Below, piece after piece: positions 1 to 64,000 of a DNA stretch of 64,000 bases. The stretch lies in the NCBI RefSeq assembly GCF_988242995.1, contig NZ_OZ547043.1, one strand, 5' to 3'. The notes under the pieces were generated by a model. The model was given only the letters and a program-made list of their open reading frames with translations. It was not told where the DNA came from and searched no databases. A program made the position numbers and the translations under genes. Within the stretch, counting starts at the first letter, position 1; every line of letters begins with the position of its first letter.

Positions 1-8456: not shown

Positions 8457-9278
8457 ATGCGATTAGCCAGTCGTTTTGGTTATGCTGCAAACCAGATACG
8501 CCGTGACCGTCCGCTGACACATGAAGAACTGATACGCCATGTACCCAGTATTTTTGGGGAAGACCGGCACACCTCCCGCAGTGAACGGTATGCGTACATT
8601 CCCACCATTACCGTCCTGGAAAATCTGCAGCGGGAAGGCTTTCAGCCGTTCTTCGCCTGCCAGACCCGTGTGCGCGACCCGGGCCGCCGGGGATACACAA
8701 AACACATGCTGCGTCTGCGGCGGGCCGGAGAGATAAACGGAGAACATGTCCCTGAAATTATTCTGCTCAACTCTCATGACGGTACCTCCAGCTACCAGAT
8801 GCTGCCGGGTTACTTCAGGTTCGTCTGCCAGAACGGGTGCGTCTGTGGCCAGTCTCTGGGGGAAGTGCGTGTTCCACACCGGGGAAATGTAGTGGAGAAA
8901 GTTATCGAAGGGGCTTACGAGGTGGTGGGCGTGTTTGACCGGATAGAGGAGAAGCGTGATGCCATGCAGTCGCTGGTCCTGCCGCCACCGGCACGCCAGG
9001 CGCTGGCACAGGCGGCACTGACTTACCGTTATGGTGACGAACATCAGCCCGTCACCACCGCCGACATTCTGACGCCGCGACGCCGGGAGGATTACGGTAA
9101 GGACCTGTGGAGCGCATATCAGACCATCCAGGAGAATATGCTGAAAGGCGGGATTTCCGGTCGCAGTGCAAAAGGAAAACGTATCCATACCCGGGCCATT
9201 CACAGCATTGATACCGACATTAAGCTCAATCGCGCATTGTGGGTGATGGCAGAAACGATGCTGGAGAGCCTGCGCTGA
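8457..9278 (+). CDS. DUF932-family island protein (YfjQ/YafZ-like)
   Basis: RBS TAAGGAG; 273-aa protein recalled as a YfjQ/YafZ-type backbone gene of CP4 islands; antisense ORF 8463..9305 judged spurious. Confidence 0.65.
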   Translation: MRLASRFGYAANQIRRDRPLTHEELIRHVPSIFGEDRHTSRSERYAYIPTITVLENLQREGFQPFFACQTRVRDPGRRGYTKHMLRLRRAGEINGEHVPEIILLNSHDGTSSYQMLPGYFRFVCQNGCVCGQSLGEVRVPHRGNVVEKVIEGAYEVVGVFDRIEEKRDAMQSLVLPPPARQALAQAALTYRYGDEHQPVTTADILTPRRREDYGKDLWSAYQTIQENMLKGGISGRSAKGKRIHTRAIHSIDTDIKLNRALWVMAETMLESLR

Positions 9279-9359
9279 TGCCGTTTCCCTGGGTGAGGGA
9301 ATCATTCAGCTTTCGTTCCTGAAAAACACACATTTATTTGTTATTTAAGGAGTTATCTC

Positions 9360-9839
9360 ATGAAAACCGTTTCTCAGAATACCCCCACAATTTATTCAGC
9401 TACAACACCAGAGAATAATCCGCCTCAGTTGGTTGCCAGCCTCGTCCCTGATGAACAGCGCATCAGCTTCTGGCCGCAGCATTTTGGCCTCATTCCACAG
9501 TGGGTGACCCTGGAGCCCCGTGTCTTCGGCTGGATGGACCGTCTGTGCGAAGACTACTGCGGTGGTATCTGGAATCTGTACACCCTGAACAACGGCGGGG
9601 CATTTATGGCACCCGAACCGGATGACGATGATGACGAAACATGGGTACTGTTCAATGCCATGAACGGTAACCGCGCAGAAATGAGCCCGGAAGCCGCCGG
9701 TATTGCCGCCTGTCTGATGACGTACAGTCATCATGCCTGTCGTACGGAGAATTATGCCATGACGGTCCATTATTACCGGTTGCGGGATTACGCCCTGCAG
9801 CATCCGGAATGCAGCGCCATTATGCGCATCATCGACTGA
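9360..9839 (+). CDS. antirestriction-like protein (YfjX/YafX-like)
   Basis: 159-aa acidic protein immediately upstream of radC-like gene, matching conserved island synteny. Confidence 0.55.
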   Translation: MKTVSQNTPTIYSATTPENNPPQLVASLVPDEQRISFWPQHFGLIPQWVTLEPRVFGWMDRLCEDYCGGIWNLYTLNNGGAFMAPEPDDDDDETWVLFNAMNGNRAEMSPEAAGIAACLMTYSHHACRTENYAMTVHYYRLRDYALQHPECSAIMRIID

Positions 9840-9854
9840 ATGGAGAGAAGCACA

Positions 9855-10331
9855 ATGCAACAACTTTCCTTTCTGCCCGGAGAGATGACGCCCGGCGAGC
9901 GCAGCCTCATTCAGCGGGCCCTGAAAACCCTGGACCGCCATCTTCATGAACCCGGCGTGGCCTTCACCTCCACCCGTGCAGCACGGGAATGGCTGATTCT
10001 GAACATGGCGGGACTGGAGCGTGAAGAATTCCGGGTGCTGTATCTGAACAACCAGAATCAGCTGATTGCCGGTGAAACCCTCTTCACCGGCACCATCAAC
10101 CGCACGGAAGTCCATCCCCGGGAAGTGATTAAACGCGCCCTGTACCACAATGCCGCTGCCGTGGTACTGGCACACAATCACCCGTCCGGTGAAGTCACAC
10201 CCAGTAAGGCAGACCGGCTTATCACCGAACGTCTGGTACAGGCACTGGGCCTGGTGGATATCCGGGTGCCGGACCATCTGATAGTCGGTGGCAACCAGGT
10301 TTTCTCCTTTGCCGAACATGGTCTGCTTTAA
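9855..10331 (+). CDS. yeeS: RadC-like JAB/MPN domain protein
   Basis: JAMM motif HNHPSGEVTPS; start taken at MQQLSFLPGE; CP4-44 synteny. Confidence 0.75.
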   Translation: MQQLSFLPGEMTPGERSLIQRALKTLDRHLHEPGVAFTSTRAAREWLILNMAGLEREEFRVLYLNNQNQLIAGETLFTGTINRTEVHPREVIKRALYHNAAAVVLAHNHPSGEVTPSKADRLITERLVQALGLVDIRVPDHLIVGGNQVFSFAEHGLL

Positions 10332-10393
10332 CCCTTCACAACCACATCACACCTGTTTTCACTTTTATCTTCTGTCTTCAGAGGTATCCCATT

Positions 10394-10615
10394 ATGAAAA
10401 TTATCACCCGTGGTGAAGCCATGCGTATTCACCAACAACATCCGACATCCCGTCTTTTTCCGTTCTGTACCGGTAAATACCGCTGGCACGGCAGTGCTGA
10501 AGCGTATACCGGTCGTGAAGTGCAGGATATTCCCGGTGTGCTGGCCGTGTTTGCTGAACGCCGTAAGGACAGTTTTGGTCCGTATGTCCGGCTGATGAGC
10601 GTCACCCTGAACTGA
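10394..10615 (+). CDS. yeeT: DUF987 protein YeeT
   Basis: 73-aa ORF matching recalled YeeT sequence and position. Confidence 0.75.
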   Translation: MKIITRGEAMRIHQQHPTSRLFPFCTGKYRWHGSAEAYTGREVQDIPGVLAVFAERRKDSFGPYVRLMSVTLN

Positions 10616-10688
10616 GTGGGAATTCTGATGAGCAGAATTATCGCCACTACCGGACCATTCTTAGCCGATTTTCTGTAAGGATTTTATC

Positions 10689-11057
10689 GTGTCAGACACA
10701 CTCCCCGGGACAACACTTCCCGACGACAATCACGACCGCCCCTGGTGGGGGCTGCCCTGCACCGTGACGCCCTGTTTCGGGGCACGTCTGGTGCAGGAGG
10801 GTAACCGGTTGCATTACCTTGCCGACCGCGCCGGTATCAGAGGCCTGTTCAGCGATGCAGATGCGTACCACCTGGACCAGGCCTTTCCGCTGCTGATGAA
10901 ACAACTGGAACTCATGCTCACCAGCGGTGAACTGAATCCCCGCCATCAGCATACCGTCACGCTGTATGCAAAAGGGCTGACCTGCAAAGCCGATACCCTC
11001 AGCAGTTGTGGTTACGTTTATCTGGCTGTTTATCCGACGCCCGAAATGAAAAATTAA
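10689..11057 (+). CDS. cbeA: CbeA (YeeU) antitoxin of the CbtA/CbeA type IV TA system
   Basis: GTG start, 122 aa, MSDTLPGTTLPDDNHDRPWWGLPC matches recalled YeeU. Confidence 0.8.
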   Translation: MSDTLPGTTLPDDNHDRPWWGLPCTVTPCFGARLVQEGNRLHYLADRAGIRGLFSDADAYHLDQAFPLLMKQLELMLTSGELNPRHQHTVTLYAKGLTCKADTLSSCGYVYLAVYPTPEMKN

Positions 11058-11145
11058 CTCTCCAGAATAGCCTTCTGCTACGGCCTGGTGTTTTCACCAC
11101 GCCACTTTTCCATTTTTATATCTGCATATCAGGAAAATCTTCAGT

Positions 11146-11519
11146 ATGAAAACATTACCTGTATTACCCGGGCAGGCGGCCAGTTCTCGCCCGTCTCCTG
11201 TTGAAATCTGGCAGATACTGCTGTCCCGACTGCTGGACCAGCACTATGGCCTCACACTGAATGACACACCTTTTGCCGATGAACGTGTGATTGAGCAGCA
11301 TATTGAGGCAGGCATTTCACTGTGTGATGCGGTGAACTTTCTCGTGGAAAAATACGCGCTGATGCTACCGACCAGCCGGGATTCAGCGCCTGTACCCGCT
11401 CTCAGTTAATAAACAGCATCGATATCCTCCGGGCTCGCAGGGCGACCGGCCTGATGACCCGCGACAATTACAGAACGGTAAATAACATTACCCTGGGTAA
11501 GTATCCGGAGGCGAAATGA
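11146..11519 (+). pseudogene. cbtA: cbtA (yeeV) toxin gene, frameshifted
   Basis: N-terminal 81 aa match recalled CbtA, then the frame terminates at 11409; the CbtA C-terminus ([39 protein letters not shown]) is encoded in the -1 frame ending at 11519; span is 374 nt, one short of the expected 375. Confidence 0.65.
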
Positions 11520-11710
11520 TGACACTGGAAGCCGACAGCGTTAACGTACAGGCGCTGGATATGGGGCACATTGTCGTTGACATTGATGGTGTTAATATCA
11601 CTGAACTGATTAATAAGGCCGCTGAAAACGGTTATTCACTCCGCGTGGTGGATGACCGTGACTCTACCGAAACACCGGCAACTTATGCCAGCCCTCACCA
11701 GTTGCTGTAA
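11516..11710 (+). CDS. yeeW: YeeW
   Basis: 64-aa ORF whose ATG overlaps the expected cbtA stop; CP4-44 synteny. Confidence 0.65.
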   Translation: MMTLEADSVNVQALDMGHIVVDIDGVNITELINKAAENGYSLRVVDDRDSTETPATYASPHQLL

Positions 11711-12124
11711 GACAATGCAGTGATGCAGGGTATAGTGCCATTAACCACAGAAACAGCACTGTTGTCCTGTATTAAGCAGGCAAGAGAAGATGTCCTTACC
11801 CTGCGCCATCTGCAGCTTCTGCACCAGAACCGGTGAATCTCACTCAACAGGCTTCATTTCCCCTGACGCCAGCCTGAATACAGCTGGCGTTTTCATTTAT
11901 AAACAGAAAGGAAAACCGATAATAATGGAATGGACGCCCCGACCATGAAGCAACGGTAGGATATTACTGATAAACCTTCCAGTGGAGGTGCGTTATGGCC
12001 GTTTTAACGATTAGCATTGACCTGACAAAAAATGAATTCCAAATCCACGGTCTGGGTAGGAACAGAAAAATCTAAGCTCAGAAAACGGATTAAAGTAAGC
12101 GTCAACGGAGCACCGTATTGACGC

Positions 12125-12330
12125 TTATTTATTGGTGAGAACTACGTTCCATGGCAGGAGTTCGTCAACACGGTTGGAGGGCCATTCCGGCAGTATGCTC
12201 AGAATATGGCGCAGATACGCTTCCGGATCGATACCGTTCAGACGGCAGGTGCCTGCTTTTCCGGCAACAAGCAGGAATCTCAGTGCTGAAGCAGGAATTA
12301 GAGGTAAAAACGCCCTACCGGGCCATGAAT
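12125..12330 (-). pseudogene. C-terminal fragment of an IS66-family-like transposase
   Basis: Minus-strand frame reads ...GKAGTCRLNGIDPEAYLRHILSILPEWPSNRVDELLPWNVVLTNK-stop with no upstream start; resembles IS66 TnpC C-terminus from memory. Confidence 0.4.
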
Positions 12331-12507
12331 CACCCGGTCATTGGAGTAGTAACCAAAGCAGATTTAGCCAGCATGGAACAAATATCTTTGGTGAAAAGTT
12401 GGTTACGGGAAGCTGGAGCGCACAACGTGTTAGTAACCAGTGCAGTTAATAACAATGGAGTTACAGAACTTTTTGCCTTGCTGCATACAGAAGAAGGCTG
12501 TTGTTAA
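12289..12507 (+). pseudogene. yoeF: EutP/PduV-family GTPase C-terminal fragment (yoeF-like)
   Basis: Frame encodes ...HPVIGVVTKADLASMEQISLVKSWLREAGAHNVLVTSAVNNNGVTELFALL; no credible N-terminal part. Confidence 0.45.
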
Positions 12508-12607
12508 TTTCGATTGGTTCTCAGATGAGAATGATGACGGTGATACACAGATAAGAATCAATGAGCAATGAGGGTTGCCGGGCAACCCTCATTGAATAAA
12601 ACGGGAA

Positions 12608-12937
12608 TTACTTCGCTTCGCCGTTTTTCATTTCGCCCATAGCTTTCAGCTTTTTGGAGATATCGCGGCGTTCTTTGGAGAGCTCGGCATTTTTGATGAT
12701 GTAATCGTCAACGCGATCTTCATAGTCACCTTTCATGCTGGCGATGATGCCCTGGATTGCTTCAACGCTCATCCCAGGCTTGATGTAATCGCTCAGGTTG
12801 TCCAGCAGCAGGACGCGCTTCTGGTTGTCACGGATCTTTTTCTCAACGTCCTGAATTTCACGTTGCAGTTTGTTCTTACGACGGAACAGACGAACAAATT
12901 CCAGTACGTCCTGGAATGAAGGCTTGGTAGTTTCCAT
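12608..12937 (-). CDS. yeeX: DUF496 protein YeeX
   Basis: 109 aa from [14 protein letters not shown]; matches recalled YeeX. Confidence 0.85.
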
Positions 12938-13108
12938 TTTTATACCCCTGATAATGTGAGAGTCGGATTCGTTTAAGCAACCGCTATTCGTTAGGGCCAA
13001 CATTACTCATAGCTGCCGCAGATGACAATGCTTTTATCCCTTTTCACTATCATACCCTTTATCCTTGCTGAATCGAAGCAGCAGCAAGATGATTCTGAAG
13101 TTCAGGAA

Positions 13109-14167
13109 TTATTTGCGCAAGGCCCGGCAAATCAGATTCGATAGCAACTCAAGCTGATGTGCCGTTTCCATGTTCAGCCACACATAACCATAGATTGGTG
13201 TTTCCACAACCTTCAGGTCATGGTGGTTATTGAGCAACTGACGCAGCTCTTCCACAGCATCGTTCAATTTTTCCGTATTGGCAAAAACCGGCTGCGGATT
13301 ACCTTCGTACAACGCATGAACAAGGCTCAGCAGTATTTGCTGCATCATGTGCTGGGTATCACGAAGTTTTTGCGCGTTCAATAACACGAAATGGCTGGGG
13401 CGCGTGGCCCAGTACGCATTGATTTGCAACTCCAGCATACAAACCAGATTGCGGTTAATGGTCTGGATACCTTCATATATCGATTTTGGAATACGGGTTT
13501 CTTTGCTGGCGGGCGCAATCAGCCCACGCATTTTCACGGCATCGGTCAGGAGTTTTTGTAGATGGCTTTCCAGACGTGGGCGTTCGAGTAAGTTCGGTGA
13601 GAATGCAGATTGATAGACCCGATTATACTCGGTCAGACTTTTCGCCAGTTGAATGCGCCAGTGGATGAACGCCCGTTGTGGCCAGATACCGGTAAACAAC
13701 ATTGCCAGTAAAGAGCCGAGGATCACATCGCCGCTTCGCCATAACGCCGTATCAATTTCACCTGTCGGGGAACCAACAACAATTGCCAGCGTCACCCCAA
13801 TCAATAATCCTTGATACGGTTTCTTGCCCAGCGCCAGCCAACCGCAAAGAAACATAGCCGCCGCGCACCAGACTAACATCAGCGGTAACGAGATTAACTC
13901 CAGTTGCAGAGCGATAAGACCTAATATCGAACCCAACACCGTACCGCCAATACGTTCGAAGGCGCGAGGGACAACGTTACCCCAGAACGAGATTGGCCCC
14001 ATAATCACCACCATGGTGACCAGCGGCCAGGTACTTTCCGGGATAGTAAACAGGCGGATAATGAGAAAAGTGAGCAGGAATGCCAGCGCGACCCGAGTAC
14101 CATGCACAATGCGGTAATGGCGGTATACCCGGATTTCAAACGGGCTTAATGACTTATCGGCACGCAC
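13109..14167 (-). CDS. yeeA: inner membrane protein YeeA (FUSC-like)
   Basis: 352-aa multi-pass membrane ORF in K-12 synteny. Confidence 0.8.
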   Translation of the reverse strand: MRADKSLSPFEIRVYRHYRIVHGTRVALAFLLTFLIIRLFTIPESTWPLVTMVVIMGPISFWGNVVPRAFERIGGTVLGSILGLIALQLELISLPLMLVWCAAAMFLCGWLALGKKPYQGLLIGVTLAIVVGSPTGEIDTALWRSGDVILGSLLAMLFTGIWPQRAFIHWRIQLAKSLTEYNRVYQSAFSPNLLERPRLESHLQKLLTDAVKMRGLIAPASKETRIPKSIYEGIQTINRNLVCMLELQINAYWATRPSHFVLLNAQKLRDTQHMMQQILLSLVHALYEGNPQPVFANTEKLNDAVEELRQLLNNHHDLKVVETPIYGYVWLNMETAHQLELLSNLICRALRK

Positions 14168-14365
14168 GCAGAAACTCCGTAATGAAGATTAAAAGCGCTC
14201 ATAACTCATCTGTCGGCCAGAAGGCGCGCCTCTGAATTATCCGACGGACAAACCGGGAACAGTGTAATTTCCCGGCAGGAGCGAAAAATTTGAAAGGCGC
14301 ATCTTACTCTTTTCGCTTTCAAAAAAAAGAGTGGTCATCGCGTTAACACACCGCCCTGAGATGAA

Positions 14366-14839
14366 TTAGTGATGTTTTGGCTGCACCGCAACATACATTT
14401 CGATATCCCAGTACCCATCTTCCGCGCCATTGTTCAAATAAACCTCGAAGCAGGGCTTTGGTAACATTTCATAAGCACTGTCCTGCAAGAGGCTATTAAA
14501 GAACTGATACCAGGGTTTAGCAAAATCATCACCGACTACACGAGCCACCGCAACCGCATACTGACCACCTGAAATTTCTGTCAGAATGACGCCCTCACTG
14601 TTTTCGGGGAGCGTAAAGTTATTCGGTACCGTCACGACGGTGTCGCAGCGTAATTTTTCGGCGGGTGTTTCATCTGGATTGTCGTAATAGACAGCAACCC
14701 ACTCCTTCGGCACAATATTTTGGCTATCTACCCACATCATCAACTGCTCAAAACCTTTCTTTACCGTCTGTTCCCACGGGCCAACGAGATGGAAACCTGC
14801 AACGGTACGTTTATCTTCCTGCTTAATCTCGTAGTTCAT
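14366..14839 (-). CDS. sbmC: DNA gyrase inhibitor SbmC (GyrI)
   Basis: 157 aa, [25 protein letters not shown] matches recalled SbmC. Confidence 0.9.
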
Positions 14840-14853
14840 GACGCCTCCATTAA

Positions 14854-14873
14854 TACTGTTTTTATATACAGTA
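14854..14873 (-). promoter_or_regulatory. LexA SOS box in sbmC promoter
   Basis: TACTGTTTTTATATACAGTA (CTGT-N8-ACAG) 15 bp upstream of sbmC start. Confidence 0.7.
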
Positions 14874-14957
14874 TAGTTGCAATATTAAAACCACAAGGAA
14901 TGAGTGTTGATTATGCGAGCAGACTCGCACTCCTGCCAGTCTGCTGCAAAAGAAAGG

Positions 14958-16130
14958 TCAGGCCTTATGGTGGAAATAATCACTCAGGCGAGAAAACATG
15001 CTGCCTTCCCCGACAGATTCCAGGGTAACCAGCGGCCAGTGCGCCACCTGTTTATCACGGTCGTAAAGTTCAATTTCCCCTACCCGCTGATGGGCGCTAA
15101 TTGGCGCGGTGAGTTCTTTACCATCAAGGGTATATTTGGCTTTGATATGTGGAATTTCGGCTTTCGGTAGCACCATCCAGAACTCTTGTTCCGTTCCCAG
15201 GGCGATATTTTCTTTATCGCCATACCAGATGCGTTCCGTACCGACCTTTTTCCCACGGTGCAAAATTTGCACCGTAGTAAAGTTTTGTTGCCCCCAACGC
15301 AGTAATTTTCTTGCCTCTTCCTCACGACCTTTTGCGCTGTCAGCACCCATTACCACTGCAATGAGACGACGCTGCCCATCTACAGCCGAAGCAATGAGAT
15401 TAAACCCGGCACCAGAAGTATGACCCGTTTTCAGGCCGTCAACATTCATGGTTTTATCCCACAATAACCCGTTACGGTTTTGCTGGGTGATACCGTTCCA
15501 GGTGAGGCTTTTCTCACTGTACATATGATAAAACTCGGGCTCGCCGTGGATGATAGCACGAGAAAGCACAGCTAAATCATAAGCCGAGCTATGCTGACCT
15601 GGCGCATCCAGGCCATGCACTGTTTCAAAATGCGTATCCTTGAGATGCAGCTTCTCGGCATAGTTGTTCATCATTTCAACAAACTGCCGTTGCCCACCGG
15701 CAATATAGTCAGCCAGAGCAACACAAGCGTCATTTCCGGAATCAACAATTAAACCACGGCTTAAATCACGTACCGATACGCGATCGCCCTCTTTCAAAAA
15801 CATCAGTGAAGAACCGACAAACACCGGATTATCTTTCGCCCACGCATCGCGCCCCACGGTGACAATATCGTCTGGCGTAATGCGATGACTATCGATAGCG
15901 CGATCCACGACATAGCCCGTCATCAGCTTTGTCAGGCTGGCGGGATTGCGCTGTTGATGCTCATTACCCGCGGTGAGAATCTGACCGGTGGTGTAATCCA
16001 TCAGTACCCAGGACCCGGCTTGAATCTGTGGAGGCTGAGGTGAAAAAGGAATGTTTTCCGCCGCAAAACCAGACGATAAGTTAAAAACGAACAAAGAAGC
16101 AGCAATAATAAGACGGCGTTTCAACAGCAA
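14958..16130 (-). CDS. dacD: D-alanyl-D-alanine carboxypeptidase DacD (PBP6b)
   Basis: 390-aa ORF with signal peptide, SxxK motif (ASLTK) and SGN; K-12 synteny. Confidence 0.9.
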   Translation of the reverse strand: MLLKRRLIIAASLFVFNLSSGFAAENIPFSPQPPQIQAGSWVLMDYTTGQILTAGNEHQQRNPASLTKLMTGYVVDRAIDSHRITPDDIVTVGRDAWAKDNPVFVGSSLMFLKEGDRVSVRDLSRGLIVDSGNDACVALADYIAGGQRQFVEMMNNYAEKLHLKDTHFETVHGLDAPGQHSSAYDLAVLSRAIIHGEPEFYHMYSEKSLTWNGITQQNRNGLLWDKTMNVDGLKTGHTSGAGFNLIASAVDGQRRLIAVVMGADSAKGREEEARKLLRWGQQNFTTVQILHRGKKVGTERIWYGDKENIALGTEQEFWMVLPKAEIPHIKAKYTLDGKELTAPISAHQRVGEIELYDRDKQVAHWPLVTLESVGEGSMFSRLSDYFHHKA

Positions 16131-16332
16131 ACCCTCAGGAGTTTCAAATAGCTGTTCTTTTTACGGAAATACTTATGAACTGGCTGGAATAAAGTGCAAG
16201 AAAATGTGACTACTCTCTCATTTTTATCTGACATGATCTGTTGCCACTCGCTGTCAAATTGTCGCGCTAAAGCTGATTAGCACGGTGATATTTGATACTC
16301 TGGCAGACAGCAGAAATAACGGATTTAACCTA

Positions 16333-17760
16333 ATGATGAATGACGGTAAGCAACAATCTACCTTTTTGTTTCACGATTACGAAACCTTTGGCACGCACCC
16401 CGCGTTAGATCGCCCTGCACAGTTCGCAGCCATTCGCACCGATAGCGAATTCAATGTCATCGGCGAACCCGAAGTCTTTTACTGCAAGCCCGCGGATGAC
16501 TATTTACCCCAGCCTGGAGCAGTATTAATTACCGGTATTACCCCGCAGGAAGCACGGGCGAAAGGAGAAAACGAAGCCGCGTTTGCCGCCCGTATTCACT
16601 CGCTTTTTACCGTACCGAAGACCTGTATTCTGGGCTACAACAATGTGCGTTTCGACGACGAAGTCACACGCAACGTTTTTTATCGTAATTTCTACGATCC
16701 TTACGCCTGGAGCTGGCAGCATGATAACTCGCGCTGGGATTTACTGGATGTTATGCGTGCCTGTTATGCCCTGCGCCCGGAAGGAATACACTGGCCTGAA
16801 AATGATGACGGTCTACCGAGCTTTCGCCTTGAGCATTTAACCAAAGCGAATGGTATTGAACATAGCAACGCCCACGATGCGATGGCTGATGTGTACGCCA
16901 CTATTGCGATGGCAAAGCTGGTAAAAACGCGTCAGCCACGCCTGTTTGATTATCTCTTTACCCATCGTAATAAACACAAACTGATGGCGTTGATCGATGT
17001 TCCGCAGATGAAACCCCTGGTGCACGTTTCCGGAATGTTTGGAGCATGGCGCGGCAATACCAGCTGGGTGGCACCGCTGGCGTGGCATCCTGAAAATCGC
17101 AATGCCGTAATTATGGTGGATTTGGCAGGAGACATTTCGCCATTACTGGAACTGGATAGCGACACATTGCGCGAGCGTTTATATACCGCAAAAACCGATC
17201 TTGGCGATAACGCCGCCGTTCCGGTTAAGCTGGTGCATATCAATAAATGTCCGGTGCTGGCCCAGGCGAATACGCTACGCCCGGAAGATGCCGACCGACT
17301 GGGAATTAATCGTCAGCATTGCCTCGATAACCTGAAAATTCTGCGTGAAAATCCGCAAGTGCGCGAAAAAGTGGTGGCGATATTCGCGGAAGCCGAACCG
17401 TTTACGCCTTCAGATAACGTGGATGCACAGCTTTATAACGGCTTTTTCAGTGACGCCGATCGTGCAGCAATGAAAATTGTGCTGGAAACCGAGCCGCGTA
17501 ATTTACCGGCACTGGATATCACTTTTGTCGATAAACGGATTGAAAAGCTGTTGTTCAATTATCGGGCGCGCAACTTCCCGGGGACGCTGGATTATGCCGA
17601 GCAGCAACGCTGGCTGGAGCACCGCCGCCAGGTCTTCACGCCAGAGTTTTTACAGGGTTATGCAGATGAATTGCAGATGCTGGCACAACAATATGCCGAT
17701 GACAAAGAGAAAGTGGCGCTGTTAAAAGCGCTTTGGCAGTACGCGGAAGAGATCGTCTAA
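16333..17760 (+). CDS. sbcB: exodeoxyribonuclease I
   Basis: 475 aa from MMNDGKQQSTFLFHDYETFG; matches recalled SbcB. Confidence 0.9.
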   Translation: MMNDGKQQSTFLFHDYETFGTHPALDRPAQFAAIRTDSEFNVIGEPEVFYCKPADDYLPQPGAVLITGITPQEARAKGENEAAFAARIHSLFTVPKTCILGYNNVRFDDEVTRNVFYRNFYDPYAWSWQHDNSRWDLLDVMRACYALRPEGIHWPENDDGLPSFRLEHLTKANGIEHSNAHDAMADVYATIAMAKLVKTRQPRLFDYLFTHRNKHKLMALIDVPQMKPLVHVSGMFGAWRGNTSWVAPLAWHPENRNAVIMVDLAGDISPLLELDSDTLRERLYTAKTDLGDNAAVPVKLVHINKCPVLAQANTLRPEDADRLGINRQHCLDNLKILRENPQVREKVVAIFAEAEPFTPSDNVDAQLYNGFFSDADRAAMKIVLETEPRNLPALDITFVDKRIEKLLFNYRARNFPGTLDYAEQQRWLEHRRQVFTPEFLQGYADELQMLAQQYADDKEKVALLKALWQYAEEIV

Positions 17761-17767
17761 TTTGAAG

Positions 17768-17791
17768 CCTCCGCCGCTGGTACGGCGGAGG
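17768..17791. other. palindromic hairpin between convergent sbcB and yeeD
   Basis: 9-bp perfect stem CCTCCGCCG/CGGCGGAGG with 6-nt loop; no T-run, so terminator role is uncertain. Confidence 0.4.
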
Positions 17792-17802
17792 ACAATGTTG
17801 AG

Positions 17803-18030
17803 TCAGGCTTTTTGAACGGTGATGCTCCACGCTGCATCGCCAATCTGCTGATAATCGGTGATGGCATGTCCTTCTTCTGCCGCCCACTGTGGGATTGCTT
17901 CAGTTGCCTGGGTGCAATCAAACTCAATTACCAACTCATCGCCGCTGGCCATTTCTGCCAGTGCTGCTTTTGCTTCTATGAGTGGAAACGGACAGACCTG
18001 CGTCACCACATCCAGCTTTTTAATTGCCAT
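17803..18030 (-). CDS. yeeD: TusA-like sulfur carrier YeeD
   Basis: 75 aa with CPFP motif (VCPFPLIEAK). Confidence 0.85.
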   Translation of the reverse strand: MAIKKLDVVTQVCPFPLIEAKAALAEMASGDELVIEFDCTQATEAIPQWAAEEGHAITDYQQIGDAAWSITVQKA

Positions 18031-18043
18031 CTTTACACCTTAC

Positions 18044-19102
18044 TTAATTTGCCGCAGCAGTTGCCAGTCGCGCCTTACGCTGCGGTCGAACATACACAAG
18101 CCAGGACGCAGTCCAGACTCCGAGAATCATAAATACAAGGCCAATCCAGCCCTGCCAGGTCATCATTGCAGTCATAACCAGTCCATTACCGATAGAGCAA
18201 CCACCTGCAATACTGGCACCGAAGCCCATCAGTACACCACCTAACCCGCTACGTAATGTTGTTTGTGCATCAGCTGCGCGAACGCGGAACTCACGGCTCG
18301 CTTTGGCTGCAATAAATGACCCCACGAAGATCCCTAACACCAGGAAAACGCCCCAGTTAATGTATTTCACGTCACCCGCGACCAGAAATTGCAGAATATT
18401 GGCCGTTGGGGAAGTGATTCCTAACCCAAACATGCGTCCGGTTGCTTCACTCAGGGGCCAGGCTAAAAGCGCAATCAAACCGATGAGTACAGCAGTGACA
18501 AAGGGATGCCAGCGTTTTTCAAACAGAATATGAGCGATCCCGGTTCGGCGCGGCGGTAAGGTCGCGACTTTGAGTTTTGGCTTCTTCAACTCTTTCATCA
18601 CCACCCAGAGCGTTATCACCAGCAAAACGGCAACCAACGGCCACACAGACAAATTAAAAGTCTCAGCAATAGAGTTATGTTCAGTACTGTAGTGCTGCAA
18701 GGTTTGATTTAAACCACTGGCATGTGGAGAACGCATCACCGCACTCATCACCATATAAGTGAAAAGCGCGATCCAACTGCCGATCAATCCCTCACCCGCG
18801 CGATACCAGGTCCCGGTGGCACATCCACCCGCCAGAACAATTCCCAGCCCGAAGATATACCCACCTATAACAGTACCAAGCCACGGGAACGCCCCGGCTT
18901 CGTAAGTCAGTAGGCCCGCCTGAATTAACGCAAAAACCCCCACGCTTTGTACCGAAATTGCAATCAGCAAGGCGTAAAACATGCGATTATTTTTCACGAT
19001 ATACATATCGCGAAAACCACCTGTCAGGCAAAAACGCCCACGCTGCATGACAAATCCCAGCAGAGCACCACAAATTAGCCCGCTTAATATCATTGAAAAC
19101 AT
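18044..19102 (-). CDS. yeeE: thiosulfate transporter YeeE/TsuA
   Basis: 352-aa multi-pass membrane protein adjacent to yeeD. Confidence 0.85.
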   Translation of the reverse strand: MFSMILSGLICGALLGFVMQRGRFCLTGGFRDMYIVKNNRMFYALLIAISVQSVGVFALIQAGLLTYEAGAFPWLGTVIGGYIFGLGIVLAGGCATGTWYRAGEGLIGSWIALFTYMVMSAVMRSPHASGLNQTLQHYSTEHNSIAETFNLSVWPLVAVLLVITLWVVMKELKKPKLKVATLPPRRTGIAHILFEKRWHPFVTAVLIGLIALLAWPLSEATGRMFGLGITSPTANILQFLVAGDVKYINWGVFLVLGIFVGSFIAAKASREFRVRAADAQTTLRSGLGGVLMGFGASIAGGCSIGNGLVMTAMMTWQGWIGLVFMILGVWTASWLVYVRPQRKARLATAAAN

Positions 19103-19280
19103 AAATTAATTAACCAGATGAATGTTAATGGGGAAATTATTCATGACTGGTGGAATGCAGACCAATAACCAAATTCTCTAAATTAGAACAAATGGTTATT
19201 AATGAGGATTTCGATAAAAAAGAATAAAAAAACCGGAGCCAAATGTTCATTCGACTCCGGTTTATTATTAGAAAAGATGA

Positions 19281-20639
19281 TTATGCTACGTCTTCGTACT
19301 GCGGAACCGGGTTACGGAAACTCTTGGTTACGCAAGCCAGGTAAATCAGACCGATAGCAGCCCAGATCAGACCCAGAACCATTGAGCTTTCTTCCAGGTT
19401 AACCCACAGCGCACCAACGGTCAGCGCACCACACATCGGCAGGAACAGATACTGGAAGTGATCTTTCAGCGTCTTGTTACGCTTCTCACGGATCCAGAAC
19501 TGCGAAATAACCGACAGGTTAACGAAGGTGAACGCCACCAGCGCACCAAAGTTAATCAGCGCCGTAGCCATTACCAGGTCGAAGTTGATTGCCAGCAAGG
19601 CAATCGCGCCAACCAGGATGATGTTCATTGCCGGAGTACGCCATTTCGGGTGTACATAACCGAAGAAGCTTTTCGGGAACACACCGTCACGCCCCATTAC
19701 GTACATCAGACGCGCTACGCCTGCATGCGCCGCCATACCGGACGCCAGTACGGTAATGGTGGAGAAGATCAGCGCGCCAACCTGGAACGCTTTACCCGCA
19801 ACGTACAGCATGATTTCAGGCTGTGACGCATCCGGATCTTTAAAGCGAGAGATATCCGGGAAGTACAGCTGCAGGAAGTAAGTTGCAAAGATGAAGATCA
19901 TGCCGCCAATCAGCGCGGTCAGGAAAATCGCACGCGGGATCACGCGCTCTGCATCTTTGGTTTCTTCCGACAGGTTGCTGATGCCGTCAAAGCCGGTAAA
20001 GGAGAAGCACAGGATTGTCGCCCCGGTAATCATCGGGATAACATGCGCATCGCCAGACCAGAACGGACGAGTGCTCGCCAGCGTACCCGCGCCTTCACCT
20101 TCAAATACGCCATAAACAACCATGCCCAGAATCACCGCGATCAGCACTACCTGCAACACGACGATTACAGTGTTGAAGTTCGCTACGGATTTCAGACTAC
20201 GCAGGTTAAAGGCGGTCATAAAGGCCACCAGCGCCACCACAAACATCCACGATGGGATGGAAGGCACCAGAGCTTCAAAATAGATTTTCGCCAGCAGAAT
20301 GTTGATCATCGGCGCGAACAGATAGTCGAGCAGAGAAGACCAACCCACCATAAAGCCGACAGTCGGGCTAATGGATTTCTGGGCGTAAGTGTATGCAGAG
20401 CCAGCAGAAGGATAGCGGCGAACCAGCTTCCCGTAGCTCAGAGCCGTAAACAGGATCGCAATCAATGCGAACGCATAGGCTGTCGGCACATGACCATCCG
20501 TGAGGCCTGAAACGATACCAAATGTATCAAACAGCGTCATCGGCTGCATATAGGCAAGACCCATCATTACAACCGGAACTAACGTAAGCGTTTTACGCAA
20601 TTCCACGCGAGAGGTGTTTGGAGTAACGTTATGCGACAT
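19281..20639 (-). CDS. plaP: putrescine importer PlaP (YeeF), APC family
   Basis: 452 aa from [17 protein letters not shown]-12 synteny. Confidence 0.85.
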
Positions 20640-20905
20640 GGTCATTCTCCTTTACGGTGATAACCGTCGCGTAAGCAAAAAATTGCCCCATTTTTTTGGA
20701 TTCCTCAGCGACAACAACTGTCGATTTTTAGTAAATATCTATCCGGTACGAAGCCCGGCCTCTTGGTATGAATGATTGGTTTGAAGCAAAAAATAACCGA
20801 CGCTGATGAAACGTCGGTTTTTAGTCATTTTTTGACAGCGGCGCATTGTGCCTAAATGGGGGGGAAATGACAAGAGAATGAGAGGCTTGTCATAATAATT
20901 TTTCT

Positions 20906-21835
20906 TTAAATGGCTGATTTTCCGTCATCAGATTTTGCATAAACACCGGCGATCGCACTATTTGCTAAAATTTCATCTCGCCACCAGCCGCTGGCAAGCC
21001 CTGCGGTCTGTTCGTTCCAGCCAATCCAGACGGGTTCAAAGAGAGTTTGGGCGACTACTTTCTTCTCGATTAACGCGCCACTATCGAGAAAACGTTGCGC
21101 CAGATAACGGGGTAAATAGCCGCAGCCAAGGCCGCTAATTTGCAGCTCCAGCTTGGTTTTAAAATCGAAAACGGTAATGGCTTCTTGTTCGTCGAGAAGT
21201 TGTGGGGCCGTAGAAGCGCCGGCCTGCGCAGTGTCCCCCACCACAATCGCCCGATATCGTTTAATGATACGACGGTTTAACGGTTCTTCTTCCAGGGCTA
21301 ACGGATGATGAGGCGCGACCGCAAAGACTTGTTCCAGATCGCCCAACCGCGAGAAACCAAACTCACTGGAAGATGGTGGCTCATGCATCGCGCCAACAAT
21401 AATATCCGCTCGCCCCTGAGTCAGGGCATCCCAGGAACCACCGAGTACGCCATTGATAAACTTCAGGCGCGTCACGCTATGATGTTGATAAAAAGCTTCA
21501 ATCAGTGGCGCAAGCAGAGAAAAAGGAAACGTGTCGTCCACGCCAATCACCAGCTCGTTTTCCCAGCCTTCATGCAGTTTGATCGCCTGCTTTTCCAGTT
21601 CCCGCACGGTATGCAGAACTTCCCGCCCTTTCTCTAATAACATTTTTCCGGTACGGGTGAATTTAGCGCGGTGACCGCTACGATCAAGCAATTGAATATT
21701 AAGGTCGCTTTCCAGCTTGTGAACGGTGTAACTCAGAGCGGACGGCGTCTTATAGAGTTTGGCCGACGCCGCCGCAAAACTGCCTTCTTTTTCTAAGGCA
21801 TCGAGGATCATCAACACATCCAGCAGTGGTTTCAT
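20906..21835 (-). CDS. yeeY: LysR-family transcriptional regulator YeeY
   Basis: 309 aa with N-terminal HTH; K-12 synteny. Confidence 0.85.
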   Translation of the reverse strand: MKPLLDVLMILDALEKEGSFAAASAKLYKTPSALSYTVHKLESDLNIQLLDRSGHRAKFTRTGKMLLEKGREVLHTVRELEKQAIKLHEGWENELVIGVDDTFPFSLLAPLIEAFYQHHSVTRLKFINGVLGGSWDALTQGRADIIVGAMHEPPSSSEFGFSRLGDLEQVFAVAPHHPLALEEEPLNRRIIKRYRAIVVGDTAQAGASTAPQLLDEQEAITVFDFKTKLELQISGLGCGYLPRYLAQRFLDSGALIEKKVVAQTLFEPVWIGWNEQTAGLASGWWRDEILANSAIAGVYAKSDDGKSAI

Positions 21836-21880
21836 ACACGCCCCCTTGCAGTGTATGCGGCGTCCTGCTGGCGTGATCGT

Positions 21881-22705
21881 TTACTCCAGCGGCATTACCA
21901 GCGGATCGGGATACTGGTATTCAAACCCCAGTTCATTACAAATCCGACTGCCATCAATAATCTTACCTTTGCCGCTGTCCAGACTATTTCTGAACTGCGG
22001 AGGTTCCAGCCCCAGTAAACGGGCCATCTGCGGATAGAAAACATTACGCGCAGGGTGAGCTGGCGCACATATATTATAGATGTGTCCGCCTTTAGGTGCC
22101 TGTAACAACAGAGTGATAGCGCCAATAACATCTTCTAAATGGACTAAATTAACACCATGTTCACCATCAGGCGCGGTTTTTCCGGCAAAGAAGCGTCCGG
22201 GATGACGTCCCGGTCCGACCAGGCCCGCAAGACGCAGAATATCGACCGAAGTACCGGGTAAATTGTGCAGCCAGTCTTCGAGTTCTTCTAATACTCGTCC
22301 ACTGTTGGTTACCGGATTACGCGAGGTGGTTTCTTTCACCGTGCCTTGCGCGTCGCCATAGACAGATGTTGAGCTGGTAAAAATAATTCGGGGAATACGA
22401 TGGGCCAGCGCGCTATCCACTAACTCTTGTACCGCTTGTAAATAGAACTCATCGCCGGAGCCGCTACGACGTGCCGGAAGCGTAATGACCAGTGCATCGG
22501 CATCCATCAGGGCATCCAGATCGTCAGAATCGCAAACTAACTCAGGTTCCATGCGAAGCAGATAGCTATCAATGCCACTCATTCGGGCCGCTTCGACACC
22601 ATCTTGTGTGGTTTTACTCCCGGTGACTTGCCAGCCTCGCGCTGAAAGTGACATCGCCAGCGGCATACCTAACCACCCTAACCCGACAATTGCGACCTTT
22701 TTCAT
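21881..22705 (-). CDS. yeeZ: NAD(P)-binding epimerase-like protein YeeZ
   Basis: 274 aa, N-terminal Rossmann motif GLGWLG. Confidence 0.85.
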   Translation of the reverse strand: MKKVAIVGLGWLGMPLAMSLSARGWQVTGSKTTQDGVEAARMSGIDSYLLRMEPELVCDSDDLDALMDADALVITLPARRSGSGDEFYLQAVQELVDSALAHRIPRIIFTSSTSVYGDAQGTVKETTSRNPVTNSGRVLEELEDWLHNLPGTSVDILRLAGLVGPGRHPGRFFAGKTAPDGEHGVNLVHLEDVIGAITLLLQAPKGGHIYNICAPAHPARNVFYPQMARLLGLEPPQFRNSLDSGKGKIIDGSRICNELGFEYQYPDPLVMPLE

Positions 22706-22787
22706 CCGTTATCTCCTGATACACCTTAGATCTATAAGGCTACGCTAGCGTATCAAAACTGACAATTCATTCTATGAATGAATCTGT

Positions 22788-23042
22788 TCAATAATGATAA
22801 CGACATGCTGCAATGAGCAGTGAATCATCAGTAACCGCGTATACCAGACGGTGCTCCTCTGTAATGCGTCGGGACCAGAAACCTGACAAATTATGTTTCA
22901 GGGGTTCTGGTTTCCCCTTACCTTCAAATGGTGTTCTGCGGGTATCTTTGATAAGTTCATTGATCTTTTTAACAATTCGCTTATCTGTTTCCTGCCAGTA
23001 CAGATAATCATCCCATGATTCCTCAGACCAGATTAGTTTCAC
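22788..23042 (-). CDS. yoeB: YoeB toxin (mRNA interferase)
   Basis: 84 aa, [21 protein letters not shown] matches recalled YoeB. Confidence 0.9.
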
Positions 23043-23290
23043 TCAATAATGTCCTTTTCCGTTCCTTTGCCTGATTTCAGGCTATCGATTGAGTCCATCA
23101 ATCTCCGGGCGTTAGCGGGGGAACGCAGTAGATAAGCCGTCTCTTCCAGCGAGTTGTATTCTTCGAGTGACATCAGAACACAAGCCTCTCCATTCTGACG
23201 AGTAATGAGGATCGGGGCATGATCTTCAACGGCTTTCATCATTGTTGCCGACAAATTCTGACGCGCTTCGCTGTAACTAATTGTACGCAT
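23039..23290 (-). CDS. yefM: YefM antitoxin
   Basis: 83 aa, [41 protein letters not shown]; overlaps yoeB by 4 nt. Confidence 0.9.
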
Positions 23291-23304
23291 GTCAATCTCC
23301 TCTT

Positions 23305-23324
23305 TTGTACAGCTTATTGTACAA
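23305..23324 (-). promoter_or_regulatory. yefM-yoeB operator (TGTACA repeats)
   Basis: Two TGTACA hexamers 12 bp apart directly upstream of yefM. Confidence 0.55.
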
Positions 23325-23573
23325 TGATAGACGTTGATTCACTATTTATTAATTAGTTTGTAGATCAAGACATTGTCAGTGAGACGAAAAATCCAGGCTT
23401 CGCTATTTTGGGTACCGTCAGGTTAGAGGACAGTCCTCTTAGCGCCCTCCTTTCCCCGCTCATTCATTAAACAAATCCATCGCCATAAAATATATAAAAA
23501 AGCCCTTGCTTTCTAACGTGAAAGTGGTTTAGGTTAAAAGACATCAGTTGAATAAACATTCACAGAGACTTTT

Positions 23574-23624
23574 ATGACACGCGTTCAATTTAAACACCAC
23601 CATCATCACCATCATCCTGACTAG
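23574..23624 (+). CDS. hisL: his operon leader peptide
   Basis: MTRVQFKHHHHHHHPD with seven consecutive His codons. Confidence 0.95.
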   Translation: MTRVQFKHHHHHHHPD

Positions 23625-23688
23625 TCTTTCAGGCGATGTGTGCTGGAAGACATTCAGATCTTCCAGTGGTGCATGAACGCATGAGAGA

Positions 23689-23724
23689 GCCCCCGGAAGA
23701 TCACCTTCCGGGGGCTTTTTTATT
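23689..23724 (+). terminator. his attenuator terminator
   Basis: GC-rich hairpin GCCCCCGGAAG/CTTCCGGGGGC followed by TTTTTTATT. Confidence 0.9.
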
Positions 23725-23769
23725 GCGCGGTTGATAACGGTTCAGACAGGTTTAAAGAGGAATAAGAAA

Positions 23770-24669
23770 ATGACAGACAACACTCGTTTACGCATAGCTA
23801 TGCAGAAATCCGGCCGTTTAAGTGATGACTCACGCGAATTGCTGGCGCGCTGTGGCATTAAAATCAATCTTCACACCCAGCGCCTGATCGCGATGGCAGA
23901 AAACATGCCGATTGATATTCTGCGCGTGCGTGACGACGACATTCCCGGTCTGGTAATGGACGGCGTGGTAGACCTTGGAATTATCGGCGAAAACGTGCTG
24001 GAAGAAGAACTGCTTAACCGCCGCGCCCAGGGTGAAGATCCGCGCTACTTTACCCTGCGTCGACTGGATTTCGGCGGCTGCCGCCTTTCGCTGGCAACGC
24101 CGGTTGATGAAGCCTGGGACGGCCCGCTCTCCTTAAATGGTAAACGTATCGCCACCTCTTATCCTCACCTGCTCAAGCGTTATCTCGACCAGAAAGGCAT
24201 CTCTTTTAAATCCTGCTTACTGAACGGTTCTGTTGAAGTCGCCCCGCGTGCCGGACTGGCGGATGCGATTTGCGATCTGGTTTCCACCGGTGCCACGCTG
24301 GAAGCTAACGGCCTGCGCGAAGTCGAAGTTATCTACCGCTCGAAAGCCTGCCTGATCCAGCGCGATGGCGAAATGGAAGAATCCAAACAGCAACTAATCG
24401 ACAAACTGCTGACCCGTATTCAGGGTGTGATCCAGGCGCGCGAATCAAAATACATCATGATGCACGCACCGACCGAACGTCTGGATGAAGTCATCGCCCT
24501 GCTGCCAGGTGCCGAACGCCCAACCATTCTGCCGCTGGCGGGTGACCAACAACGCGTAGCGATGCACATGGTCAGTAGCGAAACCCTGTTCTGGGAAACG
24601 ATGGAAAAACTGAAAGCGCTGGGTGCCAGTTCAATCCTGGTCCTGCCGATTGAGAAGATGATGGAGTGA
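23770..24669 (+). CDS. hisG: ATP phosphoribosyltransferase
   Basis: 299 aa from [15 protein letters not shown]. Confidence 0.95.
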
Positions 24670-24674
24670 TCGCC

Positions 24675-27045
<2,371 letters not shown>

Positions 27046-27046
<1 letters not shown>

Positions 27047-28112
27047 TGAGTCAGAAGTATCTTTTTATCGATCGCGATGGAACCCTGATTAGCGAACCGC
27101 CGAGTGATTTTCAGGTGGACCGTTTTGATAAACTCGCCTTTGAACCGGGCGTGATCCCGGAACTGCTGAAGCTGCAAAAAGCGGGCTACAAGCTGGTGAT
27201 GATCACTAATCAGGATGGTCTGGGAACACAAAGTTTCCCACAGGCGGATTTCGATGGCCCGCACAACCTGATGATGCAGATCTTCACCTCGCAAGGCGTA
27301 CAGTTTGATGAAGTGCTGATTTGTCCGCACCTGCCCGCCGATGAGTGCGACTGCCGTAAGCCGAAAGTAAAACTGGTGGAACGTTATCTGGCTGAGCAAG
27401 CGATGGATCGCGCTAACAGTTATGTGATTGGCGATCGCGCGACCGACATTCAACTGGCGGAAAACATGGGCATTAATGGTTTACGCTACGACCGCGAAAC
27501 CCTGAACTGGCCGATGATTGGCGAGCAACTCACTAAACGAGACCGTTACGCCCATGTAGTGCGCAACACCAAAGAGACGCAAATTGATGTCCAGGTGTGG
27601 CTGGATCGCGAAGGTGGCAGCAAGATTAACACCGGTGTTGGCTTCTTTGATCACATGCTGGATCAGATCGCCACCCACGGCGGTTTCCGCATGGAAGTCA
27701 ACGTCAAAGGCGACCTCTATATCGACGATCACCACACCGTCGAAGATACCGGCCTGGCGCTGGGCGAAGCGTTAAAAATTGCCCTCGGCGATAAACGCGG
27801 TATTTGCCGCTTTGGTTTTGTGCTGCCGATGGACGAATGCCTTGCCCGCTGTGCACTGGATATCTCTGGTCGCCCGCACCTGGAATATAAAGCCGAATTT
27901 ACCTACCAGCGCGTGGGCGATCTCAGCACCGAAATGATCGAGCACTTCTTCCGTTCGCTCTCATACACCATGGGCGTGACGTTGCACCTGAAAACCAAAG
28001 GTAAAAACGATCATCACCGTGTAGAGAGTCTCTTTAAAGCCTTTGGTCGCACCCTGCGCCAGGCCATCCGCGTGGAAGGCGACACCCTGCCCTCGTCGAA
28101 AGGAGTGCTGTA

Positions 28113-28113
<1 letters not shown>
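27046..28113 (+). CDS. hisB: bifunctional histidinol-phosphatase / imidazoleglycerol-phosphate dehydratase
   Basis: 355 aa from [14 protein letters not shown]. Confidence 0.95.
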
Positions 28114-30191
<2,078 letters not shown>

Positions 30192-30198
<7 letters not shown>

Positions 30199-30803
30199 CA
30201 GAACAACAATGTCGCGAACTGGACTGGGAAAAAACCGACGGACTGATGCCGGTGATTGTGCAACACGCGGTATCCGGCGAAGTGTTAATGCTGGGCTATA
30301 TGAACCCGGAAGCCTTAGACAAAACCATCGAAAGCGGCAAAGTCACCTTCTTCTCGCGCACTAAACAGCGACTGTGGACCAAAGGCGAAACGTCGGGCAA
30401 TTTCCTCAACGTAGTAAATATTACGCCGGACTGCGACAACGACACGTTACTGTTGCTGGCGAATCCCATCGGCCCGACCTGCCACAAAGGCACCAGCAGC
30501 TGCTTCGGCGACACCGCTCACCAGTGGCTGTTCCTGTATCAACTGGAACAACTGCTCGCCGAACGTAAATCTGCCGATCCGGAAACCTCCTACACCGCCA
30601 AACTGTATGCCAGCGGCACCAAGCGCATTGCGCAGAAAGTGGGCGAAGAAGGCGTGGAAACTGCGCTGGCAGCAACGGTACATGACCGCTTTGAACTCAC
30701 CAACGAGGCGTCTGACTTGATGTATCACCTGCTGGTGCTGTTGCAGGATCAGGGGCTGGATTTAACGACGGTAATTGAGAACCTGCGTAAACGGCATCAG
30801 TGA
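30192..30803 (+). CDS. hisI: bifunctional phosphoribosyl-AMP cyclohydrolase / phosphoribosyl-ATP pyrophosphatase
   Basis: 203 aa from [12 protein letters not shown]. Confidence 0.95.
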
Positions 30804-30925
30804 GTTGCGGGGTAAGCGGATGCGATATTGTTGTCGCATCCGGAGCCATAGCCCGATGCGCAAGCTTATCGGGCCGACTATTCTCTCTGCACACGTAAGC
30901 TGGATACATCGCATCCGGCAAAAAA
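30804..30925. repeat. REP-like palindromic units downstream of hisI
   Basis: Imperfect palindromes of the GCGGATGCG...CGCATCCGG type. Confidence 0.5.
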
Positions 30926-30928
30926 AAC

Positions 30929-30958
30929 GGGCAAGGTGTCACCACCCTGCCCGTTTTC
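30929..30958. terminator. bidirectional terminator between hisI and wzzB
   Basis: Hairpin GGGCAAGGTG/CACCCTGCCC flanked by an A-run upstream and T-run downstream. Confidence 0.7.
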
Positions 30959-30974
30959 TTTAAAGCTGCAAAGA

Positions 30975-31955
30975 TTATTTCGCGTTGTAATTACGCAGCG
31001 CATTACGCCCCAGCACAATCCCCGCGCCAACCATGCCGCCCAGCAGCACCGCCAGAATCAAGGTAATTGCCTTTTTCGGGCTATCGCGACGAATAGGTAA
31101 CATCGGTTTCATCACATAACGGTAAGCATGAATATCAAGATCATCAACCTTTAAGCTTTCGATATCCAGCAGGTTTTGACGAGTCTGATAGTAGTTTGGC
31201 GAGAACACCAACGGACGGGTCGCCTCATGCTTAATCATCGACTCCAGCGCTTCGCTCCCCAAAAGGAACAACGTATCTTGTGTCACATCTTCAGTCTGCT
31301 GAACTTGTGGCTTTGTCACCTGCGCCTGATTCGCATACTGCAACGCTTCCTGAATCTGACGGATACGCAGATCTTTCTGCTCCTGCGCGACCACTTCCTG
31401 GGTTTTCAGAGAGTCCTGCAAGTTTTTCATACGCAGCGCGATGTTATCTTTCAGGTCTTTTTCCAGTTCTTCATTGACCTGGTCGTCAACTTGCTGGATA
31501 TACTTCGCCAGCTGTTTCTGCGCACCTTCAGGTGTTTCACCCACATAAGAAACCGCTAACGGTAATGACTGATTTTTAACGGTAGGCTCAATGGTCAGCT
31601 TTTCTGCTTCTTCCTGGTTATCCAGCGTTTCCGCTAATGCTGAGAATGCAGTGCTGTAACGTCCGATAAGTGAAGCCTGAATGTCGGAGACTTTCGGTAC
31701 AGCTGATCCGTAGATCACATTCATCGCGTTGGTATAACCAGCGATTTGCCCCACATCAGGTTGAGTAACGATAGCTGTGGAAGTCCACTTTTCTTTGGCA
31801 ACGGCCAGATACCCTATAGCCAGGGCAATAGCCACAATGACAGAAATGATGATAGTCATCTTGCCGCGCCATAGTTGGACCAGTAAATCAATCAAATCAA
31901 TCTGTTCCGGGTCATGGTTTTGCCCAGAAACATTATTATTTTCTACTCTCATCAT
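30975..31955 (-). CDS. wzzB: O-antigen chain length determinant Wzz
   Basis: 326 aa from MRVENNNVSGQNHDPEQ; two TM segments. Confidence 0.9.
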   Translation of the reverse strand: MMRVENNNVSGQNHDPEQIDLIDLLVQLWRGKMTIIISVIVAIALAIGYLAVAKEKWTSTAIVTQPDVGQIAGYTNAMNVIYGSAVPKVSDIQASLIGRYSTAFSALAETLDNQEEAEKLTIEPTVKNQSLPLAVSYVGETPEGAQKQLAKYIQQVDDQVNEELEKDLKDNIALRMKNLQDSLKTQEVVAQEQKDLRIRQIQEALQYANQAQVTKPQVQQTEDVTQDTLFLLGSEALESMIKHEATRPLVFSPNYYQTRQNLLDIESLKVDDLDIHAYRYVMKPMLPIRRDSPKKAITLILAVLLGGMVGAGIVLGRNALRNYNAK

Positions 31956-32098
31956 TACCCTAACGGACGAAATAATTTTAAGTCGCCATAGTTTAGCGAT
32001 AATCGCCATGAATGCTATAGGATAAATGATAAAAATAATGAATTATTACAAAGGGAACATAAGAGAATCAGGGCGAAAATCGCCCTGATAACAAGATG

Positions 32099-33274
<1,176 letters not shown>

Positions 33275-33513
33275 TCAGAATTAACTTAACTGTGAATCAT
33301 GATGTTTTTAGCATCCTGATAAGAGTTAAAAGTTTTAACGCTACGTCGATAGCTGGTCAACGCAACGAAAAACAATTCAGATTTTCTTTATAAGAATAGC
33401 TGATATTTATTAAGTTAATATTAAGCAGTGAAATTTAGTCTATAAGATAATTGGCAAAAAAAAGCCCGATGCAATATACGCCGGGCTTCAATTTTATTGT
33501 TGGTTAAATCAGA

Positions 33514-34920
33514 TTAATCCAGCCATTCAGTATGGAACACACCTTCTTTATCAGTACGCTTATAGGTATGCGCACCAAAGTAGTCACGTTGAGCCTGGAT
33601 CAGGTTAGCCGGCAATACGGCTGCACGGTAGCTGTCGTAGTAGGCAACGGCAGCAGAGAAGGTCGGTACCGGGATGCCATTTTGAACCGCGTAAGCAACA
33701 ACATCACGTAACGCCTGCTGATACTCATCAGCGATATTCTTGAAGTACGGATCCAGCAGCAGGTTAGCAATACCCGCATTCTTCGCGTAGGCATCGGTGA
33801 TCTTCTGCAGGAACTGCGCACGAATAATGCAGCCGGCACGGAAAATCTTCGCGATCTCACCGTAATTCAGATCCCAGTGGTACTCGTCAGACGCTGCGCG
33901 CAACTGAGAGAAACCTTGTGCATAGGAAACAATTTTACCGAGATACAGCGCACGGCGTACTTTCTCAATAAACTCAACTTTGTCACCCGCAGGGTGCGCT
34001 TTCGGACCAGTCAGGACCTTAGAGGCAGCAACGCGCTGATCTTTCAGTGAGGAGATGTAACGCGCAAAGACCGATTCAGTAATCAGCGACAGCGGTTCAC
34101 CGAGATCCAAAGAGCTCTGGCTGGTCCACTTACCGGTACCTTTGTTAGCCGCTTCGTCCAGAATGACATCAACAAGGTATTTACCCTCTTCATCTTTTTT
34201 GGTGAAGATGTCTTTTGTGATGTCAATCAGGTAGCTGCTCAACTCACCGTTGTTCCACTCAGTAAAGGTACTGGCCAGCTCTTCATTAGAGAGGTTCAGG
34301 CCGCCTTTCAGCAGAGAATAGGCCTCAGCGATAAGTTGCATGTCACCATATTCAATACCGTTGTGAACCATCTTCACATAGTGGCCTGCACCATCCGCAC
34401 CGATGTAAGTCACGCAAGGCTCGCCATCTTCAGCAACTGCGGCGATCTTAGTCAAAATCGGCGCAACCAGCTCGTAGGCTTCTTTCTGACCGCCCGGCAT
34501 GATAGAAGGCCCTTTCAGCGCCCCCTCTTCACCACCGGAAACGCCGGTGCCAATGAAGTTGAAACCTTCAGCGGAAAGTTCGCGGTTACGACGAATGGTG
34601 TCCTGGAAGAAAGTATTGCCACCATCAATAATGATGTCGCCTTTATCCAGATACGGTTTCAGAGAATCAATGGCTGCATCGGTACCCGCGCCTGCTTTCA
34701 CCATTAACAGGATACGACGAGGCGTTTCGAGGGATTCAACGAACTCTTTCACCGTGTAGTAAGGCACCAGTTTCTTGCCCGGGTTCTCGGCAATCACTTC
34801 TTCGGTCTTTTCACGGGAGCGGTTGAACACGGAGACGGTATAACCACGGCTCTCGATGTTGAGCGCCAGGTTGCGCCCCATCACTGCCATGCCGACGACG
34901 CCGATCTGTTGCTTGGACAT
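33514..34920 (-). CDS. gnd: 6-phosphogluconate dehydrogenase (decarboxylating)
   Basis: 468 aa, [21 protein letters not shown]. Confidence 0.95.
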
Positions 34921-35100
34921 TACATACTCCTGTCAGGTGTGGTCACCGCGCGACGTATGCGCGGCTTGAATGTATAGCAAATGTTAACCTATGTCCGTTT
35001 GAAAAAAAACGAAAATCAATTTAACGAATGTCGGAAATAGGTAACCAGTTGCTGTTTCATAACATATGCTGCGCTCCGATAAATACTTATTCTCTGTTAT

Positions 35101-35967
35101 TCACTTTCCAATTAATTGAAATAAATATTGACCATACTGTGTTTTCTCCATAATCCTGGCCTCAGTCAGGACCTGCTCCGCAGTCAGCCATTTATTGCGC
35201 AAAGCTATTTCTTCTAAGCAAGCAACTTTATATCCTTGACGCTTTTCGATAGTATGAACAAATTGAGAAGCTTCAATAAGGCTATCATGTGTTCCCGTAT
35301 CCAACCAAGCGAACCCCCTTCCCAAGAGTTCTACATTAAGCATATCCCGCTCAAGATACATTTTATTTATTGAAGTGATTTCAAGCTCACCACGAGGAGA
35401 TGGTTTAACTTGCTTTGCAAAATCCACCACCTGATTATCATAGAAATAGAGTCCAGTTATGGCCCAATTAGATTTTGGTGTTTGTGGCTTCTCTTCGACA
35501 GAGAGCACCTTAAATGATTCGTCAAATTCTACAATGCCAAATCGTTCAGGATCCATAACCTGATAGCCAAAAACTGTAGCTCCTCTTTTTCTGGAAGCCA
35601 CCTGTTCCAGTTTGCGACCGAAACTTTGACCGAAGAAAATATTATCCCCTAAAACCAGGGCACATTCATCACCAGCGATGAACTCTTCACCAATAATAAA
35701 AGCCTGCGCCAACCCATCAGGACTTGGTTGAATAGCATATTGAAGGTTAATTCCAAACCGGGATCCGTCTCCTAGCAGGCGTTTATACGATGATAAGTCC
35801 TCGGGAGTAGAAATAAGAAGTATATCTTTTATCCCTGCCAGCATTAATACTGAAATAGGGTAATATACCATTGGCTTATCATAAATAGGTAGGAGCTGTT
35901 TTGATACCCCTCGAGTAATCGGATAAAGTCGGGTACCAGAACCTCCCGCTAATATAATTCCTTTCAT
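35101..35967 (-). CDS. rmlA: glucose-1-phosphate thymidylyltransferase
   Basis: 288 aa, [16 protein letters not shown] motif; high identity to recalled RfbA. Confidence 0.9.
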
Positions 35968-36111
35968 TGCTTACCTTCTCTATATAATCTTCAAATATTA
36001 TCGCATTAACTTTTAAGTAAATTTTAAAAATGCAGTGCAATAAACATTCAGTTTAAATAAGCTTGACATTAGAAATATCTCCAGCTTATTTACTTGTATT
36101 AAATGTCACAT

Positions 36112-36642
36112 TTAATCTAATTTTTTTAGGTATGTCGCTGGAGTGCCGCCTACTAATTCCTTTTCACCGACATCTTTTAGAACTACAGAATTTGCTGCAA
36201 CTATAGCTCCATTGTTAATAACAATAGGTCCCAAAATAACAGATCCAGTGGCCAATATAACATCGTTGCCAATAACAGGACGAAGTTCCTTGTTATATTT
36301 CATATCAAGTGTTTTTGCACCAATAGTGACATTTTGATATATAGTGCAGTTTTCACCTATACGCGCCGCACCGATAACTATGCCAAAGGTATGTGGTATG
36401 AAAAGTCCACCTTTAATCTCACATTCAGTTGCGATCTCAATGTTAAAAATGAGGACGTTTAAAAGTGAACAACATTTTGATATTCTTCTGAATCCTTTTT
36501 CTTTTAAAGAATAGGATGTCCTATATATTACATTGGGAATCAAACGAGGGCTAAAAATTCTAAAATAGTCTTTAAATTTAAAAGCAGATTCATTCCCAAT
36601 CAATTCTTTATATCTTTGAATATCTTGTTGTATATTTTTCAT
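36112..36642 (-). CDS. hexapeptide-repeat O-acetyltransferase
   Basis: 176 aa with left-handed beta-helix hexapeptide repeats; AT-rich. Confidence 0.65.
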   Translation of the reverse strand: MKNIQQDIQRYKELIGNESAFKFKDYFRIFSPRLIPNVIYRTSYSLKEKGFRRISKCCSLLNVLIFNIEIATECEIKGGLFIPHTFGIVIGAARIGENCTIYQNVTIGAKTLDMKYNKELRPVIGNDVILATGSVILGPIVINNGAIVAANSVVLKDVGEKELVGGTPATYLKKLD

Positions 36643-37699
36643 TTTTTATTCCTGCGTATCCTGCTAAAAACACCAGATATAGCCAAAACATAGGGAAAAG
36701 GAAGGTTAGTTTAAGGCAGGGGAGCAGGCATAATAACATCAATCTAAGTGAGAATCGTGAATATTTTAGGAACAATACCAGCCATGATACACTAAGGATA
36801 CTGCCTAACCAAAAGCCAAAAACGATGAAATTACTTCCGAATAACGTCATATCAAAAAGAGACTGAAAATAGTCTGGTGCATTGTCATAATACCCAACCA
36901 TACCGTGGCCAATATTAAAAACAAGAGGGCTATCAAAGAATGATTTCATCAACTCAAGTTTATATGATGTGCTACCATCACTACCAGATGAAATATAAGA
37001 CATACGCCACATAATGTTTTGATATATTATCGGAGAAACCAGTACTAACGATATTAACCCGGTTGCGATCCACTTTAGTGTCAATCTACAGGTAAGAATA
37101 AAAAATAACATAACGCAGATAACAGAGAAAGTCGAACCGGATAACACCATACACATTAATGCTATATAACTTAGTAATGAGTTATTATTAGCTACAATAT
37201 ACCTCATCACTAATAATGTGACCATATGTATAGAGAAAATACTCGGTTCGGCAAATACTCCTGTTGCTCTGTAATCGAAACCGTCATAACTGCTACGGTG
37301 TGGAGGACCTAACAAGAACTTCCCATAATCGATATCCACATTAATGATTTTGAAAGCTAAATACTGCAACAGGAAAGTAAAAATGTGAAACTTGATGCAA
37401 AAATCGATCACCTTAAGCCAGTCACAGCTTTTAATTCTTTTTACACAATAGCTATAGATTGATGGTACTGTCAATGCATAAAAGCAGCATACCAAAGTAA
37501 AAATAAATATTTTATCCACTACGCCAAAGAATACATGAAAAATAAGCGATGTGAACGATACCAGAATAAATATCAACCCTTGCGATGAAACCTTACATTT
37601 ACCCTGTATAAACACCAGAAAAAAAACGCAAAACTGAATAATAAAAAAAACCGGACTAAAAATGAAAAGAGTACCAAAAAGAAAATATATATTAGCCAT
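36608..37699 (-). CDS. wzy: O-antigen polymerase Wzy (putative)
   Basis: 363-aa polytopic membrane protein inside the O-antigen cluster; very AT-rich. Confidence 0.6.
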   Translation of the reverse strand: MANIYFLFGTLFIFSPVFFIIQFCVFFLVFIQGKCKVSSQGLIFILVSFTSLIFHVFFGVVDKIFIFTLVCCFYALTVPSIYSYCVKRIKSCDWLKVIDFCIKFHIFTFLLQYLAFKIINVDIDYGKFLLGPPHRSSYDGFDYRATGVFAEPSIFSIHMVTLLVMRYIVANNNSLLSYIALMCMVLSGSTFSVICVMLFFILTCRLTLKWIATGLISLVLVSPIIYQNIMWRMSYISSGSDGSTSYKLELMKSFFDSPLVFNIGHGMVGYYDNAPDYFQSLFDMTLFGSNFIVFGFWLGSILSVSWLVLFLKYSRFSLRLMLLCLLPCLKLTFLFPMFWLYLVFLAGYAGIKNEKYTTRYSKI

Positions 37700-38669
37700 T
37701 TCTTTCCCTTTTTGAATAACCCTCTATATAATACATAGCCAAGACTAACTTGTAAAATATTGCTCTGATTTTAAATTTATTCCTATTGTCTAACTTATTA
37801 AGAACAACCCTTACAAATTTATTAAGTTTAATACTATTAGCGCAAGACAAAGCTACTCTAAGCACAGTTGACTTCATACTACCTTTCCGCTCAGCCTGGG
37901 GAAATAGCAATTTATCTACAATTTCAGGATGTTTCTTAACCAAAAGCGGTACTGAGTACCTTGCATAAGGAATCATTCTTTCACATGCCCTATCGAGGGT
38001 AGGGGTGTCGTTATCGTAGAGTAAAGCATCGCTACAAAAGAAAAACGGAACAGAGCTTAAACGAAGCCGCGCCCCAAATTCTTCATCCTCACAACCATAA
38101 TGCCGGAATGATTCATCGAACCCTTTCTGTGCTTCAAACTCGGATTTGCTAATCAGGAAAGCATCGCTTGCAAAGTAGCGATACTCAATTTTAACAGTTC
38201 CTTTATATCTATTCCCCAAATATCGGGAGTCAAAGTAGTGTAGGTAATTGCTGTCGCGGGTTAAATCTTGCCGACATCTGACATTAGCCCTTGCTACAAA
38301 AGGCTTCTCGCAGGACAAAATCATTGAATGCAGGCTATCAAGACAACCTTGCTGGAGCAAATTGTCTATGTCGACAAAAAATAACCATTCATTGCTTGCT
38401 GATTTCGCAGCTCTATTTCGAGAAAAGGCGCGACCTTCATTTATTTCATTACGTAAGAACACTAACCGCCATTCGCGCTCATTAAATTTTTCAGAAAAGG
38501 CAATAGTTGTGTCTTCCAAATTCACCTCAGAACCGTCATCGATGATGATAAGTTCAATATTCTTTAGTATATTCTTTTGTCCATGAGTATTAGCGAGCAG
38601 AGCTGAGATGAAAGTTTCTACTTTTGATGAGCTACCGAGAACAGGGCTAATAATGCTAATCATTTGCAC
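37692..38669 (-). CDS. family 2 glycosyltransferase
   Basis: IIDDGS and VDIDN DxD-type motifs. Confidence 0.7.
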   Translation of the reverse strand: MQMISIISPVLGSSSKVETFISALLANTHGQKNILKNIELIIIDDGSEVNLEDTTIAFSEKFNEREWRLVFLRNEINEGRAFSRNRAAKSASNEWLFFVDIDNLLQQGCLDSLHSMILSCEKPFVARANVRCRQDLTRDSNYLHYFDSRYLGNRYKGTVKIEYRYFASDAFLISKSEFEAQKGFDESFRHYGCEDEEFGARLRLSSVPFFFCSDALLYDNDTPTLDRACERMIPYARYSVPLLVKKHPEIVDKLLFPQAERKGSMKSTVLRVALSCANSIKLNKFVRVVLNKLDNRNKFKIRAIFYKLVLAMYYIEGYSKRERNG

Positions 38670-39918
38670 GTTCCATTAAATATTTTTTAGTTACAGTTAA
38701 ATACCAATAGATTGAAACTAATATTGAAAAGAAAAGAGAAATATATAATGCAATAAAGATGCTTGGTATCGGCGCAGTAATAGCAGAGACTTTCAATGCG
38801 CTATAGATGCTCAGACATAATAAAAATACAAGACACCATTTAATGGTGTAATAGTAGTAACTCTTTGATGCAAGGTTAGCTGCGTTGATCAAATTATCGA
38901 CAGCAAAAAATGGCAACAAAAAGACCAGAATATTATAATAATTTGCCGATGTGACATAGTCATGGCCGAAAACAAATGTAAAGATATATGGTGTAAATGG
39001 CTTTAACGAAAATGAGAATAACGAAAAAGCAGTAAACATTATTATGGATAAGACAATAAGATTTCTGTTGAAAATTTTCCACTTCTTGTTTTTGTATAAA
39101 AGGATGGGGGCCAAAACCTGTATCAATATTAAGGTTACTGAAGCTGTATTCTCATTAATCTGTGATGCAGCACTATATATACCATAATCAACTGGTGAAA
39201 TGTTACCTTTCAGTAAGAATCTGTCAATTTTCATAAATAATGCATAGGCTACAACCCCTCCCCAGATGAAAAAACTGCGTTTTAACAGGAAGCCTATATC
39301 ATTTAGTCTAACAAGACTTATTCTGGGGAACTTACAAATTGAACAACAGTACATGACTATCGCAACAAAAATGCCCTCCAGTACCCATGGCAATGCAAGG
39401 AACTTGATATCGAAATTTATCACTATAAATAAGTAATATAGTGTTAGTATCCTGATAATGCAGCCAAAGATCTGGATGATACCTGAGAGGTATAATTTCC
39501 CTTCAGATTGCCATTTTGCAAAGCCTACCATCAATGGCTCTCGTGCCAAGAGAGTAACGGACGAAAATAGCAAGTAATACCTTACAATCTCACTTTCAGC
39601 TGTAATTGCGAGGATTACACTGACAGTAGCGACTAATGATGATACAGATAATCTTGCAAAAAAAATTGTATTACAATAAATCAATTTCTTGCGTAATGAA
39701 TAGCGCGATAACTGAGGGACAACTGATTCTGACCCGCACATCCAAGTTAGTGACATTAAAATATTTGAAAAAGTAAATGCATATTGCCAAATGCCAAACT
39801 GCTCAATTGGAAGCGCTTTTGAGATAAGATGGTTAGCATAAATAGCACTAATAATCTGTACAAATCGCTCAAACAACAGGACAAGCAATCCCGCAATAAT
39901 TGATTTATTCACGAACAC
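38656..39918 (-). CDS. wzx: O-antigen flippase Wzx (putative)
   Basis: 420-aa protein with about 12 hydrophobic segments. Confidence 0.65.
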   Translation of the reverse strand: MFVNKSIIAGLLVLLFERFVQIISAIYANHLISKALPIEQFGIWQYAFTFSNILMSLTWMCGSESVVPQLSRYSLRKKLIYCNTIFFARLSVSSLVATVSVILAITAESEIVRYYLLFSSVTLLAREPLMVGFAKWQSEGKLYLSGIIQIFGCIIRILTLYYLFIVINFDIKFLALPWVLEGIFVAIVMYCCSICKFPRISLVRLNDIGFLLKRSFFIWGGVVAYALFMKIDRFLLKGNISPVDYGIYSAASQINENTASVTLILIQVLAPILLYKNKKWKIFNRNLIVLSIIMFTAFSLFSFSLKPFTPYIFTFVFGHDYVTSANYYNILVFLLPFFAVDNLINAANLASKSYYYYTIKWCLVFLLCLSIYSALKVSAITAPIPSIFIALYISLFFSILVSIYWYLTVTKKYLMERAND

Positions 39919-40903
39919 CTTCCGGTGAGATTATTTTTTTCACCCATTGCTGTAAAGAATATTGTTCTCTATTTTTGTAATTAACATTCGGTGCGTTAAT
40001 AAAATTCTCAGGTACTATGACCTGATGTCTTTTTACTACGCAGATCATATTAGGGTCATAAAAATCGTACTTTTTTATGTCTTCATTCGTGGTAATAATT
40101 TTTTTATTTAACCCGATGCATTCTATTGTTCGCATTGTCAGACCGCGCTGCCTTGGATGATGAATATCGATGATAATTTCAGAGCACTTCATCATTTCAA
40201 CAACTTCAGATTGTGATAATGGTTCAAATTCTACGTCTGTATTTATTTTTTTTCCGCTTAATAAATTCTTCAGTTTAAAAATAATTTCATTCTGAAAATA
40301 AAAGAATGTATAAGCATTAATGTCTTTAATATTTCTTACTTCAGCAGTAATGCAATTGACCAAATCAACGCGATCTGAATGAGCTGTACCGATAAAACAA
40401 AGATCGTATTTTAGCGAATGCTCATGCTTATTGTCAAAACGCGGCGAATAAAACAGCGGAAGAAATGTTACTCCCCATTTTTCAGCATCATCACGTTCAA
40501 AGGTGAAAACCGAATCAAACTGATTTATTATTCTTTTAACTTTGGGTTTGTTATTGACCGAATCCCACAAATACATAATGAATTTACAGTGTTCATTTTT
40601 TACTTTAACGGTTTTTTTTATGGCCTGTAAAATTTCATGATCAATTGCTTCAGGATTTAAAATAAATACATTATCGATTTTTTTGTTGACAATTTGCCGT
40701 AGTAATTTTTTATAATAACTTGAGTTATACTTTTTAATCAAAATACTACAACCTAACCTTAGCAATGATTTATAAATAGCATTATTGCTCGGCCGCTCAT
40801 CCCAATAGATAACGTCATTAGTTAATTCTAATTCTTTGACTATTTCTTTTTCATAATTAAAAAACTTGGGAGAAATAAACAATACTGTATTTTTGTACCC
40901 CAT
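39905..40903 (-). CDS. putative glycosyltransferase, family unassigned
   Basis: 332-aa soluble protein in the O-antigen operon; no motif recognised by eye. Confidence 0.35.
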   Translation of the reverse strand: MGYKNTVLFISPKFFNYEKEIVKELELTNDVIYWDERPSNNAIYKSLLRLGCSILIKKYNSSYYKKLLRQIVNKKIDNVFILNPEAIDHEILQAIKKTVKVKNEHCKFIMYLWDSVNNKPKVKRIINQFDSVFTFERDDAEKWGVTFLPLFYSPRFDNKHEHSLKYDLCFIGTAHSDRVDLVNCITAEVRNIKDINAYTFFYFQNEIIFKLKNLLSGKKINTDVEFEPLSQSEVVEMMKCSEIIIDIHHPRQRGLTMRTIECIGLNKKIITTNEDIKKYDFYDPNMICVVKRHQVIVPENFINAPNVNYKNREQYSLQQWVKKIISPEGVRE

Positions 40904-40904
40904 T

Positions 40905-41720
40905 TTATCTTCCCTGAGATTTTTTGAATTCTTTTATCATATCCACTAAATCATTCAATACATTTTTATAATGATGTGGGACTATTGAGTTAGTTTTTTG
41001 CATCGTGATAACAGGAAATGTTTCGCATGTATCATTCTTGTGCCACTGTATATTACAACCTGTTTCAGATATTAAAATGTCAGCGATGGATTTTGCTGAA
41101 ACATTATATCCAGATGCAATGTTATAAATATCTCCGGGTGAAGTTATAGATTCTGCTAGCTTATACATGACGGCAACCACATCATCTACCGATACATAAT
41201 CCTTCTCGTAGTCAGAGCTAACATACATATCGACATGATTGTTATTGATTGCATTTTTTATTATTTGCGGAAGGAATAACGGGCTATTTAGTGCGAGTCC
41301 ATAAACATTTGATGGTCGGACGACCACAACGTTCTTTTTACTTCTTAGACATAACTCTTCAGCAACCAATTTTGTCAAATTGAAAAGCTTGCGACCATCA
41401 TTGTGACAAATTTTTAGATCTGAATTTTCTGCAGAATCTCTGGAGTTCAAATATACACGAGTGGAAGAAATGTAGACTAATTTCTGGAAATTAGCTTGTG
41501 TAAGTATTACTTTTAGCTTATTGACATTTGCATCCACAACATTATAGGCATCACTTTTGCAATCGCCATAGCCTGCGCAATAAAAGACGGTACCAAGGTC
41601 AATTTCTTTGTTATAAAGATAGTCTCTGTCAGGGCAGAAACATTCTTTATTCATTGATTCTAAAAATGTTACCATATGTGAACCAATGAAACCTGAACTA
41701 CCAACGACTGTATACTTCAT
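40905..41720 (-). CDS. NAD(P)-dependent extended-SDR epimerase/reductase-like protein
   Basis: N-terminal GSSGFIGS Rossmann motif; 271 aa; occupies the position of a dTDP-sugar 4-reductase. Confidence 0.55.
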   Translation of the reverse strand: MKYTVVGSSGFIGSHMVTFLESMNKECFCPDRDYLYNKEIDLGTVFYCAGYGDCKSDAYNVVDANVNKLKVILTQANFQKLVYISSTRVYLNSRDSAENSDLKICHNDGRKLFNLTKLVAEELCLRSKKNVVVVRPSNVYGLALNSPLFLPQIIKNAINNNHVDMYVSSDYEKDYVSVDDVVAVMYKLAESITSPGDIYNIASGYNVSAKSIADILISETGCNIQWHKNDTCETFPVITMQKTNSIVPHHYKNVLNDLVDMIKEFKKSQGR

Positions 41721-41782
41721 AATACTATAGCCTTTTGCTCTATGTATTAATAATGACAGGAAGCTAATTTAAACTGTTATGC

Positions 41783-42325
41783 TTATAAGCTAGCTTCTTT
41801 AAATTCTGAAAAACTAATTAACGCGTTGTCTTTAGATGACATAATTGGCATGTCTATCGGCCATTGTATATTCAGTTCTTTGTCATTCCAGATTATCCCC
41901 CCTTCATCGGTAGGATCATAGAAGTCTGTGCATTTGTAATGGAAATCCGCATACTCACTTAATACACAAAAACCATGTGCAAATCCAGGTGGGATATAGA
42001 TTTGATTATTTTTATCCCCAGAAAGTATAACACCTACATGCTTTCCAAAAGACGAAGATCCAGGTCTTAAATCAACAGCCACATCAAAAACTTCTCCACT
42101 GATGACACTTACTAATTTACCTTGAGGATTATTTTTTTGAAAATGTAAACCTCGAAGCACATTTCTTGCTGAGCGTGATCGATTATCTTGTACAAATGCC
42201 TCAGTTATTCCTATGTCGTGATATTTCTTCTGATGCCATGCTTCCAAAAAGAAACCACGAGAGTCACCAAAGACTTTTGGCTCAATGATTACACAACCAG
42301 CAAGTGGAGTCTCAATTACCTTCAT
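41783..42325 (-). CDS. rmlC: dTDP-4-dehydrorhamnose 3,5-epimerase family protein (RmlC-like)
   Basis: 180 aa, EPKVFGDSRGFF...VQDN...RGLHFQ motifs typical of RmlC cupins. Confidence 0.8.
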   Translation of the reverse strand: MKVIETPLAGCVIIEPKVFGDSRGFFLEAWHQKKYHDIGITEAFVQDNRSRSARNVLRGLHFQKNNPQGKLVSVISGEVFDVAVDLRPGSSSFGKHVGVILSGDKNNQIYIPPGFAHGFCVLSEYADFHYKCTDFYDPTDEGGIIWNDKELNIQWPIDMPIMSSKDNALISFSEFKEASL

Positions 42326-42396
42326 AATTATAAACCTTGTATTATATTTTTTAAATTTGCTAATTTTTGATACAATTTAGCTACCTTTATCAGTTA

Positions 42397-43479
42397 CTAA
42401 CGCATCTTGTAGTTCTGCTCAATCCAGGTTTGGTACGCCCCACTTTTGATATTTTCAACCCATGAGGTGTTTGCCAGATACCATTCAACCGTTTTGCGAA
42501 TCCCACTTTCGAACGTCTCTTGCGGTTTCCAACCGAGCTCACGGCTGATTTTATCCGCATCGATCGCGTATCGACGGTCATGGCCTGGACGATCGGCAAC
42601 ATAGGTGATTTGTTCACGGTATGACACTGCTTTAGGTACGATCTCATCCAGCAGGTCGCAGATGGTATGTACAACATCGAGATTTTTCTTCTCGTTATGG
42701 CCACCGATGTTGTAGGTCTCACCAGGGATTCCTTTCGTCACCACGGTATATAACGCACGGGCATGGTCTTCAACATAGAGCCAGTCGCGAATCTGATCGC
42801 CTTTACCATAAATGGGTAACGATTTCCCTTCGAGAGCATTGAGAATAACCAAGGGAATCAACTTTTCAGGGAAATGGTATGGGCCATAGTTATTCGAACA
42901 GTTGGTCACCATTGTTGGAAGACCGTATGTACGCAGCCAGGCACGAACGAGATGGTCGCTGGAGGCTTTTGAAGCCGAATAAGGACTACTCGGCGCATAG
43001 GCGGTTTGTTCCGTGAAGAGAGGAAGAATACTCCCCTGCGCAACCTCATCCGGATGCGGTAAATCCCCATAAACTTCATCAGTAGAGATGTGATGGAAGC
43101 GGAATGTCGCCTTTCGCGCACTATCCAGTGAGGACCAGTATTGACGGGCTGTTTCTAAAAGAACATAAGTACCCACAATATTCGTTTCAATAAATGCAGC
43201 AGGGCCTGTAATTGAACGGTCAACATGGCTTTCAGCAGCCAGGTGCATCACTGCATCCGGCTGATGCTGAGAAAAAATTCGCGCCATTGCAGCAGCATCG
43301 CAAATATCCGCATGTTCAAAAACATAGCGTTCAGAATCAGAAACATCAGCAAGTGATTCCAGGTTTCCGGCGTACGTTAATTTATCGACATTAACAACAC
43401 TATCCTGCGTATTATTTATAATGTGACGAACTACAGCAGAACCAATAAATCCTGCGCCACCAGTAACAAGTATCTTCAC
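42397..43479 (-). CDS. rmlB: dTDP-glucose 4,6-dehydratase
   Basis: 360 aa, [20 protein letters not shown]; YxxxK motif present. Confidence 0.9.
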
Positions 43480-43553
43480 TTATTTATTCCATATAACTTC
43501 AGAGCATGCTGTGAAATAAGCGGCTCTTAGGTTGATTAATAGAGGTGTTAATG

Positions 43554-43592
43554 CACGCTACCGCCCCTGGCTTTACAGCTACCAGAGCACTA
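43554..43592 (-). promoter_or_regulatory. JUMPstart element containing the ops site (GGCGGTAGCGTG)
   Basis: Reverse complement of the plus strand gives CAGTGCTCTGGTAGCTGTAAAGCCAGGGGCGGTAGCGTG; ops at 43554..43565. Confidence 0.85.
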
Positions 43593-43850
43593 CATGCATG
43601 TCTACGATGTGACGAGCGTTACCCACTCGCGCTAAACCCGAAAAATTCAAACGCTAATTGTCTTACCAATCCGCTCTGGAAACAAGGAAAATCCTGGAAA
43701 ACTTTGACTAAAATCCTATTGCTAACTCGTTGTTATTCTGATTGTTTATATAAAACAACGGCAGGAATATTCGCAACAAATTACTTTCGCCACGAATCTT
43801 CACTGTCGTTATAATTTTCTTATCAACCGTTACATCCGGTCAGATTTTCA

Positions 43851-44744
43851 TTATTCGCTTAACAGCTTCTCAATCCCTTTACGGAACTTCGCCCCTTCTT
43901 TGAGGTTGCGTAGTCCATACTTCACAAATGCCTGCATATAACCCATTTTTTTACCGCAGTCGTAACTGTCCCCAGTCATCAGCATGGCATCAACGGACTG
44001 TTTTTTCGCCAGCTCGGCAATAGCATCAGTCAGCTGAATACGTCCCCATGCACCAGGCTGAGTACGTTCCAGTTCCGGCCAAATATCGGCAGAAAGCACA
44101 TAGCGACCAACGGCCATGATGTCTGAGTCCAGCGTCTGCGGCTGATCCGGTTTTTCGATAAATTCGACGATGCGGCTGACTTTACCTTCACGATCCAGTG
44201 GTTCTTTGGTCTGAATGACGGAGTATTCAGAGAGGTCACCCGGCATACGTTTTGCCAGCACCTGGCTGCGGCCCGTTTCATTGAAGCGCGCAATCATGGC
44301 AGCAAGGTTGTAGCGCAGCGGGTCGGCACTGGCGTCGTCGATCACAACGTCCGGCAATACCACAACAAATGGGTTGTCACCAATGGCGGGTCGTGCACAC
44401 AAAATGGAGTGGCCTAAACCTAAAGGTTCGCCCTGACGCACGTTCATAATGGTCACGCCCGGCGGACAGATGGACTGTACTTCCGCCAGCAGCTGACGCT
44501 TCACGCGCAGTTCAAGGAGAGATTCTAATTCATAAGAGGTGTCGAAGTGGTTTTCGACCGCGTTTTTGGACGCGTGAGTTACCAGGAGGATTTCTTTGAT
44601 CCCTGCAGCCACAATCTCGTCAACAATGTACTGAATCATTGGCTTGTCGACGATCGGTAGCATCTCTTTGGGAATCGCCTTAGTAGCAGGCAACATATGC
44701 ATCCCTAGACCCGCTACAGGAATAACTGCTTTTAAATTCGTCAT
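43851..44744 (-). CDS. galF: UTP-glucose-1-phosphate uridylyltransferase-like GalF
   Basis: 297 aa from [22 protein letters not shown]. Confidence 0.9.
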
Positions 44745-44918
44745 TATTTCATCCACCTGTAAAATGGTTGCTGAATTATAGCTTGTTCGATTTTTTTCGC
44801 CAGCATCAATTACCCTGAATTGATTACTGAATTACTTGTGATGTTACGCCGCTTCGTTGTGGATTGCAGTAGCATTGTTCCTAAGTATGGCTCCATTTTT
44901 CCAGGAATGGTCGCAAAT

Positions 44919-46313
44919 CTACTCCCTCCGTTCCGGCAATCTAAAGTTAATCTTTTCCACATTAACAATATGGTGATTTATCCTGTCGATATCGACGGAG
45001 CTTTGCCCTCTTTCATTCACCGCATGAACATTTGCAAGAGATAGCAGTGTTTCTTTTTTCGCCATAAAGACGCCGCGAACGTCTTTGCGCATGTCAAAGT
45101 TCATGCTCAATGCTGGTCCAACAGAGGATTTCTGCATCACCTTGATATTACGCATAAAAAGGTGTTGCGGTTTATTGTGTAGCTCAAGCGAGGCACGCTT
45201 CATCTCAATGTTAGTCAGTGCCACAAAGGAGACAGCATTCCCGGCGGAGATTTGGATGCCGCGCAATTTATAAGCAAGGTGAGTGTTATCCAGTTGAATA
45301 TTATTCACTCGGAAATTTTGCGGTATCGAGAGATATTTGCCTTTAATTACCCCATAGCCAATTAACATCCCGGCGCTATTAATCATTTCAATATTATCAA
45401 TCACGAATTTGTCACAACCGTAAATAGCGACTGTGGCGTTATCAATGCCTGCTTTCTTACTGAAATCCGGCGTGATATTGCGGGCTTTGATATTACGAAT
45501 AACAAAATGTTTACCATTTTCAACATGTATCAACTGCCGACAATCCGATCCCGTGATATTCGCCACGACAAAGTTTTTCACTGCCTGATCTTCCGGGTAA
45601 TTATTATCGTAAGTGCTTCCCGCAAGGCCTATGCCAATGCCCCAGTTGATTTTGCCGTTAGTACAGTTGATGCGCTCGATGACATGGTCGGAGATCAAAA
45701 TATCACTGTCGTTAATTGCCACGTTCCATTCAATGGCGTCGCCCTGTAAGTCGCTGAACTTACAGTTGGTGATGTTGGCACCGATTATCTGGTTATGAAA
45801 TCCCTGGCGTAAGATGGCGTAATTAGCGTGGCTAACGGTCAGGTTATCGATGGTCAGGTTGCGCATGACCCGTTTGTTTTTGCCGCCGATATAAATCTGC
45901 GTTACCGGACCAAAGCCGCTCATCGCCAGCCCTTTGATGGTGCAGTCAGAGCCGCGCACATCCAGGGTGATGTTATGCATACTGCCGCCCTCCTCCCCTG
46001 TCACCTGGCTGCCGTCCTGTAAGATAAATCGCCCTCTGCCGTTGCCGCGCAGGCTTCCAAGGATGTGTAACGTTTTACCTGCAGGAATGAAGATGCCGGT
46101 GTTGATATTGTCGCAAACCAATCCGGCAGGCACGACGACCGTTTGCCCTTCGCTGAAGGCTTGTTTAAATGAGGCGATCCAGTCGTGAGGGTTGTAGTCG
46201 TTAATGTTAACGCTTTGTCGGGCGGGAAGTGCGCGAGCGAAAGGGGTATGGAGGAAGGCAAGGGCCGAGCTTGCCGTCAGGAAGGTGCGTCGGGAGAGTT
46301 TTTTAAATGGCAT
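44919..46313 (-). CDS. wcaM: colanic acid biosynthesis protein WcaM
   Basis: 464 aa, Tat-like signal [20 protein letters not shown]; beta-helix-like. Confidence 0.85.
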
Positions 46314-46323
46314 ACGTTCTCCT

Positions 46324-47544
46324 CTATAAAGCCTGCAACAAGCTGGCGAGTTCTCGATTAATCACCTGCTGGTTAAAATCGTGTTCGACTTTTTCGCGAG
46401 CACGTTTGATAACCGGAGCCAGTTCGTTGGTGTCCAGTTGGCTAAATGCCGCCAGGCGTTGCGCCAGTGCGCGAGCATCGTTCTCAGGCACCAGCCAGCC
46501 GGATTTATCGGCCTCAACCAGTTCTGGTATTCCGCTATGCAGAGTTGAAACAACCGGAATGCCGACCGCCATTGCTTCCATTAGCGCCACCGGAATACCT
46601 TCCATATCACCATCCGCACCTGTAACCGATGGCAACAGGAAGACATCCGCGTCGTCGAGCATCGCTTTCACTTCATGGCTCGGTTTAAAGCCCGGCATCT
46701 CCACCACATCTTCCAGTTGATATTGTTCGATGAGGGTACGCAGGCGTCGTTCCCACGGGCCAATGCCGAGGATGCGATAGCGAAATGCCATGCCCTGCTC
46801 TTTCAACTGACGGCAGGCTTCGATCGCCACATGCAGGCCTTTTTTTTCAGTTAAGCGTGCGACGGAGATGATTTCCAGCGGCGTTGCGGGCGCTTTCACC
46901 GGACGCGGGCTAAAGCGCGTCATGTCCACGCCCATACGCGATACGGCGATTTTTTCTCTGGGGCAGCCCATTTTTTGCAGCCTTCCGGCCCACAAATCGC
47001 TTATCGGTAACATCAGGTCGCCACGGCGAAACAGTTGCTGATATTCGGGAGTGTAATGGTTGAGCACTTCCCGACTGGAAATATCAATGCCGTGGAAAAT
47101 AGTGGCAATTTTGCCGCGAATGACACCCAGTTCGCGTAGTTTTGCTGCGGTTACCCCCGCCGGGCCAAAATGAGCGATGAACACATCGGCGCGAAACGGT
47201 GTTGCGACCTGGCCGCAAATGGCAGACAAAATCAGGTTCCGCGACTCGGCACCATAGCGTTTGAGGTTGAGCGCCTGCCAGGTATTTTTACGATGAATGC
47301 CGCGCAAGGTCTGACTGGCGCGGTGGCGCAGCTTCGCCACTTTGCCCGTAGGTTCGTCCTGTAACCATCGGGTTCTGGCGGCAAGGTTGTATTTCGTCCA
47401 TGCCGCGTGGGTGTTTTGTGTGTCGCCTTTTTGCAGCGCGACAATCTCCACCTCAAAGCCCATATCAATAAACGCGGTAATTTGGTTGAGGACGAAGGTT
47501 TCCGACGACAGCGGAAATTTCAGTAAAAAGAAGCCAACCTTCAT
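46324..47544 (-). CDS. wcaL: colanic acid glycosyltransferase WcaL
   Basis: 406 aa GT-B type; synteny. Confidence 0.85.
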
Positions 47545-48821
47545 TTCGCCTCCCCAATGCGTTCCAGTACGGACTGCACCATCTGCATTCCTGTCTGACG
47601 CTCACGACTGACGGCTTCGCTAAGTCGTGCGTTCAGCGCCGGAAGCTGGCCTAAGGTATCCGCAACCATCGCTTGCAGGCTGCCGTCCAGTAAATGACGG
47701 ATATCAATCGCCATCTCCGGTAGTCCCAACTGCTGCATAATCCCGGCGGATTTATGTTCATAGTTGATGGCAATCGCCGGAGTAGCAAAGTTCATTGAGA
47801 TAATGGCGGAGTGCAGGCGCGTACCGACGGTGAGTTCACAGGCCCCCAGAATTTTGCCCATTTCCAGATCGTTGAGTTCATCCATCACTACGTGATAACG
47901 GGCAGGATCGCTGATGTGCTGGCGTAGGTTGAGCGCCACCATTCGGTCGTCTTTGTTATAGCTGTCGATGCCCGTACAGGTGGATAGCGCAATCACCTGA
48001 TACCCTTCGTCGAGAATGCGATTGACCACCCCGGCAAAGGCTTTTTCATACGCTTGTTGAGTGGTGCCGAGACGTTTGTCGAACGGTGCCAGTTCGCGCA
48101 GGGTAATTGCCACCGTTTTCTGTTGTGCGGCAACGTCCAGCCAGTGTTGGACGGCATAGCTGGCGGTGAAATCTTCTGTGTGGTGATCGACCAGCCACGC
48201 GGTATCGACGCCATCTTCCACTTTTGCAGTGGTGATATTGCTGCGTTTCATCAGTTCGAGACTGACCGATTCGCGCAGGATCAGCGCGTTACAGTGACCA
48301 AAAACGTAGTTCGCCAGTTGGTTAAATTGCTCATCCTGGAAGGGACCGACGCTGTGACCAATCATAAACAGCGGCTTTTTCGCCATAAATGTGCAAAGCG
48401 CATGTTCAAACTGCGGCACGCCGTAGAGATCGACAAAAAACGATCCGCCGACCTGAATAATGGCGTCGTAACCTGACAGCAGGCGCACGAAGTCGGTGAA
48501 TCCCTGGGCGATGGCGATATTACGCAGCTTGCCAGTGTCAGTGACGCGTGAGAGCAATACCTGGTGTTGATAGCGGCGACGGAGGACTTTTTTAACGCGC
48601 CCGACAACGCCCGCCGCGCTGTTGTGTTGTTTCATTTGCAGGAACAGCGGATCGCCCATTACCGGGCGGTTGAGCAGCCAGGAAGAACTGACCGGATAGC
48701 GGCTCATCACGTCCACTTCGGCTTGTGGATTGAGGATGTTGATGGCATCAAGTAAGCCGCGCAAGATGGCGCTGTCGCCACGATTGCCGCAAGTGTGGTT
48801 GCCCAGAATAAGTAATTTCAT
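47541..48821 (-). CDS. wcaK: colanic acid pyruvyl transferase WcaK
   Basis: 426 aa; synteny. Confidence 0.85.
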   Translation of the reverse strand: MKLLILGNHTCGNRGDSAILRGLLDAINILNPQAEVDVMSRYPVSSSWLLNRPVMGDPLFLQMKQHNSAAGVVGRVKKVLRRRYQHQVLLSRVTDTGKLRNIAIAQGFTDFVRLLSGYDAIIQVGGSFFVDLYGVPQFEHALCTFMAKKPLFMIGHSVGPFQDEQFNQLANYVFGHCNALILRESVSLELMKRSNITTAKVEDGVDTAWLVDHHTEDFTASYAVQHWLDVAAQQKTVAITLRELAPFDKRLGTTQQAYEKAFAGVVNRILDEGYQVIALSTCTGIDSYNKDDRMVALNLRQHISDPARYHVVMDELNDLEMGKILGACELTVGTRLHSAIISMNFATPAIAINYEHKSAGIMQQLGLPEMAIDIRHLLDGSLQAMVADTLGQLPALNARLSEAVSRERQTGMQMVQSVLERIGEAK

Positions 48822-48882
48822 TTTTTCCTCATAAATTTGATGCCAGGTGAGGCTGCGTTTGTTTTGTTCGTTGCCGCTTTTT

Positions 48883-49070
48883 GCCTGATGCGACGCTGAC
48901 GCGTCTTATCAGGCCTACAAGACCCGAGCACAGAACCGTAGGCCGGATAAGGCGTTCACGCCGCATCCGGCATTCAGTGCCTGATGCGACGCTGACGCGT
49001 CTTATCAGGCCTACAGGTCCCGAGCACAGAACCGTAGGATGGATAAGGCGTTTTACGCCGCATCCGGCAA
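48883..49070. repeat. tandem REP/BIME units (about 96-bp period)
   Basis: GCCTGATGCGACGCTGACGCGTCTTATCAGGCCTAC...GCCGCATCCGGCA repeated twice nearly identically. Confidence 0.85.
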
Positions 49071-49096
49071 CCGTTGTCGGAACCGAAAACAGCAAC

Positions 49097-50575
49097 TCAC
49101 CCCGCCCGTAAAAGCATTTTCATTTTTTCGCTGCGACAAAACTGACGCTTCACTTCCACCACCAGCGGATGGCGCGACAGCACAATCATCACCACAAACG
49201 CCAGCACGCCCGCGGCTATTTGCACCGCCAGCAGCATCCCCAGCGCCAGTTGCCCTTTCAGCACAATGCCCAGCGCATAACTAACCACCAGCGTCGGCAG
49301 CGAGAGGTAAAACGGCAGCCACAAACTCAGGATGTACTGGCGATAACTGGAACCAAGAACCGGTTTAATCATCACGAAGTAACTCAGAATGGTGTTGATA
49401 ATCTGCACCAGCAGGAAACCGAGCGTGACGCCGATTGCGCCCGCCATCTGCCCACCAATAACAATCGCCGGAATAAACAGAAAGGTTTTGAATACGTTGA
49501 ATTTAAAGCTGATGTCGACCCGCGCTTTCGCCATCAGCAGCGAACCAATCGGGTTACCCACGGAGCGCAGCAGACCCACAATACACAGCAATTGCAGCAC
49601 CGGAATAATGCTGTTCCACTTTTCGCCGAATACCAGCGGTACGAAGTTATTCGACACCACCATCAGCCCCAGCAGCGCCGGAAAGTTGATAATCCCCACC
49701 ACCGACAGCAGTTTGTAGAAGTTAATACGCAGCTTTTCGGTGTCGTCCTGAATTTTGGCAAACGCCGGAAACAACACACGGGTGATGATTGGGTTCAGCT
49801 TCATCGGTGGCACAACGGCCACGTTGTACGCCAGGTTGTACCCCCCTGCCACGCTCGCGCCGAGAATACGCGCCAGCACCAGCGTTGAAAGGTTGGTATT
49901 GAGATAGTTGATGATGCTGTCCGCCGTCAGCCAGGCACCAAAGCGTAAGTTCGGTGCCACCGACGCCAGCGAGAAATGCAGACCGGGGCGATAAATTTTG
50001 CGACCAAAGTAGCCAAACAGCAGCGTTCTTACCGCACTATTGACCAGATAACCGAGGATCGCGGTCATCGCCAGCGGCCAGAAATGGGCGCTAACCACCG
50101 TAAAAGTGAAGCCCGCCAGCACCGCGCTGGTTTCGATCATGCCGATTTTGTTGAACTCCAGTTCCTTCTGCATCAACGCGCGGAACTGCTGCCCGTGGGG
50201 GATCACCACAAACGCCAGCGACAATGTTTTAATCAACGGTGCCAGGTCCGGGTTGTTCAGCACGTCGCCGATGAGATCACTCAACAAAAACACCGCCACG
50301 CACACCACAAGCCCCAGCCCGACGTTCAGCCAGTACAACGTGGTGAGTTCAAGGTGGCTGATTTCTTTTCGCTGAATAATCGAGTTAGCGATACCAAAGT
50401 CAGAAAGCGTATCTGCCAGCGCGATGATCACCAGCGACACGGTAAGCAAACCGAACTGGTGGTTGTCGATAATCCGCGCCAGCACGGTCATCTGCACCAG
50501 CCCGAGGCCGATGATGATCACCGTGGCAATCGCCGACCACTTCGCGCCGCTGATGGTTTTTTCACGTAAGCTCAT
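49097..50575 (-). CDS. wzxC: colanic acid flippase
   Basis: 492-aa polytopic membrane protein; synteny. Confidence 0.85.
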   Translation of the reverse strand: MSLREKTISGAKWSAIATVIIIGLGLVQMTVLARIIDNHQFGLLTVSLVIIALADTLSDFGIANSIIQRKEISHLELTTLYWLNVGLGLVVCVAVFLLSDLIGDVLNNPDLAPLIKTLSLAFVVIPHGQQFRALMQKELEFNKIGMIETSAVLAGFTFTVVSAHFWPLAMTAILGYLVNSAVRTLLFGYFGRKIYRPGLHFSLASVAPNLRFGAWLTADSIINYLNTNLSTLVLARILGASVAGGYNLAYNVAVVPPMKLNPIITRVLFPAFAKIQDDTEKLRINFYKLLSVVGIINFPALLGLMVVSNNFVPLVFGEKWNSIIPVLQLLCIVGLLRSVGNPIGSLLMAKARVDISFKFNVFKTFLFIPAIVIGGQMAGAIGVTLGFLLVQIINTILSYFVMIKPVLGSSYRQYILSLWLPFYLSLPTLVVSYALGIVLKGQLALGMLLAVQIAAGVLAFVVMIVLSRHPLVVEVKRQFCRSEKMKMLLRAG

Positions 50576-50576
50576 A

Positions 50577-51971
50577 TCAATATGCCGCTTTGTTAACGAA
50601 GCCTTTGAATACCGTCAGGAAAACGATTTTGATATCGAACCAGACGCTCCATTCGCGGATGTACTCAAGGTCGAACTCGACGCGTTTTTCCATTTTCTCC
50701 AGCGTGTCGGTTTCGCCGCGCCAGCCATTAATCTGCGCCCAGCCGGTAATGCCCGGTTTCACCTTATGGCGCAGCATGTAGCCTTCAATGAGCTGGCGAT
50801 ACTGTTCGTTATGCGCCACCGCGTGCGGACGTGGACCCACAATCGACATCCCCCCGGTCAGCACATTGATAAACTGCGGCAGTTCATCCAGCGAGGTGCG
50901 GCGCAGAAAGTTCCCCACTTTGGTGACGCGCGGATCGTTCTGCGTCGCCTGAGTCACCACTTTGTCGTTCTCCATCACTTTCATAGAACGGAACTTCCAC
51001 ACTTTGATCGGCTTGCCATCCATGCCGTAGCGAGTCTGGCGGAAAATAACCGGCCCCGGTGAGCTCAGTTTCACCGCCAGCGCAATGCAGCACAGCACCG
51101 GGGAGATCAGCAGCAGGATAAGCGTCGCCAGCACAATGTCTTCTGCACGTTTTATCAGACGGTTAACCCCGGAAAGCGGCGTGTCATACAGCGGCACCAC
51201 CGGTACGCCGTTCATCTCTTCGATACGGGAATGGAGAATGTTGAAGGTAAAGACATCGGGGATCAGCAGCACCGAACAGGTGGTGTCCGCCAGTTGATGG
51301 ACCAGTTTTTTCACTCGCGCGCCGTCGCACATCTGCATCGCGATATAGACGTTATGAATCTTGCCCGCTTTCGCATCCTCGACCAGTTGTTGCAGATTGC
51401 CCGCCCAGTCGTTAGAAACGCCGCCCGGTTTTGGGTCGTGGTATACGCCCACCACTTCAAACCCTAACCACGGCTGATTACGGAAGCTCTCCATCAGCAT
51501 TTGTCCGGCGGCTAAATCCCCCGCCACCGCGACCATCCGCTTGTTATAGCCATGATTACGCAGCCAGCCCGCCCCAATGCGAATACATGAACGGCAAACC
51601 ACCAGTCCGATGCTGGTCAGCCCATACCACGCCAGCCAGATTTTCAGTTGCGTGTCGAAATCATTGTTGAACGCCACCAGTCCGGCGCTGAAAATCACGC
51701 TTAAGGTCCAGTTTTGTAGCAGCAGGGCAAATTCTGTCGCGGCCCGAACACCGCGCCATGAGCGATAAAAATCGGTGATGCCGCCCAGCATCTGGAACAC
51801 CACCAGCGTAATCAGCGCCACCAACAGGTGCATGTAGAGGAATGACAGTCCGCTGACTTCGCAAACCAGCCATAGCCCGGCAAACATGATGGTGATATCT
51901 GAAAAGCGTTGCACCATAGAGATTAACGATGCATTGGTTTTCGCTCGCTCGCGCTTTTTTAGATTTGTCAT
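50577..51971 (-). CDS. wcaJ: UDP-glucose:undecaprenyl-phosphate glucose-1-phosphate transferase
   Basis: 464 aa; conserved sugar-transferase C-terminal domain. Confidence 0.85.
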   Translation of the reverse strand: MTNLKKRERAKTNASLISMVQRFSDITIMFAGLWLVCEVSGLSFLYMHLLVALITLVVFQMLGGITDFYRSWRGVRAATEFALLLQNWTLSVIFSAGLVAFNNDFDTQLKIWLAWYGLTSIGLVVCRSCIRIGAGWLRNHGYNKRMVAVAGDLAAGQMLMESFRNQPWLGFEVVGVYHDPKPGGVSNDWAGNLQQLVEDAKAGKIHNVYIAMQMCDGARVKKLVHQLADTTCSVLLIPDVFTFNILHSRIEEMNGVPVVPLYDTPLSGVNRLIKRAEDIVLATLILLLISPVLCCIALAVKLSSPGPVIFRQTRYGMDGKPIKVWKFRSMKVMENDKVVTQATQNDPRVTKVGNFLRRTSLDELPQFINVLTGGMSIVGPRPHAVAHNEQYRQLIEGYMLRHKVKPGITGWAQINGWRGETDTLEKMEKRVEFDLEYIREWSVWFDIKIVFLTVFKGFVNKAAY

Positions 51972-51993
51972 CGTTGTTCCTGTTATATTGTCG

Positions 51994-52094
51994 CCTCGCC
52001 CCTCACCCCGGCCCTCTCCCCAAAGGGGCGAGGGGGAGAAGAAAGTTCCGTGCTCACTTCTCTCCGCAGGCAGTAGAGCGTCAGGGTGAGGGGG
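51994..52094. repeat. GC-rich interleaved inverted repeats in the wcaJ-cpsG spacer
   Basis: CCTCGCCCC pairs with GGGGCGAGG; CCCCTCACCCC pairs with GGGTGAGGGGG. Confidence 0.5.
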
Positions 52095-52106
52095 AAAGTA
52101 ATGACA

Positions 52107-53477
52107 TTACTCGTTCAGCAACGTCAGCAGAGTTCGCGTTCGCGCTTCCATCAGCGGCACATCACCGCGCGATTCCACATTCAGGCGCACCACCGGTTCG
52201 GTGTTGGAGGAGCGCAGGTTAAAGCGCCAGTCGGCAAAGGTCATGCTGATACCATCGGTGCGATCCACCGCCAGCGCCTCACGACTAAAATGCTGTTCGA
52301 CGCGATTAATCGCCTCAACGGGTTGCGCCAGTTTGCTGTTGATCTCACCGCTTGCCGGAAACGCCGCCATCCGGTCGCGCACCAGTTCGCCCAGCGTTTT
52401 TCCTTTCAGGCACACCAGTTCGGCTACCAGCAGCCACGGGATCATGCCGCTGTCGCAGTAAGCGAAATCACGGAAGTAATGGTGAGCGCTCATTTCGCCA
52501 CCGTAGATGGCGTCTTCCTTGCGCATCCGTTCTTTAATAAAGGCGTGTCCGGTTTTCGACATTACCGGGGTGCCGCCTGCGGCAGTCACCACATCAATAG
52601 TGTTCCAGGAGAGACGCGGATCATGGATGATCTTCGCGCCGGGATTTTTTTCGAGGAACGCTTCTGCCAGCAGGCCGACAATGTAGTAGCCCTCGATAAA
52701 CTGCCCTTTTTCGTCAAACAGAAAACAGCGGTCAAAATCGCCATCAAAGGCAATGCCCATATCCGCGCCGTGTTTGATGACCGCATTGCGGGTGTCGTCG
52801 CGGCATTCCGGCAGTAGCGGGTTAGGAATACCGTTGGGGAAATTGCCGTCCGGCGTGTTGTGCACTTTGATTAATTCCACGGGTGCGCCGAGGGCGTTAA
52901 AGCGGGCTTCGATAGCGTCCACCACCGGACCCGCCGCGCCGTTCCCGGAGTTGATCACCAGCTTGAGCGGCGTGAGGTTTTTGACATTGATATAACCGAA
53001 CAGGTGATCAACGTAAGCATCACGCAGATTGATTTGCTGATAGCGACCGCGTTTGGTTTCATCGACGGGAGGAAAGTCGTTGGCTTCAGCCAGACGCTGG
53101 ACGTCGCGCAGTCCGGTATCTCCGCTGATCGGGCGAGCCCCCTCGCGAACCAGCTTCATGCCGTTATAATCCATCGGATTATGGCTGGCGGTAACTTCAA
53201 TGCCGCCATCCACGCCGAGATGGAACGTGGCGAAATAGATCTCTTCGGTGCCGGACATACCAATATCCAGCACGTCAACGCCCGCATCCTGTAAACCTTT
53301 TGCCAGCGCCAGTTTTAAGGTTTCGCTGGTGAGACGGACATCACCGCCTAACACAATGGTTTTCGGTTTGAGAAATTCGCCATAAGCGCGACCAATGCGC
53401 CAGGCAATATCTTCATTCAATTCTTCGCCTAATTTCCCGCGAATATCATAGGCTTTAAAGCAGGTTAATTTTTTCAT
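52107..53477 (-). CDS. cpsG: phosphomannomutase
   Basis: 456 aa from [14 protein letters not shown]; active-site TASHNP. Confidence 0.9.
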
Positions 53478-53555
53478 ATCGTTACCCTTTTTCAGGCAAT
53501 AGTTGGTCCTGACCGAAGCGGCCAATTTTATTTTTGTCGTTATTTACACCGCGGT

Positions 53556-53669
<114 letters not shown>

Positions 53670-55106
53670 TTACACCCGTCCGTAGCGATCCGCGAAGCGC
53701 ACCACATCATCCTCTTCGAGATAAGAGCCGGAGCGCACTTCAATTAAATCGAGCGGAATTTTCCCCGGGTTTTCCAGGCAGTGCGTCGCCCCCAGCGGAA
53801 TATAAATGGACTCGTTTTCACCAAGCAGTTTGATATCACCGTCAATGGTGACTTTTGCCGTTCCCGCAACCACCACCCAGTGTTCCGCGCGGTGATGGTG
53901 CATCTGTACCGACAAGCCCTCGCCCGGTTTCACGGTGATGCGTTTCACCTGGTAGCGGTCGCCCGCGTCGATAGAGTCATATTTGCCCCACGGACGATAC
54001 ACTTCGCGATGCACCCGATGCTCATGGCGACCATCGGCTTTGATCTGCTCGACCACTTTTTTCACATCCTGCACCGCGTTACGGTCGGCAATCAGCACCG
54101 CATCTTTGGTCTGCACCACTACCAGATCTTTCACCCCGACGGTGGTGACCAGGCCAGATTCGGCGTACACATAGCTGTTTTCAGTTTTGTGATTAATCAC
54201 ATCTCCGTGGCAAACGTTGCCCTCGGCGGTGTGGGCGCTAATTTCCCATAATGAGGACCAGGAGCCGACATCGCTCCAGCCCGCATCCATCGGTACCACA
54301 ACGGCATCTGCCGTACGTTCCATGACCGCGTAATCCACCGACTCTTCCGGGCAGGCGAGAAACGCTTCTTCATCCACACGAATAAAATCAAGATCCGGAT
54401 CGACGGAGCTCATCGCTTTTTCACAGGCATCAAGAATATCCGGGCGATATTTTTTCAGTTCTTCGAGATAGCGTCCGGCGCGGAACAGGAACATGCCGCT
54501 GTTCCAGTAATATTCGCCGCTTGCCACATAGGCCTGAGCGGTTTCAAGATTCGGTTTTTCGACAAACTGCGCCACTTCAAAGGCCACCGTATCCTGCTCA
54601 CCCGCAGACACTTCACCGCGACGAATATAGCCATAACCGGTTTCTGGTAGATCCGGCACAATGCCAAAGGTCACCAGCTTGCCCGCTTCGGCATATGGCA
54701 TGGCATTACGCACGGCGGCACGGAACGCGTCTTCATCGGCAATCACATGATCCGCCGCCAATACCAGCATTAACGGGTCGCTCTCCGGGCTATGACGTTT
54801 TGCCGCCAGCGCCGCCAACGCAATGGCAGGTGCAGTGTTACGCCCTGCAGGTTCGAGAATAATGTTCTCGGTGAGTTTGTTCAGTTGACGCAGCTGTTCC
54901 GCGACAATAAAGCGGTGCTGCTCATTGCAAATCACCACCGGGCTTTCGCACTCCACGCCGTTTAGGCGGCAGATGGTGGTTTGCAGCATGGTGAGATCGC
55001 CTTTCAGGCATAAAAACTGCTTGGGATAAAGTACGCGGGAAAGCGGCCATAAGCGGCTACCGGAGCCACCTGCCATCACAACTGGATAGAGTTTCGACTG
55101 CGCCAT
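53670..55106 (-). CDS. cpsB: mannose-1-phosphate guanylyltransferase
   Basis: 478 aa; C-terminal cupin. Confidence 0.9.
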
Positions 55107-55108
55107 AA

Positions 55109-56332
55109 TTATCCCCGAATATCATTTATAAATTGACGTAACACGTTCTCTTTATCGAGCGTGCGTTCGGCATATTCACGTGCCACCGTGTTGTGTTTGG
55201 GCAGCAGGAGCGCCTGACGGATCCCCGCCACCAGCGCCTCGACCGATTCCGGTTCTACGCAAACCGCAATGCCCGGAAAGGTTTCGCAAAGCTGCCCCAG
55301 TTCTGTGTGGGCTTCTGCGGTAATCACCGCGTTACCGCCTACCGCCAGAATATTGGTCAGTTTCGACGGCAATACGGCATCTGCCGCGCCGCGTTTTTGC
55401 ACCACCAGATGGCAATCGCCCATCTTCAGCAGTGCGGGTAAAGCGTCATACGATTGCAGCGGGAAAAATTGCATGTTGCGCAGTCCACGCTGCTGCGCCA
55501 TTTTTTCCAGCCGCGCTTTGCCGCCGCCTTGCCCGACAATGGCAAAAATCAGCGGTTCATCGCGCAGGCGATCGGCAGCTTCAATAACGTTTTCCAGCCC
55601 CTGCTTTTCACCAATATTGCCGGAGTAAAGAATGATTTTTTTGTTATCCGGCAGGCCAAGCTGGTTACGAAGGGCATCAACATCGGCATCTGCAACATGC
55701 TGAAAACGGGCAATTTCCGACCAGTTGGGGAAGAAAATGACGTTTTCCGCCGCCACGCCTTTTTCGATGGCTTTATTCATCATCGAACGCGAAATCGTGG
55801 AGACGTTATCGACGTTATGCAATCCGCTACGTTCGAACGCCGTTGCCAGCTGTGCCACTTTGCCGCCTTTGCCTTTTCCGGCAAGGCCCAGCCCCAGCAT
55901 GGCGTCCACTTCGTAATCCTGAATATGCAGCACGGTACGCGCACCAGAGAGTTTCGCCAGCAGGCGCATTCCCGGCGTGCAAAACAGCGTTGGCACCACG
56001 CCGATAATGCGATCCGGCTTCCAGCGACGTTGCGCCATCAGAGGAAAGAAACTGCTGACGGCAAAACTGCTGAGATGTAACAGGCGTTTCAGGGTGCTCG
56101 GCTGTTTTGGCACGTACAGCGGGCAGCGCCACACCGTGGCGGCCCCCTCTTCTCGTTTGTAGCGCCAGGCGGAATAGTTCTCGCCCACCTGCCACTGCGG
56201 GTAGTAAGGCGGTGCGGTAATAACCCGCACCTCATGACCTTGTGCCGCCAGCCATTCCACCATCTCGCCGGTGTATTTGCCGATACCGGTTAACTCCGGC
56301 GAGTAGTTAATGCCGTAGACCAGTATTTTCAT
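55109..56332 (-). CDS. wcaI: colanic acid glycosyltransferase WcaI
   Basis: 407 aa GT-B; synteny. Confidence 0.85.
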
Positions 56333-56811
56333 AATCCGGGTACTCCGGCACGCTTCTCAGCGAGAAAATAGGCGCGGCTGTTAGCGTGAACATCGTTACT
56401 GGCGAGCAGCGCGTCCGGCGTCAGCCAGCGGTAATCGTCATGCTGCTCATCCGGCAGTATCAGATCTTCTTCAGCGACTCTGAAGCGAAAACCGAGCACC
56501 ACATAGTGAGTGGTGAAATCCGTGCCGGAGAAGTTATCGTCATAAAAGTGCTGCCAGACACCGTAAAACTGGCCTGCTGTTATCGGCAGACGCAGCCCCA
56601 GTTCCGCCATCGTCAGCCGCTCGAATGCGGCTTCCAGCGTTTCGTCTTTCTGCACGCGCCCTCCCGGCACAAACCAGTAACCCTGCGCCGGGCGGTTGGT
56701 TCTTTTGCCAAGCAGAAACTCGCCGCGACTGTTCTCGACAATAAAGTCGAGAGAGACAAGCGGGGTGGAGCGCACTACCGTGGCAAAGTCTTCCTGACGT
56801 AAAAACATCAT
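56329..56811 (-). CDS. gmm: GDP-mannose mannosyl hydrolase (Nudix)
   Basis: 160 aa with Nudix box; overlaps wcaI by 4 nt. Confidence 0.85.
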
Positions 56812-57776
56812 TACCCCCGAAAGCGGTCTTGATTCTCAAGGAACCACTGGTAAGTGCTGGCAAGCCCCGCTTCCAGTGAGATTTCGTGATACCAGCCAAG
56901 CTGATGCAGGCGCGTCACATCCAGCAGTTTGCGCGGCGTACCATCCGGTTTGCTGGCATCAAAAACCACCCGACCTTTGTAACCCACCACTTTGGCGATG
57001 GTTTGCGCCAGCTCGCGGATAGTGCAGTCAACGCCCGTGCCGACGTTAATGTGCGACAGCATCGGCTGGGTGTTCTCCAGCCAGACTTCGTGCGCCAGCT
57101 CCATGACATGAATGCTCGCCGCCACCATATCATCGACGTGCAGGAATTCACGCATCGGTGTACCGCTGCCCCATACCACCACGTCCGGTGCATTCTGTGC
57201 CGTCGCCTCGTGGAAGCGACGCAGCAATGCAGGGATCACATGCGAATTACTCGGGTGGAAGTTGTCATGCGGGCCATACAGGTTGGTCGGCATGACTGAG
57301 CGGTAATCGCGTCCGTACTGGCGGTTGTATGATTCGCACAGTTTGATCCCGGCGATTTTGGCAATGGCGTAAGGCTCGTTGGTCGGCTCCAGCGTGCCCT
57401 GCAATAACTCGCTTTCTGCCATCGGCTGTTTTGCCAGTTTCGGGTAGATACAGGACGATCCAAGAAACAGCAGTTTGTTCACGTCGTTCTGATGCGCGGC
57501 GTGAATGATGTTGCTCTCAATCATCATGTTCTGGTAGATGAAATCCGCCGGATAGGTGTTGTTGGCAACAATGCCGCCCACTTTCGCCGCCGCCAGATAG
57601 ACCTGGTCAATGCGTTCGCTGGCAAAGAAATCATGCACCGCGCGGCTGTCCAGCAGGTTCAGCTCGTCGCGGGTGCGTAATACCAGTTCCACATCACCGC
57701 GCTGTTCGAGCTGCCGCCTGATGGCAGAACCGACCATCCCACGATGGCCAGCGATAAAAATGCGTTGTTTACTCAT
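56811..57776 (-). CDS. fcl: GDP-L-fucose synthase
   Basis: 321 aa, [19 protein letters not shown]. Confidence 0.9.
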
Positions 57777-57778
57777 GC

Positions 57779-58900
57779 TTATGACTCCAGCGCGATCGCC
57801 ACGTCGTAGCCGTGAGATTTCAGCAGAGAGTGTTTTTTCGCCGCTTCGAGGTCATTAGCCACCATTTCAGACACCATCTCTCTGAGGGTGATTTCCGGTT
57901 TCCAGCCCAGTTTTTCGTGCGCTTTGGTCGGGTCGCCGAGCAGCGTTTCAACTTCTGCCGGACGGAAGTAACGCGGGTCAACGGCGATAATCACATCGCC
58001 CGGTTTAACGCCCGGCGCGTCATGCCCGGTGACGGAAACCACAATGCCCTTCTCTTCAACGCCCGTGCCTTCAAAGCGCAGTTTGATGCCCAGCTGTGCT
58101 GCCGCCATTTCCACGAACTGACGCACGGAGTACTGAACGCCGGTCGCGATAACGAAATCTTCCGGCTGTTCCTGTTGCAGCATCATCCACTGCATTTTTA
58201 CGTAGTCTTTGGCATGGCCCCAGTCACGCAGGGAATCCATATTGCCGAGGTACAGGCACGACTCCAGCCCCTGGGCGATATTGGCGATTGCGCGGGTGAT
58301 TTTGCGGGTAACGAAGGTTTCGCCGCGGCGCGGGGATTCATGGTTGAAGAGAATACCGTTACAGGCGTACATGCCGTAGGATTCGCGGTAGTTAACGGTG
58401 ATCCAGTAGGCGTACAGTTTGGCGACAGCATACGGAGAGCGTGGGTAGAACGGCGTGGTTTCTTTCTGCGGAATTTCCTGCACCAGACCATACAGTTCAG
58501 AGGTGGAAGCCTGATAGAAACGGGTTTTCTTTTCCAGACCGAGGAAGCGGATCGCCTCGAGCAGGCGCAGCGTACCCATCGCATCGACGTCTGCGGTATA
58601 TTCCGGTGACTCAAAAGAAACCGCAACGTGGCTCATTGCGCCCAGGTTGTAAACTTCATCCGGCTGCACTTCACGCAAAATGCGTGTCAGGTTGGAGGTA
58701 TCACTCAGGTCGCCATAATGCAGATGGAATTTCGGGTTGCAGGTGTGCGGATCCTGATAAATGTGATCCACGCGCTCGGTGTTGAATGACGATGCACGAC
58801 GCTTAATACCATGCACCTCGTAACCTTTTTCCAGCAGAAACTCTGCCAGGTAAGAACCGTCTTGTCCGGTTACACCGGTGATGAGAGCGACTTTTGACAT
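57779..58900 (-). CDS. gmd: GDP-mannose 4,6-dehydratase
   Basis: 373 aa, [23 protein letters not shown]. Confidence 0.9.
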
Positions 58901-58926
58901 GTCTTATTCCTCTGTATTTTTTGAAT

Positions 58927-59475
58927 TTATTCAGTTTCAACGCGTTCGCGTATCACCACTGCGGGATTCCCCCGGCAAACCACATTTGCCGGAAGCGTTT
59001 TAAAAACACTGCTTCGTGCACCCACGACGGTGCCGTCGCCAATCGTGACGCCAGGGGCAACAAAAACATCGGTTGCCAGCCAGCATTTCTCGCCAATCAC
59101 AATAGGCGTAGCATTAATGGTGAAATGTTGACTTGCATGGTCGTGGCTACCGGTGCATAAATAACTTTTTTGCGATATCACCGAATGTGCGCCAATGGTT
59201 ATTTCACCGAGGGTATATAAATTGACGTCATCGCCGACCCACGCGTAATCACCTAAGGTTAATTTCCACGGATAGGTAATTTTTACTGACGGACGAATAA
59301 CTACGTTTTTTCCTATTTTTGCGCCGAATAAACGTAATAAAAATGCCCGCCAGCGATACAATACTTGTGGCGACCAGGCAAATATTGTTGCCTGTACTGC
59401 CCACCATAATTGCACTTTAATAGCGTTGCCGCCCCGGAACCCTTTCGGCACCGAGAAACCGCTTAAATCTTGCAT
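58927..59475 (-). CDS. wcaF: colanic acid acetyltransferase WcaF
   Basis: 182 aa hexapeptide-repeat protein. Confidence 0.85.
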   Translation of the reverse strand: MQDLSGFSVPKGFRGGNAIKVQLWWAVQATIFAWSPQVLYRWRAFLLRLFGAKIGKNVVIRPSVKITYPWKLTLGDYAWVGDDVNLYTLGEITIGAHSVISQKSYLCTGSHDHASQHFTINATPIVIGEKCWLATDVFVAPGVTIGDGTVVGARSSVFKTLPANVVCRGNPAVVIRERVETE

Positions 59476-59490
59476 CGTTTTCCCTTATAT

Positions 59491-64000: not shown

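Follow-up and report, generated by a model that had tools for sequence, protein, structure and literature searches.

An inverted pair of BoxC units very probably accounts for the interleaved GC-rich repeats of a cpsG-wcaJ spacer

BoxC, a family of dispersed intergenic repeats of E. coli and its relatives among the Enterobacteriaceae, is reported to go back to work by Bergler and Bachellier in the 1990s and by Hoyne and Maher in 2000-2002. Holder et al. (2015; PMC4666352) treat it as one repeat under three names, namely BoxC, from the 1990s, PIT (potential intrastrand triplex), from the Maher laboratory in 2000-2002, and TMECO. A unit is built from one C-block followed by two G-blocks, arranged in the pattern 5'-CCCTCNCCC N3-6 GGGNGAGGG N3 GGGNGAGGG-3', where the second loop sets the type (TTA for type A, CCG for type B) and where inverted pairs always combine one unit of type A with one of type B (Holder et al., 2015; PMC4666352). 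PIT elements displayed neither promoter nor terminator activity and left RNA polymerase unaffected in tests to which the same authors refer (PMC4666352). Triplex formation was observed in isolated single strands but went undetected in double-stranded DNA or in vivo, and intergenic variability is elevated around the copies; where units are paired, it includes deletions after which a hairpin remains (PMC4666352).

Two other kinds of repeat are close in general appearance. REP and BIME elements are likewise short, GC-rich, palindromic intergenic repeats of operon spacers, but their sequence is unrelated to that of the element described here, in which the REP consensus is absent. For REPs, both a transposase relative (RAYT) and effects on mRNA stability are on record; for BoxC, to our knowledge, neither has been documented. 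When a REP stem-loop lies no more than about 15 nt from a stop codon, expression of the upstream gene is reportedly reduced, as described by Liang, Rudd and Deutscher in 2015. MITEs such as ERIC/IRU, NEMIS and RUP share with our element a length of ~100 bp, terminal inverted repeats, a stable RNA fold, and an intergenic, dispersed distribution. In the colanic acid operon, to which the locus belongs, a stem-loop attenuator has been described after wzc (PMC2516531).

The element was found in a 64,000-nucleotide stretch of DNA, hereafter the window, whose positions are numbered from its first letter. It is flanked by two open reading frames on the minus strand, 50577-51971 and 52107-53477 in a program-made list, which are wcaJ and cpsG, respectively, by the annotation of a 100% identical record (NZ_CP024240.1); as both genes lie on the minus strand, so does the operon transcript. 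The repeat falls entirely inside the 135-nt spacer between them and is intergenic. Its features, with the evidence for each, are as follows.

51972-52106, minus strand: cpsG-wcaJ intercistronic spacer in its long allele, 135 nt, within the colanic acid operon, which is transcribed from the minus strand
51977-51981, minus strand: wcaJ ribosome-binding site, AGGAA on the transcript (sequence, minimum free energy (MFE) fold, comparison of spacers from 67 species)
51994-52003, plus strand: partial extra block CCTCGCCCCT, which is arm A of inverted repeat I3 and reads GGGGCGAGG on the transcript, directly after the motif
51999-52034, minus strand: intact BoxC/PIT/TMECO motif of type B with one mismatched triplet, CCCTCGCCCC-TTT-GGGGAGAGGG-CCG-GGGTGAGGGG (pattern match, 36-nt identity)
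52035-52056, no strand assigned: central spacer of the pair, which together with 52057-52065 makes the predicted middle hairpin GGAGAAG/CUUCUCC (inverted repeat I5, MFE, ensemble)
52057-52093, plus strand: decayed type-A-like partner (column-for-column alignment with intact type-A motifs)
52082-52093, minus strand: 5' arm of the predicted outer stem on the transcript, pairing with 51999-52010 and closing a three-way junction (MFE, centroid, ensemble)

The published family pattern has a single match in the window (52000-52034, minus strand), against 0.00 expected from 100 shuffles. With the terminal G at 51999 included, the motif is identical at 36 of 36 positions to TMECO no. 3, a "type B mm" element of E. 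coli K-12 (Table 1 in PMC4666352). Indeed, the site has already been catalogued in print: entry #391 of Supplementary Table S8, NC_013361 2875141-2875106, is this very 36-nt sequence (Holder et al., 2015; PMC4666352), and our blastn hit H29, in which positions 2-116 of the query correspond to NC_013361 2875093-2875207, maps it to 52034-51999 of the window, so that #391 is the orthologous wcaJ-cpsG copy of O26:H11.

The second unit is less well preserved. It comprises a C-block, CTTCTCTCC (52057-52065), a degenerate first G-block, GCAGTAGAGCG (52070-52080), a TCA loop, and an intact second G-block, GGGTGAGGGG (52084-52093), and it aligns with the type-A motifs of two other pairs, one in the wzc-wcaA spacer of strain MEI4BO-21 and one in the lldD-trmL spacer of K-12. 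While the CCG loop of the left unit marks it as type B, the loop of the partner is TCA rather than the TTA of type A; the partner aligns with type-A units but is decayed, it fails the strict pattern, and on the plus strand it goes undetected even with three substitutions allowed. In this decay the window pair departs from the published family. It shares with the K-12 lldD-trmL and MEI4BO-21 wzc-wcaA pairs a "-/+" arrangement, in which the outermost blocks pair with each other; among the five BoxC pairs of K-12, lldD-trmL is the only one of this kind, the other four being "+/-".

No further copy was found in the window: a loose search for the block GGGTGAGGGG, allowing one mismatch, gave nine hits, the six outside the spacer being isolated single blocks dispersed over the window, of which the four at 581-1072, when read, proved to lie inside otherwise unrelated sequence. 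A scan of 51500-52600 against Rfam 15, with E-values of up to 10, returned chance hits only (E ≥1, at most 16 bits against thresholds of 37-71 bits). Classical REPs are present in the window only at 48903-49049 and 53588-53630 by a REP core scan, and the REP consensus (GCCKGATGCGRCG...CGYCTTATCMGGCCTAC) has no match in 51972-52106, which agrees with the original prediction that the sequence is unlike the REPs seen elsewhere in the window. The first of these REP regions holds four classical REP/BIME cores downstream of wzxC and the second two cores in the cpsB-cpsG spacer, so that three consecutive spacers of the operon carry hairpin-forming repeats from two different families; of the wzc-wcaA spacer, the window, which ends at 64000, reaches only 15 nt.

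The pattern match, the identity to TMECO no. 3 and the intergenic and dispersed occurrence all liken the element to BoxC/PIT/TMECO, to which the inverted combination of a B unit with a decayed, A-like one may be added. We regard it as very likely, taking both parts together, that it is an inverted "-/+" pair of such units and that it has no dedicated regulatory role.

The inverted repeats that first drew attention to the spacer are real. Our repeat search recovers A/A' (I3; 51994-52003 with 52024-52033, 10 nt, 100% complementary) and B/B' (I1; 51999-52017 with 52075-52093, 19 nt, 84%), GC-rich, beyond chance and in the order A, B, A', B', along with further, mutually overlapping pairings (I4, I5 and I8). 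Arms A and B overlap by 5 nt (51999-52003). Arm A is the partial extra block that follows the motif on the transcript, and in Enterobacter species (sequences L057, L070, L049 and L069) the motif of this locus is likewise followed by an additional G-block of a similar kind.

Folded as the minus-strand transcript, the 135-nt spacer is predicted to be stable, at -59.0 kcal/mol (z -3.84, with none of 200 shuffles as good); the plus strand reaches -56.6 kcal/mol (z -2.45), and the spacer folded as DNA -26.2 (z -2.88). Both the MFE and the centroid structure are a nested three-way junction, closed by a 12-bp outer stem between 52082-52093 and 51999-52010 (11-12 bp), inside which the MFE structure places two hairpins, 52012-52034 and 52036-52062, together with a small third one, 52065-52080. 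The expected number of pairs in the Boltzmann ensemble is about 11 for the outer stem, about 8 for the core hairpin and about 6 for the middle one, as against fewer than 0.2 for A-A'. Forcing A-A' yields -41.6 kcal/mol and forcing I4 -45.6 kcal/mol, so that the unconstrained, nested fold wins by 13-17 kcal/mol; A-A' and B-B' compete because A and B share 51999-52003. For a pseudoknot, a rough sum combines the A-A' duplex (-21.0), a truncated B-B' (-18.1) and a loop hairpin (-10.8) with a pseudoknot penalty of roughly 9-10 kcal/mol, which would leave it less stable than the nested fold by about 10 kcal/mol or more, a figure to be read as an estimate only, given that ViennaRNA does not score pseudoknots. 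The predicted RNA ensemble is thus dominated by the nested three-way junction rather than by a pseudoknot or a switch.

The interleaved look is instead a by-product of the near-identical C-blocks and G-blocks, 9-10 nt long, that characterise the family, and not a design specific to this locus. As the blocks are all variants of CCCTCNCCC or GGGNGAGGG, each G-block can pair with several C-blocks, that at 52025-52034, for example, with CCTCGCCCC, CCCCTCACCCC or CCCTCTCCCC, and the same redundancy underlies the triplex potential of the BoxC family in single-stranded DNA. Hence, the original prediction is partly supported: the observation of inverted repeats was correct, while their interpretation as alternative or pseudoknot-like folds, and thus as a special RNA device, finds largely no support, and the sequence proved to be what the prediction itself had named as its refutation, a known repeat family of no special interest.

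Dispersal is evident from a blastn search with the 116-nt query against 5426 complete E. coli genomes, which detected 28077 places in 4610 of them, with a median of 6 and a maximum of 15 per genome; nearly all are chromosomal, just 15 of the 28077 being plasmid-borne. Further copies were seen in two spacers of other strains, araD-araA and wzc-wcaA, and upstream of yagE, and the unit is found at unrelated loci in both orientations relative to the genes. The K-12 copies are intergenic as well, and the RefSeq record of K-12 carries no repeat feature at BoxC sites. An example of variation between strains is the araD-araA spacer, which in O111:H8 (L005, 1500-1600) holds a single type-B unit, identical to that of the window and adjoining a REP pair, and in K-12 (L007) no unit by the strict pattern, making this site another presence/absence polymorphism. 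The wzc-wcaA spacer, in turn, holds an intact "-/+" BoxC pair in MEI4BO-21 (L006, 1502-1587) and a classical REP in K-12 (L101, 199-290).

At the cpsG-wcaJ locus itself, E. coli has two alleles, a long form in 514 genomes, the only ones with a full-length copy of the query, and a short form in 4130; about 11% of the genomes with the locus thus have the element and about 89% do not. In the short allele, 113 nt are replaced by 35 nt that form a simple hairpin, CCCTTACCC-loop-GGGTAAGGG, of -17.1 kcal/mol. This hairpin, found in K-12, most E. coli, Citrobacter and Salmonella arizonae, has the same position as the BoxC pair and the same polarity, a pyrimidine arm followed by a purine arm, and its arms are one compensated position apart from the outer arms of the pair, CCCTCACCC/GGGTGAGGG. 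It differs from the pair in its length (35 instead of 113 nt), in having a single 10-bp stem and no triplex-type third block, and in occurring at one place per genome. From the cpsG stop codon (52107-52109) to the main stem, the distance is 13 nt in the long allele, whose main stem opens with the 5' arm of the outer stem, and 10 nt in the short one.

As E. whittamii, Citrobacter and Salmonella arizonae have the short hairpin, the long allele is derived within E. coli, and the same decayed half and centre in all five divergent long alleles sampled, that of E69 included, indicate a single origin. The coding flanks of long alleles are as different from one another as from those of short-allele strains, with no clustering by allele. 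In a comparison of only five sequences from long-allele strains, the flanking coding DNA varies more than the element does, a point against the explanation favoured here. Relative to the window, the E69 allele (L017, spacer positions ~72-106) has a 7-nt deletion in the last G-block, a 1-nt deletion and two substitutions, which are secondary decay of the element within E. coli. The long and short forms also differ in the bases beside the arms, and there is no target-site duplication; judged by its sequence, the long allele is not a clean insertion. The centre of the element resembles both the Enterobacter copies at the same locus and other E. coli pairs, that is, both candidate sources, and does not single out horizontal transfer or intragenomic copying as the origin of the long allele.

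To place the two alleles in a wider context, we collected the corresponding spacers from GTDB species representatives by way of the WcaJ N-terminus and could delimit them in 67 species (L017-L096). Nearly all contain a stable stem-loop shortly after the cpsG stop and ahead of the conserved wcaJ ribosome-binding site; the folds have a median z of -2.96, with 79% below -2. The binding site, unpaired in the predicted fold of the window spacer, is part of ACAGGAACAACG-ATG, a stretch that most of the Enterobacteriaceae species sampled have kept unchanged or almost unchanged. The stem-loop takes the form of 1) a simple hairpin, in 36 species, 2) a compact four-block unit (L042, L057 and L067), or 3) a full inverted BoxC pair. 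The arms of the simple hairpins are quite different in sequence, and in 34 of the 36 the polarity is the same, a pyrimidine arm and then a purine arm. A TMECO-like unit, with at most three substitutions, is present in 22 species, 16 of which have "-/+" pairs, and the order of the A and B halves at this locus varies between genera.

Because MAFFT was unable to align hairpins with different arms, RNAalifold found no consensus structure in 30 short spacers, and pair counting was therefore limited to 12 alignable sequences from Escherichia, Citrobacter and Salmonella. In these, 97.5% of the cells are paired, against 40-68% in slid controls, and two stem pairs have changed on both sides. This is modest evidence, as the events are few, the species related, and palindromes may be kept perfect by template-switch mutation.

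Among the alternatives, the one that survives best, although we still think it unlikely to be the principal explanation, is that the element matters through a non-B structure at the level of DNA, namely an intrastrand purine-motif triplex or a G-quadruplex of the G-rich strand (GGGGAGAGGGCCGGGGTGAGGGG, with four G-runs), or a cruciform, which would stall replication and create an indel hotspot. DNA of the same 36-nt sequence type (type B mm) forms a stable single-strand triplex in vitro, with a Tm of about 70 C, by CD and NMR (PMC4666352), and the elevated variability around copies (PMC4666352), the G-quadruplex-type motif on the transcript strand (51999-52021, minus), the indel polymorphism of the locus in E. 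coli and the further 7-nt deletion inside the motif in E69 are all in line with this. On the other hand, the triplex was seen neither by in vivo DMS footprinting nor by CD and NMR of double strands, and NMR argued against a quadruplex (PMC4666352); that NMR evidence concerns a DNA quadruplex, not an RNA quadruplex on the mRNA. Further, a strongly unstable site would not be expected to have only two major alleles in about 4650 genomes, and such a structure would describe a side effect rather than a function, compatible with the reading of the element as a BoxC pair without dedicated role.

Somewhat less probable, in our estimate, is that the spacer needs a functional intercistronic RNA hairpin, of which the BoxC pair is one interchangeable supplier, acting as a barrier to 3'-5' exonucleases, as a partial attenuator comparable to the stem-loop after wzc (PMC2516531), or as a structure near the stop codon that lowers CpsG output. 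The recurrence of a stem-loop at the same position in 67 species despite very different arms, its low z-scores and uniform polarity, the paired cells and double-sided changes of the 12 aligned sequences, the similar distance from the stop codon in both alleles and the REP or BoxC pair that alternate in the wzc-wcaA spacer of the same operon all speak for such a hairpin. Against it stand the tests in which PIT/BoxC elements showed no terminator activity or effect on RNA polymerase (cited in PMC4666352), the small number of covarying pairs, two, in related species, and the capacity of template-switch mutation to produce compensatory changes without selection. A U-tract is missing too: what follows the outer stem is CGAGGCGACAAUAUAAC, which does not qualify it as a rho-independent terminator, and a consensus scan found no promoter or intrinsic terminator inside the element. 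The same scan picked up a weak terminator-like hairpin at 52102-52126 (minus), overlapping the last codons of cpsG, with 10 pairs, only 3 of them G-C, and the tail TTACTTTCCC; it is probably a chance match. Our literature search found nothing specific on a cpsG-wcaJ stem-loop. Still, the conserved hairpin and the two compensatory pairs hint, from sequence comparison, at a selected role, and "no function" would then be too strong a statement.

We consider it improbable that the pair, about 100 bp long and bounded by the inverted arms CCCCTCACCC...GGGTGAGGGG, is a MITE-like non-autonomous transposon inserted in the spacer, even though it is dispersed, polymorphic in its presence, and found across genera with its A and B halves in either order at this locus, and even though its centre is partly kept between copies (GCACGGARCTKTCTT is common to the window and L041, and AAGTTCC to the window, L040 and L055). 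Unlike MITEs, the window pair has neither a target-site duplication nor a clean empty site, the short allele differing beside the arms too, nor a known cognate transposase, and we know of no transposase for the BoxC family as a whole. In line with this, Holder et al. (2015; PMC4666352) did not find the family associated with transposons, phages or plasmids, and plasmid-borne places are rare in our own search.

Finally, that A-A' and B-B' are alternative folds of an RNA switch or pseudoknot regulating the operon is very improbable: A-A' is indeed a perfect 10-bp helix, its duplex being worth -21 kcal/mol, and the order A, B, A', B' is real, but the two arms share 5 nt, forcing A-A' costs 17 kcal/mol and leaves it a negligible weight in the ensemble, and the unit recurs at unrelated loci in both orientations, is lacking from most E. 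coli with the locus and has no Rfam match.

On the reading we favour, that of an inverted BoxC pair without a dedicated regulatory role, the ancestral 35-nt hairpin (CCCTTACCC...GGGTAAGGG) would have been replaced by the pair in the long-allele fraction of E. coli, as the outgroups suggest. The published deletions at paired sites leave a hairpin (PMC4666352); at this locus the change seems to have run the other way, from an ancestral hairpin to a derived pair. The element would then be structure-prone repeat DNA, of a kind associated with local indel variability, and would at most carry on a generic role of the ancestral intercistronic hairpin, such as shielding the mRNA upstream of it against 3' exonucleases or making termination slower at the cpsG stop codon close by.

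As a catalogued copy of a repeat family for which no function has been demonstrated, in an operon of well-known organisation, the cpsG-wcaJ element is a minor finding, and its apparently interleaved, pseudoknot-like design is settled as a by-product of near-identical blocks. The long and short alleles nevertheless constitute a natural two-allele system in which the effect of BoxC on flanking genes could be tested in an isogenic setting, and a positionally conserved hairpin that alternates with BoxC units offers a modest clue to the origin or persistence of the family. A bolder view, to which we give little credence at present, is that the cpsG-wcaJ spacer, and perhaps operon spacers generally, need a stem-loop with a pyrimidine arm and a purine arm near the upstream stop, and that BoxC units are elaborated or interchangeable versions of it. 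If true, BoxC would act like REP as a stabiliser or attenuator at the level of mRNA, and its spread would track selection for hairpins rather than the formation of DNA triplexes.
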